Source of the DNA: Chlamydiota bacterium
GTDB taxonomy: Bacteria > Chlamydiota > Chlamydiia > Chlamydiales > Parachlamydiaceae
NCBI GenBank assembly: GCA_013286645.1
Contig: JABDFJ010000004.1
Span: 12-64,011, forward strand
DNA: 64,000 nt
Direction: 5' to 3'
Within the stretch, counting starts at the first letter, position 1; each line of letters begins with the position of its first letter. The notes beneath the pieces are model-generated. The model saw only the letters and a list, made by a program, of their open reading frames with translations. It was not told the origin of the DNA and searched no databases. The position numbers and the translations under genes are program-made. Of the stretch, positions 1 to 64,000 are shown piece after piece.

Positions 1-231
1 CGAGGATAAATGAGCGATTTTCCCAAAAATCAACGTAAACAGCGCCATATTCAATAGTGGACGCACCACCGCCCAAGCGACACCAAACGAGGCTTGTTTA
101 TAGCGCACTAAAATGTCGCGCCACGCAAGAAAATAAAAGAGCTCGCGGTAACGGATGAGATCTTTGAAATACTCTTTAGGTTCGCGATTGGCTTCGATGA
201 TGCGATCAAAGCTAGGGGATACTTCTGACAT
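1..231 (-). CDS. ABC-2 type polysaccharide/O-antigen export permease (Wzm/TagG/KpsM-like), N-terminal 77 codons only; the gene runs off the window start
   Basis: Own translation of the minus strand from ATG at 231: MSEVSPSFDRIIEANREPKEYFKDLIRYRELFYFLAWRDILVRYKQASFGVAWAVVRPLLNMALFTLIFGKI. This is the typical N-terminus of ABC-2 exporter permeases. It is not in the ORF track because it has no stop inside the window. Confidence 0.6.
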   Translation of the reverse strand, partial: MSEVSPSFDRIIEANREPKEYFKDLIRYRELFYFLAWRDILVRYKQASFGVAWAVVRPLLNMALFTLIFGKIAHLSS

Positions 232-270
232 TGTTCTCTTAATACTTTGGAAAATGCTAATCGTTCGTCT

Positions 271-389
271 TAGAGGCCGAGCAAATTGGGGTCTGGCCTG
301 TGATTTGTGATTTGACCGTTTTCATAATATTGCCAAAATCATGTCAAATCGCAAATCGCAGGCCTGACCCCAATTTTTTTCTCGCCTCT
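271..389. repeat. Family-E palindromic element, copy 1 (aattggggtcaggcctg + [t/c]gatttg modules)
   Basis: Inverted arms agaggccgag-caaattggggtctggcctgtgatttgtgatttgac and gtcaaatcgcaaatcgcaggcctgaccccaattttttt-ctcgcctct. Related copies at 20768..20878 and 52351..52452. Confidence 0.8.
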
Positions 390-1450
390 TATGAAGGCAC
401 CAGCTCAGCTAATAGTGAATTTTTTTTTAGGCCTTCGTCTTGCACAATTTCGATCCACTCTTGGTTGTTCAAGTACCACGCCACAGTTTCTTTTAAGCCC
501 TGGTGGAACGAATGATCAGGAGCCCAACCTATTTCTTTCTTGATTTTTGTGCAGTCAATCGCATAGCGGAAATCATGGCCAGGGCGATCTGTAACATAGC
601 TAATCAAAGCTTCCAATTCGCGCTTGTCTTTGCCTTGAAGGTCAGCAATCACCCGGATGATCTCATGGATCAAATCAATATTTTTCCATTCAGACTCACC
701 ACCAACATTGTAGGTTTCCCCTTTCCGCCCTTTCAATAACAACATCCAAATGGCTTTGGCATGGTCATTCACATACAACCAATCACGCACGTTTTGTCCT
801 GTTCCATATACTGGAAGCTTCTTTCCATTAAGGCAGTTGAAGATCATCAACGGGATCAGCTTCTCAGGAAATTGGTAAGGGCCATAGTTATTACTGCAAT
901 TTGAGATGCATACCGATAGGTTGTACGTATGACCATAAGCTTTTACCAAATGATCTGATGCAGCTTTAGAAGCCGAATAAGGCGAATTCGGACGATACGG
1001 GGTCTCTTCCGTAAAAAAGCCCGTAGCCCCCAAACAACCATAGACTTCATCCGTAGAGATATGGTGGAAATGGATGTGTGGATACTTCTTCAAAACCTCT
1101 AAAAGATGAAACGTGCCCAACACATTAGATTCAATGAAAGCTTGCGGACCAGAAATGCTGCGATCGACATGGCTTTCGGCGGCAAAATGGACAATAGTAT
1201 CGATTCCATGTTCCGCGCATAAGCGCTCTACTAACGCTTGATCGCGAATATCCCCTTTGTGAAATTGATAACGGGGATCTTGATCGATTTCGGCTAAATT
1301 CGCCAGATTGCCAGCATAGGTCAAAACGTCCAAATTGTGGCACTTGCCATTAAAAGAAGGTACCTGCGTTAACACATAGCGGATAAAGGCTGAACCAATG
1401 AAGCCCGCGCCTCCTGTCACAAGAATATTTTTTACTTTACGTGACTGCAT
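389..1450 (-). CDS. rfbB: dTDP-glucose 4,6-dehydratase
   Basis: 353-aa ORF with Rossmann motif GGAGFIGS and SDR catalytic [10 protein letters not shown] (YxxxK). It resembles RmlB/RfbB along its full length. Its start overlaps the rfbA stop by 19 nt. Confidence 0.9.
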
Positions 1451-2352
1451 GACAATTCTTTATTAAGATGATTTGAAATATGTTCATTATTATTGGCTAA
1501 ATAATGCAGATGCTCCCCATAGCTGTTCTTGCCAAGCATCTCTGCTAATTTCTTAAGCTGGACACGATCAATAAATCCTTTGTGATACGCAATCTCTTCC
1601 AAGCAACCCACAAAGTTCCCTTGCCGCTCCTCTATCGTTTGCACAAATTGTCCCGCCTGCATCAAACTTTCATACGTGCCAGCATCAAGCCAAGCAAAGC
1701 CTTTTCCAAGCACATTAACTGTTGCTTTCCCTTGTTCTAAATACACCCTATTGACATCCGTAATTTCAAGCTCGCCACGGGGCGATGGCTTCAAATGCTT
1801 CGCAATTTCAACCACATGGTTATCATAAAAATAGAGCCCCGTCACGGCAATATTGGACTTCGGCTGTTTTGGCTTTTCTTCAATAGATAAGGCGCGCCCA
1901 TGGGCATCAATTTCAACCACACCATAACGTTCAGCCGACTTCACTTCATATCCAAAAAGGGTAGCGCCCGCTTTTTGCTGACAAGCTTTGCTTAAAAATG
2001 GATCTAAATTTTCCCCATAGAAAATGTTATCCCCCAAAATAAGGCATACCGAGCTATCACCGATGAATTTCTCACCGATAATAAAAGCCTCTGCTAACCC
2101 GTTGGGTTTGGATTGCGTGGCATAAGTAAATCGCACACCCCATTGAGAACCATCTCTAAGCAAACGCTGAAAAAGTTGCTGCTCTTCAGGGGTGGTGATG
2201 ATCAATATCTCTCGTATCCCCGCTTGCATCAAAACAGAAAGAGGATAGTAAATCATGGGTTTATTATAGACGGGTAACAATTGCTTTGATACGCCCAATG
2301 TCAATGGATGAAGTCGCGTCCCACTTCCTCCCGCCAACACAATCCCTTTCAT
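1432..2352 (-). CDS. rfbA: Glucose-1-phosphate thymidylyltransferase
   Basis: [39 protein letters not shown] is the RmlA signature. I moved the start to the internal ATG at 2352, which is preceded by GAGGAG, instead of the ORF-track start at 2397. Confidence 0.9.
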
Positions 2353-2667
2353 GAACAATTCTCCTCGAAAATTCCTTAGCCGTTGGAAGAGAATCATACG
2401 GATTATGAGATATGAGTCAATAGCACATTACCCCCTGAAATTGATTTCAAAGCAATAATATGACAAACCAAACAAAGTAAAGCGCTATTAGTCAAATACT
2501 TAAAGAAGAATACTCAACGTCATCGAAACAGCAATTTCTGCTAATGAATTGTGTGAATAAATTCTCGCTGTTCTACATGTCTACTTTTTACCGGATGGGC
2601 AAAAATTGGCAACGGCCGCGATTTGAGGGTATTTTGTCAGATTTATTAAGCAAAGTCACACAAAAAT

Positions 2668-3273
2668 AACAGGATGGGCAGGATAGACGGGATGCTCCTC
2701 GCAGCCAGATCAACGATGGAAACGATAAAACGATATAACGATTGTTTTAATATTCAAAACGAAATTAGTTCTTCAGCCATGTCTACATCAATAATACATT
2801 CCTGGTTGCTTTGCAATTATAAAAATCCAGGTCTAAGTTCTTTCATTATTTCAAAACAACAGTTCAAAACGTACATGTTCAGGGCATATGCAGCCTGCCG
2901 CGGTAGCGGCCTGAGAGATTAGCCCCGGGTGGAGCGATTAGCGAAACCCGGGGTTCTTAAAGAAACGATATAGCCCCGGTAGGGGCGTAAGAAAGCGTTT
3001 AGGCAAAATCTCTATACCATGAGCTTTCTTACGCCCCTACCGGGGCTGGTATTTTTTTCCAATACCCCGGGTTCCGCTAATCGCTCCACCCGGGGCTAAT
3101 CTCTCAGGCCGCTACCGCGGCAGGCTGCATATGCCCTGAACAGGTACTTCAAAACACTTCCTGTCAATTCAAAGTTGGGGAGTTATTGTCTTGTTCTATC
3201 GTTATATCGTTACATCGTTTCCATCGCTGATCTTGCTGCGAGGTACGTCCCGTCCTGCTCATCTTGCTCATCC
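2668..3273. repeat. About 600-bp composite nested palindrome (family-F outer arms, family-G inner palindrome)
   Basis: Outer arms are 2668..2743 (aacaggatgggcagg...caacgatggaaacgat...cgatataacgatt) and an imperfect inverse at 3198..3273. Inner 77-bp arms at 2877..2953 and 3065..3141 are reverse complements with one mismatch. A further perfect 25-bp arm pair agccccggtaggggcgtaagaaagc lies inside these. Confidence 0.9.
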
Positions 3274-4395
3274 TTGAAATTCAAAGCTTTGCTTGAGAGC
3301 AAAATTATCCGTCGCGCGAATAAGCGCGTCCGTCATTTCGGGATGATAAGGTGTATGCGCACCATTTTCGACTAAATCAAAACTGACATTCCCCCCAACA
3401 CTTCTAATGCCATCTACAAGCTTTTCTGCAATCTTATAACAGCACAAATTATCTTTTTTACCTTGCACCACCTTGACAGGGATATCCTTAAGCGACTGCA
3501 TGCGGCTTTCATCCAAAAGGTTCACCATCTTTGGCACAGTGTCAAACATCTGCGTTTCCCAAACTCCAATCGAGCGCTCTTCAGGTGTCGTTTCTGTGAC
3601 ATCATCCGACAACAAGCGATGAAGGTTTTCTTGATTTCCAGGCTCATCGACATAATCTTCATACGTCTTCCAAATACGGGCTGCCACGAAATCATTTTTC
3701 TCTACCACCAGCTTGCGATATGCCTCATAAATGGTTTGTGGTTGGCACATATCGATATCAACGCCTTTGCTCTTAGCATATTCCTCAATGCGCTTTAAGA
3801 CAGCTGGCTCCCAATCTTTGCCGGCAAGTCTTTTAAGACGCTCTTCAGAAAATAGCATCTCATTCTCTTTGTGCGTCCCCAAATATATCCCTCTCACCAC
3901 AACGCCAGAGCAACTTGCTGGAAACTGTTGTGCATAATAGAGCGAAAGGGTTGATCCCCATGAGCCACCAAAAACCAACCATTTTTCAATGCCTAGATGC
4001 TTCTTTAATACTTCAATATCTTCTGCCAATGTTTGGATGGTGATATCTTTGAAAATGTTAGCGTCGGTAGCAAGATCCATAGCCGATGGCGTGCAATGAT
4101 AGGTGCCCCGTTGTTGAAAGACGATGATGCGGTATTTTTCAGGATCAAACCATTGACAGTCTTTAGGATTGAAAGCCACTCCTGGTCCTCCATGTACAAA
4201 GACTGCAGGGATGCCGTGAGGATTGCCCGATTCTTCCACATGGATGTGCCACCCTTTAGCTACTTCCACAGTCGAAATGATGGGTGCAGTAGGACGATGT
4301 TGTGTTCTCAACGCATCTACCGCACTCTTTTTTGTTTCAATTGGCAGAATATTCAACGGAAGTGAGGGATCAAGTTTTATTGCGTGAACGCCCAT
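3268..4395 (-). CDS. pip: Prolyl aminopeptidase / alpha-beta hydrolase (S33 family)
   Basis: HGGPG oxyanion motif, GGSWGSTL nucleophile elbow, and FQQRGTYHCTP resembling DQRGxGxS. Start moved to ATG 4395 behind GGAGG. Confidence 0.75.
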   Translation of the reverse strand: MGVHAIKLDPSLPLNILPIETKKSAVDALRTQHRPTAPIISTVEVAKGWHIHVEESGNPHGIPAVFVHGGPGVAFNPKDCQWFDPEKYRIIVFQQRGTYHCTPSAMDLATDANIFKDITIQTLAEDIEVLKKHLGIEKWLVFGGSWGSTLSLYYAQQFPASCSGVVVRGIYLGTHKENEMLFSEERLKRLAGKDWEPAVLKRIEEYAKSKGVDIDMCQPQTIYEAYRKLVVEKNDFVAARIWKTYEDYVDEPGNQENLHRLLSDDVTETTPEERSIGVWETQMFDTVPKMVNLLDESRMQSLKDIPVKVVQGKKDNLCCYKIAEKLVDGIRSVGGNVSFDLVENGAHTPYHPEMTDALIRATDNFALKQSFEFQG

Positions 4396-4461
4396 AGATT
4401 GCCTCCAAAAGATTAGAGGCAACATCCTACTTTGTTTATGAAATTCCTGGCAAGAGACTAA

Positions 4462-4720
4462 GAGGAACCAAAAGGACCTAAACGACCTAAAGGACTAAAC
4501 GACAGTGTCCTTTAGTCCTTTAGGTCGTTTTGGTCCTTTAGAGGTAATTGCATAATTCCCGTTTATCGCTTTTTGGCGCTTTCGCCAATCTTCGCCATTT
4601 TGCGCAAATCCCCTACTCTCAAGAGTATGTGGATTTGCGCAAAATGGCGAATCTTGCCAAAATCATCCAAAAATCGATTAAACGGGAATTATGCAATCAC
4701 CTCTTTAGGTCGTTTTTTTA
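4462..4720. repeat. Family-A MITE-like palindromic element, copy 1 (core 4541..4703) with ggacctaaa/cgac flank modules
   Basis: The core is gaggtaattgcataattcccgttta...gccattttgcgcaaatcccctactctcaagagtatgtggatttgcgcaaaatggc...taaacgggaattatgcaatcacctc. Near-identical cores occur at 13018..13181 (same orientation) and 20577..20739 (inverted). 5' fragments occur at about 25115 and about 45885. Confidence 0.85.
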
Positions 4721-5077
4721 ATGGGAACTATTGGGACAAAACGCCGCAAGTTTATCGCCCCACGCCTTCACATTGGCTTTAAACTCCTCCCTTTTATCAG
4801 GATGTTCATCCGCGATCGAGATGAATTCTTTATACACTTGATTAATGCTCTTAACGAGTCGCTGACTCACTTGTTCCGAATATACTGTCCTGTCAGCAAA
4901 CAGATCAACTAATCCATTTTTCTCGCCACCTGAATTTAAGTAACACAAGATACTAGCTTTAAAATGAGTTTTAGTTTGGCGCTTATCAGAGGATTTTACA
5001 TAGAATTCATTGAAAGGACCCACCCCTCCTGCACCACTTGGAGAAATTGGACCATAAACCCCACCCACAAAAGACAT
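4718..5077 (-). CDS. Hypothetical protein (119 aa)
   Basis: ORF with ATG at 5077 preceded by GAGAGG. I recognise no family. Confidence 0.4.
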   Translation of the reverse strand: MSFVGGVYGPISPSGAGGVGPFNEFYVKSSDKRQTKTHFKASILCYLNSGGEKNGLVDLFADRTVYSEQVSQRLVKSINQVYKEFISIADEHPDKREEFKANVKAWGDKLAAFCPNSSH

Positions 5078-5191
5078 AAAACCTCTCAATAGATATTAAC
5101 TATTTAGCGATTGCGTTTATAGAAAGAATGCAGGTATTCTGTGATGTCCACAGGCTTTCAAATAGTTCTTTCTAGTCCTTAAATCAGCTGT

Positions 5192-7336
5192 ATGATTCGC
5201 ATAACGCAACCTATACTTCTACTCCTGCTACTCACGTTTATCCCACTCCATGCGGATTCATTGAGCGAGCAAGAAAATCTCATGAACGACCTCCTCATCG
5301 TCGATTATTGGAACAAAAAGATCAACGACCGCCTTCCCGTCACATATAACAACCTCCTACAAGGCGGATATTTTGCCATGCCCTCCGCCCGCATGGGCGC
5401 CGATGGCGAAATCGGCGGCGGCTATGCCTATGTCCCTCCCTACCGCCTTTATAATATCCGCTGCCAAATCCTCGACCGCCTCGAGCTCTCTGGCAACTAC
5501 CGCGTCTTCCATGGCGTTAAAGACCCCGTCCTCTCCCAACATGGCTTCGGCGACTTCTCCGATAAAGGGGCTAACCTCAAATTTTCGCTTTTTAGTCCGG
5601 AGGATAGCGAATATCAGCTCCCAGGAGTAGCCCTTGGCTGTGAAGACTTCATCGGCACGCGCGCTTTCAATGCCCAATATTTAGTCTTTACCCAAGTATT
5701 CTTAAAGCAAAATCTCGAGATTAGCTTAGGCTATGGCATCAACCGCATTCGTGGTTTCTTTGGTGGCTGCAACTGGATGCCGTTTCGCAAAAGCTGCTGG
5801 CCGCTGCTCGACTCGCTAAGCTTAACCGCCGAATATGACGCCACCCCCTATCGCAGCAAAAGGATAGAACCCCACCCCAGAGGTCACACCAAAAATTCCC
5901 CCTTTAATTTTGGCATGAAATACCGCATTTGGGACTATTTCGATCTATCTTTGAGCTATATGCGTGGGCATACTCTCTCGTTTACAGCTTCGGCCTTCTA
6001 CAACCTCGGCCACACCAAAGGCTTCCTGCCTAAAATTGATGATCCTCTGCCCTACAAGGCCCCCATCAACGTGGAACCTATCGGTATCCGTCGCCCCGAA
6101 GATGCTCTATCCACAGAGCTCCTCTTTGCCTTCCAAGAGCATGGACTGACACTACTTGACATCTACCTCTCATACAACACCTGCAACCGAAAAGTCCTAC
6201 GTCTGAATGTACTCAATGAAACCTACCGCCTAGAAAACGACCTACGCATTCGCCTCAACCACTTTTTAAGCGCCCTGATTCCAAGAGATATCGACGAAGT
6301 CATCATCGTCATCAATTCCGAAGGCTTTCCGATCCAAGAATACCGCTATCAAATGGAATATGTGCGCATGTATGCCGCCAAGGAGATAGGGCCGCACGAA
6401 CTTAAAATCCTCACGCCCCTGCATGAGGTCAGCTGGCCTAATCCCTACACCTCGGCCCACCTCTTACAACGCAAACGCCATCTCTATAACTTTGAATTAG
6501 CCCCTCGCATCCCCGCTATCTTCGGCAGCGCCAGTGGAAAATTCAAATACGCCCTAGGACTCAATGCCGACTTCAATGGCTTTCTATGGAATGACATTTA
6601 TTTTAGCGTACTTTTGGGATACAATTTCATTTCCCATCTTGGCAAAGCGCAAGGGCACGACAGATTAAATCCCTCACAGATCATTCAAGTGCATTCCGAT
6701 GTCATTCGCTATTACCATCAAACGGGTTTGCAATTGGATAATGCCTATCTGCAAAAAAACTGGAATATGGGCTGTGGCTGGTATGGGAAAATTGCTGCCG
6801 GATATTTCGAAGAAGAATATGGCGGCATTGCCAGCCAGCTTCTCTATTATCCTGTCTCTTCTCCATGGGCCATCGGCTTTTCTTATGCCGTCCTCAAAAA
6901 GCGCTCCTATAAAGGATGGGGTTTCACCAGTAAAGTCCGTAAACTTGATGGCTTAAAGCTCACTCACCGCAAATTTCTGGGGACTCAAGGCTTTTTACAC
7001 CTCTATTACGATTGGGAAGCCGCGCGCATGGATTTCAAAATCAGTGCGGGTAAGTTTTTGGCCAACGATTGGGGAGTGCGCAATGAGATCTCGCGTTATT
7101 TTCCTAGCGGCCTGCGCTTGACCTTGTGGTATACGCTGACAAATGGACATGACAAAGTCAATGGGAAGACCTATTACGACAAGGGGATAGCGTTTTCTGT
7201 GCCCTTCGATATCCTCTACACCTATAGTGAGCGCACACGTTGGACCTATGGCATGTCAGCCTGGCTGCGCGACGTCGGCGTGCAGTCCATGACCGGCCTC
7301 GACCTCTACGAACTCATCAACGACCAACGTCAATGA
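5192..7336 (+). CDS. YjbH/GfcD-family outer-membrane exopolysaccharide protein
   Basis: 714 aa with a signal peptide. LLQGGYFAMPSARMGADGEI matches the YjbH GLLQTPTARM..EGE motif. DKGANLKFSLF....PGVALGCEDFIGTRAFNAQYLVFTQ matches the DKAFDLKLRL....[25 protein letters not shown] region of E. coli YjbH as I recall it. Confidence 0.65.
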   Translation: MIRITQPILLLLLLTFIPLHADSLSEQENLMNDLLIVDYWNKKINDRLPVTYNNLLQGGYFAMPSARMGADGEIGGGYAYVPPYRLYNIRCQILDRLELSGNYRVFHGVKDPVLSQHGFGDFSDKGANLKFSLFSPEDSEYQLPGVALGCEDFIGTRAFNAQYLVFTQVFLKQNLEISLGYGINRIRGFFGGCNWMPFRKSCWPLLDSLSLTAEYDATPYRSKRIEPHPRGHTKNSPFNFGMKYRIWDYFDLSLSYMRGHTLSFTASAFYNLGHTKGFLPKIDDPLPYKAPINVEPIGIRRPEDALSTELLFAFQEHGLTLLDIYLSYNTCNRKVLRLNVLNETYRLENDLRIRLNHFLSALIPRDIDEVIIVINSEGFPIQEYRYQMEYVRMYAAKEIGPHELKILTPLHEVSWPNPYTSAHLLQRKRHLYNFELAPRIPAIFGSASGKFKYALGLNADFNGFLWNDIYFSVLLGYNFISHLGKAQGHDRLNPSQIIQVHSDVIRYYHQTGLQLDNAYLQKNWNMGCGWYGKIAAGYFEEEYGGIASQLLYYPVSSPWAIGFSYAVLKKRSYKGWGFTSKVRKLDGLKLTHRKFLGTQGFLHLYYDWEAARMDFKISAGKFLANDWGVRNEISRYFPSGLRLTLWYTLTNGHDKVNGKTYYDKGIAFSVPFDILYTYSERTRWTYGMSAWLRDVGVQSMTGLDLYELINDQRQ

Positions 7337-7358
7337 ATGAGGCTTTAGCCTCATTTTG
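7336..7358 (+). terminator. Possible intrinsic terminator after the YjbH-like gene
   Basis: aatgagg-ctttag-cctcatt hairpin followed by ttgt, directly after the stop codon. Confidence 0.4.
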
Positions 7359-7969
7359 TAGCTTAGACTTTAGTCCAATGTCATTAAGTTAAGAGATAAG
7401 TGATTTAATATTAGGGGTTCTAAAGAGCTCCAACGGAGCAAACAGGTGTAAAGCCCACAGTGTAGCGCTGCCGGCGCAAACTGTGGGGATACGAAAACAA
7501 ATATAGAGCTCCAACGGAGCGGCCAGGTGTTCTTCCATGACATGACTACAGCACACCTGGTCGCTCCGTTGGAGCTCAGATCCCCTTTTTATGAGACCCA
7601 CAGTTTGCGCCGGCAGCGCTACACTGTGGGCTTTACACCTGTTTGCTCCGTTGGAGCTCTTTAAACTTCTTCATAGTAAGTTACTTACCTCTTAACTAAA
7701 CGACATTGGACTTTAGTCTGAGCTTTAGCCTGCCACGCGCCGCCTGCGGTAGCAAGGCGAGGCGCGCTCACGTGTGGCAAAGTGCTGTTATCACAAAATG
7801 CGCTAAGGCTAAGGTTAAGGCTAGAGTGCATGGGGCTAAGGCGGCGGTCACTAGGGTGCAACAGGTGTGAGGCCACGACACCAAGCGCGTCACGCATCGC
7901 TACCGCTCGCTGCGCGTGGCATGGCTAAAGCCATGCCAAAACGAGCTCAGACTAAAGTCTAAGCTACAA
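7358..7969. repeat. Whole-spacer nested palindromic composite: outer arms, family-B element (7425..7659) and family-I element (7718..7969)
   Basis: Outer arms are gtagcttagactttagtc (7358..) and gactaaagtctaagctac (..7967). Family B has perfect 63-bp inverted arms gagctccaacggagcaaacaggtgtaaagcccacagtgtagcgctgccggcgcaaactgtggg, with a second inner arm pair carrying one mismatch. Family I (gccacgcgc...gcatcgctaccgctcgctgcgcg...gccaaaacgagctcag) recurs at 16985..17263. Confidence 0.9.
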
Positions 7970-8006
7970 TGCTGGAACTCTGCGATCTTGCTGAAAGGGT
8001 GCCTAT

Positions 8007-9932
8007 CTATTCATTGCTAGGCTTGGGAAATTGATAGCGTTGGATAAAAATATTTCCCCGATTGTTGGTATCAATCGTCATGCCTTTATAGCCTAGCCTT
8101 ATGTTGGAATCATTACTTTCATTGGTCATCGAAAATACGATGAACAGCTGGTTCTTACTATTCACCGACATCCGCAACCCTTCTAAAGTTGTACTAGCAT
8201 ATTGACTAGTTTCAATGGCAATGTCGGCGGTTTTAATACCCATAACACGCGCGTCAAAAGAGTGCGGCGTCACACGCCTTTCTTCCACAAAATCCAAACC
8301 GATTCCCGTACTGCCACCGGTAGGGTCATCCACTTCTTTATAGATATCCAACCACACATCTGTCTGCAAAGGCTTGGTAAATATATCTTCGCCGGGACGC
8401 CCGGTCCAATTTCTAAAATCGTAATAGGCCACGACATAATGGCCATCATGCGTCATGAGGGCGTACTGTCCAAACGCTTGCTGTTTACCAAAAGGGATGT
8501 TGGTGGGAGTACGATTGATCTGCACGGAGCGCGACCAACTTACCCCCTGGTCGCTGGAAGCACTCACCAGTACATAGGGAAAAATCGATGCTATTACCTC
8601 ATCATCGGGAAATGCTGCTCGATTACCCGCCCCATAAGTCAAATAGATGCGCCCTGTAAAGGGACTCACAATAGGAGAGGTGCCTTGACCTGAAGTTCCA
8701 TTCAATACCTGAACCACTCTGGGTAAAATGGTCCCAGGATCGTGCGCTAGAGCAGCGAAAATATATTGCTCTGTGGTGCCAGCCACCTCCAGCCAGGTCT
8801 TTCCATTATCCAAGGATCTGACAACAGCTTGATCATAATTCGTGTCAAATGGGGTTCCTAAATAGCTTTTGGCTCCAATCTTAGGATACTGGCGTAAAAT
8901 GGGTAATAGAAGCACATTGTGGTCAACCACCAGTGGATGCGCCGAACTAAGACTAAGTCCTCCAAAGGCCAAATAAAAGGGGTTCGTAATCTGTGGATCA
9001 AAATGTTTGGCTTTCCATACCGGATCCCCTATCAAACTATAAACTTGTTTGGGTTTAGAAAAAGTGCTGCCCCCATTTTTAGAGCGAAAATAATAGAGAT
9101 TCCCAAGCAGATTATCTGTGCTAAAATTGTCGACAGTTGAAAATAGAGGAAACATCGAACTAGCATGAATGAGCTCATTATGGGCCGGATCGATCGTCGT
9201 ATGAAACTCTCTTGGCCCTTGGCCTAGAGGTACAAAAGGACCACTGGTGATCCACCAATTCACAGGAGAGGTTAAAACAATATTAGGCTCGGCCCAACTC
9301 TTCCCATTATCGTCTGAATAGGTAAACAGAAATCCGGTCTCAGGAACTGAATTACCGTGATTCAGCACCATATCGTCAAACCCGTGGCCTGAAGCAAACA
9401 GTCTCCCCTGCTTATTATATTGCATAAATAAACCTGGACCAAGGGAAGCATTGATAATTTGCGAAATGTGGCCGCCCAAGGGTATAATCTGTTCCACCGG
9501 GGGGCCATAACTCCAAGATTTGCCTCCATCTGCCGATAAGGCAATAGTATTCGTACCTATGGTAGTCAAAAAAGTGAACGAAGCATCATACACGATATTT
9601 TGCCCAATTTGAATGGACATAATATTATCGTCTAAAGGATTGAAGATCACAGGCGAACTGGCGGTATAGGTGTTTGTCTGCAATAGAATATCCGACAGAT
9701 AACCTGGAGTTCCTCCGGCGTACACAGGCTTCTGGTAATGGTTATCCATCACCGCCCGCAAATTTGCTAGGATGGGATCAGGGTTAGCCGGACCGGGCGT
9801 GGGACTGATCCTCTGGGCGCCGCCGATGGGAATGGCGACAGGGCACGTCCCAAAAATTGTGCCGCCGCTGATGATAAGCGCACTCAATAGTGTTAAAGCC
9901 CATTTCGCTGCATATTCATACCAACAAATCAT
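8007..9932 (-). CDS. BNR/Asp-box repeat protein (sialidase-like beta-propeller), exported
   Basis: Five Asp-box-like motifs: GGKSWSYG, DDNGKSWAEP, SKNGGSTFSKP, LDNGKTWLEV, SSDQGVSWSRS. There is an N-terminal hydrophobic signal or anchor. Confidence 0.7.
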   Translation of the reverse strand: MICWYEYAAKWALTLLSALIISGGTIFGTCPVAIPIGGAQRISPTPGPANPDPILANLRAVMDNHYQKPVYAGGTPGYLSDILLQTNTYTASSPVIFNPLDDNIMSIQIGQNIVYDASFTFLTTIGTNTIALSADGGKSWSYGPPVEQIIPLGGHISQIINASLGPGLFMQYNKQGRLFASGHGFDDMVLNHGNSVPETGFLFTYSDDNGKSWAEPNIVLTSPVNWWITSGPFVPLGQGPREFHTTIDPAHNELIHASSMFPLFSTVDNFSTDNLLGNLYYFRSKNGGSTFSKPKQVYSLIGDPVWKAKHFDPQITNPFYLAFGGLSLSSAHPLVVDHNVLLLPILRQYPKIGAKSYLGTPFDTNYDQAVVRSLDNGKTWLEVAGTTEQYIFAALAHDPGTILPRVVQVLNGTSGQGTSPIVSPFTGRIYLTYGAGNRAAFPDDEVIASIFPYVLVSASSDQGVSWSRSVQINRTPTNIPFGKQQAFGQYALMTHDGHYVVAYYDFRNWTGRPGEDIFTKPLQTDVWLDIYKEVDDPTGGSTGIGLDFVEERRVTPHSFDARVMGIKTADIAIETSQYASTTLEGLRMSVNSKNQLFIVFSMTNESNDSNIRLGYKGMTIDTNNRGNIFIQRYQFPKPSNE

Positions 9933-10188
9933 AGCCGATCCTATAAAGAATATTCATCGTTCGACGGTGAACATATAAGTTGAAAGGAAACATAGGAGAT
10001 GGAGGTTGTTTTTGTCTATTTCTTATGACAATTTTCAACAGCTTATAGTAAAGATTCAGCAATTCCCCCAAATAAACCTTCTCAAGGAAAAGCAATCACT
10101 TTAGCAACATTTTTTTCGTAAAATCCCATATTTTCGGGCAAGGGCACGGTTTTTTTTAGCGGGAACTGCTGTAAGAGATTTTCATCTA

Positions 10189-10217
10189 TTGAAAATAAAA
10201 TATTTTTTTGATATCAT
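10189..10217 (+). promoter_or_regulatory. Sigma-70-like promoter candidate for the NHLP precursor gene
   Basis: TTGAAA (10189..10194), a 17-nt spacer, then TATCAT (10212..10217). A GGAAGGAGGGG Shine-Dalgarno sits just before ATG 10258. Confidence 0.3.
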
Positions 10218-10257
10218 AATGCTATAGCACTCAGCGCCTAGCGCGGAAGGAGGGGAA

Positions 10258-10638
10258 ATGGATCGTGCTGAATTAGAACAAAAAATTATTGCTAAAGCAT
10301 GGAAAGACCCCGCATTCAAAAAGAAATTGTTAGAAAAACCGAAGGAAACTATTCACCGCTTTGTCCAAGAGGTCTATCATAATCAAGATATTCTCCCCAA
10401 AGATGTCAAATGTCAGGTGCTTGAAGATAACGGTAATATGCTCACAATTGTGATCCCGCCGACCCCAGAAAATAGTGGTGAACTGTCAGAGGCTGACATC
10501 GCGCAGGTTGTAGGAGGGAAGGGTTCACCCAACCATAGTAAGAGTGCTAGAAATCCTAGAATCATTTATCATCCTAGTAACCAAGAAAACTTTGGTGCTG
10601 GTGGGAAAGGGATTATAAGATCTGCCGATGTGGGTTAA
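10258..10638 (+). CDS. NHLP (nitrile hydratase leader peptide) family RiPP precursor; leader aa 1-87 ending VVGG, 39-aa core
   Basis: RAELEQKIIAKAWKDPAFKKKLLEKPKETI....LPKDVKCQVLEDNGNMLTIVIPPTP....ELSEADIAQVVGG matches the NHLP leader consensus (ELExKIIxKAWxDxxFKxxLLxxPKxxI...LPxxVxxxVxE...xLxLVLPPxP...LSxEELExVAGG). The Shine-Dalgarno is strong. Core: KGSPNHSKSARNPRIIYHPSNQENFGAGGKGIIRSADVG (10519..10635). Confidence 0.8.
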   Translation: MDRAELEQKIIAKAWKDPAFKKKLLEKPKETIHRFVQEVYHNQDILPKDVKCQVLEDNGNMLTIVIPPTPENSGELSEADIAQVVGGKGSPNHSKSARNPRIIYHPSNQENFGAGGKGIIRSADVG

Positions 10639-10732
10639 GCGAACCTTACAAAAAATCTTGCTATGTCGCTTTGTCATCGTAGGCTCATCATCTATAGATT
10701 CTGGTATACAAGGCAGCTTCCGTTGAAACTGC

Positions 10733-12733
10733 CTAAAAGCGCCAATTAACAGCAATACTGCCGCTTTGATCTGTGTACTTATGGCCAAACTCTCCATTCC
10801 AATCTAAAGTGATAGAAAGTTGGTCATGACAATAGTAGCTAGCCAGAGAAAAATTGGCTCTAAACAAGCTAACATTTGGTGAGTAATCACACACCGTGAA
10901 GAAGAAATCGGCGTCTTCAAAACGTGCTTTGGTGGACTTAGCACCAAAACGCACATCTCTTATCCAACCGAGAAGCACATTTGGCACCCATTTCCCCCAC
11001 CTCTCTGTCTCGTAGCAGGTGGATAAGTTCACACCTAGTTCACCGCGTACTAAAGAAGCATCACGCGCGTCAACATGTAAGTTGATGCTATCAGCCCCAT
11101 GCTCATGATAGCCATCTTCATGCAACCATAAGTAATCCACACCCATGAATGGACGAATTTTATAGCTGTCATACGCAAACAATAGGCCAGTGTCTAGACG
11201 CACATCCACGCCACCCCCTTGCTGCTTGTGGCGGGCTGTGCGATCGATTTTGCCAAACTCAATGTTACGGTGTGCTTTGGCCCAATTCCAAACACCAAGC
11301 ACGACCCCATTGGCATACCACCATTCATCCGACCAATTACCATACAAAGATCCATAGGCACTGTGGAGGGTGCCCTTGCCTCGATGTTCTTTCCAGTCGA
11401 TGAGGCTTTTGCTATAGACTGCACTAGCGCCTAAAACCAGATGACGCGAGACAACCCGATCGCCGCCAGCGATAAAGCCATAAGAACTTCGGTCAAAGCC
11501 GACTAAATGACAGGCGTGTTGTTGCTGGGCCCAATCGCCGAAGGCATCATCCCATACTGCAAAACATCCATCGTCTTGTAAGCAACAAGCGCCGTTGTAG
11601 CGCGCTTCTAATCGTTCAGAAATGATTTCACGTACATGCAAAGTCAGCTCCTCATTGCTAAGCAATATCCCTTGGAAGAGGGTCGGGTCGAGCTGTTCAA
11701 GCGCGTTGTTCATCGATGTTGAGTTTGGCTGGGCCTTCAAACTTTCAATGATATTGACGAGATCATTGCCTGGTAGTGGATTAATATCGTAGATATACTG
11801 CGCCACGACCGCCGCATTAGCATCGGTGGCCAAAAGAATATAGGGTGGTGTCAACAACAGCTGACACCTATTTTCAGCATTGGACCACAGACCTAATACC
11901 GTGTAGGGATGTCCATTTAAGACAACTTCTCCTTGGAGAGGGTCTGGACAAAGTCCGGAAATTTCGCCACCTTGGAGAGCGGAAAAATCTAGCCAACCAT
12001 AAATCTGAAAGTCGGCTATCGGATCAGTGATTGCCTTCGCCAGAGCACTCGAGTAATTCGCCTGTTGGTTTTCTAATAGCGTGCCTGAGCCACAATCCAA
12101 TTTTCCCACGCCTTTCCCACACTCAGGCATCACGGCATACATGAAGGTGGCATCTTGGGTGCTCATGACTGAATTATAGTCACAAAATCCGTTGACCAAG
12201 TCGCATGAGGTACCAAAAACATCAGAGATAATGGTGATATCTGCAGGAAACTCGATCATATAGAGACTTGTGGGCTGACCGCTGGCATCAGCTTGAGGAG
12301 CGGGCAAATGACCGGCGTTCAATTGGAACACCAACTCCTGTTGGATTTCGGCATCAGTGATTGTCTTGCTGGTATTTTGCGGCTTGATTTTAAACTGTCC
12401 ATTAAAAGTCCCTCGTTCTATCACCTGATTCGTAGTTGGAGCGGGCAAACCTAGAGTATTGTATTGCGCCAGACCATCGATCCAAGGACTATTGACGAGA
12501 TCATTCAAAAAGCCAGGTAGGGAAGCAGCGACTTCCTGATTAACACCGTCACCCCACAGCACAGATGACACTTGTACACTCGAAATGACAGGCCCTGCGA
12601 AATAGTTGAAGAAAGGCTGGCCTGGCCGGCTGACATCGTCAACATTTGTGTGCTTACCACCACATTTGGCATAACTAGGAGTGACGTTGAAGGCTAATAA
12701 ACTGACAGCTAGCGTGAATACAATTTTGCGCAT
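10733..12733 (-). CDS. Autotransporter with an unclassified Cys-containing passenger domain
   Basis: Signal peptide MRKIVFTLAVSLLAFNVTPSYA. The C-terminal ~280 aa has an amphipathic beta-strand pattern ending IAVNWRF, as in an autotransporter barrel. The ~300-aa N-terminal passenger has no Pmp-type repeats. Confidence 0.7.
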   Translation of the reverse strand: MRKIVFTLAVSLLAFNVTPSYAKCGGKHTNVDDVSRPGQPFFNYFAGPVISSVQVSSVLWGDGVNQEVAASLPGFLNDLVNSPWIDGLAQYNTLGLPAPTTNQVIERGTFNGQFKIKPQNTSKTITDAEIQQELVFQLNAGHLPAPQADASGQPTSLYMIEFPADITIISDVFGTSCDLVNGFCDYNSVMSTQDATFMYAVMPECGKGVGKLDCGSGTLLENQQANYSSALAKAITDPIADFQIYGWLDFSALQGGEISGLCPDPLQGEVVLNGHPYTVLGLWSNAENRCQLLLTPPYILLATDANAAVVAQYIYDINPLPGNDLVNIIESLKAQPNSTSMNNALEQLDPTLFQGILLSNEELTLHVREIISERLEARYNGACCLQDDGCFAVWDDAFGDWAQQQHACHLVGFDRSSYGFIAGGDRVVSRHLVLGASAVYSKSLIDWKEHRGKGTLHSAYGSLYGNWSDEWWYANGVVLGVWNWAKAHRNIEFGKIDRTARHKQQGGGVDVRLDTGLLFAYDSYKIRPFMGVDYLWLHEDGYHEHGADSINLHVDARDASLVRGELGVNLSTCYETERWGKWVPNVLLGWIRDVRFGAKSTKARFEDADFFFTVCDYSPNVSLFRANFSLASYYCHDQLSITLDWNGEFGHKYTDQSGSIAVNWRF

Positions 12734-12814
12734 GATAAACCTTAATTTAACGGAACATCTAAATATAAATATTATTTTGATTTAATCAACATGTTTCATC
12801 ACGAAGAAAATGTA

Positions 12815-13327
12815 GAGCTCCAACGAAGCAAACAGGTGTAAAGCCCACAGTGTAGCGTAAACGAGATGGCGACGCCTCTGGGTGCGCCGCTTGCCTAAAG
12901 TCAATTGTGAACCTTTCTGTCCCTGTCTCTAATGTCCCTAAAGTCGCTTAAGTCCCTAATGTCCCTACTTTTGGGTGATAGGAATGGTGCTCGTCATCTC
13001 AAATTTAGGGACCTTAGGAGGTAATTGCATAATTCCCGTTTATCGCTTTTTGGCGCTTTTGCCAACCTTCGCCACTTTGCGCAAATCCCCTACTCTTAAG
13101 AGTATGTGGATTTGCGCAAAATGGCGAATCTTGCCAAAATCATCCAAAAATCGATTAAAACGGGACTTATGCAATTACCTCTTAGGGACTTAAGCAACCT
13201 AAGGGACATTAGAGACAGGGGCAGAAAGACGATGCATTTGATCGCAAGCGGCGCTGGAGCGCCGCATATCAAGAGTCTCTACTTGACACCTGTACCGGCT
13301 TTACACCCGGTCGCTCCGTTGGAGCTC
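12815..13327. repeat. Nested repeat: degenerate family-B arms enclosing gtccctaa modules enclosing family-A core (13018..13181)
   Basis: Left arm gagctccaacgaagcaaacaggtgtaaagcccacagtgtagcg. Right arm ggctttacacccggtcgctccgttggagctc. Inverted gtccctaa/ttagggac module blocks sit at 12920..12968 and 13181..13222 around the A core. Confidence 0.85.
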
Positions 13328-13334
13328 TGTGATC

Positions 13335-16300
13335 TTACTTCTGCTTCATCACATAGACCCCATCCCAACCTTCTGGAATTGGTCCCTGGAGGAATCCTTC
13401 ACAACGTTCGATGAATAAAAGGGTGGATGGATTGCCTGGACTTAGTTGCAGAGCTTCCTTAAATTGATTTAAGGCTTCAGCAAAATTTCCTTTTTCATAG
13501 GCTCTAAAAGCCGCCTCATAGAGCTTGTTAAAAGCTAGTTTGTTAGCATCGACACTATTTGTAAAGCTAACCTCGTACAAATAGATCGCCTTCTTTTTCC
13601 CTTTAACCACCACTTTATCTAACAAACGCATGATATACTGCTTCTCATCTTGTAGCGCGTGGATGGTACTTTCACTGGCTAAGAATTCGGTGCCATAAAA
13701 CTTATTCAGACTCTCAATACGTGAAGTGAGGTTGATCGTATCGCCAATCACATTGGCACTAAGGCGTTCTTTTTCCCCCAAGATGCCGATCATGGCCATC
13801 CCTGTATTCAAAGCATAACCTACTTTCACCGCAGCTAGATGACCAGCTTGACTTTGATTGAAAGCTTCTTGCGCTTCTTTCATGGCTTGGATGGCTCTTA
13901 TGCCGTCGTCAGCACTGCGAGGAAACAGCGCCATGATGCCATCACCCATAAACGAGTTGATAAAGCCATTATGCGCGCGAATGATGGGGGCCACAGCTTC
14001 TAGATAGGCATTAATGAAGACAAAAGCTTCTTCTGGAGTTTGCTTTTCCATGATACTGGTGTACCCACGGATATCACTAAACATCGTTGTCACCATTACA
14101 TCGATAGCTTCACCTAGCTTGACATCTTGGATATGCTCCTTATGCAAGATATCGAAATAGTTTTTAGGCACAAACCTCTCCGTCGCCCGATATAGAATCT
14201 GTAACCTCTCATACCTCCTCCTAAGCACTGCTGTCCGCCACATGTGGATTATATAAATCACCGTGAACACACAGCTTAAATAGATACCATATGCCCACCA
14301 TGTTCTATACCACGGAGGAAGGACCCTAAAGGTATAAGTGATGGGCTCACTCCACACACCAAAAGGACTGCGTGCTTTGATTTTCAATTGATAGGCCCCT
14401 TCAAATATATTGCCAAAGTCGGCGCTGGTCCCCTTTGAAGGAGGGCTCCAATCTTTGTTATACCCCTCTAGCTTATATTGATAGAGCACGTTTTGCGCCC
14501 GATCGGGTTCAATGGCCATGAAATCAAAGGTCAGATGATTGTATTCGTAAGGAAGTTTAAGATCTTCGGGTAGATAGTAAAATTTCGTGATGCCTGTAAA
14601 GGTGAGAGCGCCAAATTTACGCCGCATCACCTCGATCTCTTCTTTAGTTAAAGTCCTGCCGAAGGTGATCTCTTCTTCGGCAACATTTGGAGCAACGGTA
14701 CCCTTGTCAATGGGCAACTCATTCTCCTTCAAATCATACCAACTCACTTTTTCGTCGTTGACCTTCATGTTTTGAATGACCACATGGGGAGGGGCTTTGG
14801 TGGTATGCAGGGCAGCGTAATCAAAACGCACCAAACCGGTTTTGTCCGATCCTGTGCCGAACCAAATGATTCCTTCTTTATCAAGGAAGATACTATTTTG
14901 ACCTGAGTTCAAATCAGGGATAGGGTATCCCGTTTTCTCATTGAAAATTTCAAACACAGGGGTATAGTCTTTCAGCTCAGCATTGGACACGTTATTTTGG
15001 GCAGGGAGTTTCGCTGTCGCTTGGTTGCCAGATGGTTTCCGAATATATTCTTTTAAAATCGCTATGCCTTTATTCGTGCCGATGAGTAGATCTTGTTGTG
15101 GCGTGGCAATCGTGCGATAAGCTAAATTATCGGGAAGGCCTTGTAAAGTGGTATAGGTAAGGAATGATTTTCCATCATAGCGCAGCAAACAACTGTCGGT
15201 GTTGATCCATAAATTCCCCATTGTATCTTCAAAAATGCTTATGGCGAAATTATTGCCGAGTCCTTGCTCCTTTGTATAATTTGTGAACGTGTGGCCGTCA
15301 AATTTACTGATCCCCTCATTTGCACTAAGCCACAAATTTCCATGACTGTCTTTTAAGATACTTTTAAGATAATTACCCACTAACCCCTGCTCAGTGGTGT
15401 AATTCGTAAACGAAGTACCATCGAACCTACTCAAACCACCACCAAAGGTGGCAAACCATATATCACCCGCTTGATCTTGGTAGATACAACGCACATCGTC
15501 ATTGCCAAGTCCTTGGGCTGTAGTGTAGGTAGTAAACGACTTGCCATCGAATTTGGCAACTCCACCTCCATGTGTGCCAAACCACAGATAGCCCTCTTGG
15601 TCTTCTAAGACACCTCTGACTTCATTATAGGGCAACCCTTGCGCCGTTGTATAGTTGGTAAACTCTTTGCGATCGTACTTCGTTAACCCTCCAAGCGTAC
15701 CAAACCACATATTGCCCGAGGTGTCGTTAAGAATACTCATGACACCACTATTACCTATCCCTTGCACGCTAGTATAGTTTTGAAAGGCCTCTCCCTCATA
15801 ACGACAAACCCCTCCTTCTTCAATGCCGAACCATAGATTTCCAATTTTATCCTCAACGATAGTCAAGACGGTGCTGCCAGATAACCCATTGCTCTTTGAA
15901 ATATTGGTAAAGGTTTTTCCATCATAACGGCTGGCCCCTCCTTTATCGGTGCCGAACCATAGATTTCCTTTAGTGTCTTCAAAAGCTACCCAAACTTTGT
16001 TTTTAGCAAGGCCTTCGGCTTGTGTAAAATTGACAAAGGTTTTGCCATCATACTTGCTCACCCCATTTTCGGTAGCAAACCACAGATTGCCGGCTTTATC
16101 TTGCACAACAGAATGCACGAAATTATCGGCTAACCCTTGTGCCTTGGTGTAGTTAGTAAACGCTGTTCCGTCGTATTTGCTCACACCATCCTGCGTAGCA
16201 AACCAAATATTTCCCTCTCGGTCTTCTGTGATGCTCCACACAGAGTTATGCACTAATCCTTGAGCTACAGCATAATTCTTAAAGGATTTTCCATCGTATT

Positions 16301-16937
16301 GGCTGACCCCTCCACCTTCTGTGCCAAACCATACATTCCCTTTTTTATCCTCATACATGCATCGAATGAAGGGATTTGGCAGTCCATCCTTGGTGGTGAA
16401 GACGGTGCAGTCTTTCCCATCGTACTTACTTGCTCCCTCTTCTGCGCCGAACCATAAATTCCCCTGGCTATCTTGCAAAATGGACCACACGATGGTCCCC
16501 ATAAAAGGGTAATTTGTGAAGGCATAGCCATCAAAGCGGCTTACTCCACCCCCACGTGTGCCGAACCACAAATTTCCTGCTCTATCCATCGCGCTGGCTG
16601 TGACGTAATCCAATGCCAAGCCATCTTCTGCGGTGTAGTTACGCATGATGTAGTACAGGACAGCAGGTTTAACTTCTGGAGGCAACAACGCAATTTTAGT
16701 CTCTTTCCCATTTTCTTTAAGCGTTGTAAATTTACCTGCTTCTAGCGGCACTTCTGTCGTGATTGGTTTGGGCATGTCTGCCAGGGAAACAGTTTTAGGC
16801 GGCTTCAGATTGGCAGCAGGAACCACAACGCCATGAGCTTCAGATATATTTGGAGCATTACTGACGGTTGTTTCGCTTTTGTCTTGTTGCTGACAAGCGC
16901 ATAATAGAGCTAATAGGCAGAAAAGCTGATGTCTCAT
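13335..16937 (-). CDS. Receptor-type class III adenylate/guanylate cyclase with periplasmic double beta-propeller (Reg_prop repeats + Y_Y_Y), one TM segment and a C-terminal TPR-like tail
   Basis: About 13-14 repeats of GNLWFGT.GGVSRYDG..FTNYT..GL..N.V (two-component regulator propeller). YQYKLEGYNKDWSP is a Y_Y_Y motif. TM segment WWAYGIYLSCVFTVIYIIHMW. Cyclase core MFSDIRGYTS...SFMGDGIMALFP...GDTINLTSRIESL. Possible lipobox LLCAC. Confidence 0.85.
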   Translation of the reverse strand: MRHQLFCLLALLCACQQQDKSETTVSNAPNISEAHGVVVPAANLKPPKTVSLADMPKPITTEVPLEAGKFTTLKENGKETKIALLPPEVKPAVLYYIMRNYTAEDGLALDYVTASAMDRAGNLWFGTRGGGVSRFDGYAFTNYPFMGTIVWSILQDSQGNLWFGAEEGASKYDGKDCTVFTTKDGLPNPFIRCMYEDKKGNVWFGTEGGGVSQYDGKSFKNYAVAQGLVHNSVWSITEDREGNIWFATQDGVSKYDGTAFTNYTKAQGLADNFVHSVVQDKAGNLWFATENGVSKYDGKTFVNFTQAEGLAKNKVWVAFEDTKGNLWFGTDKGGASRYDGKTFTNISKSNGLSGSTVLTIVEDKIGNLWFGIEEGGVCRYEGEAFQNYTSVQGIGNSGVMSILNDTSGNMWFGTLGGLTKYDRKEFTNYTTAQGLPYNEVRGVLEDQEGYLWFGTHGGGVAKFDGKSFTTYTTAQGLGNDDVRCIYQDQAGDIWFATFGGGLSRFDGTSFTNYTTEQGLVGNYLKSILKDSHGNLWLSANEGISKFDGHTFTNYTKEQGLGNNFAISIFEDTMGNLWINTDSCLLRYDGKSFLTYTTLQGLPDNLAYRTIATPQQDLLIGTNKGIAILKEYIRKPSGNQATAKLPAQNNVSNAELKDYTPVFEIFNEKTGYPIPDLNSGQNSIFLDKEGIIWFGTGSDKTGLVRFDYAALHTTKAPPHVVIQNMKVNDEKVSWYDLKENELPIDKGTVAPNVAEEEITFGRTLTKEEIEVMRRKFGALTFTGITKFYYLPEDLKLPYEYNHLTFDFMAIEPDRAQNVLYQYKLEGYNKDWSPPSKGTSADFGNIFEGAYQLKIKARSPFGVWSEPITYTFRVLPPWYRTWWAYGIYLSCVFTVIYIIHMWRTAVLRRRYERLQILYRATERFVPKNYFDILHKEHIQDVKLGEAIDVMVTTMFSDIRGYTSIMEKQTPEEAFVFINAYLEAVAPIIRAHNGFINSFMGDGIMALFPRSADDGIRAIQAMKEAQEAFNQSQAGHLAAVKVGYALNTGMAMIGILGEKERLSANVIGDTINLTSRIESLNKFYGTEFLASESTIHALQDEKQYIMRLLDKVVVKGKKKAIYLYEVSFTNSVDANKLAFNKLYEAAFRAYEKGNFAEALNQFKEALQLSPGNPSTLLFIERCEGFLQGPIPEGWDGVYVMKQK

Positions 16938-16984
16938 AAAATCCCCATCATCATATCGACTAAGGCTAGAGCCTAAACCGAAGG

Positions 16985-17263
16985 TTGTAGCTTAGGCTTC
17001 AGCCTGAGCTCGTTTTGGCAGGCTCGTAGCTTAGGCTTCAGCCTGAGCTTTAGCCATGCCACGCGCAGCGAGCGGCAGCGATGCATGACGCGCTCGATGT
17101 CGCGACCTCACTAACGTTAGGCAAATCCCCGAGGCGTCAACAGCAGACACCTTCGCAACGTCCACACTTCCAAAACACCGAGCGCGTCATGCATCGCTAC
17201 CGCTCGCTGCGCGGGCAGGCTCAAGCCTGCCAAAACGAGCTCAGGATAAAGCCTAAGCTACAA
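16985..17263. repeat. Family-I palindromic element, copy 2
   Basis: ttgtagcttaggcttcagcctgagctcgttttggcagg...gccacgcgcagcgagcggcagcgatgcatgacgcgctcg and its inverse cgagcgcgtcatgcatcgctaccgctcgctgcgcg...cctgccaaaacgagctcagg...gcctaagctacaa. Confidence 0.85.
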
Positions 17264-17272
17264 TCCTGCGGC

Positions 17273-20131
17273 TTACCAGCGGGCTTCTACCCCTGCTAAG
17301 TAATTGAAGGAAGAAATCCTTTCCCAACGTTGTCCAGAAAATTCCCCATAGAGTGTCCATCCTTCCATAATTTCTTTAGAAATGGTGACAGCTCCTTCAA
17401 AGCTATTGCGCTCTTCAGAGACCCCTTTAATCTTAAAGGGCGTGCCAAAGGCGCGAAAGCGCTCATTGAGGTGATCTTGTCTCTCGGTAAAGCGATATTG
17501 CCAGGCTAAATCTACACTTAAGGCTAAGTCATCACACAATTCTTGTGTGAGGTGCAAACCGAGGCTACCATAAGCATTGAAGAGGTGCTTCTTAAACACC
17601 ACTAAATCTAGTGAATCGGCGCCATGTTCCGAAAATTTGTCGCGCTGGGCATAGCTCAGCTCCACACCAAGAAAAGGCTGCACGAGGATACATTCCCAAC
17701 AGAAATCTTTACCTGCCTCCAGATAGAAGGTGCCTTCATAAATTTGAGGCTTGCTGTGCGCTGTGCGCCTGATGTCTCCAAAGTCGATATGACGCTTGAC
17801 TTTGTTGTCGCTGGCCCCAAAGATAGCATCGGCCATCACATAGTAGTCACAAGGACGATATAACCCGTAAAGTCCACCTAAATAGGTATGATTAGTACCA
17901 TCACCATTACCTCGATAGTGCACGTGATCGAGCGCATAGCCAGCGGCAACACCTACAGTTAAATTCGACGCAATCGCTGCTTGTCCACCGCCAGCGAGTT
18001 CAAAACCGCTAGTCGTAAAGCGTGCTTCATGTTGGTTGCCGCGCACGAAGCTGCGGCTGCCGCCCACTTCAAACCAAAAGTCTAGCTCACAATTGGCCGG
18101 ACAGCAGTCGCTTGCGCAAGGCACCGTGGTGACGAGCGCGCGTACTGGGTCGTAGAGACGTTTTAAAAACTGACGGTTGGTGATCTCGGTTGTCAGCAAT
18201 TCGCTGAGGTATTGCTGTCCTGTCATTTGGTCTAGTGCCTTACTAGCTTGATGTGGCGATAGCCCCACCAGTGTGTTCAAAATCAGCGTTTCATCCACAT
18301 TGGGATTGACGATGCTATCGAGTTGCTCGGCTACAGCTCTTTCATTCGATGTTTCGGCTGCATTGACCAGCGTGGTTTGCACGCTAAAGAAGGCATCAGT
18401 GGCATCATACGATAGGATTGCACCCACAAGCGTATTGTCGGTAATGGTTGAGCTAACGCCGGCAAATGTCCCACTTAGTCCATTGACGGCATGCAAGATG
18501 TCATATGGGGTGTTGAGCTTATATTGTCCATCTGTCGAGGCGACGACCACTTCGCCTCCTTCCAGCGAGGCACTTCCTGCGACATTGATGAGACTGCTAG
18601 CGCCTGTCTCATCGATTTGCACTTGATAGGTCGTGTTGGCATGTTGCGAGTAGTTGCCACCTACATTTAAGGTGCCAATGCTATTACCTGGAGCGATGGT
18701 ACCTCCTGTGGCTACGGTCAGGTTGTTTTGCACTATACCTATACCTTTGAGGATACCCGTATGGGCAACTGTCGTACTGCCACCACCTAGGGTGGTGTTT
18801 AACACCAGTGCACCAGCATTGACAAATGTCGTGCCGTTAAAATCGGCTACGTTTGAAGTTTCCTGACTAAAAGTGAGAGCTTTAGATCCATCTTTAAGCA
18901 CTTTACCGTTACCAGCGATAGTGCCGTTAAAGGTGCCATCGGCATTATCTAGAGTAAATTGCAACGTCGCCTGGTTATCAATCGAGCCTTGTAAGGTTTT
19001 AGTATTACCTACCAACGTACCATCCAGGATAGTAGTTCCCCCACTATATGTGGATATGCCATCGAGGATCAAAGTGCCGCTGCCTTGTTTGATTAAGCTG
19101 CCAGTACCGATAATCTCACCTTTGAATGAGCTCTCAGTAGTATTGACAACTGTCAGCGTGCCACTACCCAAATTGACTGTACCGCCATTAGTGTCGGAAT
19201 CAAGTCCCGCAATCGTATTGGAAAAGTTATTAAGATCTAAGATGCCTATCGATTCACGCACCGAGTTACTTAAAGCTACTGCTGAATGTGGCGAAAAAGC
19301 ATCGTCTGCTCCCGCTCGCAATGTGCCATTAGGAATCTGTGTTATTCCACTATAGGTCACAACATTGCTACCTGCCAATGTAAGAGCTGAAGGGGGAGGA
19401 GGGGGGCCAAAGTTGGACTCTACTCCAATTTCTAATTTTCCCGTTCCTGATATGCTACCATAATAGGTCGTGTCATTTTCCCCAACAATAACCAGTGTGC
19501 CACTTCCCAATAACACCGTGCCTGACGTGGCTGCATAATCAGCCAAGGTTAATATTTCGACAATATGGTTATTAAGATCTAAGGTGGCGCTGCTACTTAG
19601 ACCATCGCCTAAAATGACCGCTGAGTTGAACGAAAAACCGAAATCTGCTCCGGCTTGCAATGTGCCGCTACGCACTAACGTGTCGCCGCTATAGTCGGTG
19701 CCATTAAAAAAAACGCCTTCCAAAATCAATGTGCCAGTATTTTCCATAGTGAGTCCAGCCGTGCCATTTAAAGGCAGCTGGATATCTACCGTAGAATTAG
19801 CATCCCCGCCCGCTATCAATATACTAGAGCTGACATTCACTGGATTGCCCATTAAAGTATATGAGCCGCCATTGGGAGGATTGATGGTCATGCTATTGGG
19901 CTGTACGAATTCATCATTATTGGAGATAAAGCGAGTGACACCACTAGCCGGAAAAGTCATGTCGCACCCATCGTTCGGGGATTCCCCCGGAGGGATGGAA
20001 GTCCAATTGGTTGGATCGCTCCAATTTTCAGAGGTGAGGCCATTCCAGGTGATCATTTGGTCAGGTATAGCTGTTAAGGAAGCGCTCATTACAAGCAGCT
20101 GGCAGGTCGCGAGGGCAAACTTCTTATGCAT
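17273..20131 (-). CDS. Pmp-like autotransporter with autotransporter-associated beta-strand repeats
   Basis: Signal peptide MHKKFALATCQLLVMSASLTA (ATG 20131 behind GGAGAA). Multiple G(S/T)GTL.(L/V).G..TYSG.T.I..GTL repeats. The C-terminal beta-barrel domain ends LAGVEARW. Confidence 0.8.
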   Translation of the reverse strand: MHKKFALATCQLLVMSASLTAIPDQMITWNGLTSENWSDPTNWTSIPPGESPNDGCDMTFPASGVTRFISNNDEFVQPNSMTINPPNGGSYTLMGNPVNVSSSILIAGGDANSTVDIQLPLNGTAGLTMENTGTLILEGVFFNGTDYSGDTLVRSGTLQAGADFGFSFNSAVILGDGLSSSATLDLNNHIVEILTLADYAATSGTVLLGSGTLVIVGENDTTYYGSISGTGKLEIGVESNFGPPPPPSALTLAGSNVVTYSGITQIPNGTLRAGADDAFSPHSAVALSNSVRESIGILDLNNFSNTIAGLDSDTNGGTVNLGSGTLTVVNTTESSFKGEIIGTGSLIKQGSGTLILDGISTYSGGTTILDGTLVGNTKTLQGSIDNQATLQFTLDNADGTFNGTIAGNGKVLKDGSKALTFSQETSNVADFNGTTFVNAGALVLNTTLGGGSTTVAHTGILKGIGIVQNNLTVATGGTIAPGNSIGTLNVGGNYSQHANTTYQVQIDETGASSLINVAGSASLEGGEVVVASTDGQYKLNTPYDILHAVNGLSGTFAGVSSTITDNTLVGAILSYDATDAFFSVQTTLVNAAETSNERAVAEQLDSIVNPNVDETLILNTLVGLSPHQASKALDQMTGQQYLSELLTTEITNRQFLKRLYDPVRALVTTVPCASDCCPANCELDFWFEVGGSRSFVRGNQHEARFTTSGFELAGGGQAAIASNLTVGVAAGYALDHVHYRGNGDGTNHTYLGGLYGLYRPCDYYVMADAIFGASDNKVKRHIDFGDIRRTAHSKPQIYEGTFYLEAGKDFCWECILVQPFLGVELSYAQRDKFSEHGADSLDLVVFKKHLFNAYGSLGLHLTQELCDDLALSVDLAWQYRFTERQDHLNERFRAFGTPFKIKGVSEERNSFEGAVTISKEIMEGWTLYGEFSGQRWERISSFNYLAGVEARW

Positions 20132-20216
20132 TAAAATTCTCCAGTATTTCTTTTGTGAGTTATTCTCCATTTATGAAGATGTAAAGAATATTTTGTCAAA
20201 AGATAACTCGCAAGCA

Positions 20217-20878
20217 TGGACGACATGGACTGCATGGACTGAATGGACGACATGGACGATATGGACAAAGCACGATCTCGCGTTTGGAGCTTCAAAGAAG
20301 CGGCCAGGTGTAAAGCCCACAGTGTAGCGCTGCCGGCGCAAACTGTGGGAATACGAAAACAAATATAAAGCTCCAACGGAGCGGCCAGGTGTTCTTCCAT
20401 GACATGACTACAGCACATCTGGTCGCTCCTTTGGAGCTCAGATCATTTTTTTGTGCGACCCACAGTTTGCGCTGGCAGCGCTACACTGTGGGCTTTACAC
20501 CTGGCCGCTTCTTTGAAGCTATAAGTGCGCCATGACGCTTTGTCCATGCCGTCCATTTCGTCCATGTCGTCCATTCGAGGTGATTGCATAATTCCCGTTT
20601 AATCGATTTTTGGATGATTTTGGCAAGATTCGCCATTTTGCGCAAATCCACATACTCTTGAGAGTAGGGGATTTGCGCAAAATGGCGAAGATTGGCGAAA
20701 GCGCCAAAAAGCGATAAACGGGAATTATGCAATTACCTCATTCAGTCCATTTCGTCCATGTCGTCCAAAAATTGGTGTCAGGCCTGCGATTTGCGATTTG
20801 ACATGTTCTTAGAAATACTATGAGAGGGAGCAAATCACAAATCACAGGCCTGACACCAATTTTTTCTCGGCCTCTACA
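20217..20878. repeat. 660-bp spacer made entirely of concatenated repeat modules: tggac block, family B (20286..20520), gtcca block, family-A core (20577..20739, inverted), gtcca block, family E (20768..20878)
   Basis: tggacgacatggactgcatggactgaatggacgacatggacgatatggac at 20217..20266. The family-B arms are near-identical to 7425..7659. The A core is the reverse complement of 4541..4703. The E element is an inverted copy of 271..389. Confidence 0.9.
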
Positions 20879-22316
20879 GCGTGCTTGAATGGGCCTGCTG
20901 CAGGCTGGGCTTTGCCAAGCGCACATACACAGACACCACTACATAGGCCAACAACGAGCAGCTGGCGCCGAAGGTGGCAGCAGAAAACAAGATGTTTTCG
21001 CCATCTGAAAAGAGCTGCTGCCCATGATAGAGGATATAGCCCGCCCAGCACACCAGCCCACCTAATAATGCTGCCCAGGCAGATGGGCGCGTCGCGCCCT
21101 TCCAGAACAGTGCCGCTGAAGCTGGCACGAAGATCGACACAAAGAGGGTCGCTCCCGAATGGACCATCATGTCGAAAATGGTCTGGCCACTTAATGCCAA
21201 CGCAAAGGAAAGCATGGCAATGAAAATATTTGTCCAGCGTAGATACGATATTTTCCGCTTTTCGTTCGCCGTAGGCCACATTTCTAAGATGATATTTTTG
21301 GTAACAAGTGATGTACCTGCCAGCAGATAGCTATCCGCCGTGCTCATGATAGCTGAAAAGATGCCGCAAGCAAAAATGGTAAATAGCAACGGCGAAAGAT
21401 ATTCTTTGGCCAAGAGCGGCATCAACAGTTCAGGGCGTTCCAAAGAGGGAAAGATATCCCTGCCGGCCAAACCGATAAATAAGGGAATCATGCCCAGCAA
21501 CAAATACAAAAAAGCTCCCACAATAGAACTATAACGAGCTACCGCAATCGAACGACACGCCAAGGAACGCTGAATGAGATCTTGTCCCATGATCGCCCCA
21601 AGTCCCGTCATCAAGATTCGTCCGCTATATGCAAGCCAATCAACGCTAGCTTGATTTGAGGGCAGCAGCGTAAAAAATTCATTGCGAAAGAGGGTGAACA
21701 AAGCATCATGATCTGGCGTATGGGTCAAGCTCACAGGCACCAGTAAGGCTAATCCCAGCATCAGCAATCCTAGCTGAATGAAATCGGTGATACTCACCGC
21801 CCACATCCCACCAGAGACCGTATACACAACGACAATCATCGAGCCAATGAAGATCCCCATTTCTGCTTCCATGCCAGAGACAATGTGAAAGATATACCCC
21901 ATAGCCAACATCTGCGAAGCCAAAGTACCAATGTAGAAGGGTATCATCAAGACCGTCGCCACCCGCTCGAAACGGGCTCCATAGGCCTGGCGCAGCAAAT
22001 CTGAAATCGTGGTGAGCTTCATACGCCTAAAAGGGGCGGCATAAAATAGACCTGTAATCAGCAGGGCTAAAGAACACCCAAAAGGATCGGCTAACACACC
22101 GAAATAGCCGTTAGAATAGACTGTCCCTGAGACCCCCATACATGAGCCAGCCCCAAACCACGTGGCGACAATCGTGGGTACCGCCAAATAGAAGGGCAGA
22201 CGCCGTCCAGCAATCAAATAATCATCCATCGTATTGACACGGCGACTGGCAAGATAGCCGACTGCGAGCATCAGTAGAAAATAGAAGCCTGTGCCGATTA
22301 GGAAAATTGCGCTCAT
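20874..22316 (-). CDS. Sodium:solute symporter family (SSF) transporter
   Basis: Polytopic membrane protein. DYLIAGRRLPFYLAVPTIVATWFGAGSCMG is typical of the PutP/PanF/SglT family. ATG 22316 overlaps the hemB stop (ATGA). Confidence 0.8.
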   Translation of the reverse strand: MSAIFLIGTGFYFLLMLAVGYLASRRVNTMDDYLIAGRRLPFYLAVPTIVATWFGAGSCMGVSGTVYSNGYFGVLADPFGCSLALLITGLFYAAPFRRMKLTTISDLLRQAYGARFERVATVLMIPFYIGTLASQMLAMGYIFHIVSGMEAEMGIFIGSMIVVVYTVSGGMWAVSITDFIQLGLLMLGLALLVPVSLTHTPDHDALFTLFRNEFFTLLPSNQASVDWLAYSGRILMTGLGAIMGQDLIQRSLACRSIAVARYSSIVGAFLYLLLGMIPLFIGLAGRDIFPSLERPELLMPLLAKEYLSPLLFTIFACGIFSAIMSTADSYLLAGTSLVTKNIILEMWPTANEKRKISYLRWTNIFIAMLSFALALSGQTIFDMMVHSGATLFVSIFVPASAALFWKGATRPSAWAALLGGLVCWAGYILYHGQQLFSDGENILFSAATFGASCSLLAYVVVSVYVRLAKPSLQQAHSSTL

Positions 22317-23377
22317 GGGCAATCATCGCCTTTGAGCAAACGCTCGGCCATCTCGCGGGCGGCATAGGTGAAGATAAAGTCCGCTCCGGCGCGTTTGATC
22401 GCATATAAACACTCTTTCATCACGCGATCGCCATCGATCCACCCATTCAGGGCGGCGGCTTTCACCATAGCATATTCCCCACTGACATGATATCCACCTA
22501 CAGGAAGGTCTGTTCTTTCGCGCACCTTAGCAATAATATCGAGATAGGCCAGGGCAGGCTTAATTAGCAGCATGTCAGCCGCTTCATACTCATCTAGAGC
22601 GCATTCGATGAGCGCCTCACGTGCATTCGCTGGATTGAGCTGATAGGTTTTCTTATTGCCGAATTTCGGCGCTGAGCTAAGAGCTTCGCGAAAGGGACCA
22701 TAAAAGGCAGACGCATATTTGGCAGCATAGGCCAAGATGCTGACGTCGACGAAACCAGCTTGATCTAACGCCATACGAATGCTGCCGATGCGTCCATCCA
22801 TCATATCGCTGGGGGCTACGACATCAGCCCCTGCCGCAGCCGCCAGTACTGACAGCTGTGCCAAGATAGCTACCGTCTCATCATTGATCACGTCCCCTGT
22901 TTCATTCACCACGCCATCATGCCCATGACTCGTGAATGGATCGAGGGCTATATCTGCCATGACACAGAGTTCAGGGAATTCCGTTTTCAAGGCCGCGATA
23001 GCACGCAAAAATAAATTATTTTCCTGCAGTGCCACTGTGCCCCATGCGTCTTTATCTTCGCTGGCCATGACAGGAAAAAGATCGACGGCTTTGATCCCTA
23101 GATTCAAGAGGATTTCTACTTCTTTTAGTAGCAAGTCAATCGACAGACGATAGACACCTGGCATGCTGTTAATGGGTTGCTTTTGGGCTTTTCCATCGAT
23201 GACAAACAAGGGAGCCACAAAATTGCTGGGATGTAAACGCGTTTCTTGCAACAGCGCACGCATAGCAGGGGATTTGCGATTGCGGCGGGGGCGTTTAGGC
23301 AGATCGATCAAAGGAGGTTGCGGTTGGCGGATCCATGTCGCCGCATTAGAAACATCAGAATCGGTTGTTGTATGCAT
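22313..23377 (-). CDS. hemB: Porphobilinogen synthase (delta-aminolevulinate dehydratase)
   Basis: RPRRNRKSPAMRALLQETRLHPSNFVAPLFV, plus the active-site region ...DIALDPFTSHGHDG... and ...SAFYGPFREA.... Full-length HemB-like. Confidence 0.9.
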   Translation of the reverse strand: MHTTTDSDVSNAATWIRQPQPPLIDLPKRPRRNRKSPAMRALLQETRLHPSNFVAPLFVIDGKAQKQPINSMPGVYRLSIDLLLKEVEILLNLGIKAVDLFPVMASEDKDAWGTVALQENNLFLRAIAALKTEFPELCVMADIALDPFTSHGHDGVVNETGDVINDETVAILAQLSVLAAAAGADVVAPSDMMDGRIGSIRMALDQAGFVDVSILAYAAKYASAFYGPFREALSSAPKFGNKKTYQLNPANAREALIECALDEYEAADMLLIKPALAYLDIIAKVRERTDLPVGGYHVSGEYAMVKAAALNGWIDGDRVMKECLYAIKRAGADFIFTYAAREMAERLLKGDDCP

Positions 23378-23530
23378 AAATTGTTTACCTTAGTTTGTTA
23401 ACAAATAATGCTAACAATGATGTGATTATGATTCAAGGATTAGCGATTTTTCTAGGCAATAATATCTTTTTTTTTGATGATCGCTATTTTATAAAAAAAT
23501 ATCACTATATGTCTTTACAGTGAGGAAAAT

Positions 23531-25072
23531 ATGTCAGTACGAGTTCCAGTAGGCAGCAGGAGCCCATATGACTCCTTTGCCACGCCATCTTCCGTGGTTG
23601 CGACCCTCCAAAAGCCGACAAGCCCCCTATCTCTCAATGAAGTGCAACTAACACCGCATCCTAAAGAATCGGAGGAAGATTCTACGACGAGCACACATTC
23701 CTTAAGTAGCCTAGGCGGTGGTCTTGGCCCGCTACATAAACAATATTCAACAGCAGATTTGGTTGACATTATCAGTCAACGGGACACCACCAGAGACCGT
23801 TTAGCACAACTACGTGAGACCAAAGAATTGTCTCAAAGACAATCTATCGTTCCAGAAGCACTCGCGCTGGTTGACCCAAAAAAAACACTCAAGCGCTTAG
23901 ATGATGACACGTTACAGCGAAGCACTTCCATCTGGGATTGTGGCAGACCCAAGATTACATTAGAAAATTTGCAAAGTAGATTACTGCTTCGTAAAAATTT
24001 CATCCAAGAAATCGCTGAGACATTAGGGCAATTTATGAAGAAAAACCCTAATCCTACAGCGGCGGACATCAGCCCCTACAAAGACATGCTCACAAGAGCT
24101 AGTCACTATCTGAACGGCATTCGAATCGACGCTATACTAAAACTTGATGAACTTTTTAACGAAACTATCTGTTGCGGACAGATTTCTAAAGAATGGGCTG
24201 CTTCCGAAGTAGTGACTTATGTCCAATATGTATCGGGCTTAACAACTCTCATAGCTGCACTTGCTACCGCTATTCTAGCCTCACCTATTGCCGCTCTAAT
24301 CACTATAGGAACAACAGCTGTGGCTAGCGCATCGACGGTGGCGAAAGATGACGCAGTTGAATATAAAGAAACCATCAGAAAAGTCTCCGAAGTGTTAGAA
24401 GGCGCGCAAGCCTCACACAGTCAAGTTAAAGTAGCCAAACAAGTCTTAAAAATGCTAATGACCTCACGAGAACAAAATATGCAATATGCAGCTGCAGAAT
24501 TTGAACATCGCATCGGTTTTATTCCAAAGGAAAGCAAATTGCGCGAAGTTCTCACTTGCGAACAAGCGACCCACCTCTACCATAGCGCTTCGACAAGCAC
24601 ATCTGCCACTTCACCAACGCATCGCACAACGCCCATCGGTCAATCGCCTCCAGAACGCCCTCCAACGGTTTTACAAGCTAACCAAAATCAACAGATTTCA
24701 CAACTCCAACAGCAAGTCGAGGAGTTAAGTCAACTTATCGCTGAAATGAGCCGTAGCTATGCAGCCACTAAGCCTGAAAGGTCGCATATCTCAAGATATC
24801 ACGCCTCAAAAGATGATGATCTTGGGTCTGAAGTGCGTGAAGGCGATCCGGGTGAAGAAGAAATCGAGACAGACACTGGTCACACTAGACCTACTGATAC
24901 CGAGCCCACACATCATTCACGCAGCAAAGAAGAAAAAGCAGATCCTCGAGACGTTACCTACGACTTTGTCGATGGCACCGAAGAACTACCCGAGGAACCA
25001 AACGGTCGCCCTAACGTACCTCATAGACAGTGTGATATGCTGCCCTTCGGCTTGCACCCATCACGCCATTGA
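23531..25072 (+). CDS. Hypothetical protein with a central bilobed hydrophobic domain (Inc-like candidate) and an acidic, low-complexity C-terminus
   Basis: About 44 uncharged residues, VTYVQYVSGLTTLIAALATAILASPIAALITIGTTAVASASTVA (about 24212..24343), are flanked by long hydrophilic regions. GAGGAAAA Shine-Dalgarno. No recognisable enzyme motif. Confidence 0.5.
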   Translation: MSVRVPVGSRSPYDSFATPSSVVATLQKPTSPLSLNEVQLTPHPKESEEDSTTSTHSLSSLGGGLGPLHKQYSTADLVDIISQRDTTRDRLAQLRETKELSQRQSIVPEALALVDPKKTLKRLDDDTLQRSTSIWDCGRPKITLENLQSRLLLRKNFIQEIAETLGQFMKKNPNPTAADISPYKDMLTRASHYLNGIRIDAILKLDELFNETICCGQISKEWAASEVVTYVQYVSGLTTLIAALATAILASPIAALITIGTTAVASASTVAKDDAVEYKETIRKVSEVLEGAQASHSQVKVAKQVLKMLMTSREQNMQYAAAEFEHRIGFIPKESKLREVLTCEQATHLYHSASTSTSATSPTHRTTPIGQSPPERPPTVLQANQNQQISQLQQQVEELSQLIAEMSRSYAATKPERSHISRYHASKDDDLGSEVREGDPGEEEIETDTGHTRPTDTEPTHHSRSKEEKADPRDVTYDFVDGTEELPEEPNGRPNVPHRQCDMLPFGLHPSRH

Positions 25073-25104
25073 CATTGCGCTAAGTGTCAAATGAAGCCAT
25101 AAAA

Positions 25105-25480
25105 AAAAGGACCTAAAGAGGTAATTGCATAATTTCCGTTTAATCGATCTTTGGCGCTTTTGTAATCGTCTCGAATGGGCTCTACCTCCGAAAGAGACGA
25201 TTACATTAGTTTAGGCTTCAAACTAAATCCTGAGACTTGATAGCCCGGTGCTTTACCCCTGAAAGGGGTTACGGCTTGTAGCCCAGGGTAAGCGACAGCG
25301 CAACCCTGGGAGATTTATATTAGATGTTGTACCCCAGAAAGGGGTACGGGCATACTATGTGCGTTGCGGACAAAAATGGCCCGCACCCCTTTCTGGGGTG
25401 CTATATTGTATTCTTATATACCCAGGGTTACGCTGCCGCTAACCCTGGGCTACAAGCCGTTACCCCTTTCAGGGGTATAA
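25105..25480. repeat. Family-A 5' fragment plus family-H nested palindrome (25242..25480)
   Basis: aaaggacctaaagaggtaattgcataatttccgtttaatcgat, followed by arms cccctgaaaggggttacggcttgtagcccagggt... and ...accctgggctacaagccgttacccctttcagggg, with inner hairpins (ccccagaaagggg/cccctttctgggg). Confidence 0.8.
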
Positions 25481-25558
25481 TACAGCAGATTTTTACTTAT
25501 GCAATCATCTCTAAAAGAGCACGGTCGCTTAGTCCTTTAGGTCGTTTATCCTTTAAGC

Positions 25559-27031
25559 CTATTCTTGATCGAAATCGAAAGCTTTTAAGATGTTATTGGC
25601 CGCAGCATCGCGCGACGAAAGCGGACGCAAGCCCCAGCGGTCTTCAATAAACTTCAAAATCGACACCGTTTCATAGCACGTATGATCGACATGCCCTTTC
25701 TTTGCAAAAGGGGAGATGATGATTGCTGGAACGCGTGCGCCTGGACCAAAACGATCTACAACAGGTGGGGAGACATGATCCCACCGTCCCCCATTCTCAT
25801 CATATGCAATGATGATGGCACATTCTTCCCAGATAGGACTCGCTTGGATGGCTTCTACTATGTCGACAGTGAAGTTCAGCCCCTCCAACAACGATCCCTT
25901 GCCAGGATGTTCGCTGAATTCATCAAGGGTGCGAATAAAAGAGACTTCAGGCACTTGATTTTTGGCCAGATCGGCATAGAAATTATCGAGATCGAAAAGG
26001 TGTTCAGCCCTGCCCTTGGTTCCCGGGGCATATTGTGGGAAATAGACAGGAGCTTGATGATGGAAAGCGAAGGTTGGTGCCGGATGCCCCGCCAAAGCAG
26101 CATCCCACCCTTGGGCATACCACTTCCAAGAGACCCCCTTTGCGCTCAACCTATCACCAATTGTCTTATAGTGCTGAGGAGGCACCCTCAGCTCTGCAGG
26201 CACCCCAGCCAAATAGGGTTTGAAAAAGGGCTGGGCATCATTGATGGCATATCCATCCAAAGAAACTAAGCCAGGAACGACATCCACATTTCCGGGCGTG
26301 ATTTGCACAACAACGGACTGTGGCGCATTCGGCCAGACAGGCATGCGACCAGCGAAGAGCCAAAGCACGCCGCACATAGAGCCACCATAGCACGAGTGGA
26401 ACCAATTGTCACACAGCACATACTGTTTCGTGAGCTCTCCCATGCGTGTGTTGATGATGTCATAATAGCTCATCGCCAAACCACCCGCAGTACTGTAGGT
26501 AGCGAAGCTGTTCATCTGTCCACCATTGATTTGGTACTGCTCATAGTAGAAATCGTGGTTGAGGTTGCCCGTTAAACCATCGATGGGCAGATAGGGCTGC
26601 AAATCAAAAGGGCCATTAGGTAAATAGGTGGGGATTTGAGGGTAGGGCTGACCGGTGGCTAAATTGATCACGGGCACCGAATTGGTAAAAGGAATGCCAT
26701 TGAGATCGATCTGTTGCCGTTGTTTACGTGTGGAATGTTTAATCCCATGGGCACCAGGAAAGAAACCATACAAAGAATCAAAAGACCAATTCTCTTGCAA
26801 CAACACGATTAGGTATTTGATTTTTTTCGAGGCTTCGATTCGCTCGTCGCTAAAAAAGACTCTTTTAGGCGGTTTCCTTTTACCATCATTGACGCCAACA
26901 CTTGGCATTTCTGTGGATGAGACGCGCCTGGCATTAGGGGGAATCGCAGAGGCAGAGCGCTCCTGGTCGCTTGCAAACAGTCCACCAGAAAACACTAGAA
27001 AGCTCATGATCAGCCAACGCAACTTTGACAT
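25559..27031 (-). CDS. Phosphoesterase family protein (AcpA-type acid phosphatase / non-haemolytic phospholipase C family), exported
   Basis: Signal peptide. LIVLLQENWSFDSLYGFFPG matches the ENRSFDxxFG motif of the phosphoesterase family. 490 aa, similar in size to AcpA. Confidence 0.75.
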   Translation of the reverse strand: MSKLRWLIMSFLVFSGGLFASDQERSASAIPPNARRVSSTEMPSVGVNDGKRKPPKRVFFSDERIEASKKIKYLIVLLQENWSFDSLYGFFPGAHGIKHSTRKQRQQIDLNGIPFTNSVPVINLATGQPYPQIPTYLPNGPFDLQPYLPIDGLTGNLNHDFYYEQYQINGGQMNSFATYSTAGGLAMSYYDIINTRMGELTKQYVLCDNWFHSCYGGSMCGVLWLFAGRMPVWPNAPQSVVVQITPGNVDVVPGLVSLDGYAINDAQPFFKPYLAGVPAELRVPPQHYKTIGDRLSAKGVSWKWYAQGWDAALAGHPAPTFAFHHQAPVYFPQYAPGTKGRAEHLFDLDNFYADLAKNQVPEVSFIRTLDEFSEHPGKGSLLEGLNFTVDIVEAIQASPIWEECAIIIAYDENGGRWDHVSPPVVDRFGPGARVPAIIISPFAKKGHVDHTCYETVSILKFIEDRWGLRPLSSRDAAANNILKAFDFDQE

Positions 27032-27078
27032 AACACACCCACCTAAAATTTATTTAAGGTCACACATTACAATAATTT

Positions 27079-29091
27079 TTAATGATTTTGCAAATATTCT
27101 TTAAACCATTGTAGATTTTTTTCCATCACTTCGACTGCCAAGCTTGGTTCAGCCACCCCGTGTGGTGTCCTAGGATAAAGCAAAAGAACAACCTCCTTTT
27201 GCTTGTGTTTTAGCGCGCGATACGCCTCATAGGCTTGCGTAACCGGCACACGCACATCTTCCAAGCCATGTTGAATTACGCAGGGTGTCATCACACGATC
27301 GACAAAATAAATGGGAGAACGCGATTTTATTAAATCGAAATTCGCAGCAAGATCCCCCAGATAATATTGAGGTAAGCCTGGGATGTCTGTCGTTCCATAC
27401 ATACTCGTCAGATTCGCCGGAGCAGCACCTACAGAGGCAGCTTTAAAGCGGTTTGTCTGGGTGATGATCCACGCTGTCATGTAGCCGCCATAACTCCACC
27501 CCATCACTCCCAACCGATCCCCATCTGCCACGCCGCTAGCAATGACAGCATCCACGCCTGCCATCAAGTCAAAATAGTCCTTGCCACCCCAGTCTAATAC
27601 ATTGGCCATGCGGAAAGCTCTTCCATACCCTGTTGAACCGCGTGGGTTGGGTCTTAATATCGCAAATCCTTCTTCGGCAAAAGCGGCTAAGGGATAGGGT
27701 GACATCCCTCCCAGATACCCTTCATTAAAGAACCCTACTGGTCCACCATGGATCACCAACAATAACGGATAACGTTTGCCTGCTTCATAATTTAAGGGAT
27801 AGGTTAGCAACCCTTCGATTTCCACTCCATCCGGTGCTTGCCATTTGATGATCTCTGTGCGGGCTGTGGGATAACGTTCAAACTTTTGATTCAGTTGTGA
27901 TATAGGTTTAGGCTTAAAATCATGCAATGCTGCCACTTGAGCTTCTGGGGGTTTTTCAGGGGTCTGTGCCACAAAGCCTAGCATCGTGCGATCTTTACTC
28001 AGTGCAGGACAATTGAAAAACAAATCTCCTGTAGCCACTGTTTGTGCTGGGGTTCCATCTAAGGGTACATATTGCAAATGGAATTTTGTCCCTTTGGGCT
28101 CAAAGACTAATACGCGCTGTCCATCACTCCCCCAGCCCAACAAATTTGGTCCAGCTAAGAACACTCCTGCATTATCCGTAGGAGCTAACTGTCGGTATGA
28201 AGAGGCATCTTTGGCACGTACGGCAACGCGGCGATCCATCAGCCAGCCCGTGGGGGTGTCACTTTCAAGATAGGCAATCCATTTGCCATCAGGAGAATAA
28301 CGTGGCATCGATTCGTGTTGCGCTTTCTTTTCCCAGCGCACGATTTGGCCTGTTTGTAGATCCAAAGTGGCTAAACTGCTATCCTGATGATAATATTCAA
28401 AACCTGCACCCGGCGAATAACCGAAAGTGATGGCGCTGCTATCGGGTGCCCAATCAAATTCGATGTTGGTGGTCCCGAAATCCCCTTTACCCCGCACATA
28501 AAAGTCATCTGTCGTGAGGGGCTTTGGTTTCGATGGGGATAGAACATCAATTATCCATAGGCGGTTGATGGTCAAGTCCTGGTCATAGACAATGGCTTCA
28601 ATTTTCGTCTTGGATGGTTGATTCGCAAGTTTATCATCGGCCATCACAAAAGCAATATGTTGGCTATCGGGTGACCACAAAAACGTCTGAATATTGCGCG
28701 CCATTTTTGTAAGCGCCGTGGCTTCTCCCCCATTAGGATTGATGAGGTAGAGATCGAAGACACCTGAGCGGTCGGACAGGAAAGCCACCCACTTGCCATC
28801 GGGAGACCATTGAGGCTGCACACACGAGCTTGTCTTTTGTGTCAGAGGAGTGGGGTCGCGCTCCCCATGCAACACTTTCTTAAATAGCTGGGTTATGAAG
28901 GCTTCCTTTTCTCCGCGTTGTGCTGGACACGAGGCCGCAAATACCACGGTTTTATTGTCTGGGGACAGTTGTACGTCGTGAAAGGTATACACCTGCACCA
29001 TTTCGCGCGGTGTCCATACAGCTTCTAAAGAAAGGATCGATGCCTGGATCGACACAGCAATGAGTGCGAAGAAAACAAGAAAGCGGCGCAT
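27079..29091 (-). CDS. S9 prolyl oligopeptidase-family serine peptidase with an N-terminal TolB-like beta-propeller
   Basis: PQWSPDGKWVAFLSDRSG and YSPDGKWIAYL propeller repeats. Catalytic GWSYGGYM (GxSxGG). C-terminal D and H regions (QHGLEDVRVP, PRTPHG). Signal peptide. Confidence 0.85.
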   Translation of the reverse strand: MRRFLVFFALIAVSIQASILSLEAVWTPREMVQVYTFHDVQLSPDNKTVVFAASCPAQRGEKEAFITQLFKKVLHGERDPTPLTQKTSSCVQPQWSPDGKWVAFLSDRSGVFDLYLINPNGGEATALTKMARNIQTFLWSPDSQHIAFVMADDKLANQPSKTKIEAIVYDQDLTINRLWIIDVLSPSKPKPLTTDDFYVRGKGDFGTTNIEFDWAPDSSAITFGYSPGAGFEYYHQDSSLATLDLQTGQIVRWEKKAQHESMPRYSPDGKWIAYLESDTPTGWLMDRRVAVRAKDASSYRQLAPTDNAGVFLAGPNLLGWGSDGQRVLVFEPKGTKFHLQYVPLDGTPAQTVATGDLFFNCPALSKDRTMLGFVAQTPEKPPEAQVAALHDFKPKPISQLNQKFERYPTARTEIIKWQAPDGVEIEGLLTYPLNYEAGKRYPLLLVIHGGPVGFFNEGYLGGMSPYPLAAFAEEGFAILRPNPRGSTGYGRAFRMANVLDWGGKDYFDLMAGVDAVIASGVADGDRLGVMGWSYGGYMTAWIITQTNRFKAASVGAAPANLTSMYGTTDIPGLPQYYLGDLAANFDLIKSRSPIYFVDRVMTPCVIQHGLEDVRVPVTQAYEAYRALKHKQKEVVLLLYPRTPHGVAEPSLAVEVMEKNLQWFKEYLQNH

Positions 29092-29159
29092 GGCAATCTC
29101 CTAAAAAAATATAAAGCAGTATAGGATAGTCTTGAAAAAAACAGTATTAAAATATCTTA

Positions 29160-29187
29160 TTGACAACGAAAGCGATTTTGCTATGAT
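29160..29187 (+). promoter_or_regulatory. Sigma-70-like promoter candidate upstream of bcp
   Basis: TTGACA (29160..29165), a 16-nt spacer, then TATGAT (29182..29187). GAGGAG Shine-Dalgarno before ATG 29217. Confidence 0.35.
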
Positions 29188-29216
29188 GCTGTCTCCACGA
29201 CGAGGAGTTTTCACGG

Positions 29217-29693
29217 ATGACAAACAGCATCAAAGTTGGCGATTCCATGCCATCATTTTCCATTCATGACGATGAAGGGATAGAGATCGATAGCCAAGAT
29301 CTTTTGGGGAGTCCGTTTGTCTTATACTTCTATCCTAAAGATGACACCCCAAGTTGCACCCTTGAAGCTTGTTCTTTTAGAGACAACTTTGAGAAACTCG
29401 ACGAACTTAATACCATGGTCATTGGAGTGAGTCCCGACTCCGCAGAATCACATGCTAACTTCCGACATAAGTTCGGCCTCAATTTTACCTTATTTTGTGA
29501 CCATCAGTTGGAACTTGCCCGCAAGTTCGATGCTGTACAAGAAAAAGAGGTCGATGGCAAGAAAAAGCTAGCCATTTTACGCTCTACCTTCATCATCGAC
29601 TCTTCCGGCATCATTCGTTGGATCGAAAAACCAGTCTCTGTTGAAGGCCACATCGAACGCGTGTTGGCAGCAGTACGACAAAATATTAAATGA
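29217..29693 (+). CDS. bcp: Thiol peroxidase / peroxiredoxin Bcp
   Basis: FVLYFYPKDDTPSCTLEACSFRD contains the PxxxTxxC peroxidatic motif of Bcp/PrxQ. Confidence 0.85.
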   Translation: MTNSIKVGDSMPSFSIHDDEGIEIDSQDLLGSPFVLYFYPKDDTPSCTLEACSFRDNFEKLDELNTMVIGVSPDSAESHANFRHKFGLNFTLFCDHQLELARKFDAVQEKEVDGKKKLAILRSTFIIDSSGIIRWIEKPVSVEGHIERVLAAVRQNIK

Positions 29694-29703
29694 CAACGGT
29701 ACT

Positions 29704-30486
29704 ATGGAACTACATGAAATTAGTGTGACAGTTTTGGCCAAAAACAGTCGAAAGTACCTCAAGGAGGTACTTAAAGCGCTAGCCCCCTTTGGGGAAGTCT
29801 TGCTTTATGATACAGGTTCCACTGACGACACAATAGAAATAGCCAAAACGTTTCCCAATGTTAAAGTCGTGAAAGCCCCATTTGTGGGGTTTGGTCCCAC
29901 TCATAATATGGCATCGGCAGCTGCCGCTAACGATTGGATATTGTCTATCGATAGCGATGAAGTCGTCACTCCTGCGTTAGTCGACGCACTGAAAACAGAA
30001 GAACTAGATCCTAAAGCTGTCTACGCCTTTCCCCGTCACAATTACTTTAATGGAAAATTCATTAAATGCTGTGGGTGGTATCCTGATCGACAGATTAGGA
30101 TTTACAACCGCATTAAAACACGTTTTTCCGATGACCAGGTACATGAAGCGATCATTTCCGAAGGGATGCGTTATAGCACTTTGCAAGCACCTATCATCCA
30201 CTATTCTTATGGCTCCATCTCTGATTTCCTTGCTAAGATGCAAACATACTCCACACTTTTTGCTGAACAAAACAGGGGCAAACGTCACTCATCTCCTATG
30301 AAAGCGCTCTTGCATGCTGCCTTTGCGATGTTTAAGAGTTATATCCTTAAAAGAGGCTTTTTATATGGATATGAGGGGTTAGTCATCTCCATGTACAATT
30401 GTCATACCGCCTATTACAAATATCTCAAACTGTACGAGGCAAACTGCCAATTGAAACAACATCGCAAAGATGTCAACAAGGATTAA
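29704..30486 (+). CDS. Family 2 glycosyltransferase
   Basis: ISVTVLAKNSRKYLKEVLKAL...LLYDTGSTDDTIEIA...ILSIDSDEVV (DxD region). Start moved to ATG 29704, after the bcp stop. Confidence 0.7.
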   Translation: MELHEISVTVLAKNSRKYLKEVLKALAPFGEVLLYDTGSTDDTIEIAKTFPNVKVVKAPFVGFGPTHNMASAAAANDWILSIDSDEVVTPALVDALKTEELDPKAVYAFPRHNYFNGKFIKCCGWYPDRQIRIYNRIKTRFSDDQVHEAIISEGMRYSTLQAPIIHYSYGSISDFLAKMQTYSTLFAEQNRGKRHSSPMKALLHAAFAMFKSYILKRGFLYGYEGLVISMYNCHTAYYKYLKLYEANCQLKQHRKDVNKD

Positions 30487-31483
30487 TACAAGCATGAGCG
30501 GCAATCTCGACGAGCTGTCAAATACCATCAAAACCCATTGTGTCAAATTCCAAGCAGCGCAAGATGAAATTTCTAAAGTCCTTGTCGGACAAAATGAAAT
30601 GATCAAAAGTCTCCTCATCGCTTTGCTGGCAGATGGACATTTGCTGCTCGAAGGGCTGCCTGGGCTAGCCAAGACATTAGCCGTCACAACATTGGCTAAA
30701 GTCATCCAATGCGATTTCAAGCGCATCCAGTTTACTCCAGATCTCCTCCCCGCCGATTTGATTGGCACATCGATTTATAACCCTAAAGACGGCACATTTA
30801 GTATTAATAAAGGTCCAATCTTTACACAGATATTGCTGGCAGATGAGATCAACCGCGCGCCGGCGAAAGTGCAGTCTGCGCTTCTGGAAGTGATGCAAGA
30901 AAGGCATGTGACTATTGCTGGTACGACTTTTGCAGCTGAGGAACCCTATCTTGTGTTAGCTACACAAAACCCCATTGAACATGAAGGCACCTATCCTTTG
31001 CCCGAAGCACAAACCGATCGCTTCATGATGAAAGTCAAAGTAGATTACCCCACACAAAGTGAAGAGAAAGAAATTTTGCAACGCATGGGCACCTTAAGCA
31101 AGCCCCCAGAAGGGAAAGCTGTATTATCTGCGCATGATATTTTGGCAGCTCGCAAAGTGGTTAATGATATCTACATCGATGACAAAATCATCGACTATAT
31201 TCTCAACATTGTCTTTGCAACACGTACGCCAGAGGCTTTTAATATCGATATTGGCGGCATGCTTCTTTATGGTGCTTCACCAAGGGCTAGCATTGCTCTA
31301 AAATTGACCGCAAAAGCACATGCGTTTCTCGCGGGGAGAGCATTTGTCACTCCTCACGATATCAAACAAGTCACCCATAACGTCTTACGCCACCGCTTGC
31401 GCCGCACTTACGAAGCAGAGGCTGAAGAGGTTTCGGCCGACGACATCATCGACACCATTCTTAGTGCGATACCTGTACCCTAG
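30470..31483 (+). CDS. MoxR-family AAA+ ATPase
   Basis: Walker A region HLLLEGLPGLAKT. ILLADEINRAPAKVQSALLEVMQERHVTIAG is the MoxR signature. The alternative start at ATG 30494 is also possible. Confidence 0.9.
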   Translation: MSTRINTSMSGNLDELSNTIKTHCVKFQAAQDEISKVLVGQNEMIKSLLIALLADGHLLLEGLPGLAKTLAVTTLAKVIQCDFKRIQFTPDLLPADLIGTSIYNPKDGTFSINKGPIFTQILLADEINRAPAKVQSALLEVMQERHVTIAGTTFAAEEPYLVLATQNPIEHEGTYPLPEAQTDRFMMKVKVDYPTQSEEKEILQRMGTLSKPPEGKAVLSAHDILAARKVVNDIYIDDKIIDYILNIVFATRTPEAFNIDIGGMLLYGASPRASIALKLTAKAHAFLAGRAFVTPHDIKQVTHNVLRHRLRRTYEAEAEEVSADDIIDTILSAIPVP

Positions 31484-31490
31484 GAGGCAC

Positions 31491-32375
31491 ATGGTAGATA
31501 CAAGCTCTAGCCTTTTAAAGAAAATCCGGCGGATTCAATTCCAAACCACCCACCTTGCTGATGATGTATTAGCTGGGGCCTACCGTTCCGCTTTTAGAGG
31601 ACGTGGCATGGAATTCGAAGAGGTCAGAGAATATCAACCTGGCGATGAGATCCGCACTATCGATTGGAATGTTACTGCCAGGATGAATCATCCTTACGTG
31701 AAAAGCTTTAGAGAAGAGCGTGAAATCACCCTGACTTTAGCCGTCGATATCTCTTCCTCAACGCGCTTTGGAAGCGGACACCATCTCAAAAGTGATCTCA
31801 TCGCCGAGATCGCCGCGGTCTTAGCCTTCTCGGCGATAAAAAATAATGACAAGGTGGCTTTACTACTATTCTCACAAGATGTAGAGAAATATTATCCTCC
31901 CAAAAAAGGACTGCGGCATGTCTTAAAAATCATCAGAGAATTATTAGTCACCACTCCGCGACACCAGGGCACTAATATCAGCGCAGCGCTCGCATTTTTA
32001 GGGCGAGTCAAACAACGCTCAGGCATTTGTTTTCTAATCTCGGATTTTATCTGCCAAGATTATTCGCATGAAGCTGCTATCATTGCCAAAGAACATGAAT
32101 TGGTGTGTCTTGCCCTTTCAGATCCTACCGAAAGTCGCTTTCCAGCCATGGGATTGACGACATTATACGACCTCGAAACTGGTGTTGAATGTCTCATCGA
32201 TACCGAATCAAGCCAAGTGCAAAAGGCCCTTAAAAGCAAAAGCGCTGAACGCATGGACAACAATAGGCAATTGATGCGCAAAGTTGGAGGAGACTTCTGT
32301 GAGATCCATACAGAACGTCCCTATCTGGCTCAATTGCGTAAATTTTTCTTGCTACGTCAAATGAGGCGCCGATGA
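31491..32375 (+). CDS. DUF58 (vWA-like) protein, MoxR partner
   Basis: SAFRGRGMEFEEVREYQPGDEIRTIDWNVTAR is the DUF58 signature. ATG 31491 follows TAGGAGG, so I reject the ORF-track upstream extension from 31320. Confidence 0.85.
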   Translation: MVDTSSSLLKKIRRIQFQTTHLADDVLAGAYRSAFRGRGMEFEEVREYQPGDEIRTIDWNVTARMNHPYVKSFREEREITLTLAVDISSSTRFGSGHHLKSDLIAEIAAVLAFSAIKNNDKVALLLFSQDVEKYYPPKKGLRHVLKIIRELLVTTPRHQGTNISAALAFLGRVKQRSGICFLISDFICQDYSHEAAIIAKEHELVCLALSDPTESRFPAMGLTTLYDLETGVECLIDTESSQVQKALKSKSAERMDNNRQLMRKVGGDFCEIHTERPYLAQLRKFFLLRQMRRR

Positions 32376-33418
32376 AGAAATGCCTCGTTGTCCTTTTGTT
32401 AGCTTTAACCATGAGTGTCTATGCGATCGAGACAAAAACACCTCAAGGGCATTTCTCTGCGGAAGTCAAACTTTCTCCCATGCATTTACAGCTTAATGAT
32501 CTGTTAAATGTAGAAATAGCTTTAACATTTCCACCGACATATCTTCCACAGATCGATCTTTTACGCAAAGACCTCTTCACCTTTGAAGGGCTCCAAGAAC
32601 CTCCTTTTACGCTTGCCAGTGAAAACATTGCTGCTGCCCATCTACAAGAGGACGGCATGAACCAACAAATAATTACGTTTACACTAGCACCACAAATAAC
32701 TGGTAAACACTATCTAGCATTTCGAAAAATTATCTTTCACTCCATGAAAAATGAGGAATTCCCAGCTGTTACACTAATTTCCAATGTATTCGAAGTGTCT
32801 GTCACAGCCCCACCCATCGATTTCAACTCACAAGATCTCATTGAACCATTATTACCCCTTTCTAAAGAGCTCCCAGTGAATATGACGATGGCAAATCGAC
32901 ATAAATACACGCGTAACCCTGCTTTGAAAGCGCACGAAGCCGCCCAAGCCTTAGTAACAATACAAAGGAAAACCTTACCTTGGGAAATGATTCTGGCTCT
33001 CATCACGGTAAGTGTGGTTTATGTGCTGATCACCAAATACCCTTCAAAAACACCACCTCCAAAAGTGGGTCTATCAGCTATAAGAGCCCCTTCGACGGTG
33101 GCCTTAGAACAATTGCAAGCATTGCTCGACAGTAAACTTATGGAAAAAAAAGATTATCAAAACTTCTTTTATACTTTAGATCATATCGTCCGCACTTACA
33201 TCGACCGCAAATATCAACTTAATGCGCAGATGTTTACCACAAAGGAATTTGTAGAAAAGTCCATCACATCCTCAGCGATTGATGGTGAGACCAAACAAAA
33301 GCTAGCTGCTTTTTTTGAAAATTCCGATCGCGTGAAATTTGCGCGCTACAAACCCACCCAAGAAGAGTGCGCTACAGCTATGCATGCCGCACAGCAGTTC
33401 CTCGCAGAAGACAAATAA
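32372..33418 (+). CDS. BatD/DUF4381-like membrane protein of the MoxR operon
   Basis: Signal peptide, one internal TM segment (ILALITVSVVYVLI), and a C-terminal ...FFENSDRVKFARYKP... motif as in the BatD/DUF4381 tail. ATGA overlap with the DUF58 gene. Confidence 0.5.
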   Translation: MKKCLVVLLLALTMSVYAIETKTPQGHFSAEVKLSPMHLQLNDLLNVEIALTFPPTYLPQIDLLRKDLFTFEGLQEPPFTLASENIAAAHLQEDGMNQQIITFTLAPQITGKHYLAFRKIIFHSMKNEEFPAVTLISNVFEVSVTAPPIDFNSQDLIEPLLPLSKELPVNMTMANRHKYTRNPALKAHEAAQALVTIQRKTLPWEMILALITVSVVYVLITKYPSKTPPPKVGLSAIRAPSTVALEQLQALLDSKLMEKKDYQNFFYTLDHIVRTYIDRKYQLNAQMFTTKEFVEKSITSSAIDGETKQKLAAFFENSDRVKFARYKPTQEECATAMHAAQQFLAEDK

Positions 33419-33424
33419 CTGTTG

Positions 33425-33775
33425 CTAACCTATTTTTGCTTCTAAAGCTTTTACGGCGTCATCTTCATCATGAAAGATCTCGAACACTTTGTCCATTGCC
33501 GTCAAGCGGAACAAATTGCTCACACTAATGGTTAACCCAAAGATCACCAGATGGCCTTGCCGCGCTTTCACCCCTTTAGCACACGTGACAATAACACCAA
33601 GACCACTACTATCTAAAAATTCCACTAACGATAAATTCAGAGCAATGTAATTATTACCATCCATAATGAGCTCGTTAAGCTTGGTCTTAAAATCGACGCT
33701 ACAGCTCGCATCGATACGTTTAGCTAACGGTCTCGCTACCACAATTTGTCCGATGTCTTTGCACTGAATTTCCAT
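33425..33775 (-). CDS. STAS-domain anti-sigma-factor antagonist (RsbV/SpoIIAA-like)
   Basis: 116 aa. LDSSGLGVIV carries the conserved phosphorylatable Ser context. Confidence 0.8.
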   Translation of the reverse strand: MEIQCKDIGQIVVARPLAKRIDASCSVDFKTKLNELIMDGNNYIALNLSLVEFLDSSGLGVIVTCAKGVKARQGHLVIFGLTISVSNLFRLTAMDKVFEIFHDEDDAVKALEAKIG

Positions 33776-33797
33776 GAGTTTCCCCGGTTATTTATGC

Positions 33798-34493
33798 TTA
33801 TTCCTCATCATCGTCTTTAAAACGATATCCCACTCCTCTTACCGTTTCGATCCAATGGAAGCTGGGCCCTAGTTTCTTACGCAATGAAGCAATATGCACA
33901 TCGATATTGCGATCGACAACAAAAGCATCGCTGCTTTGAATATCGTCAAGCAACTGATTACGCGTCAGGACCTTACCTCTACTTTGCACTAAACGGCGCA
34001 GAATCCCAAATTCCGATAATGTCAGGGTTATATGTTTATCCTTCTTGCGCAACAAATAGCGGTCAACTTCCATAGTGAAAGGGCCGAACACAAGGTGCTG
34101 CGGGCCTTTTTCAGGCTCTTTGCCACGACGCAATACGGCGCGCACACGTGAGAAAAGGATTTTGGGTGAAAAGGGTTTGCTGACATAATCATCGGCACCG
34201 AGTTCTAAGCCTAACACCACATCTAGTTCTTCACTCTTTGCCGACAAAATAATGACTGGAATATTTTTCAGATCGGGGTTGGTTTTGATTTTGCGGCATA
34301 CATCGAGTCCACTTTGTCCTGGTAGCATGATATCGAGGATGACAAGATCTGGTTTTTCACGTTCCACGGCGCGAAATCCATTTAAGCCGTCGACTTCAAC
34401 ACTTAGCTTATAGCCAGAAATTTCGGCATGCAGTTTTATTAGCGCCGCAATATCTTCTTCATCTTCAATGAGGAGAATTTTAGGTTTTTGCAT
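33798..34493 (-). CDS. OmpR/PhoB-family response regulator
   Basis: Receiver domain (ILLIEDEEDI...DLVILDIMLPGQSG...SAKSEE) plus a winged-helix C-terminus (...IETVRGVGYRF). Confidence 0.9.
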   Translation of the reverse strand: MQKPKILLIEDEEDIAALIKLHAEISGYKLSVEVDGLNGFRAVEREKPDLVILDIMLPGQSGLDVCRKIKTNPDLKNIPVIILSAKSEELDVVLGLELGADDYVSKPFSPKILFSRVRAVLRRGKEPEKGPQHLVFGPFTMEVDRYLLRKKDKHITLTLSEFGILRRLVQSRGKVLTRNQLLDDIQSSDAFVVDRNIDVHIASLRKKLGPSFHWIETVRGVGYRFKDDDEE

Positions 34494-34610
34494 AAGAATA
34501 TATTACCTTTGGGGAGGCCTTGTTTTAATTACTTTGTTTATAGCTATCTCTTTATTTACATGCAAAGTGATTGTCGATCGCTCCAGACGAATAATCAATA
34601 AAACACCTTT

Positions 34611-34754
34611 TTGAAACACAGAGGCACAGAGAACACAGAGCGTTTGAGGTCTTGAGAAGCAATTACAAAGTTCTGTTTAATTGGATTTTGCAATTACGTT
34701 CCAAATAGATGAAACCAAACCTCTCTGTGTTCTCTGTGCCTCTGTGTTTCAAAA
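34611..34754. repeat. Family-D palindromic element (aaacacagaggcacagagaacacagag arms)
   Basis: ttgaaacacagaggcacagagaacacagag...ctctctgtgttctctgtgcctctgtgtttcaaaa. Related copies at 43987..44181 and 61086..61206, and a half-copy at 57148..57186. Confidence 0.85.
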
Positions 34755-34883
34755 TTCATTTTACACTCAGTCACTTGTCGATTTTCATAAATTTCATATT
34801 TTCTTTTAACCTTAAAAAGAGTATTCTCTTAATATTATTACGTTATTTTATTCTTAAAACGGCGCACAATATTTAGGGTTAGA

Positions 34884-35801
34884 ATGTTTCTTGTCATTTT
34901 ACTTTACGCTCTATTTGCAAGTGTTTTTACGATTGGCAAAACAGGCTTAGAGTTTTCCCAACCTCTTTTCTTTGTGGGCTCACGGATGTTCCTAGCGGGC
35001 TTATTGCTGCTTGCCTATCAGTTTAGCTGCAAACGCAGCGAATTCCTGTTTAGAAAAAGCGATTTCTGGAAAATCTTTGGTCTCTCTGTTTTTAATATCT
35101 ATCTAACCAATGTCTTTGAATTTTGGGGGCTAAAGTATCTCACTTCGTTTAAGACTTGTTTCATTTACAGTCTATCTCCCTTTCTATCGGCGTTGCTGTC
35201 TTACTTTATGTTTGCCGAGAAAATGAGTTTGAAAAAGTGGATGGGACTGCTTGTGGGTTTCATTGGATTTTTACCTATCCTCATCAATCACTCTTCTACC
35301 GAAGAGGAAACTGGCCATCTATTTTTCTTCTCTTGGGCCGAATTGGCGGTGATGGGCGCCGCGATTTGCGCCGTTTATGGCTGGATCCTACTGCGTCAGC
35401 TCGTCAAAGACAGTGGCTACACTTCAATGATGGCCAATGGGTTGAGCATGACCTTGGGTGGCGCCATGGCCTTGATGCACTCCTATCTTGTCGAAGATTG
35501 GAATCCGGTACCTGTGACTGAAATGATGCCTTTTATGGAATGTGCGTTTTTATTGATCATCATCTCCAACTTGATTTGCTACAACTTATACGGTCATCTG
35601 TTAAAAAGCTATTCTGCCACCTTCATATCCTTTGCCGGCTTCATTACCCCTCTCTTCAGTGCTTTTTTTGGCTGGTATTACCTTGGCGAGGTGATCACCC
35701 TGCCATTTTATCTGTCGGCGGCTATCGTCTTTTGCGGCTTATTGATCTTCTATCAAGAAGAACTTAAAGAAGATTATCAGCTACCTGTTAGCGCTTCTTA
35801 A
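34884..35801 (+). CDS. EamA/DMT-family transporter
   Basis: 10-TM pattern with two EamA-like halves. Confidence 0.75.
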   Translation: MFLVILLYALFASVFTIGKTGLEFSQPLFFVGSRMFLAGLLLLAYQFSCKRSEFLFRKSDFWKIFGLSVFNIYLTNVFEFWGLKYLTSFKTCFIYSLSPFLSALLSYFMFAEKMSLKKWMGLLVGFIGFLPILINHSSTEEETGHLFFFSWAELAVMGAAICAVYGWILLRQLVKDSGYTSMMANGLSMTLGGAMALMHSYLVEDWNPVPVTEMMPFMECAFLLIIISNLICYNLYGHLLKSYSATFISFAGFITPLFSAFFGWYYLGEVITLPFYLSAAIVFCGLLIFYQEELKEDYQLPVSAS

Positions 35802-35864
35802 AAGTACTTGCAATAATGTGTAAGTTATGCGATTTTGTGGGCCAAATTAGACCCACTCAATTCT

Positions 35865-36911
35865 ATGACAAGCAACTCCCAAATCCAATCAAATACCTTC
35901 CTATTGGACGAAAAGTCCATGTATCACGACCAACTCAATAAAGTTTTCGATCCTATTTTTTTTGAGTTCGATGGGGTCATGAAACGCTATGTAGCTTTTA
36001 ACATATTTTTCATTGTCTTATGTATCGCTGAAGTTGTTCTGTTAGGCACTTTTTTTGCTTTGTTGGCTCAATCTTTAATTTTAGCACTAAGCTTAGCCGT
36101 AGTCTTTTTCACTTTCTTCGCCTACTTCACCCTGCGCATCTACTTCAAAACGAAAAAACCAGAACAATTGCGTCTGATCAAAGAAAACTACATAAGAAGC
36201 TGTAAAGTCCTTTTAAACTATCAAGAAGGGGTGACTGAACATTATGTCGCCCTAGCCAACGCATGCTGTAAGCTAGCCAACCGTTTACATGCCCGTGAAT
36301 ACGATTATTACCTACCCCCTAGATGGTTTGCCTCTTTCACTCCATGGCTGGAAAAATTCAGCTGCTGGTGGCACTGGGAAGATGTGCATTTTATGAAAGA
36401 ACTGCTGCTTTTAGAAGCTGTCAACGAACACATCAAAATGGTAAAAAGTCAACCCACAAGTCTGGAAGCGCATGCTTCTTTAGCTAATGCCTACGTGATG
36501 CTTTCCGGACTCTATATCGATCCACGCAAAATGGAAGGCTATGATGATGATCGTTGGATCCCTGAAAACAAGTTTAGTGAGTTGTTCGATTTCAAGTTCA
36601 GAAGCACAGCAGAAAGGGCTATTGAAGAATTCAAGATTCTTGGCGAATATGCACCTGATGATCCATGGGTGCATAGTCAGTTAGCTTACAGCTACCACGA
36701 CTTACAAATGCCTCATGAAGAGATCAAAGAATATGAGTCGATCCAAAAGCTCGTCCCTGATGATAAAGACAATTTATATAAGCTAGGCATGCTCTATTTC
36801 CAACAAGGCCTCAATGCTAAAGGCTTGCGCGTGTATGAAGAACTCAAAAAAGCTCATTATATCAAAGCTGAGAGTCTCATCAAATACTACGGTTCTTATA
36901 CGACCTTCTAA
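35865..36911 (+). CDS. Hypothetical membrane protein with a TPR-like C-terminal region
   Basis: Two adjacent TM helices (VAFNIFFIVLCIAEVVLLGTFFALLAQSLILALSLAVVFFTFFAYF). The C-terminus has TPR-like helices (HASLANAYVMLSGLY..., LYKLGMLYFQQGLNAKGLRVYEEL). Start set at ATG 35865 rather than TTG 35835. Confidence 0.5.
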   Translation: MTSNSQIQSNTFLLDEKSMYHDQLNKVFDPIFFEFDGVMKRYVAFNIFFIVLCIAEVVLLGTFFALLAQSLILALSLAVVFFTFFAYFTLRIYFKTKKPEQLRLIKENYIRSCKVLLNYQEGVTEHYVALANACCKLANRLHAREYDYYLPPRWFASFTPWLEKFSCWWHWEDVHFMKELLLLEAVNEHIKMVKSQPTSLEAHASLANAYVMLSGLYIDPRKMEGYDDDRWIPENKFSELFDFKFRSTAERAIEEFKILGEYAPDDPWVHSQLAYSYHDLQMPHEEIKEYESIQKLVPDDKDNLYKLGMLYFQQGLNAKGLRVYEELKKAHYIKAESLIKYYGSYTTF

Positions 36912-36945
36912 TTTATTGAGTCTTGCGTGCCTGTTTTTCCAACGA

Positions 36946-37039
36946 TTGGACATGGACGAACTGGACTGATTAGACATCTTTCAGCGGGGATGTCCAATTC
37001 GTCCAGGTAGTCCAATCAGTCCAGTTCGTCCATGTCCAA
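36946..37039. repeat. Palindrome built from tggac/gtcca modules (terminator-like)
   Basis: ttggacatggacgaactggactgattagacatc...gatgtccaattcgtccaggtagtccaatcagtccagttcgtccatgtccaa. The module type is the same as at 20217..20266. Confidence 0.8.
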
Positions 37040-37119
37040 TTATTTTACGTTGTGAATTTCGTTGATTTTTTATTGCCTACTCCTCATTTTGCTATATTGG
37101 AATAAAGAAGGTGACGATT

Positions 37120-38400
37120 ATGTTTTGCAAGCAATGTGGCGAAGGGATCGAAACACAAGCTAATTTTTGCCCAAATTGTGGCCAAAAGCTTAAAACTACC
37201 GCCGAACCGCAACAACCCACTCGAAAAGCAAGTAAAGCCGGCTTTTGGCTGAAATCCATTTTTACCCTGCTCTTCATATTCGGAGCTATCGGTGTCTATC
37301 TCTCAATATCCACAGCCGAACCTAGTGAAACCGTGGAAAATCAACTGCAGGCCCTACGCAATGACCATATCACCGAAGCCTATTATCACTATACCTCTAA
37401 AGCCTTTCAAGATTCTGTTTCACTAGAACATTTCCGCCAGTTTGTCCAACATTATCCCACCTTAACCAAATATACAGCCGCCCGCTATGTGCAGCTTAAA
37501 CTCGACAAAAACATCAGCGCCTTAGATGTTTTACTGACACCAGTGCAGGGTCCGGACTTAAAAATCCAATACCGCTTGATTAAAGAAGGAGATAGCTGGA
37601 AAATCTTGGGTCTTAAACTGGAAGATCCCACTGTAAATGAAGCACACACTGCCCAAGAAACCGATCCTAAAGTAGAAGCCGCTCCTTTAAAAACAGAACC
37701 TTTTGATTCTCAACCCCTTTTAGAGGTCATTCAGAAACAACTCAATCAAATTCGTCAGAAAAATATCGAAAAAGCCTATAGCGATTACACTTCAAAAGAC
37801 TTCCAAAAAACGACCACAGAGCAGGTCTTCAACAATTTTATCCAAGGTCATCCCGGTTTTTCCGATAACAAAGCGATCAATTTGGGACGTATCATGACCG
37901 TTGATAATAATGTTGTCACCTTTTCAGGGACCTTAACCACGAATACCGGACATACCTATCCTGTCGAATATAATCTCATCTCTGAAGACGGGACATGGAA
38001 GATTCTGCATATCGAAGTTGAAAAAGAAAGCACCAATCCCCCTAAGGAAGTCGCCCAAAAAGCCCCACTGCAATTTAATAAGTTTGTGTTAGGCAATCAA
38101 GTTAATGCCAACGGACTTGTAGCTAATCCGACAGTGATTTTTAATAAAGATTCGGGTCAAATTCACTTAAATCTCTATATCCATGACTCTGTTGCTGGCA
38201 CGCAAATAGAAGTACTTTTTCAGCACATCGAAAGTAAATCTAAAGCCCCGCTTGTCACAGCACGGGTGCCTGATGATGGTGATGAAATCCTTTCCTTTGC
38301 ATTTTCCCCTCCTGTCAATGGCTGGCCAAAAGGGCACTATCAAATTGAAGCAAAAGCGTCTAGCGGTGAACAAGGGACCGTGGATTTTTCGGTTGAATAA
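37120..38400 (+). CDS. Zinc-ribbon membrane protein with repeated DUF4864-like domains
   Basis: MFCKQCGEGIETQANFCPNCGQKL zinc ribbon, one TM segment, then three similar ~110-aa modules (ITEAYYHYTSKAFQD..., IEKAYSDYTSKDFQK...). The ATG at 37120 is better placed behind GAAGGTGA than the GTG at 37111. Confidence 0.55.
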   Translation: MFCKQCGEGIETQANFCPNCGQKLKTTAEPQQPTRKASKAGFWLKSIFTLLFIFGAIGVYLSISTAEPSETVENQLQALRNDHITEAYYHYTSKAFQDSVSLEHFRQFVQHYPTLTKYTAARYVQLKLDKNISALDVLLTPVQGPDLKIQYRLIKEGDSWKILGLKLEDPTVNEAHTAQETDPKVEAAPLKTEPFDSQPLLEVIQKQLNQIRQKNIEKAYSDYTSKDFQKTTTEQVFNNFIQGHPGFSDNKAINLGRIMTVDNNVVTFSGTLTTNTGHTYPVEYNLISEDGTWKILHIEVEKESTNPPKEVAQKAPLQFNKFVLGNQVNANGLVANPTVIFNKDSGQIHLNLYIHDSVAGTQIEVLFQHIESKSKAPLVTARVPDDGDEILSFAFSPPVNGWPKGHYQIEAKASSGEQGTVDFSVE

Positions 38401-38405
38401 TTCAC

Positions 38406-38999
38406 ATGCAGATTATTGCTGGAACATTTAAAAATAGGCCCATCACCACACCCAAGGGTTTGAAGACGCGCCCAACTTCTGGACGTCTACGCGAAACACT
38501 TTTTAACATATGTCAAAATGATATCGATAGCGCGCATTTCCTCGATCTATTTGCCGGCTCTGGAGCCATGGGATTAGAGGCGATTAGCCGTGGAGCAGCC
38601 TCTTCCACACTTGTCGATAACAGCAAAGAAAGTATTCGCTGCATCCAAAATAATGCACGTATCTTGCAAGTGGAAAGCCACACTGACATCATTTACGGCG
38701 ACGTTTTCGAAGTGCTCGTTAAATTAGCCAAACGAGGGAAAGTTTATGATATCATCTATGCAGATCCTCCCTATGATACGATCCAAAAGGATGACACCGA
38801 AGAACATTCCTATAGCGCACAAGTGCTGAAATTCATCGACGGTCATAATCATCTGCTCAAGGCTGGCGGCTCACTTTTTCTTGAAGATGCTGTTACAGCA
38901 TTGCCAGAAAATGAAACACTGCATAACCTCACGCTTAAAAGCTCTCGTCGCATGGGGCGTTCATCCCTTCAACACTATATCGTCAAGGATGTGTCATGA
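38406..38999 (+). CDS. rsmD: 16S rRNA (guanine966-N2)-methyltransferase
   Basis: RPTSGRLRETLFNI, DLFAGSGAMGLEAISRGA, IIYADPPY. Confidence 0.85.
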   Translation: MQIIAGTFKNRPITTPKGLKTRPTSGRLRETLFNICQNDIDSAHFLDLFAGSGAMGLEAISRGAASSTLVDNSKESIRCIQNNARILQVESHTDIIYGDVFEVLVKLAKRGKVYDIIYADPPYDTIQKDDTEEHSYSAQVLKFIDGHNHLLKAGGSLFLEDAVTALPENETLHNLTLKSSRRMGRSSLQHYIVKDVS

Positions 39000-39508
39000 G
39001 AAGTGCATTATATCCAGGGGTCTTTGATCCACCTACTACCGGTCATATAGAAATTATCCAGCGCGCAGCTCAGCTTTTTGACAAACTATATGTGGCTGTA
39101 TCCACTCAAACAGGTAAAAGGACGTGCTTCTTCACTGCCGATGAAAGGAGGGATTTAATCCGCACAGCCACCACAGCCTTAAACAATGTTGAAATCATCA
39201 CTTTTTCTGGGCTGGCTGTTGATTGTGCCAAGAATTTAAACATCAACGTACTCGTACGGGGATTGCGCAATGGCACCGACTTCGATTATGAGTATCAAAT
39301 GGCAGCGGCAAATCGTCAAATGACAGGTGTCGAAACAGTATTTCTCGTTTCATCACCCAAAGATCTCCACCTTAGCTCAACGCTCATCCGCGAAATTGCA
39401 ACCAATGGCAGGCGCTTGCATGATTTCGTCCCTAAAACGATTGAAGAGCAGGTCTTCAAGCGCCTATCGCAATCAAATCCTTCCAGAGCCTGTGATAAGA
39501 GAATCTAA
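38996..39508 (+). CDS. coaD: Phosphopantetheine adenylyltransferase
   Basis: ALYPGVFDPPTTGHIEIIQRA (T/HxGH motif). ATGA overlap with rsmD. Confidence 0.9.
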   Translation: MRSALYPGVFDPPTTGHIEIIQRAAQLFDKLYVAVSTQTGKRTCFFTADERRDLIRTATTALNNVEIITFSGLAVDCAKNLNINVLVRGLRNGTDFDYEYQMAAANRQMTGVETVFLVSSPKDLHLSSTLIREIATNGRRLHDFVPKTIEEQVFKRLSQSNPSRACDKRI

Positions 39509-39539
39509 GGGCATTAAAGTCTGATACTACTACTGTTAA

Positions 39540-39899
39540 TCAAGCTTTGTGGTCCTCGGAGCTTTCCCCAAAGAGGGAATCGAAACGCTTTTTGGGGTCC
39601 ACATTGCCACCAGCATCATCCACATCGTCGCCAAACAGACGCTTTGCCACGGACCCACTATCTACTTTCTTGGCAGGGGCTTGTCCAAGCAGTTTAAAAT
39701 CTTCACAGAAGTTTGTAGCTGTGCGATCGGCTACATAATCTGTACCTGGCACAGCGCAATCATTGGGTTGACCCGGTTTATAATAGATACAATTTTTGCA
39801 GCAATGCAAAGCTGCATTACACACATCGCAGATAGCCCGAAATGACAACTTTCCCCATGAGGGTTCATCAAGCGTTGCACCACAATTCCAACATTTCAT
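39540..39899 (-). CDS. Small Cys-rich zinc-ribbon protein
   Basis: MKCWNCGATL...CDVCNAALHCCKNCIYY...; ATGA overlap with the upstream MORN-repeat gene. Confidence 0.5.
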   Translation of the reverse strand: MKCWNCGATLDEPSWGKLSFRAICDVCNAALHCCKNCIYYKPGQPNDCAVPGTDYVADRTATNFCEDFKLLGQAPAKKVDSGSVAKRLFGDDVDDAGGNVDPKKRFDSLFGESSEDHKA

Positions 39900-42427
39900 T
39901 CCACATCATCCCATGCACGATTTTCTTGGGGGGTTTTCTTCTTATCAAGCAGCTTATCTTCTGCATAGGATTGAAGGACGAGAGACTTGCCTTCCGCAGT
40001 GTATTTGTTGAATTTGCCATGTCGTTTACCTGCATTATATTCTGCTTCAAAGATAAGCACTCCACTCTTGCTCCACTCCTTGCAAAGACCATTCAGCTTG
40101 CCATGGCAATAGTTGTAGAGACTGATGAGCTGTCCATTGGTAGCAAAGGTTTTTTCTTCCCCTTCCTTTAGATCTTCAACAAAGAGCACTTGCTTTTTGA
40201 TAACTCCATTGGGGTGGTATTCATAGGCCATTCCATTTTGGTTATCGTGGTGAAATTCTGCCGCGATGCTAATGCGTCCCTCATGATTGTATACAGTGAC
40301 AATCCCTTCTTTGAGCCCTTTTTGGTAAGGGGTGCTACCCACTTTGGTGCCAGCTTGGTTATATTCCGAGACTTCCCCTTCAAGCAATCCATTCACGTAA
40401 TTAGCTTCCAATGCTTTGACTTTACCAAAGAAGTCATCTAAAGGATAATAAACCTGATGCAGCCCATCCAGCTCATTGTTTTTATAGTGATAAACGTATT
40501 CACTGTCATCTGCTTTGCGGATATAATAGCGCCCTTCTAGCGAACCCTCATGATAATGAGCCTCCTCGAGGATCTCTCCAGCATTATCCCACAACACCTT
40601 TTTGCCATGGAGAATCCCATCGCGGTATTCCATGAGGATTTTACTTTGGCCATCAGGGAAATATCCCTTTTGTTCCCCGTGCAACTTCCCATCTTGGTAA
40701 TTCATCATACGCGCAATCTGTTGTGGGTGCTCATTTTCTATAGGATAGTAAACCCGTTGCTCACCGATAGGCAAACCACTTGCATAGTGTGAAACTTGCT
40801 GGGGAGCACCATCTTCAAACCAAGAGAGCCATTCTCCATCCAATTTACCAGCCACATATTGTCCTTTACTCGTCATCTTACCATTGGCATGAAATTCTTC
40901 CACAATACCATCAAGATTCCCGTTAATATGCTGAGAAACATTTTTTACAGTGCCATCCTCAAACCACTCTCGATGGCTCCCATGTTTGACGCCATTCACA
41001 TATTCACTTTGTGTTTTGAGTTTGCCGTTGTCATACCATTCTTGGGTTGTCCCTTCCAATAGCCCCTGCAGATAGACAGCTTCGCTGGCTTTTTGTCCAT
41101 TCGCATACCAGGTGTGACTCGGACCCTGTTTTTTACCTTGATCGTAGGTGATAGATACTGCTAGCTTGCCATCAGGATACCATTCCTCATAGACGCCATC
41201 TTTTTTACCACTTTTATATAGTGTTCGCAGTTTAGGTGTATTGTCAGCATAATGTTCTTGTTGCAAACCATCAAAATCGCCCCTCACGTACATGTATTGG
41301 CGCTGCACTTCCCCTTCAGGATAGTACTCCAAAAATTCGCCCTCGTGGACTCCATTGACCAAATAATATTGCTTTTTCAGTTTTCCAGCTGGAGTGTATT
41401 CTTTAACGGGCTCGACGAGCCTGCCGTAATCGTCATAATTGGCAATCCCAATCACTTTACCTTCAGGAGTGCTTTTGGTATGTTTACCTACAGGATTTCC
41501 TGCCACATAACGTCCCTCTCCGATGAGGATACCCTCAATAGAATAGTAGCATTCAGCACCCTGTTTTTTACCTTCGACGTAGCCCACGCGATAGCATTCT
41601 TTGCCATTATCATAGTACTGAACGTATGTACCATACGGTTGCCCCTGCCGGAAATCTTGCACTTCGGCCATGACTCCATTAGGATGATAGCGTGTTAAAG
41701 CATGGCGTTGTCGTTCGCTATTCAGCAACCCTTTTGTATAAAGAGCGACACGTTTAACTTTGCCATCCGGGTACCATTCGATGGATTCTCCAGTTAATAA
41801 ACCATCTTTGTAGTGACGAGAGGCTGCTTTTTTTTCCTCTTCGAAATATTGTGTCACTTCTCCCGTAATGACCCCATGACTATAATGTGAGCGCTCGGCG
41901 ATATCTCCATTAGCATGATATTTCTCCGCAGCTCCATCGTAAATTCCATGTTTTATAGGAACAAAAGACTTCAACAAGCCATTAGCATAAAAAGATTTCA
42001 CACTATGAAAGGGAACGTTTTTGTTATAAAAGGCAATTGTGTCAGCGCTCCCTTCTGGGCTGTAAACCACAGAAGGACCATGAAGCATAAATGCGTAGCT
42101 GCCGGCATCATCTGGAGGAAGGGCTAACAAGTCCGTTTCACTATACAGAGATCCCTCTGCTCTATATACCAGAAGCTTGACAGGCGATTTCTGTTCGGTA
42201 CCTTGCATAGGCTCTAACAATAACACTTTTTTTGGCGACCCATTTTCATACGCTTCCAAAATTTCCGGCACCCAATTGGGTTGGCGCATTTTCAACTTTG
42301 TTGATGGTGTAGGTATATGTGAACTTTCTTGAAGAGCTGCCTTGTTGGCAGTTTCTTGCGCAGCTAAAGAGCTGACGGATATAGAGCTAGCAATAAAAAT
42401 CACAGCAATAAAAAGGAACCGATCCAT
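39896..42427 (-). CDS. Exported MORN-repeat-variant (YwqK-like) repeat protein, about 840 aa
   Basis: More than 25 tandem ~23-aa units of the type G.(K/H).G....(W/Y)Y.(N/D)G.(L/K). Signal peptide MDRFLFIAVIFIASSISVSSLAAQ from ATG 42427. Confidence 0.75.
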   Translation of the reverse strand: MDRFLFIAVIFIASSISVSSLAAQETANKAALQESSHIPTPSTKLKMRQPNWVPEILEAYENGSPKKVLLLEPMQGTEQKSPVKLLVYRAEGSLYSETDLLALPPDDAGSYAFMLHGPSVVYSPEGSADTIAFYNKNVPFHSVKSFYANGLLKSFVPIKHGIYDGAAEKYHANGDIAERSHYSHGVITGEVTQYFEEEKKAASRHYKDGLLTGESIEWYPDGKVKRVALYTKGLLNSERQRHALTRYHPNGVMAEVQDFRQGQPYGTYVQYYDNGKECYRVGYVEGKKQGAECYYSIEGILIGEGRYVAGNPVGKHTKSTPEGKVIGIANYDDYGRLVEPVKEYTPAGKLKKQYYLVNGVHEGEFLEYYPEGEVQRQYMYVRGDFDGLQQEHYADNTPKLRTLYKSGKKDGVYEEWYPDGKLAVSITYDQGKKQGPSHTWYANGQKASEAVYLQGLLEGTTQEWYDNGKLKTQSEYVNGVKHGSHREWFEDGTVKNVSQHINGNLDGIVEEFHANGKMTSKGQYVAGKLDGEWLSWFEDGAPQQVSHYASGLPIGEQRVYYPIENEHPQQIARMMNYQDGKLHGEQKGYFPDGQSKILMEYRDGILHGKKVLWDNAGEILEEAHYHEGSLEGRYYIRKADDSEYVYHYKNNELDGLHQVYYPLDDFFGKVKALEANYVNGLLEGEVSEYNQAGTKVGSTPYQKGLKEGIVTVYNHEGRISIAAEFHHDNQNGMAYEYHPNGVIKKQVLFVEDLKEGEEKTFATNGQLISLYNYCHGKLNGLCKEWSKSGVLIFEAEYNAGKRHGKFNKYTAEGKSLVLQSYAEDKLLDKKKTPQENRAWDDVE

Positions 42428-42458
42428 GAGTAAGCCCGTTTTGTTTAATCTCGATTTT

Positions 42459-43652
42459 TCACAATTTTGGAAGTGCCACCGTCTCAACTTCATCTTGGGG
42501 CAATTGATAAGCTGCAGCACTACCAATTAGAAATAATCCCCCTAGAATAGCTAATGCTTTAGCTGGAGCGTCATCGGTGAAACAAGTAGCTAACACTCCT
42601 CCACCTACCTGTCCAATTCCTTCCGAAATGCACCATACCATTCCCATCAAGAAAGCAATCACCATCCCCTTTTGCTCCGGAGCCAATTGGGTTCCAAGCG
42701 AAATAGCCACAGGCTGCACCACCCCCACAGCAGCTCCCAAAATAAATAATAAGCTCAACAATGCCACATTGCTGTAAGCAGGAACAAATAGCAGGGTATA
42801 AAAGGCACACATCCCGATCAACATCGAAATCAATATCACCAGACGACTAGAAAAACGATCTGCTAAGTGACCTGCTGGAATCATCATTAAAGCCCCACCT
42901 AAGATAAACATCATATGCCCTCCTCCAAAAGAAATCCAGGGAGCATAACCACGTGAGCTAAGTAGATCGGGAAGCAAAAACATCGTCCCCCATAACATAC
43001 TTGCATTACATACTTGCGTAAAATAAAGCAGACGCAAGTCTCTATGGCGAAAAAAATTAATAAAAACTTTTAAATCAAAATGCTTGTTGGCTGTCAACAC
43101 ATTGGCTGGTTTCGGAGAGACTAAACTGATAAAGGCCACTAATACCAGAGCTACCGTAGGGATCGCCAACCAGACCACATGACCATCGAACCATTGATGA
43201 AAGGAAGTGAATAAAATCTGACTAAAAGCCATCCCAAAAGCACCGCCAGACGTAAACAACGAGATTAATAAGCCCTTACTTTTCGGTGATAATTCACTCA
43301 TCATACTAGCTGCGGAAGGATGGAAGGCACCAGAACCAGCACAAGTGCATAGATAGAGCGCGAATAGACACAAATAATTGTCGGTGTAGACAAAACAGGC
43401 ACTTGCCGCCGTAGCCAGCAAGCCGCCCAAAATTAGCGCTTTGCGGTAGCCCCTATCACTTAGGGAACCGAAAAGAACTTGCAAACCTTCTCCTACAAAA
43501 GCACAGATACCGCCAATCAAGCCTGCTATGGCCAGATCGAGATGAGCTAACGTCTTATACACGGGCCAGATGCCAATCATGACATCAACCATAAAATGGC
43601 CCAGACATACGATGATGACAGCCAGTAACAATGTTTTTTTCGAAGAGATCAT
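42459..43652 (-). CDS. MFS transporter
   Basis: 12-TM pattern. GSLSDRGYRK matches the loop 2-3 MFS motif. Confidence 0.8.
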   Translation of the reverse strand: MISSKKTLLLAVIIVCLGHFMVDVMIGIWPVYKTLAHLDLAIAGLIGGICAFVGEGLQVLFGSLSDRGYRKALILGGLLATAASACFVYTDNYLCLFALYLCTCAGSGAFHPSAASMMSELSPKSKGLLISLFTSGGAFGMAFSQILFTSFHQWFDGHVVWLAIPTVALVLVAFISLVSPKPANVLTANKHFDLKVFINFFRHRDLRLLYFTQVCNASMLWGTMFLLPDLLSSRGYAPWISFGGGHMMFILGGALMMIPAGHLADRFSSRLVILISMLIGMCAFYTLLFVPAYSNVALLSLLFILGAAVGVVQPVAISLGTQLAPEQKGMVIAFLMGMVWCISEGIGQVGGGVLATCFTDDAPAKALAILGGLFLIGSAAAYQLPQDEVETVALPKL

Positions 43653-43752
43653 AAAAATGCTATTAGTTTTATAAATTATATAATGCCATATAACAGTATA
43701 CCTAATTATTGCATTTTTTGGTAACTAATTAATTTATTTCATGAAATTAGTT

Positions 43753-43982
43753 TTTCGGGCAAGGGCACGCACGGTACATGTTCACGTTCGGTATAGCTTT
43801 CGTGCCCGTGTGCGTGCCCGTGCCCGTGCCCGAATTTATCTACCCGCTATCTTTAGAACTTTTAACCTTAATTAACGTTGCCGATCACGTTTTCATTCCC
43901 ACTCTTCTTTCGGGCACCGGCACGGGCACGCACACGGGCACGAAAGCTACACTCTCCCTGAACATGTACCACGCACGCGCCT
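43753..43982. repeat. Family-C palindromic element, copy 1 (cgtgcccgtg modules)
   Basis: gtacatgttcacg...ctttcgtgcccgtgtgcgtgcccgtgcccgtgcccgaa and its inverse ttcgggcaccggcacgggcacgcacacgggcacgaaag...gaacatgtac. The second copy at 56671..56871 shares the central spacer (cacgttttcattc.cactcttctttcggg). Confidence 0.85.
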
Positions 43983-43986
43983 CCTA

Positions 43987-44181
43987 ATTACCCATAAGTC
44001 CGCATTGCATTAAAAACACTATTCTGAAACACAGAGGCACAGAGAACATAGAGAGGGAAATTTTGTTTCGTTAAATACATATAGAGACTTCTCCATATAG
44101 AGACTTCTCCATCCTCTCTGTGTCCTCTGTGTCTCTGTGTTTCAAAAATATGGTTTGATGCAATGCGGACTTATGGGTAAT
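43987..44181. repeat. Family-D element nested inside the additional arm pair acccataagtccgcattgcat / atgcaatgcggacttatgggt
   Basis: Read directly from the sequence. Inner arms are gaaacacagaggcacagagaacatagagagg and cctctctgtgtcctctgtgtctctgtgtttc. Confidence 0.85.
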
Positions 44182-44343
44182 AGCATGGGGGCACGAAATT
44201 CATTAGGTCATGCAAGATATCTAGATAAATAGGCATAAAGGCTGAGACACCGACCGTATAGCTTAAAAAAAACTTGAAAGTTTACACCCTGAATGTTAAG
44301 AAAGAAATTAGACAAAAACCAAACTTCATTTAGGAGATTTCCC

Positions 44344-45396
44344 ATGAAAAAAATCAATAAGCCTGATCTGAAAAAGTTGGCCTTACTAGGTCTAGCAGGT
44401 GGCACAATCATAGCTTCGCAGCAAGCTTCAGCTGATCAGTTACAAGATCTCAATAACTATGGCACTCTATTAGCATTTGCTGGTTGTGGTGGCGGAAGCT
44501 GCGGTGCCAAGCTCCCAGTTCCACCTCAAACAGCAGGAAGAGAAACTGCTTGGAATGGCAGCTACAACCAAAGCGGACAAAACTATTACTCTGATTACCA
44601 ACAACCTTCACATGGTTGCGGTTCATCTTCACAACAATGGCAATCCTACAACTATCAACAACCATCTCACGGCTGTGGATCTGCTCAACCAGCGCCATCC
44701 TACTACACCAACGCACAACCACAGCAATCTCATGGTTGTGGCGCAGCTCAGCCCGCTCCTTCATACTACACCAACTACCAACCGCAACAATCGCATGGCT
44801 GTGGCGCAGCTCAACCAGCACCACAAGCGCAAGCTTCCTACCAAAATAACAATTCCCAAGGATGGAATCGCTATACTGCAGATGCAGCCCCTACTTCCAC
44901 AGATCAATCTACCATGCCAGCTCCCGCACCTGTAAAACCTGTAAAGCCAGGACAGCCAATGCCAACAGATCCAACTGCGCCACAAACGCCTCCTCCTGCT
45001 TCATACAACAACAGCAATGCACGCAATAATAACACCAGTCTTTCTGCCTATTTCACAGCCGATGCGAGCAAGCCTGCTACTCAACAAGCTAGCGACAAAC
45101 AAGCTCCAATGTCTGAAAGCGAGCTAGTATCCAAGCTTAATAGCGAAGGTAAAGCCACTTTTCAAAGCTTAGATCCTGCTGGCAAAGCTTTGGCTCTCAA
45201 GTTAGCTAACCAAACTTGCAAAGGTCAAAACGACTGCAAAGGCTTAAATTCCTGCAAAACAGCTAACAACAGCTGCGCTGGCAATGGCAGCTGCAAAGGG
45301 ACAAGCAAAGGACCTTTCACAGACAAAAATACAGCTGTAAAAGTAGCAGCTAAAAAAATGAGCGACAAGCGTGTCAACGCAGCTTCTCCAAGCTAA
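44344..45396 (+). CDS. Secreted repeat protein with four SHGCG tandem repeats and a 5-Cys C-terminal module; candidate MNIO substrate (large precursor)
   Basis: ATG 44344 behind AGGAGA. Signal peptide MKKINKPDLKKLALLGLAGGTIIASQQASA. Repeats lie at 44596..44841. The CKGQNDCKGLNSCKTANNSCAGNGSCKG module lies at 45208..45300. It is on the same strand as, and upstream of, the DUF692/DUF2063 genes. Confidence 0.6.
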   Translation: MKKINKPDLKKLALLGLAGGTIIASQQASADQLQDLNNYGTLLAFAGCGGGSCGAKLPVPPQTAGRETAWNGSYNQSGQNYYSDYQQPSHGCGSSSQQWQSYNYQQPSHGCGSAQPAPSYYTNAQPQQSHGCGAAQPAPSYYTNYQPQQSHGCGAAQPAPQAQASYQNNNSQGWNRYTADAAPTSTDQSTMPAPAPVKPVKPGQPMPTDPTAPQTPPPASYNNSNARNNNTSLSAYFTADASKPATQQASDKQAPMSESELVSKLNSEGKATFQSLDPAGKALALKLANQTCKGQNDCKGLNSCKTANNSCAGNGSCKGTSKGPFTDKNTAVKVAAKKMSDKRVNAASPS

Positions 45397-45472
45397 TTGG
45401 AGAAGTTATGCCATCACCTCTCGAACTCTATATTCGAGAGAATGGCATTTTATTTTCTGTCCGTGTAATTTA

Positions 45473-45499
45473 TTAGCCGGCATCAGCCGGCTAATTTTT
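45473..45499 (+). terminator. Intrinsic terminator or attenuator between the two precursor-candidate genes
   Basis: ttagccgg-catcag-ccggctaa followed by ttttt. A second hairpin ctctcgaa...ttcgagag lies at 45418..45440. Confidence 0.5.
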
Positions 45500-45521
45500 A
45501 AGTAAAACAAGGAGAATTTTA

Positions 45522-45845
45522 ATGAAAAAGTCCAAACTAACAAAACTCGCCTTACTCGGCATGGCCGGTGGTGTACTCGCTGCTGCACAGCCAAGCTTAG
45601 AAGGTGTCCAAGATAATAATTCTATCGACATCCAACACCTCATAGCAATGCCAAAATGTGCCGCGCATGGATGTGCCTCTTTAACGGCTGATTCTGACGC
45701 CCCTACTAAAGCAAGTGATGATAAAGCCAATGGGGTCGATTTAGACGATGACACCGATCAACCCAAAACCGATGATAAAACAAAAAATAGCACCCCTAAA
45801 AAATCGGACGCTCCAGCAGCTTCGAAATATATGCTTCAATGCTAA
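45522..45845 (+). CDS. Small secreted protein (107 aa) with KCAAHGC motif and a C-terminal Cys; second candidate MNIO substrate
   Basis: Strong Shine-Dalgarno AAGGAG. The signal peptide MKKSKLTKLALLGMAGGVLAAAQP is homologous to that of the 44344 gene. The tail is acidic and Lys-rich. Confidence 0.55.
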   Translation: MKKSKLTKLALLGMAGGVLAAAQPSLEGVQDNNSIDIQHLIAMPKCAAHGCASLTADSDAPTKASDDKANGVDLDDDTDQPKTDDKTKNSTPKKSDAPAASKYMLQC

Positions 45846-45878
45846 ATTGGGTGTTAATGAACGTGCACTGTAAGCGGC

Positions 45879-46149
45879 AAAAGGACCTAAAGAGGTAATT
45901 GCATAAGTCTCTTTTAATCGATTTTTGGATAATTTCAAGGAGAGAATGATCAAGATGGTACCAGAAGATTTGTCTTGAGCATGTATACCGAACGTGATTC
46001 AAAAGTTGGCATTTCCAGCTGCGCGAAAATCCCCGCGGATCAAATATCCCAAGCGACCCAATATTAGCAATATGGGGTCGCTTGGGATATTCGATCCCCG
46101 GAGTTTTGGCGCGCTCGAAATGCCAACTTTTGAGTCACATTCGATATAC
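45879..46149. repeat. Family-A 5' fragment plus a separate 167-bp palindrome (45983..46149)
   Basis: aaaaggacctaaagaggtaattgcataagtctcttttaatcgatttttggat, followed by arms gtataccgaacgtgattcaaaagttggcatttc... and ...gaaatgccaacttttgagtcacattcgatatac around inner arms atcccaagcgacccaatatt/atatggggtcgcttgggat. Confidence 0.8.
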
Positions 46150-46301
46150 TTTAATAAATAAAAACTTTCTTCGCGTTATCTTCGCTTACTTCGCGACCTT
46201 CGCGGTTAAATAGTGCGCTACTCTAATTTGTGATGAGGGTTATTTTTCCTCCACGCAAAAAAGCTTTTTGTATATCATACATATTTTATCTGGTAACAAC
46301 C

Positions 46302-47180
46302 ATGCAACGTCGATCATCACTCCCCAATTTAGGCATCGGCATAGGGCTGCGCATCCCGCACTATGAGGACATCTTTACACAACAGCCTAATATCGACTGG
46401 TTTGAAATCATCAGTGAAAATTTTATGGTTGATGGAGGCAAGCCACTCGAAAATCTACATCGCATACTCGAAAGATATCCCGTCGTACAGCATGGAGTAT
46501 CTTTAGCTATAGGCAGTCCAGATCCCCTCGATTTTGAATATCTCAAGCAACTCAAAGCCCTGACCAAAATTACTAAGACTCCATGGGTTTCCGACCATCT
46601 ATGTTGGGGACGGCTTCCTGGGGCACATTATCACGATTTACTTCCCTTGCCCTATACAAAAGAAGTCATCAACTATGTAGCTGAGCGTGCCCGCATTGTA
46701 CAAGATTATCTCGAATTGCCATTTGCCCTCGAAAACTTATCTTCATATGTCGCCTTCCGTAAGGATGAAATGACTGAATGGGAATTTTATAGCGCCGTCG
46801 TAGAAAAAGCTGACATCTTTATGATGCTCGATGTAAACAACATTTATGTCTCTAGTCGCAATCACGGTTTCGACCCCAAGGAATATTATACAAACATCCC
46901 TCTCGACCGCGTGATACAAATCCATCTCGCTGGGCATAGCGATTATGATGCTTATGTTTTAGACACACATGATAACTATGTTAGAGATGAAGTGTGGAAG
47001 ATCTATGCCGACGTTTACCCTCTTACAGGAGGGGTATCGACATTACTCGAATGGGATGATAAATTCATTAGCTTCCAAGACACCTGGGATGAAGCCCTTA
47101 AAGCCAAACAATTCCAACAAGATATCCATCAGCGTCATCCTCATTTAGCTAAAGCTGGTTTGCAGGAGCTATGCAAATGA
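46302..47180 (+). CDS. DUF692/UPF0276 protein = multinuclear non-heme iron oxidase (MNIO; MbnB/BufB/HvfB family)
   Basis: LGIGIGLRIPHYEDIF, IDWFEIISENFM, HGVSLAIGS, WVSDHLCW, PFALENLSSYV, LDVNNIYVSSRNHGFDP and IHLAGH follow the conserved order of DUF692 TIM-barrel proteins. Start set at ATG 46302. Confidence 0.85.
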   Translation: MQRRSSLPNLGIGIGLRIPHYEDIFTQQPNIDWFEIISENFMVDGGKPLENLHRILERYPVVQHGVSLAIGSPDPLDFEYLKQLKALTKITKTPWVSDHLCWGRLPGAHYHDLLPLPYTKEVINYVAERARIVQDYLELPFALENLSSYVAFRKDEMTEWEFYSAVVEKADIFMMLDVNNIYVSSRNHGFDPKEYYTNIPLDRVIQIHLAGHSDYDAYVLDTHDNYVRDEVWKIYADVYPLTGGVSTLLEWDDKFISFQDTWDEALKAKQFQQDIHQRHPHLAKAGLQELCK

Positions 47181-48076
47181 CCTATGATGCTAAAGTACCC
47201 ACACTTTTGAAGCGCGAGCAACAGTGGTTTGGAGGTATCATCGGACGCCCTATCGATGAAGATAGCCGCATGAACCCCATCGCCCCTTCTGGCGAACCTA
47301 TGGAAATAGAAGCAGCGGACCATATTGCACCCAGTCCCACACTGAGACCTGCGCAACGCATCCAAATATACAACCAACAATACTGGTGGCGTCTGCTCAA
47401 TACATTGCATGATTCTTTTCCCATGCTTACGCGTCTATTTGGTTATTATGATTTCAACAAAACCATTGGCATTCCCTATTTAGTCAAAAATCCACCACAC
47501 CATTGGTCGTTGAATTTATTAGGAGATCATTTATTGCAATGGCTAGAAGGCTGCTATCATGCTAAAGACAAAAAACTCGTATGCAATGCTGCCCATTTAG
47601 ATTGGGCCTTCAGCCATAGCTTTGTGGCAGGGCAACGCCCTCCTATCACCGTTGAGCAGCTATCAAATGCTGAAGAGAGAGAACAAATCTTAAGCCAAAC
47701 CATTTATTTACAGCCCCATATCCACTTATTTCAGATGGAACACCATCTGTTTAATTTTAGAAACGAATTTTTAAAAGAAAATCCTGAATATTGGCTGACA
47801 AATGATTTCCCCAAACTTGAACGCGACAAAACTTATCTCTTCATTCTATACCGCAATGCAAAAAAAGATATTTCATGGAAAGAAATCTCTCTTGGAGAAT
47901 ATCATTTGCTAAGCTTCTTCAAGCAGGGAGCGACAATAGAAAACGCATGTGATTGGCTTGAAAAACAAGACGACACCTTGTGCGAAGAAGCCACGAACAA
48001 TTTACAACTATGGTTCCAAGAATGGTCCCAGCGGGGATGGCTTTCTCTTTCCCCATCACTTACACCCGCCTTATGA
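47171..48076 (+). CDS. DUF2063-domain protein (MbnC/BufC/HvfC-like MNIO partner)
   Basis: IQIYNQQYWWRLLNTLHDSFPMLTRLFGYYDFNKTIGIPYLVKNPPHHWSLNLLGDHLLQWL fits the DUF2063 N-terminal helical domain pattern. It overlaps the MNIO gene by 10 nt. Confidence 0.75.
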   Translation: MQMTYDAKVPTLLKREQQWFGGIIGRPIDEDSRMNPIAPSGEPMEIEAADHIAPSPTLRPAQRIQIYNQQYWWRLLNTLHDSFPMLTRLFGYYDFNKTIGIPYLVKNPPHHWSLNLLGDHLLQWLEGCYHAKDKKLVCNAAHLDWAFSHSFVAGQRPPITVEQLSNAEEREQILSQTIYLQPHIHLFQMEHHLFNFRNEFLKENPEYWLTNDFPKLERDKTYLFILYRNAKKDISWKEISLGEYHLLSFFKQGATIENACDWLEKQDDTLCEEATNNLQLWFQEWSQRGWLSLSPSLTPAL

Positions 48077-49317
48077 CACCTCGTGAAGCCGCATATTGCG
48101 CCCTATTAGCCTCATTACGCCAGGAAAACTTCATCACCCATTCGCTTGAAGCATGGCAACAAAAACATCATCCCTCCTCACTAGACTTTGCCTTCGCCCT
48201 AGAAATAGCCTCTGGCTCTGCTCGTATGGCTCTTGCTTTAGACCATATTGCCGCACAACTTTCTACCCATCAAAAACTGTCACTCAAATTGAAAGAGCGC
48301 GCTCTATTGCGTACCGCCATTTATCAACATTACTACATGGATAAAGTGCCCCTTTACGCCATTGTCAATGAAACCATCAACATCGGTAAAAAATATTGTC
48401 ATCGCACATTTGTCAGTTACCTCAATGCCATGCTGCGACAATTAAATGTCATATCACCGACCCTCCCAACTGGTGACTCTACACATAATTTAAGTGTCCG
48501 CTATTCCTATCCTGAATATTTTGTCCAGCAGCTAGTGAAAGACTATGGACAAGCAACCACCATCGACATCCTCAATGCTGGCAATCAACGTCCTGTCACC
48601 ATGGTGCGGTTACGTCCCGGTATGCATTTAGAAGGAGATGCCTTTAGACAACTTACCCCTCTTAAACACGCCGAGCTTCCCGTCGCGATTTGCTATTTGC
48701 AAAATGTTATGATTGACATAGCAGCTTCTCCAGGGTGTTACATCCAAAATGCCACACCAGCCACATTAATTGCCGATTTAGCCCAGCTGAGTCCGACGCC
48801 CCAACGCATTTTAGATTTATGTGCCTCGCCTGGAGGCAAATTACTTGCAGCCCACGATGCCTTCCCTCAAGCTACTTTGTACGCCAATGATATCTCTCCC
48901 GATAAACTGCAACGCCTCACACAAAATCTAATCAAATATAAAACATCGGCCCAATTGTCGTGTGGACAAGGAGAAGATTACCCCACCAACGAACAATTTG
49001 ATATCGTCATTTTAGATGTACCTTGCAGCAATAGTGGTGTGTTAAACAAACGTTCAGAGGCACGCTGGCGCTTAACACCGGAAGCCTTGCAACAATTAAA
49101 GTTAACACAGCAAAAACTGTTAGCACACGCCTCCAAATTGATCAACAAAGAGGGTGTGCTTTGGTATCTAACGTGCAGTATTCTTAAAGAGGAAAACGAA
49201 CAGCTGCTAGCAGCGTTTTGTCAGCAGCATGCCATGAGAATAACCTATTCCCGCACCGTCTTGCCCAATGTGGAAGGATGGGATGGAGGCTATGCTTGCT
49301 TATTGCAAAAAAGCTAA
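48073..49317 (+). CDS. rsmB: 16S rRNA m5C methyltransferase (RsmB/Sun family)
   Basis: NusB-like N-terminal domain, SAM site DLCASPGGKLL, and catalytic ILDVPCSNSGVL and TCSI. ATG 48073 overlaps the DUF2063 stop (ATGA). Confidence 0.8.
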   Translation: MTPREAAYCALLASLRQENFITHSLEAWQQKHHPSSLDFAFALEIASGSARMALALDHIAAQLSTHQKLSLKLKERALLRTAIYQHYYMDKVPLYAIVNETINIGKKYCHRTFVSYLNAMLRQLNVISPTLPTGDSTHNLSVRYSYPEYFVQQLVKDYGQATTIDILNAGNQRPVTMVRLRPGMHLEGDAFRQLTPLKHAELPVAICYLQNVMIDIAASPGCYIQNATPATLIADLAQLSPTPQRILDLCASPGGKLLAAHDAFPQATLYANDISPDKLQRLTQNLIKYKTSAQLSCGQGEDYPTNEQFDIVILDVPCSNSGVLNKRSEARWRLTPEALQQLKLTQQKLLAHASKLINKEGVLWYLTCSILKEENEQLLAAFCQQHAMRITYSRTVLPNVEGWDGGYACLLQKS

Positions 49318-49862
49318 CAACAGCAGCCAGTGCTTGATACGGGCTTTTGTTGGCTTGGCGGCAAGGCTATCGCACTGATCAGGCGTCCTCCCAAATCCTT
49401 GACTATGCCAACCGCTTCACGACCGATCCACAATCCAAGAAATAAACCACAAAAAGGCACATAAAATTGAGGATCATGGCGCATGTGAGCCCCTATGAAG
49501 GTAGCTGTGGCAACAGTGCCGATTTCAGAAGGGAAGCGCATTCCGGAAAGAAAATCCATATAACCTTGCGCACACACAGGTTTGCTTTCCCCTGCTGGAA
49601 ATAGAGGCTTCTTTAACCAAGAGCAGGAGAAGGCATATCCTCCACCAACGATAATACCTAAACCTAGACTGACACCAAAATGCATAGGGGCAATCCATGC
49701 CGCAAAGATGCCGATAGCAACGCGACAGATGCGGTCAATAATCTTAAGCCAGGGCGATGCCTTGGAGGTTGGCTGACAACAACTAGTTTGATTTACGTCC
49801 GCCACAGGTTCCTTGGGTGCTACGAGTGCAGCGGGTGCAACAACAACAGAAGATAAATGCAT
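49314..49862 (-). CDS. Hypothetical membrane protein with Cys-rich termini
   Basis: GAGAGG Shine-Dalgarno. Two paired hydrophobic segments (VAIGIFAAWIAPMHFGVSLGLGIIVGGGYAF and VPFCGLFLGLWIG). SCC near the N-terminus and GCCC at the C-terminus. Confidence 0.45.
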   Translation of the reverse strand: MHLSSVVVAPAALVAPKEPVADVNQTSCCQPTSKASPWLKIIDRICRVAIGIFAAWIAPMHFGVSLGLGIIVGGGYAFSCSWLKKPLFPAGESKPVCAQGYMDFLSGMRFPSEIGTVATATFIGAHMRHDPQFYVPFCGLFLGLWIGREAVGIVKDLGGRLISAIALPPSQQKPVSSTGCCC

Positions 49863-50021
49863 GATGATAAACCTCTCATATTATGCTTAAGACACTATTA
49901 AAAAAATAAGTTTTTGTAAAGTCTTAAGATAAATTTGGAGCTTGCAATATGACCTTCAGAATTTTATATTCAATCATGTCGAAAAGAAACAATACTCACT
50001 GCACCCTAACCACAGCCTATC

Positions 50022-50774
50022 ATGCTCTATAAACGTCATCATGAGTTACATTGGCTTGAATTCGAACTGCTGGCCGATTGTCCAATCATTCACGGATCGT
50101 TTCTACGCCATGGAGGAACAAGCACAGGCCCCTTAGGCAGTCTCAATCTAGGCAAAAGTAGAGGCGATCTACCTGAAAATGTTAGTGCAAACATAAAAAA
50201 AGTTGCCGATACCCTCTCTTTACCCGATATACTCTCGGCTAGAATCTGTCACGGTGACGCCATCACGGCGGTCAATAACGCTCACCTAATCCCTCCCATG
50301 AGCGATGGATTGTCCACCAGCACACCCCATTTAGGCCTGATGGTTACCCAAGCCGATTGCCAAGCAGCCATCTTCTATGACCCTATCCGCCATGCTTTAG
50401 CGAATGTCCATTGTGGCTGGAGGGGCAATGTACAAAATATCTATGCCGCTACAGTGAATCACATGCAGCAAGTCTATGGCTCCATGCCTGCCGATCTCAT
50501 CGTGTGTATTTCGCCAAGTTTAGGACCCGATAGCTCCCAGTTCATTAACTATAAAGAGGAATTGCCTGCCGATTTTTGTGCTTTCCAAATCAAAGCCGAA
50601 TATTTTGACCTGTGGGCAATTAGTGAATGGCAACTTACAACAGCTGGCATACTCCCACACCACATTCAAATTGCCCGCATAGACACTTTTGCCCATCCAG
50701 CAGACTACTTTTCTCACCGCCGTAACCCTCAGTGCGGCCGTCAGGCTACGATCTGTGCTTTGCGAACAAGATGA
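50022..50774 (+). CDS. pgeF: YfiH/PgeF-family (laccase-domain) protein
   Basis: HGD..., GLMVTQADCQAAIFYDP and HCGWRG motifs in the canonical order. Confidence 0.8.
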   Translation: MLYKRHHELHWLEFELLADCPIIHGSFLRHGGTSTGPLGSLNLGKSRGDLPENVSANIKKVADTLSLPDILSARICHGDAITAVNNAHLIPPMSDGLSTSTPHLGLMVTQADCQAAIFYDPIRHALANVHCGWRGNVQNIYAATVNHMQQVYGSMPADLIVCISPSLGPDSSQFINYKEELPADFCAFQIKAEYFDLWAISEWQLTTAGILPHHIQIARIDTFAHPADYFSHRRNPQCGRQATICALRTR

Positions 50775-50841
50775 CTCAAGAAATTATTTTCAATTTAATA
50801 CTTCACGCATTAGACTGCAAGTTTACCACACAGGAGGATCT

Positions 50842-51162
50842 ATGCAAAAGCTATCCCTTTGCAGTTTACTATTGGGTTTCTGTTTCTTGCACACCCAAAC
50901 CGTGCAAGCTGATTGGGTCAATGGGTATTATGTTGAGCCAGCACCTGCTGTGGTTGTCGAACCTGCCCCTGTAGTAGTCGCAGAACCTGCTCCTGTTGTT
51001 GTGAGCGGTGGATATTACGGCGGCGCCGTATGGGGAAATGATCATTGGCATGGTTATCATGATGGCCATTATTCCTATCACTATGATAACTACCATTATG
51101 ATGATCATCATCATTATGGTAATGAGTATCATGGGGAAAGAGAAGGCGGCCACCGACGATAA
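50842..51162 (+). CDS. Small secreted His/Tyr-rich protein (106 aa)
   Basis: AGGAGG Shine-Dalgarno. Signal peptide MQKLSLCSLLLGFCFLHTQTVQA. Three EPAPxVV repeats, then HWHGYHDGHYSYHYDNYHYDDHHHYGNEYHGEREGGHRR. Confidence 0.5.
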   Translation: MQKLSLCSLLLGFCFLHTQTVQADWVNGYYVEPAPAVVVEPAPVVVAEPAPVVVSGGYYGGAVWGNDHWHGYHDGHYSYHYDNYHYDDHHHYGNEYHGEREGGHRR

Positions 51163-51267
51163 GCTAGCAGAAAACATGCACTTCTCAGTTTCTTGCAATT
51201 TAATTCTTTTTTTTGTATAATCTCTCTTATTTTATATTACACAACACACTTTTATTGCAGGTTTATC

Positions 51268-52350
51268 ATGTTGTTACTTGTTTGTGCTTTACTTCCCATT
51301 CTTTGCTTAAGCACTATTAATTCAATTAACGCACACACAGAAACATCGCCTGCCATCATAAAAAGTGAATGGATTAGCCCTCCCCTAACGAACTTCGACT
51401 GTCATGGTTCTAGCTTACTTGAAACGACTCCTGGATCTCTCTGCGCTGTCTGGAAAGGGGGTCCAGGGAAAGGGAAATGCAACTTTGAGATGACCCAAAA
51501 TGTGGGCATCTGGTTGTCCAATTACCAACAAGGACAATGGTCAGAACCACAGCAGATCATCCAATCCCCCAACAGTGTCACCTGGACTCCTATCTTAAGT
51601 AAATTGCCCTCCGGCGAGCTTCTCCTATTTTATCGCCTTGGACCATTCCCTTGGCAATCTATTTCTCTCCTCAAACGCTCTATAGATGATGGAAAAACCT
51701 GGAGTGCTCCCGAAGTCTTAAGCTCAGGCATCATAGGACCTACCCGTTCTTCGCCGCTTATTGATGCCAATGGAATGATGATCTGCGGCTCCTCATCAGA
51801 AAACGGCTCTCCTGATGATGAGTTCAAATCTACCGCTTGTTGGATTGAAATGTCTTCGGATGGAAATCACTGGACAAAGCATGGTCCTTTGGAATTACCC
51901 GGCAAAAAATTCGGTGTGATTGAGCCCACCTTATTCCACGATGTTCAGGGAAACCTCAGGATGTTATGCCGCGATCGTGCACATCGCGTCGGGGAAGAGG
52001 GGTGGATCCAGATGGCGACCTCTTTTGATGGAGGAAAAAGCTGGACACCATTCGAAAAGACTTCGTTACCCAATCCAGATGCAGCTTTTGATAGCGTCGA
52101 TTTAGGCCAAGGCAGAGTCTTGTTAGTCTACAATCATTCCCACAAAAATCGCTTCCCATTAAGTGTAGCGCTCACTACAGATGGTGGTGACACATGGGCA
52201 CCTATTCTAACATTAGAAAATACGTCTGGTGAATTTCCTTCCCTATGCCTTGCCGCTGATGGGATGGTGCACATGTGTTATTCCTCGATCCCCGCAGGAG
52301 CCACGCAAAGACGTATCAAGCATGTCGTTCTAGATCCAGCGCGTCTGTAG
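51268..52350 (+). CDS. BNR/Asp-box repeat protein (sialidase-like), exported
   Basis: Asp-boxes DDGKTWSAP, SSDGNHWTKH, SFDGGKSWTPF and TTDGGDTWAPI. Signal peptide from ATG 51268. Confidence 0.75.
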   Translation: MLLLVCALLPILCLSTINSINAHTETSPAIIKSEWISPPLTNFDCHGSSLLETTPGSLCAVWKGGPGKGKCNFEMTQNVGIWLSNYQQGQWSEPQQIIQSPNSVTWTPILSKLPSGELLLFYRLGPFPWQSISLLKRSIDDGKTWSAPEVLSSGIIGPTRSSPLIDANGMMICGSSSENGSPDDEFKSTACWIEMSSDGNHWTKHGPLELPGKKFGVIEPTLFHDVQGNLRMLCRDRAHRVGEEGWIQMATSFDGGKSWTPFEKTSLPNPDAAFDSVDLGQGRVLLVYNHSHKNRFPLSVALTTDGGDTWAPILTLENTSGEFPSLCLAADGMVHMCYSSIPAGATQRRIKHVVLDPARL

Positions 52351-52452
52351 AATCATTGGGGTCAGGCATGTGATTATGTGATTTGAGCGGGAAAAAGCCC
52401 CTCGCCATCAATGGTCCTCAAATCGCAAAATCGCATGCCTGACCCCAATGAT
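52351..52452. repeat. Family-E palindromic element, copy 3, between convergent genes (likely bidirectional terminator)
   Basis: aatcattggggtcaggcatgtgattatgtgatttgag...ctcaaatcgcaaaatcgcatgcctgaccccaatgat. Confidence 0.8.
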
Positions 52453-52467
52453 GCTGCCCCCAATTTA

Positions 52468-53820
52468 TTACACACTATTAGAAAGCTTACTTTTGAGGGC
52501 CTGCAGATCGACCTCCTCCACGTTTGTAATATGCTTACAAATCTCCATTAGCAATTGATCTTGCCTACGTCCTTTAACAAGCGCTTCAGTATAAGGCATG
52601 CAACTAAAGGTCACCATCGAATATTTCGACAAGAATTCTTCAGGGTAAGCGGCTTCTAGAGCACCCTCTAACTTGCTTTTCAGCTTAAACAGCGGATCGC
52701 TAACCCTTTCGCGTAGCTCAACAAAGTTATCAAAGGAAAGCTCAGCAATAGCATCTGTATTTGCCCTTCGCCCTTGCTCATAAGCATGGAATATCAAATC
52801 CCACTTCCCCGCATGTTCATCAATACAACGACTAAGAAAGGCACAGTTCTCAAATCCACAATTCAAACCTTGACCATAGAATGGAACAATACCATGTGCA
52901 GCATCACCTATTAACAAGATTTTGTTTTGAAAGGACCATGGATCGATTTTCACCGTCGTCAAGCGCCCCACAGGATACTCAATCATTTGTCTAAAGAAAT
53001 CTTTCATTAAAGGCAGAGCATCGCTAAACTCGCGTTGAAAGAACGCAACAGCCGCATCCTGCTGCTTGAGATGTGCAAAGCTCCTTTCTCCCTCGTGGGG
53101 TAAAAAAAGTGTGCAGGTAAAAGAACCATCAGGATTTGGCAAGGCGACCATTAAATGCCCACCTCTTGGCCACAAATGTAAAGCATTTTTTTCCAGCAGG
53201 TGACCTTGTGACGCAGGAATCGTCAACTCTTTATAATCGTAATCAAGGTGTTGTTGCGAAAAATTAGTGTAGGGCACACGCAAAAGAGAGGTGCGGATCG
53301 CCGACCACATCCCTTCTGCACCAAAAGTAATCGATAAAGGTCTTTTATGCATTAATTTTGAACGCATATTTTGGAAAAGAATTGTCTGTGCTTTAAGATC
53401 AATACCCAAGCAATTTTCGTTATAATGAAATCTGATATTAGAGTTCATTGCAGCTTCATCTAATAATACTTTATTTAGCTCCATCCGAGTGATTGAATAA
53501 ATCAAACGATCTGCACGTGGACTATATGGAATGAAATGCTGCCGTGCATCTTTATCGTGCACGAGGCGCCCTTTCATCTGCACAGCATGTGGCAAGAGCT
53601 GTTTATTCACACCTACCTCATTGAGTGCACAAAGACCGCGTGTTGATAGAGCCAAATTGATAGAGCGCCCTTCAGGCTCCATATGAGAGCGAGGATCCCC
53701 TCTCTTTTCAAACACATCGACACTGTATCCTTTTTTTGCCAAATGAAGCGCTAAAAGAGTACCCACAGGGCCTCCTCCGACAATTGTGAGCTCTTCTTTG
53801 ACACCATGATTTGTTTTCAC
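52468..53820 (-). CDS. kmo: Kynurenine 3-monooxygenase (FAD-dependent)
   Basis: [28 protein letters not shown] dinucleotide fold, [23 protein letters not shown]-like motif, ~450 aa. GTG start overlaps the kynU stop (GTGA). Confidence 0.8.
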   Translation of the reverse strand: [450 protein letters not shown]

Positions 53821-55082
53821 TTGTCAGCCTCTTGTTTTAAAAATCGGTAGAGTTCATAGACGTCACTAAAGGTGTTATATAAAGGCACAGGTGCAATACG
53901 AAGACGATTGGGAGGACGTAAATCACAGATAAAACCGGCACACTTAAGGCGTTCCAATAGATCTCCTGCTTGATGTTTGACTAAAAGCGTCAATTGGCAC
54001 CCTCTTTCTGAAGCTTGTTGGGGCGTTATCACCGATAAATTTGGATGATCCACAGCATTAACGAGGAATTCTAGATACCCTGTTAGCCGGATACTTTTTT
54101 CACGCAAACGCTTCATTCCTGCTTGTTGAAAAATATCTAATGAGGCTCTTAGGCAAGCTAAAGATAATATCGAAGGATTACTCAACTGCCACCCTTCGGC
54201 ACCTTCAATGGGCTTAAACTCGAGATTATTCATAAACCGGGTCTGTAATTCATGCCCCCACCACCCTGCAAGCCTTGGCAAATCATCCTTATGATGCTTT
54301 TGATGAACAAAACACCCTCCGATAGTGCCAGGACCTCCATTAAGATATTTATAGGAACACCAAACTGCAAAGTCCACTTGATCCTCATGCAATGTCAACT
54401 CTCGATTTCCCATTGCATGTGCAAGATCGAATCCAACGACACATCCTTGTTGATGTGCCATCTTAGTAATATGAGCAATATCAAAGGCTTGTCCACTGTA
54501 ATAATTGATCGCTTCCATCATGACAAGCGCGATGGATGCACCTTCGTTGTGCAAAATTGTATCTATCTCTTCAGCAGGTACAATCCCTTTGTTAGAAGCC
54601 GGCAGCACCACAATTGCCTTGGCTGGATCTAAACCATGGAATTTTACTACGGAACAAAGGGCATAATAATCCGATGGAAATAGATTGGCATTAATGAGAA
54701 TCTTATACCTTGTAGCTGTGGGACGATAAAAGGAGACGAGCATCAAATGCAAATTCACCGTTAAACTATTCATAAAGACAACTTCGGTGGGCTTCCCTCC
54801 TATTAAATCAGCGGCCTTATCTGTTAATAACTGCTGGTAGAGAATCCATGGAGAACCATTTTGATGGTGTCCTTCAACACCTAAATATTTCCATGTCTCC
54901 AGCTCTTTCATAACATATGGAACGACATCTTTAGGTTGGGCTCCAAGTGAATTGCCTGTGAAATAATGTGTATCTTGTCCATTACTTTGCTTTGGAATAT
55001 AAAACTTATCCCTGAAGTCTCGCAACACATCCTTTTGATCTTGCAGCAACGCATAGTCTGCATCTAAAGCATAGCTTTCCAT
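53817..55082 (-). CDS. kynU: Kynureninase (PLP-dependent)
   Basis: FYIP...YFTGNSLGAQPK..., ...FAVWCSYKYLNGGPG... (PLP-Lys region), ...RLAGWWGH.... Start moved to ATG 55082. Confidence 0.85.
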   Translation of the reverse strand: MESYALDADYALLQDQKDVLRDFRDKFYIPKQSNGQDTHYFTGNSLGAQPKDVVPYVMKELETWKYLGVEGHHQNGSPWILYQQLLTDKAADLIGGKPTEVVFMNSLTVNLHLMLVSFYRPTATRYKILINANLFPSDYYALCSVVKFHGLDPAKAIVVLPASNKGIVPAEEIDTILHNEGASIALVMMEAINYYSGQAFDIAHITKMAHQQGCVVGFDLAHAMGNRELTLHEDQVDFAVWCSYKYLNGGPGTIGGCFVHQKHHKDDLPRLAGWWGHELQTRFMNNLEFKPIEGAEGWQLSNPSILSLACLRASLDIFQQAGMKRLREKSIRLTGYLEFLVNAVDHPNLSVITPQQASERGCQLTLLVKHQAGDLLERLKCAGFICDLRPPNRLRIAPVPLYNTFSDVYELYRFLKQEADK

Positions 55083-55089
55083 CGCACAC

Positions 55090-56130
55090 CTATTTCTCTT
55101 TAATGACAGAAAATAATGGAATGTAGCTGGCTGGTAGTAAGAGCATGGGAATAAGATACAAATCCGCAAACACATCATACTTTTCAACTGTTGCCTGCAA
55201 ATAATGCACACCAGAAGAGCCTCCAGTGCCTTTTTTCCAGCCAATCAACTTTTGGACCATTAAGCTATGCCTATAGCGCCACAACAAAAAGCTCGCATTG
55301 ACATCCATGACTTCAGTGAGCAATAGATCCGACACATGTAGCAAGGGATGGTTTCGATAAAGACGGATGAACAATGCCCCCAGAAATGCCTTATAAGCAA
55401 GGCGATGTTCGCCACGCTGCAACGATGCTTCATACTCGGCCTGAACAAAATGTTGCTGAAAAATCGCTTGTAGCTCCTCGATGCGCTTAGATACCCCAGG
55501 AGTGTCATCCACACTTTTTTTAGCATCTAATATCATCTGCTCAAAAGCCTCTTGAAAGGCGAATTGAAAGTCATAATGCTCTGTTTTAAGATAAGGTAGT
55601 GTCTGCAACCATCTCTCTACATGATCAAATAATGAAAGCTCGCTTTCAACGCGACGTAAGATTTCCTGCTGATCGTGCTTTGCTCCGAATTCATAGGGGC
55701 ATTTAGCATACGGCACTCTCTCATCTCGCTTGATGCCGAATTTGGCTTCGATGAGACGAAACTGATGACTTTGAAATCCCGACATTGTCCCTAACAAACC
55801 CCGGAAATTCATATATTGCAAGGGAGTTAACGTCTCTAAAACATCTAATTGTTGGATCAATAAGCCAAAAATTTTATTGATACGTTGCAAACGCATCAAG
55901 ATAAGTCCCATATCGCGTTCAGAGGCTTGTTCTTTAAAAATTCCAAAGATACTGTCGAGATCTGCAATGATTTGCTTAAACCACAATTCATACACTTGAT
56001 GCATGATAATAAAAAATAACTCCTCATGCACCGGCTGCCCAGCCTCCCCACTCAAAAGCTTCTGGGCGGAAAGCACTTTGTCCAGCTGCAAATAATCAGA
56101 ATAATGTTCTTTAGGAGGTGTTTTTTTCAT
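55090..56130 (-). CDS. kynA: Tryptophan 2,3-dioxygenase
   Basis: YSDYLQLDKVLSAQKLLS....VHEELFFIIMHQVYELWFKQI is the TDO N-terminal signature. ATG 56130 is preferred over TTG 56145. It overlaps the upstream gene's stop by about 20 nt. Confidence 0.85.
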   Translation of the reverse strand: MKKTPPKEHYSDYLQLDKVLSAQKLLSGEAGQPVHEELFFIIMHQVYELWFKQIIADLDSIFGIFKEQASERDMGLILMRLQRINKIFGLLIQQLDVLETLTPLQYMNFRGLLGTMSGFQSHQFRLIEAKFGIKRDERVPYAKCPYEFGAKHDQQEILRRVESELSLFDHVERWLQTLPYLKTEHYDFQFAFQEAFEQMILDAKKSVDDTPGVSKRIEELQAIFQQHFVQAEYEASLQRGEHRLAYKAFLGALFIRLYRNHPLLHVSDLLLTEVMDVNASFLLWRYRHSLMVQKLIGWKKGTGGSSGVHYLQATVEKYDVFADLYLIPMLLLPASYIPLFSVIKEK

Positions 56131-56656
56131 TTTGCCCCTTTTCAAGTGGCGGTTGCATCACATAACCACATCTCTTGCACCGCCTTTTTTCTTCATCATC
56201 ATAAAAGCGTTTGAAAATTTCGGGCAATTGATGTTCGACATCATTAACAGCTACAAATTCTTCGTACAGCTTATGATGACACTTTTCACAATACCACTGA
56301 AATCCATCGAGTTCAGAACCATGCCTTTTATATTCGATCACCACCCCAATAGTTCCCGCTGGCCGCTGTGGCGAATGAGGTGTCTTGGATGCAATGAGAA
56401 ATATCTCCCCCTCACGGATAGGCACATCGAGGCTTTGCCCATTTTCAATAATTTTTAAGACGATATCTCCCTTAACTTGATAAAAAAATTCTTCCCCTTC
56501 ATTGATGTGATAATCTTTGCGCGCATTCGGACCTTCCACGACCATCACAATAGTATCAGTATCTTCCCAAATGACCTTGTTACCTACAGGCGGCTTAAAA
56601 TTTTCATGATTTTCTTCGATCCATTTCTTCAGATCTATGGCGGATTTTGGAAACAT
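56111..56656 (-). CDS. 3-hydroxyanthranilate 3,4-dioxygenase (cupin) with a C-terminal rubredoxin-like site
   Basis: FKPPVGNKVIWEDTDTIVMVVEGPNARKDYHINEGEEFFYQVKGD...EGEIFLIASKTPHSPQR...WYCEKC...CKRCG aligns along its whole length with bacterial HAO (NbaC) as I recall it. Confidence 0.85.
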   Translation of the reverse strand: MFPKSAIDLKKWIEENHENFKPPVGNKVIWEDTDTIVMVVEGPNARKDYHINEGEEFFYQVKGDIVLKIIENGQSLDVPIREGEIFLIASKTPHSPQRPAGTIGVVIEYKRHGSELDGFQWYCEKCHHKLYEEFVAVNDVEHQLPEIFKRFYDDEEKRRCKRCGYVMQPPLEKGQNEKNTS

Positions 56657-56670
56657 TGATTATTCCTAAA

Positions 56671-57186
56671 GTACATGTTCACAGTAGCGATCTAAGAGAA
56701 TAAATTTCGTGCCCGTGTGCGTGCCCGTGTGCGTGCCCGAATTTATCTACACGTTATCTTAAGGACTTTAAACCTTTGAACCTTATCTATCACGTTTTCA
56801 TTCACACTCTTCTTTCGGGCACCGGCACGGGCACGCACATGGGCACGAAAGCCACACACCTCGTGAACATGCAATGGTGTCAAATTAAAAAAATATTTAC
56901 AACTAAAAATTGAGGCTAGTCTAGCTTCAATGAGGCATGGGCGCACTGAGACGATTGCAAAAGTCAATTGCTGAGCAAAAAAAGAACAGGATGGGCAGGA
57001 TAGGCAGGATGTACCTTGCAGCAAGATCAACGATGGAAACGATGTAACGATATAACGATTTTTTTTGAAATCTTAATAGGATCGCTAAAATACTCATTGC
57101 AATTCAAAGCTTGATGAATATGACTAGTGTTTTTGCCACACTAATTGGACTTCTCCGTGTACTCTGTGCCTTTGTGTTTCAAAAAT
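56671..57186. repeat. Divergent-promoter spacer filled with repeats: family C copy 2 (56671..56871), family F copy 3 (56985..57059), family D half-copy (57148..57186)
   Basis: Direct sequence similarity to 43753..43982, 2668..2743 and 34611..34754 respectively. Confidence 0.85.
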
Positions 57187-57272
57187 CACCTTGATAAATA
57201 TCGTTACTTGAAAAACTATCACAAAACTGCTTAAGCTGCTAATTTCATGCTTTACAACTGAAAGGCACAGTC

Positions 57273-58139
57273 ATGTCTGTTAGAAATACAAAAACACTAC
57301 ACAAAGAACTCCCGCGAATCGTCATCAAAGAGATGGTAATACGCGCCTTGGAAGAAGATCTGGCCGCTGGGGATGTCACCACTGAAGCTTGCATCGATGA
57401 CAATTCAAACTCTGTAGCAAATGCCGTAGCACGCCATGATTTAATAGCGTGTGGTTCAAACGTGGCGGCGTGTGTGTTTGAAATGGTCGACCCCGACCTT
57501 AAATTCGAAGAGCTTATCGCAGATGGCACTTCAGTACAGAAAGGACAAATCCTGTGGCGTGTCACAGGAAAAACACGTTCCATACTTATGGGAGAGAGGG
57601 TAGCTCTAAATTTCGTCCAACGTTTATCGGGCATTGCTACTATGACACATACTTATGTCAAAGCCATTCCCCCAGGTTTCCACACCCGTATTAGCGATAC
57701 GCGCAAAACAACCCCTGGTTTACGTGCTTTTGAACGCTATGCGGTTAGGATGGGCGGCGGCTTTAACCACCGCGACAACTTGAGCAGTGCTGTTTTGATA
57801 AAAGACAACCATATCGCTGCTTGTGGTGGTGTAACAACAGCAATTAAAAGAGCAAAGACGTATGCCTCACATACATGTCGCATCGAATGCGAAGTCGAGA
57901 CGCTAGAACAATTGAAAGAAGCCTTGGATGTTGGAGTTGATGTTGTCTTATTGGATAATATGCCCCCACTATCTATTGTTGAGGCTGTAAAATTAGCCAA
58001 AGGCAGAGCCATCATAGAAGCTTCTGGCGGCATAACTTTGACGCACATTGAAGAACTCGCACGTGCTGGTGTCGATGTGATTTCAACTGGGGCTATCACA
58101 CATTCGGCACCTGCGGCTGATATAGGTCTTGATATGTAA
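57273..58139 (+). CDS. nadC: Nicotinate-nucleotide pyrophosphorylase (quinolinate phosphoribosyltransferase)
   Basis: DVTTEA..., ERVALNFVQRLSGIAT, DTRKTTPGLR, HRDNLSSAVLIKDNHI and EASGGIT motifs. Confidence 0.9.
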   Translation: MSVRNTKTLHKELPRIVIKEMVIRALEEDLAAGDVTTEACIDDNSNSVANAVARHDLIACGSNVAACVFEMVDPDLKFEELIADGTSVQKGQILWRVTGKTRSILMGERVALNFVQRLSGIATMTHTYVKAIPPGFHTRISDTRKTTPGLRAFERYAVRMGGGFNHRDNLSSAVLIKDNHIAACGGVTTAIKRAKTYASHTCRIECEVETLEQLKEALDVGVDVVLLDNMPPLSIVEAVKLAKGRAIIEASGGITLTHIEELARAGVDVISTGAITHSAPAADIGLDM

Positions 58140-59892
58140 GATTGCAAGGCAGAATGATGGTGAATGTTGTTCCTTCTCCCACCTTCGATCGTACTGAAAT
58201 CTGACCAAAATGTTTATGGATCACAGTTTGCACAATAGACAACCCAAGCCCTGAGCCACCCATCTTTTGGGAATGTGCCTTATCAACGGTATAAAAGCGG
58301 TCGAAGATATGCTCTTGGTCGATATCTGGAATACCAATACCTTTGTCTGAGATGATAACCGAAATTTTATCCTCACTCTTCTCCAAAGTGATATCGATCA
58401 TGGCTGGTGGTTTTGAATATTTGGCAGCATTTTCAATCAAATTCATAAATGCCAGTTCCATCAGGCTAGGATCAGCAATCAATAACATGGGCATATCACT
58501 TTTCACATGCATATTGATTTGGGCATCCGCATGAATCTCATGCAACGTATCACAACACCCTCTAATCAGCTGTGTCAAGTCGCATTCGACCAAACGGGAA
58601 TGGGGAATGTTCTCAATATCTGATAACGTAAGCAAATCTTTAATTAAAGTAGTCATGCGTTCACAGTTCTTCACAATTTTGCGAGTGACTTCGATGCGCG
58701 TACTTTCCGGTAGATCTGGATGGTCGTGCAAAGCCTCAGCAAATCCCCGAATGATCGTTATCGGCGTCTTCAACTCATGCGAGGCATTAGCCACAAAATC
58801 TTTACGCATTTCCATTAGCTTATAATGTGAGGACTTATCCTGTATCACCAAGATGGCCCCGCTGCTGGCTCCTTTTGGTGCCGCCACTAAGTCCAAGTAT
58901 CTCTTGACTCCACCTTCTTTGGTGATGGTTAGCGTTTCAGTCAAAGCCTTTTTTTGCTTCTGACAACCGACAAGCAGGGCATACCCCTGTGGCTGTTCTA
59001 CCATTCCAAAATTATGTCCGATTAATTTAGATCTTTCTGTATCCAAGAGTTTCAACGCCATCTCATTAACATATGTCACGTCCAATGCATTATCAATAGC
59101 AATGACCCCTTCGACAAGTGATTCTAGGATAGCTTCCTTTTCATTTCGCTCTGTAGTTAATGTGTCGATATGCTTTTGGATCTTGGCTGAAAGCGAATTT
59201 AACGTCATGGCAAGCTTGCTGAATTCATCTTCTGAATTCGCAGATTTCAATTGGATCTCAGGAATTGTGGTTTGCTTGCCCTCTTGATAAGGGGAAACGG
59301 CATTGATAATCTCTTGAATAGGACGAGTAAAATGGTTGATAATCAACCACGTCAACATGCTAAACAATAACAGGATAGCTGTAGTTAGTACCAAGAAACC
59401 AATTTCGCAATCTCGAGTCAAATCATTGAAATACTTATAAGGAAATGCTGTACGTATTACGTAAGGCTTTCCATGAAAATCAAACGATTTTGCAAAATAA
59501 GAAAACTTTTGTTCTAATAGCTCCGAGTAATCCTCATTATACCCTATGCCATGTTCAAAGGCTTCTATCACTTCTGGGTGATCGACAATATACTCCTGGC
59601 TAAAGCGTGGACCTAACAAACGCTTTGTATGTGAGTCATAAAGTAAGCGCCGATCATTGGTGATGACACTTACACCAAGAAAAATCAAATGTTGCTGTTC
59701 TTTAAGCCTTCGAATGAGCGCATCGTTATTAGGAGCTGATTGGATCTTTCCAATCAGCTCATCAGCCCTATCTTCCATCGCTTTGGCAGCAATGGTGCGC
59801 ACGATGTTGGTGACGAGGGGAAAAGTGATCGTCGTGAAAACAAAAAATGAAACCACATAGCCGATTAAGATTTTCTGTCTAAAGCTGAACAT
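58096..59892 (-). CDS. Sensor histidine kinase (PhoR-like: 2 TM, HAMP, PAS, HisKA, HATPase_c)
   Basis: H-box FVANASHELKTPIT, N-box LIENAAKYS, G-boxes DKGIGI and GGSGLGLSIV. The 3' end overlaps nadC by 44 nt (convergent). Confidence 0.85.
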   Translation of the reverse strand: MFSFRQKILIGYVVSFFVFTTITFPLVTNIVRTIAAKAMEDRADELIGKIQSAPNNDALIRRLKEQQHLIFLGVSVITNDRRLLYDSHTKRLLGPRFSQEYIVDHPEVIEAFEHGIGYNEDYSELLEQKFSYFAKSFDFHGKPYVIRTAFPYKYFNDLTRDCEIGFLVLTTAILLLFSMLTWLIINHFTRPIQEIINAVSPYQEGKQTTIPEIQLKSANSEDEFSKLAMTLNSLSAKIQKHIDTLTTERNEKEAILESLVEGVIAIDNALDVTYVNEMALKLLDTERSKLIGHNFGMVEQPQGYALLVGCQKQKKALTETLTITKEGGVKRYLDLVAAPKGASSGAILVIQDKSSHYKLMEMRKDFVANASHELKTPITIIRGFAEALHDHPDLPESTRIEVTRKIVKNCERMTTLIKDLLTLSDIENIPHSRLVECDLTQLIRGCCDTLHEIHADAQINMHVKSDMPMLLIADPSLMELAFMNLIENAAKYSKPPAMIDITLEKSEDKISVIISDKGIGIPDIDQEHIFDRFYTVDKAHSQKMGGSGLGLSIVQTVIHKHFGQISVRSKVGEGTTFTIILPCNLTYQDLYQPQVPNV

Positions 59893-59896
59893 AACA

Positions 59897-61006
59897 CTAC
59901 CTCAACACCGGCGCTATGGAACGCTTAGTAAGGTTCTCATGCCCTGAAGGAGTGATAACCACGGTGTCTTCAATACGTACGCCACCTACCCCTGGCAAAT
60001 AGATGCCCGGTTCAACAGTAATCACCATTCCAGCCTCCAACGAGATATTCGCAACCCCTTCTGATTTCCTGATAATAGGATATTCATGAATATTTAATCC
60101 AACTCCATGTCCCAAACTATGCGTAAAATTCGAGCCATATCCCTTCGCTTTAATAAGCTCACGTGCCGCAGCATCGAGGGCATTCAAAGTAGTGCCTGGA
60201 TGACATAATGCTAAAGCCGCTTGCTGTGCTTCGGCTACAATAGCATGTATTTCAACGATGCGTGGATCGGGCTGACCGAAAAAAGCCATACGTGTCATAT
60301 CGGAGTGATAATGATTTAGATTGACGCCAATATCAATTAAGACGACTTGTCCTTTTTGCAATCGAGTTGTACCAGCCCTATAATGGGGCATAGAACTATT
60401 TTCACCAAAGGCAATGATAGGATCGAAAGCCACCGTTTTACTCCCCCGCTGCTTCCAAAACACCTCAAGTTCTGTGGCTAATTCATGCTCTGAGATGCCT
60501 TCACGCAGTAAACTACATACAAAATCGAAGCCTTGAGCACCCAGATCAGCGGCTTTCCGCAACAATTCGATTTCTTGAGCATCCTTGATAAGGCGAATCC
60601 CCTTAAGCGGCGCATCAAGTGGAATGACTTTGACTACATTTTTATCCGAGCGCTTACCTTCAATGGCTTTAGCTAGCTTGCCGAGCTGCTCATAATTTTT
60701 ATATGAGGTATTCTCACTGTCAAAAGCGAGTTCTTGGATAAACGCAAGCTCTGGAGTGCTAAGCCGGCTTTCAAGGCTTGGCTGATCCAACAACTGCACC
60801 GGAAATGGACTTTTCTTGCGACACAATTCAAGATAGCGATTGTCAACAAACAGTATTGCGCCATGCGCATACACTAGTAACTTGCCGGCTGATAGCTCTA
60901 AGCCTGTGAGATAGTATAGATTGGTTTTATCCTCAACCAGTAAGGCATCGCAAGCCGATTCTTTTAATACTTGCTGCAAACGATAAAGTCGCTGTTGATA
61001 GTTCAT
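59897..61006 (-). CDS. pepP: Xaa-Pro aminopeptidase (M24B)
   Basis: Creatinase-like N-terminal domain plus metal ligands in DIGVNLNHYHSDMTR, HSLGHGVGLNIHE and VITVEPGIY/IRIEDT. Start placed at ATG 61006 (or 61045). The upstream ORF extension runs into repeat D. Confidence 0.85.
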   Translation of the reverse strand: MNYQQRLYRLQQVLKESACDALLVEDKTNLYYLTGLELSAGKLLVYAHGAILFVDNRYLELCRKKSPFPVQLLDQPSLESRLSTPELAFIQELAFDSENTSYKNYEQLGKLAKAIEGKRSDKNVVKVIPLDAPLKGIRLIKDAQEIELLRKAADLGAQGFDFVCSLLREGISEHELATELEVFWKQRGSKTVAFDPIIAFGENSSMPHYRAGTTRLQKGQVVLIDIGVNLNHYHSDMTRMAFFGQPDPRIVEIHAIVAEAQQAALALCHPGTTLNALDAAARELIKAKGYGSNFTHSLGHGVGLNIHEYPIIRKSEGVANISLEAGMVITVEPGIYLPGVGGVRIEDTVVITPSGHENLTKRSIAPVLR

Positions 61007-61085
61007 AAAATTCCATTGGATAGGTTCATAATGACCTTGTTGCATAAATCCAATATAACGATAAACCATTGAAGATAAAAAAATT

Positions 61086-61206
61086 AAAACACAGAGGCAC
61101 AGAGGGCACGGAGAGGGAAGAAAAAATAAACTGTCCTTAGGCATACACCACAATCAATCTCTAATTTTTCTCTTTCTCCGTGTTCTCTGTGCCTCTGTGT
61201 TTCAAA
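61086..61206. repeat. Family-D palindromic element
   Basis: aaaacacagaggcacagagggcacggagaggg...ctctttctccgtgttctctgtgcctctgtgtttcaaa. Confidence 0.85.
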
Positions 61207-61391
61207 CCTGTTTATGATAAAAGAATTACGGTGTGCTCCATTTATGCAACAAGGCTGTTCACAATCCCATTTTAAAGCTTATTACTCAATTAATACCAGG
61301 GCGTTTTATCAAGGAGCTTCTATGTAAAGATTGACGTTCATCGCTATTTATAGTAAATTTATTTTTAAAACCACCTCTAAAGTAAGCATCT

Positions 61392-64000
61392 ATGAACACC
61401 TTTCCCATCAATTACATTAAGAGATTGTTCTTGGGCCTCTCGAGGTTTATAGCAAAAACACATCACTCTTTTGCTGGCTGGAAAGATGCAATCAAGGGAG
61501 ATTTCAGGGAATTTAACAAAAGCGAAAGATTCTATCTTTATGGGCAGACTCTATTTCCAATTGTGCTTGCAATTCTATATATTGCCCTCCCTATGATCGT
61601 GCAGGCCATCACTGGTGATGTCGCTTTAATGGGCTTTGTACGCTCGGTTTATACTTTTACCATGGCCGGATGCTTTCTTTTTGCTGGTGAAATCATCCAG
61701 CGTAGCAATATGCAACGCGTATTAAATATCTCCATATCTGCGAGATGCATTATCTATGTCTTAATAGGCTCTTTGTTCTTTCTACATGCCTTGACATTCA
61801 ATATCTTACTCGTCTTGGTTGGCATGAGTGGCATCGTGATTACTTTCGAACTATTGCTCAATATAGACACCGCAGGTGCTAACAAAATATTTTCTTCGGC
61901 TCAAAAAAAAGAAAAAGCCTTTTATCTTTGTCAGCTCATTGAAAACACTTCTTTTTTGATTTTACCATTATTGATCGGCCCCATCATCGATCTGATAGAC
62001 TTTTATTTTGGACTGGGCTACGGCGCAGCAGTCTGTTTTTTAAGTTTTGCCGTCATCTTAATGGCCATGCGCTGGATTTATCTTTATAAAATTATCCCCA
62101 TTGAAGATTCAACAGATTCAAAAGCATTCAATACTTTCAAAGAAAAGCTAAGCCTTAAATTCGCTGCGGCTGTGGGAATTTGTGTTCATACGCCTAAGCG
62201 ACAATGGTTGACAATGAAAGTGATGTGGGCAAATAAATCGATTTTACAGCGCACCTTGATGGCTGCTCTTGAGAACTTTCTAAGTGACGCCTTATACACA
62301 GTCATATTACCCGCCTATGCTTTAAACATCTTGATGGCTGGCGCCACTGGAACAGGCTTTTTGCTTTCAGGAAGTAGTTTTGGAGGTCTGCTAGCAGCTT
62401 CAGCACTGCTAAAATATTCCAGAAAACTCCAAAAGCGATGGGGATTTTATCGTTTTATCTTTTTCCTTGGTTGTTTATCGATCTTAACATTCATCCCTTC
62501 AATAGTATTGTGGGCCTATCCATCCATTTGGCTAGCCGTGCCAGCAGTGGTTTTAATGGAAGCTTTTGCTACCCCTTTAACCTATCGCATGCACACCATG
62601 CTGCAAATCGAAATTAATAACGATGCCCGTGCCAAGGAACATGAAGAAGATATCTATAGCATTCTTAATCAAATAGAGAGCATCGTCTCCATCACGGGTC
62701 TGCTAGCAGTAACATGGTTGTTTCAACATTCTGCTCCTGGCACAGCTATGCACAATCTGTTCGGCGAAAATGCTGTGATGAAAATCGTCTCTCTTTTTCT
62801 TTTCGGCACTTCCTTCATCACTTGGCTTTGTCTTTTTTGGATCAAAAGCCAGGCCATTCGCGTGTTTAAATCACCTCCAGGCATAGAAGATAAGAGCTAT
62901 GAACTGTTAGAAGCTAACTTAAAAAAGATGCAACTTCCAAACTATCGCTCTGAAAATGTTGGCTGGGAAATTGTCTCCGACATGCCTTCTGTTGCCATTT
63001 TAAACTATCCTACCCTTGACCAACTAGCCATCGTCAAAGAAGGTGGACGGCAATCCTCAGGAAATATCCATTTAGCCTTTGATAGTTCCTGGTTTATACA
63101 AGAAAATCAGCCGGATCAATCAAAACGCTTATTACTTAAAAAAGGCTTTTGCTTTGATGATGATGGCACACCCCTCATCGTAGAATATAGTCCACCACGT
63201 CACGTTAACTATTTTGCAAATTTTCGCGACGATGGATCCCCTTTAGAAGAGCGCTTAAATACTGCTATGTCCCGTTCAATTCCCCTAGGAAGAATGTCTA
63301 ATCAAACTTGGCATCAATCCCCCCTAAAACCCCCTCCACTTTATTTCAAGATTAATCAAAACGATGAATCAAAACGCTACTGCTACCAGGATTCTAACCG
63401 TTTACCTTTGCATCTCTTGACGGTAGAAGAAATTCCGTCCGCCAAACCAGAAGAAAAAATAGACTGGTACTTCCGCCTACATGTATCACGAACTCCATGG
63501 AATGGAGCTCTAACTTCAAACATTATCATTCAAGGGCGCTCCTACAAAGCAGAATTAAACGAACAGTCAAACAAAGATAAGACCTCTTTCCTTTGGATCC
63601 AATATGAAGATGCCATCCAAGCACTGCGACAGCAACATCATTTATTACAAACTGAGGAAGAGGTTTGGAAGTTTAGATATGAATTAGAAATGATGGGAGT
63701 TTTCGCCTTTTATAAACAAGTAGAAGAGGAATTTAAACACCCACCTAAGCCCGGAGATCCCTTTCAAAAGCAAACAGATTACATCAATTTAATCGTTAAA
63801 GCTGAACTCAAAGATGGTCAATTGACACCAGAAGTAATAAGATTTGGCACGCATATCGCCAGTGGCCAATATGCCCTTGATGAATTCTATCCAGAAGAGC
63901 TTGGAGAAGCTTCGAAATTCTGGGTCGCCACCATGTTAGCCAGATCTTCACGCAGCGCCTTAAAAGAAAGACGTCTTCTTCTTGTGGGTGCAGGAGCAGC
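61392..64000 (+). CDS. Large multi-domain protein, 5' partial (at least 869 codons, runs off the window): MFS-like ~12-TM N-terminal domain fused to an unclassified soluble region
   Basis: Own translation from ATG 61392 found no stop up to 64000. No other ORF of 60 aa or more is listed in this 2.6 kb. The first ~480 aa are hydrophobic helices. The rest is hydrophilic and ends ...RRLLLVGAGAA (possible start of a dinucleotide-binding fold). Confidence 0.5.
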   Translation, partial: MNTFPINYIKRLFLGLSRFIAKTHHSFAGWKDAIKGDFREFNKSERFYLYGQTLFPIVLAILYIALPMIVQAITGDVALMGFVRSVYTFTMAGCFLFAGEIIQRSNMQRVLNISISARCIIYVLIGSLFFLHALTFNILLVLVGMSGIVITFELLLNIDTAGANKIFSSAQKKEKAFYLCQLIENTSFLILPLLIGPIIDLIDFYFGLGYGAAVCFLSFAVILMAMRWIYLYKIIPIEDSTDSKAFNTFKEKLSLKFAAAVGICVHTPKRQWLTMKVMWANKSILQRTLMAALENFLSDALYTVILPAYALNILMAGATGTGFLLSGSSFGGLLAASALLKYSRKLQKRWGFYRFIFFLGCLSILTFIPSIVLWAYPSIWLAVPAVVLMEAFATPLTYRMHTMLQIEINNDARAKEHEEDIYSILNQIESIVSITGLLAVTWLFQHSAPGTAMHNLFGENAVMKIVSLFLFGTSFITWLCLFWIKSQAIRVFKSPPGIEDKSYELLEANLKKMQLPNYRSENVGWEIVSDMPSVAILNYPTLDQLAIVKEGGRQSSGNIHLAFDSSWFIQENQPDQSKRLLLKKGFCFDDDGTPLIVEYSPPRHVNYFANFRDDGSPLEERLNTAMSRSIPLGRMSNQTWHQSPLKPPPLYFKINQNDESKRYCYQDSNRLPLHLLTVEEIPSAKPEEKIDWYFRLHVSRTPWNGALTSNIIIQGRSYKAELNEQSNKDKTSFLWIQYEDAIQALRQQHHLLQTEEEVWKFRYELEMMGVFAFYKQVEEEFKHPPKPGDPFQKQTDYINLIVKAELKDGQLTPEVIRFGTHIASGQYALDEFYPEELGEASKFWVATMLARSSRSALKERRLLLVGAGA

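What the first reader, a model, noticed from the sequence alone, without database searches (positions are those of the whole stretch)
52468..58139. Eukaryote-type aerobic kynurenine pathway (Trp to quinolinate) operon divergent from nadC
Four tightly packed minus-strand genes encode, in order, 3-hydroxyanthranilate 3,4-dioxygenase, tryptophan 2,3-dioxygenase, kynureninase and kynurenine 3-monooxygenase. The junctions overlap by 20 nt (HAO/TDO) and 4 nt (kynureninase/KMO), and the TDO/kynureninase junction is a 7-nt gap. Quinolinate phosphoribosyltransferase (nadC) is transcribed divergently. This is the de novo NAD route from tryptophan, known from eukaryotes and only a minority of bacteria. 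A kynurenine formamidase gene is not visible in the window. If the organism is Chlamydia-like, this matters. Pathogenic chlamydiae are tryptophan-limited by host IDO, and some relatives import NAD through nucleotide transporters. A lineage that instead burns tryptophan, or scavenges host kynurenines, for NAD would be metabolically distinctive.
Basis: partly seen in the sequence, partly recalled or inferred. Interest (0 to 1): 0.6.

Follow-up and report, generated by a model that had tools for sequence, protein, structure and literature searches.

The report
Chlamydial tryptophan-to-NAD operon lacking formamidase
An uncultured Chlamydia-like bacterium carries an intact gene set for making the NAD precursor quinolinate from tryptophan, a known bacterial pathway that is rare in this phylum, and here it has lost its second-step enzyme through a clean deletion that left a visible scar.

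Summary
Four packed minus-strand genes encode 3-hydroxyanthranilate dioxygenase, long-form tryptophan 2,3-dioxygenase (TDO), kynureninase and kynurenine 3-monooxygenase.

- The genome is chlamydial: 2.39 Mb, 79% complete, three NTT transporters.
- It has nadD, nadE and pncB, but no nadA, nadB, ACMSD or trpB were found.
- It has four Trp/Tyr permeases. The operon is therefore the only quinolinate source found, fed by imported tryptophan.

"Eukaryote-type" holds only for enzyme subtype. The nearest relatives are bacterial, and the sampled neighbours are mostly Bacteroidota.

New here:
- All seven related operons found carry a cyclase-type formamidase gene (kynB) between TDO and kynU.
- The window lost kynB by an in-frame deletion of about 0.8 kb. 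The last codons of kynB now form the TDO tail.
- An independent assembly shows the same junction.
- The remaining genes keep their catalytic residues and show no rate acceleration.
- The operon occurs in 2 of 73 species genomes of the family.
- I found no paper reporting this pathway in chlamydiae. The scan has noted kynurenine operons in at least 14 other genomes.

Verdict: a new member of a known kind, of moderate interest.

The parts
56111..56656 (-). 3-hydroxyanthranilate 3,4-dioxygenase (HAO/NbaC), 181 aa, first gene of the operon
   Evidence: PF06052 at 200.8 bits. NF009763 at 246 bits (cut-off 220) and TIGR03037 at 236 bits (cut-off 146). Matches PDB 1yfu at E=6e-45. The alignment keeps the DYH, EEFFYQ and HSPQRP metal-site motifs and the four Cys of the rubredoxin-like site.
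55090..56130 (-). Long-form tryptophan 2,3-dioxygenase, 346 aa. Its last 8 codons (LFSVIKEK*) derive from the 3' end of a deleted kynB gene.
   Evidence: PF03301 at 295 bits. Human TDO E=1e-72, against Xanthomonas TDO 7e-33. Residues invariant across 25 homologues include H44, R110, H288 and the GTGG motif (G301-G304); assigning H44 and H288 as the distal and proximal haem histidines is from my recollection of the TDO structures. Tail homology to kynB is shown.
55083..55118 (-). Deletion scar: kynB 3' remnant, stop codon and the 7-nt spacer before kynU
   Evidence: Window sequence CCATTATTTTCTGTCATTAAAGAGAAATAG followed by GGTGTGCGATG aligns with the L013 kynB 3' end CCCTTATTATTTTCAGTGATAACATAA, the spacer and the kynU start. 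The kynB tail consensus in 7 relatives is SRPLLF(S/P)(V/I).
53817..55082 (-). Kynureninase (KynU), 421 aa, of the human-like (3-hydroxykynurenine-preferring) type
   Evidence: TIGR01814 at 420 bits (cut-off 246). The best PDB match, 7s3v, scores 403 bits; human kynureninase 2hzp and 3e9k score about 395 bits; P. fluorescens 1qz9 scores 153 bits. The SYKYLN PLP-lysine motif, a His aligned to human H102 and the SNP motif (human N333) are present (residue roles are from my recollection of the literature).
52468..53820 (-). Kynurenine 3-monooxygenase (KMO), 450 aa, GTG start overlapping the kynU stop by 4 nt
   Evidence: P. fluorescens KMO E=2.4e-86 over residues 9-446. 6lkd KMO 1e-80, 5x68 KMO 9e-76, 4j33 KMO 1e-55. 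The next family (TetX) reaches only 1e-13. GGGPVG and GDAAH FAD motifs are present. No NCBIfam KMO model matched; VioC scores 184 bits against a cut-off of 760.
57273..58139 (+). Quinolinate phosphoribosyltransferase (NadC), 288 aa, divergent from the operon
   Evidence: TIGR00078 at 322 bits (cut-off 198). The same divergent nadC sits next to HAO in L007, L009, L010 and L011.
56657..57272 (.). 616-bp divergent promoter spacer, enlarged by dispersed hairpin repeats (MITE-like)
   Evidence: The spacer is 85-190 bp in L007, L010 and L011. Positions 56657-56890 have 84-96% identical copies on at least 6 other contigs. Hairpin arms lie at 56705-56741 and 56814-56850. No Rfam family matched.

Best explanation
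The operon converts imported tryptophan to quinolinate for de novo NAD synthesis. TDO opens the indole ring to N-formylkynurenine. KMO hydroxylates kynurenine. The human-type kynureninase cleaves 3-hydroxykynurenine to 3-hydroxyanthranilate. HAO opens that ring to 2-amino-3-carboxymuconate semialdehyde. With no ACMSD present, this product cyclises spontaneously to quinolinate. The divergently transcribed NadC makes nicotinate mononucleotide, and NadD and glutamine-dependent NadE, encoded elsewhere, finish NAD. The five-gene operon plus nadC was acquired as a unit by an ancestor of a small chlamydial clade from a bacterial donor. The donor is unresolved, and the neighbours available in my TDO-selected sample are mostly Bacteroidota. 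In this lineage the dedicated formamidase KynB was removed by an in-frame deletion. The deformylation step must therefore be carried out by a non-dedicated hydrolase of the bacterium or the host. Shown here: gene identities, genomic context, the deletion, and conservation of the remaining genes. Inferred: flux to NAD, the source of the formamidase activity, and the donor.
For: TDO residues including H44, R110 and H288 are invariant. In the own genome, nadD, nadE and pncB are present. nadA and nadB are absent. No ACMSD was found; the only Amidohydro_2 protein matches gamma-resorcylate decarboxylase at 282 bits against 97 bits for ACMSD. trpB was not found, and four Trp/Tyr permeases are present. 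The layout nadC<->HAO-TDO-kynB-kynU-KMO is conserved in L009, L010 and L011; L007, L013, L014 and L015 carry the parts of it that their contigs cover, kynB included. The deletion scar is shown. The same junction appears in an independent assembly. Against L013, dN/dS is 0.06-0.11 for HAO, kynU and KMO (dS is saturated, and the TDO estimate failed). Terminal branches of the window and L013 are equal in all four trees: TDO 0.30/0.36, kynU 0.18/0.19, KMO 0.22/0.21, HAO 0.063/0.056. This gives no sign of relaxed constraint. Operon genes form one clade with largely matching internal topology (the HAO tree differs in places). Some sampled Bacteroidota and allied clusters share the kynB-kynU-KMO order.
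Against: No formamidase of either known type was found. A preprint reports that at physiological pH N-formylkynurenine mostly deaminates rather than hydrolysing spontaneously (10.1101/2024.11.15.623703). Flux from tryptophan therefore needs some hydrolase that I could not identify. The assembly is only 79% complete. PncB salvage, a second nadC and three NTT transporters could make the operon dispensable. There are no expression or biochemical data.
Confidence: 0.62

Rival explanations
1. Host-metabolite scavenging. After losing KynB, the bacterium enters the pathway at host-made kynurenine or 3-hydroxykynurenine, or lets host formamidase process its N-formylkynurenine. TDO is then secondary or serves another role, such as lowering host tryptophan.
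For: KynB is deleted and no replacement was found. Some Chlamydiaceae are already known to intercept host kynurenine with KynU (PMC3937554). Amoebozoa possess kynurenine-pathway genes (PMC4217691).
Against: TDO is intact, keeps its invariant catalytic residues and evolves no faster than in the kynB-bearing sister L013. The deletion kept the TDO frame and its tight coupling to kynU. No kynurenine transporter was identified.
Confidence: 0.17
2. A pathway in early decay. The kynB deletion disabled de novo synthesis, and NAD now comes from nicotinate salvage (PncB), host quinolinate (second NadC) or imported NAD (NTTs). The remaining genes are not yet degraded.
For: PncB, a second nadC and three NTTs are present. 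71 of 73 species in the family live without the operon. MITE-like repeats have invaded the promoter spacer.
Against: There are no frameshifts or stops in 5.7 kb. Catalytic residues are kept. Branch lengths are symmetric with the sister lineage. dN/dS is 0.06-0.11 for the three genes with an estimate.
Confidence: 0.1
3. A formamidase gene exists in the unassembled 21% of the genome, so the pathway is complete and ordinary.
For: Completeness is 79% across 118 contigs.
Against: The operon copy was demonstrably deleted. A relocated copy would need a prior duplication. A tblastn search with the G034 KynB and the PF04199 search both find nothing.
Confidence: 0.08
4. The operon serves tryptophan catabolism for carbon or energy rather than NAD.
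For: A chlamydial genome of another family (G042) has HAO and ACMSD flanked by aldehyde dehydrogenase, RidA-like and short-chain dehydrogenase genes, plus kynB-kynU-KMO, in a catabolic layout.
Against: The own genome has no ACMSD. nadC is the conserved divergent partner. nadA and nadB are absent here, while G042 has nadA.
Confidence: 0.03

Closest known systems
Bacterial aerobic kynurenine pathway to quinolinate (TDO/KynA, KynB, KMO, KynU, HAO/NbaC plus NadC), described in Cytophaga, Flavobacteriales, Xanthomonadales and others (Kurnasov et al. 2003 and Lima et al. 2009 from my own knowledge; survey in PMC4217691)
   Same: The same five reactions and enzyme families. The long-form TDO and human-like KynU are as in Bacteroidota. 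The kynB-kynU-KMO gene order is shared with some sampled Bacteroidota and allied clusters. The link to nadC is the same.
   Different: The host phylum differs: Chlamydiota is not among the bacterial groups listed in PMC4217691. The gene order is HAO-TDO-kynB-kynU-KMO without ACMSD. In this genome kynB is deleted.
Chlamydia caviae/felis/pecorum Trp-kynurenine-Trp recycling operon (trpR-trpBDC-trpEbEa-kynU-prsA; PMC3937554)
   Same: A chlamydial kynureninase that acts on a kynurenine-pathway intermediate derived from host tryptophan.
   Different: That system turns kynurenine into anthranilate to rebuild tryptophan. Here no trpB was found, and KMO and HAO send the flux to quinolinate. The two kynU genes lie in different clades.
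Eukaryotic (animal and fungal) kynurenine pathway
   Same: TDO and kynureninase are of the same subtype as the human enzymes (248 and about 395 bits). The chemistry is the same.
   Different: The formamidase in the chlamydial relatives is the bacterial cyclase type (PF04199), not the Afmid/Bna7 alpha/beta-hydrolase type. The genes form an operon. The nearest sequence relatives are bacterial.
NAD import by Protochlamydia amoebophila NTT4 (NAD+/ADP antiporter; cited in PMC3937554)
   Same: An alternative way for environmental chlamydiae to obtain NAD. This genome also has three NTT paralogues.
   Different: I could not assign any of the three paralogues to NTT4. This lineage additionally encodes de novo and salvage synthesis.

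Membership tests
Bacterial kynurenine pathway to quinolinate / de novo NAD | Haem-dependent tryptophan 2,3-dioxygenase | tested here: met
   PF03301 at 295 bits. Human TDO at 1e-72. H44, R110 and H288 are invariant. The score is below the cut-off of TIGR03036, which models the short bacterial form.
Bacterial kynurenine pathway to quinolinate / de novo NAD | Kynurenine formamidase (KynB cyclase type or Afmid type) | tested here: not met
   There is no PF04199 hit in the genome, and tblastn with the G034 KynB gives E>0.3. A deletion scar marks the operon position. The alpha/beta hydrolases found do not match any entry named kynurenine formamidase. The genome is 79% complete.
Bacterial kynurenine pathway to quinolinate / de novo NAD | Kynurenine 3-monooxygenase | tested here: met
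   Full-length match to solved KMOs, E=2e-86 to 1e-55. The next family reaches 1e-13.
Bacterial kynurenine pathway to quinolinate / de novo NAD | Kynureninase | tested here: met
   TIGR01814 at 420 bits (cut-off 246). Human kynureninase entries 2hzp and 3e9k score about 395 bits.
Bacterial kynurenine pathway to quinolinate / de novo NAD | 3-hydroxyanthranilate 3,4-dioxygenase | tested here: met
   NF009763 and TIGR03037 score above their cut-offs. The metal ligands are conserved.
Bacterial kynurenine pathway to quinolinate / de novo NAD | NadC, NadD and NadE present, and no competing ACMSD | tested here: met
   nadC (TIGR00078), nadD (TIGR00482) and nadE (PF02540, 551 aa) are present. The only Amidohydro_2 protein is of the gamma-resorcylate decarboxylase type.
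Bacterial kynurenine pathway to quinolinate / de novo NAD | Demonstrated flux from tryptophan to NAD | not testable with these tools
   This needs isotope tracing or enzyme assays.
Tryptophan catabolic (2-aminomuconate) pathway | ACMSD plus aminomuconate-semialdehyde dehydrogenase next to HAO | tested here: not met
   These genes are absent from the window and the genome. HAO and ACMSD with an adjacent aldehyde dehydrogenase (Aldedh family) are present in G042 of another family.
Chlamydiaceae kynurenine-to-tryptophan recycling operon | kynU linked to trp biosynthesis genes; same kynU lineage | tested here: not met
   No trpB was found in the genome. The operon kynU clade is separate from the 13-row clade that holds the 1.1-1.2 Mb genomes I take to be Chlamydiaceae.
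Direct eukaryote-to-chlamydia gene transfer | Chlamydial genes nested within eukaryotic sequences | tested here: inconclusive
   The TDO tree places human TDO away from the chlamydial clade, and bacterial hits outscore it. Only one eukaryotic sequence was available, so sampling is thin.

The most novel reading that the evidence does not exclude
The kynB loss may be adaptive. The symbiont would run a split pathway in which N-formylkynurenine made by bacterial TDO is deformylated by a host hydrolase, or host kynurenine is imported. NAD synthesis would then depend on metabolic complementation with the host. Alternatively, the reactive N-formylkynurenine itself is released into the inclusion or host as a thiol-scavenging or signalling molecule.
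Probability: 0.15. Interest if true: 0.7.

Novelty: new member of a known kind. Interest (0 to 1): 0.4.

Why it matters
Chlamydiae are usually described as tryptophan-limited organisms that import cofactors from the host. This lineage appears to spend imported tryptophan to make its own NAD. That widens the known metabolic range of the phylum and shows that NAD autonomy was gained by operon transfer in a few environmental lineages. The precisely mapped formamidase deletion offers a natural test of whether the second pathway step needs a dedicated enzyme inside a host cell. The practical consequence is modest. The pathway itself is well known in other bacteria, and the scan has already noted it in many other genomes.

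Tried and rejected
I used an independent Logan assembly instead.
2. Search for a replacement formamidase. PF04199, tblastn with the G034 KynB, and PF07859 followed by PDB searches of two alpha/beta hydrolases found only generic esterase-like proteins.
3. An ACMSD candidate on C34 was rejected. It is of the gamma-resorcylate decarboxylase type.
4. An NAD or other riboswitch in the long spacer. No Rfam hit reached threshold.
5. Internal promoters and terminators. Consensus hits were not clearly above the shuffled expectation.
6. Naming the organism or its relatives. Cluster look-ups carried no names.
7. Assigning an NTT4-type NAD transporter. NCBIfam has only the superfamily model.
8. Donor inference. 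The position of the TDO clade among long-form TDOs is unresolved. The kynB and kynU trees place the chlamydial clade nearest Bacteroidota sequences, but support is weak and the sample was chosen through TDO.
9. Literature. Six full-text searches and a check of the chlamydial pangenome paper (PMC8242063) found no report of this pathway in chlamydiae.
Full report
**Observation**

The window holds four back-to-back minus-strand ORFs and a divergent plus-strand ORF at the coordinates given.

- TDO and kynU are 7 nt apart.
- kynU and KMO overlap by 4 nt.
- A Logan assembly of run SRR8423021 (L129) is 100% identical over 4609 bp. Its independent gene calls give the same starts and junctions.

**Identity of the products**

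- **HAO** passes two NCBIfam equivalogs, and its metal and rubredoxin-like sites align with PDB 1yfu.
- **Kynureninase** passes TIGR01814. Human kynureninase entries 2hzp and 3e9k score about 395 bits (the best hit, 7s3v, scores 403), against 153 bits for the Pseudomonas enzyme. It keeps the PLP-lysine motif. It also keeps a His and an Asn at the positions that, from my recollection of the literature, favour 3-hydroxykynurenine.
- **KMO** has no NCBIfam model of its own. It matches solved KMO structures over its full length at E=2e-86 for the P. fluorescens enzyme, with further KMO entries down to 1e-55. The next family scores 1e-13.
- **TDO** is the long form. It scores 295 bits on Pfam and 248 bits against human TDO, but 118 bits against Xanthomonas TDO. 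Y10, Y13, H44, R110, H288 and the GTGG motif (G301-G304) are invariant among 25 homologues.
- **NadC** passes TIGR00078.

**Genome context**

The window lies on contig 4 of a 2.39-Mb assembly in 118 contigs, 79% complete. Three NTT-type nucleotide transporters are present, which fits a Chlamydia-like organism.

| Function | Result |
|---|---|
| nadD | present, above cut-off |
| nadE (551 aa, glutamine-dependent) | present |
| pncB | present, above cut-off |
| second nadC (contig 29) | present, above cut-off |
| nadA | no hit |
| nadB | only an SdhA-like protein, below cut-off |
| trpB | no hit |
| Trp/Tyr permeases | four |
| ACMSD | none; the only Amidohydro_2 protein is of the gamma-resorcylate decarboxylase type |

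The operon is therefore the only quinolinate source found. Its HAO product has no competing decarboxylase. Its substrate tryptophan has to be imported.

**Comparative picture**

Full-length HAO occurs in 2 of 73 species genomes of the same family, G000 and G034. In a 400-genome sample of the phylum, only the window's genome carried the long TDO, and four others carried a short kynA type.

Protein and contig look-ups found six further environmental lineages (L009, L010, L011/L012, L013, L014, L015). Flanking housekeeping genes of L010 and L011 are 62-80% identical to this genome, so those two at least are chlamydial.

Wherever the contig is long enough, every one of these loci and G034 has the order nadC<->HAO-TDO-kynB-kynU-KMO. 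kynB is a 262-277-aa cyclase-family (PF04199) protein.

A chlamydial genome of another family (G042) has a different layout, with HAO and ACMSD flanked by aldehyde dehydrogenase, RidA-like and short-chain dehydrogenase genes. It also has nadA.

**The missing formamidase**

The window is the only member of the clade without kynB.

- Its TDO ends ...SYIPLFSVIKEK*.
- The closest relative's TDO (L013) runs on for about 16 more residues.
- The L013 KynB ends ...SRPLLFSVIT*.
- The DNA from the window's CCATTATTTTCTGTCATT through the stop codon, the 7-nt spacer and the kynU start aligns with the kynB 3' end, spacer and kynU start of L013.

The gene was therefore removed by an in-frame deletion of about 0.8 kb between a Pro codon of the TDO tail and the conserved RPLLF motif of KynB. 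The TDO frame and its coupling to kynU were kept.

No cyclase-type or Afmid-type formamidase was found elsewhere in the assembly.

**Is the rest still in use?**

- All four ORFs are intact.
- dN/dS against L013 is 0.06-0.11 for HAO, kynU and KMO. dS is saturated, and the TDO estimate failed.
- Terminal branches of the window and the kynB-bearing L013 are equal in all four gene trees. I see no relaxation of constraint.
- A preprint reports that N-formylkynurenine at physiological pH mostly deaminates to a thiol-reactive product, while generic hydrolases convert it to kynurenine (10.1101/2024.11.15.623703). Some bacterial or host hydrolase is therefore needed, and I could not identify it.

**Origin**

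- Outside the chlamydial clade, the best TDO hits are bacterial at 42-45% identity: Bacteroidota, Bdellovibrionota, Ignavibacteria, Acidimicrobiia and others.
- In the TDO tree the eight chlamydial rows form one clade (support 100, stem length 1.28). Its position among long-form TDOs is unresolved, and human TDO falls elsewhere.
- kynU and kynB place the clade nearest Bacteroidota sequences, with weak support. Some sampled Bacteroidota and allied clusters share the kynB-kynU-KMO order but add ACMSD.
- The operon kynU is distinct from a 13-row chlamydial kynU group. That group includes the 1.1-1.2 Mb genomes, which I take to be the Chlamydiaceae with the tryptophan-recycling operon (PMC3937554).
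- GC content matches the genome, so the transfer is not recent.

**Literature**

[quoted passage not shown] PMC4217691 lists the bacterial groups with the pathway, and Chlamydiae is not among them. The chlamydial pangenome paper PMC8242063 does not mention kynurenine, quinolinate, nicotinate or tryptophan. Further searches found no report. The scan's own index holds notes on kynurenine operons in at least 14 other genomes, some also lacking a formamidase.

**Verdict**

The finding is real and largely correctly read. It is a known pathway in an unusual phylum. Its distinguishing features are a clean, mapped loss of the formamidase gene and a promoter spacer invaded by MITE-like repeats.

Noticed in passing
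window 56657-57272: The divergent spacer between HAO and nadC is 616 bp, against 85-190 bp in relatives. It is largely made of dispersed hairpin repeats. A roughly 220-bp element (arms 56705-56741 and 56814-56850) has 84-96% identical copies on at least 6 other contigs and at window 43809-43977. Further repeat pieces lie at 56976-57065 and 57149-57189.
   Followed up: partly
G000:C29:14078-15025 (outside the window); G034:C42:107659-108474: There is a second nadC, above the TIGR00078 cut-off and 32% identical to the operon copy, beside a Cpn60 paralogue. Among 61 Chlamydiales genomes (G000 included), 15 carry nadC above the cut-off. Only 3 have nadA and 2 have the full NAD-type kynurenine operon. 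Most of these nadC genes are therefore 'orphans', possibly used to salvage host quinolinate.
   Followed up: partly
L113-L125 (loci): Kynureninase homologues occur in 19 of 400 sampled Chlamydiota genomes across several families. This is far wider than the three Chlamydia species named in the 2014 literature. They fall into three separate lineages.
   Followed up: partly
L008 (G042:C12) 6489-10731 and 17309-19938; L111: A chlamydial genome of another family carries a catabolic cluster (SDR, aldehyde dehydrogenase, RidA, HAO, ACMSD) plus kynB-kynU-KMO. It also has nadA. This points to tryptophan degradation in a chlamydia rather than NAD synthesis.
   Followed up: partly
G000:C34:24359-25333 (outside the window): An Amidohydro_2 protein of 320 aa whose best match is gamma-resorcylate or 2,3-dihydroxybenzoate decarboxylase (282 bits). 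This is an unexpected aromatic-acid decarboxylase for a chlamydial genome.
   Followed up: no
window 51193-52350 (+): A BNR_2 (sialidase-like beta-propeller) protein of 385 aa with an N-terminal hydrophobic segment lies convergent with KMO. It has no NCBIfam match.
   Followed up: no
G021:C8:89-889: A same-family genome has an operon-type nadC (310 bits) right at a contig end, but no HAO was detected. An unassembled kynurenine operon may lie beyond the contig edge.
   Followed up: no
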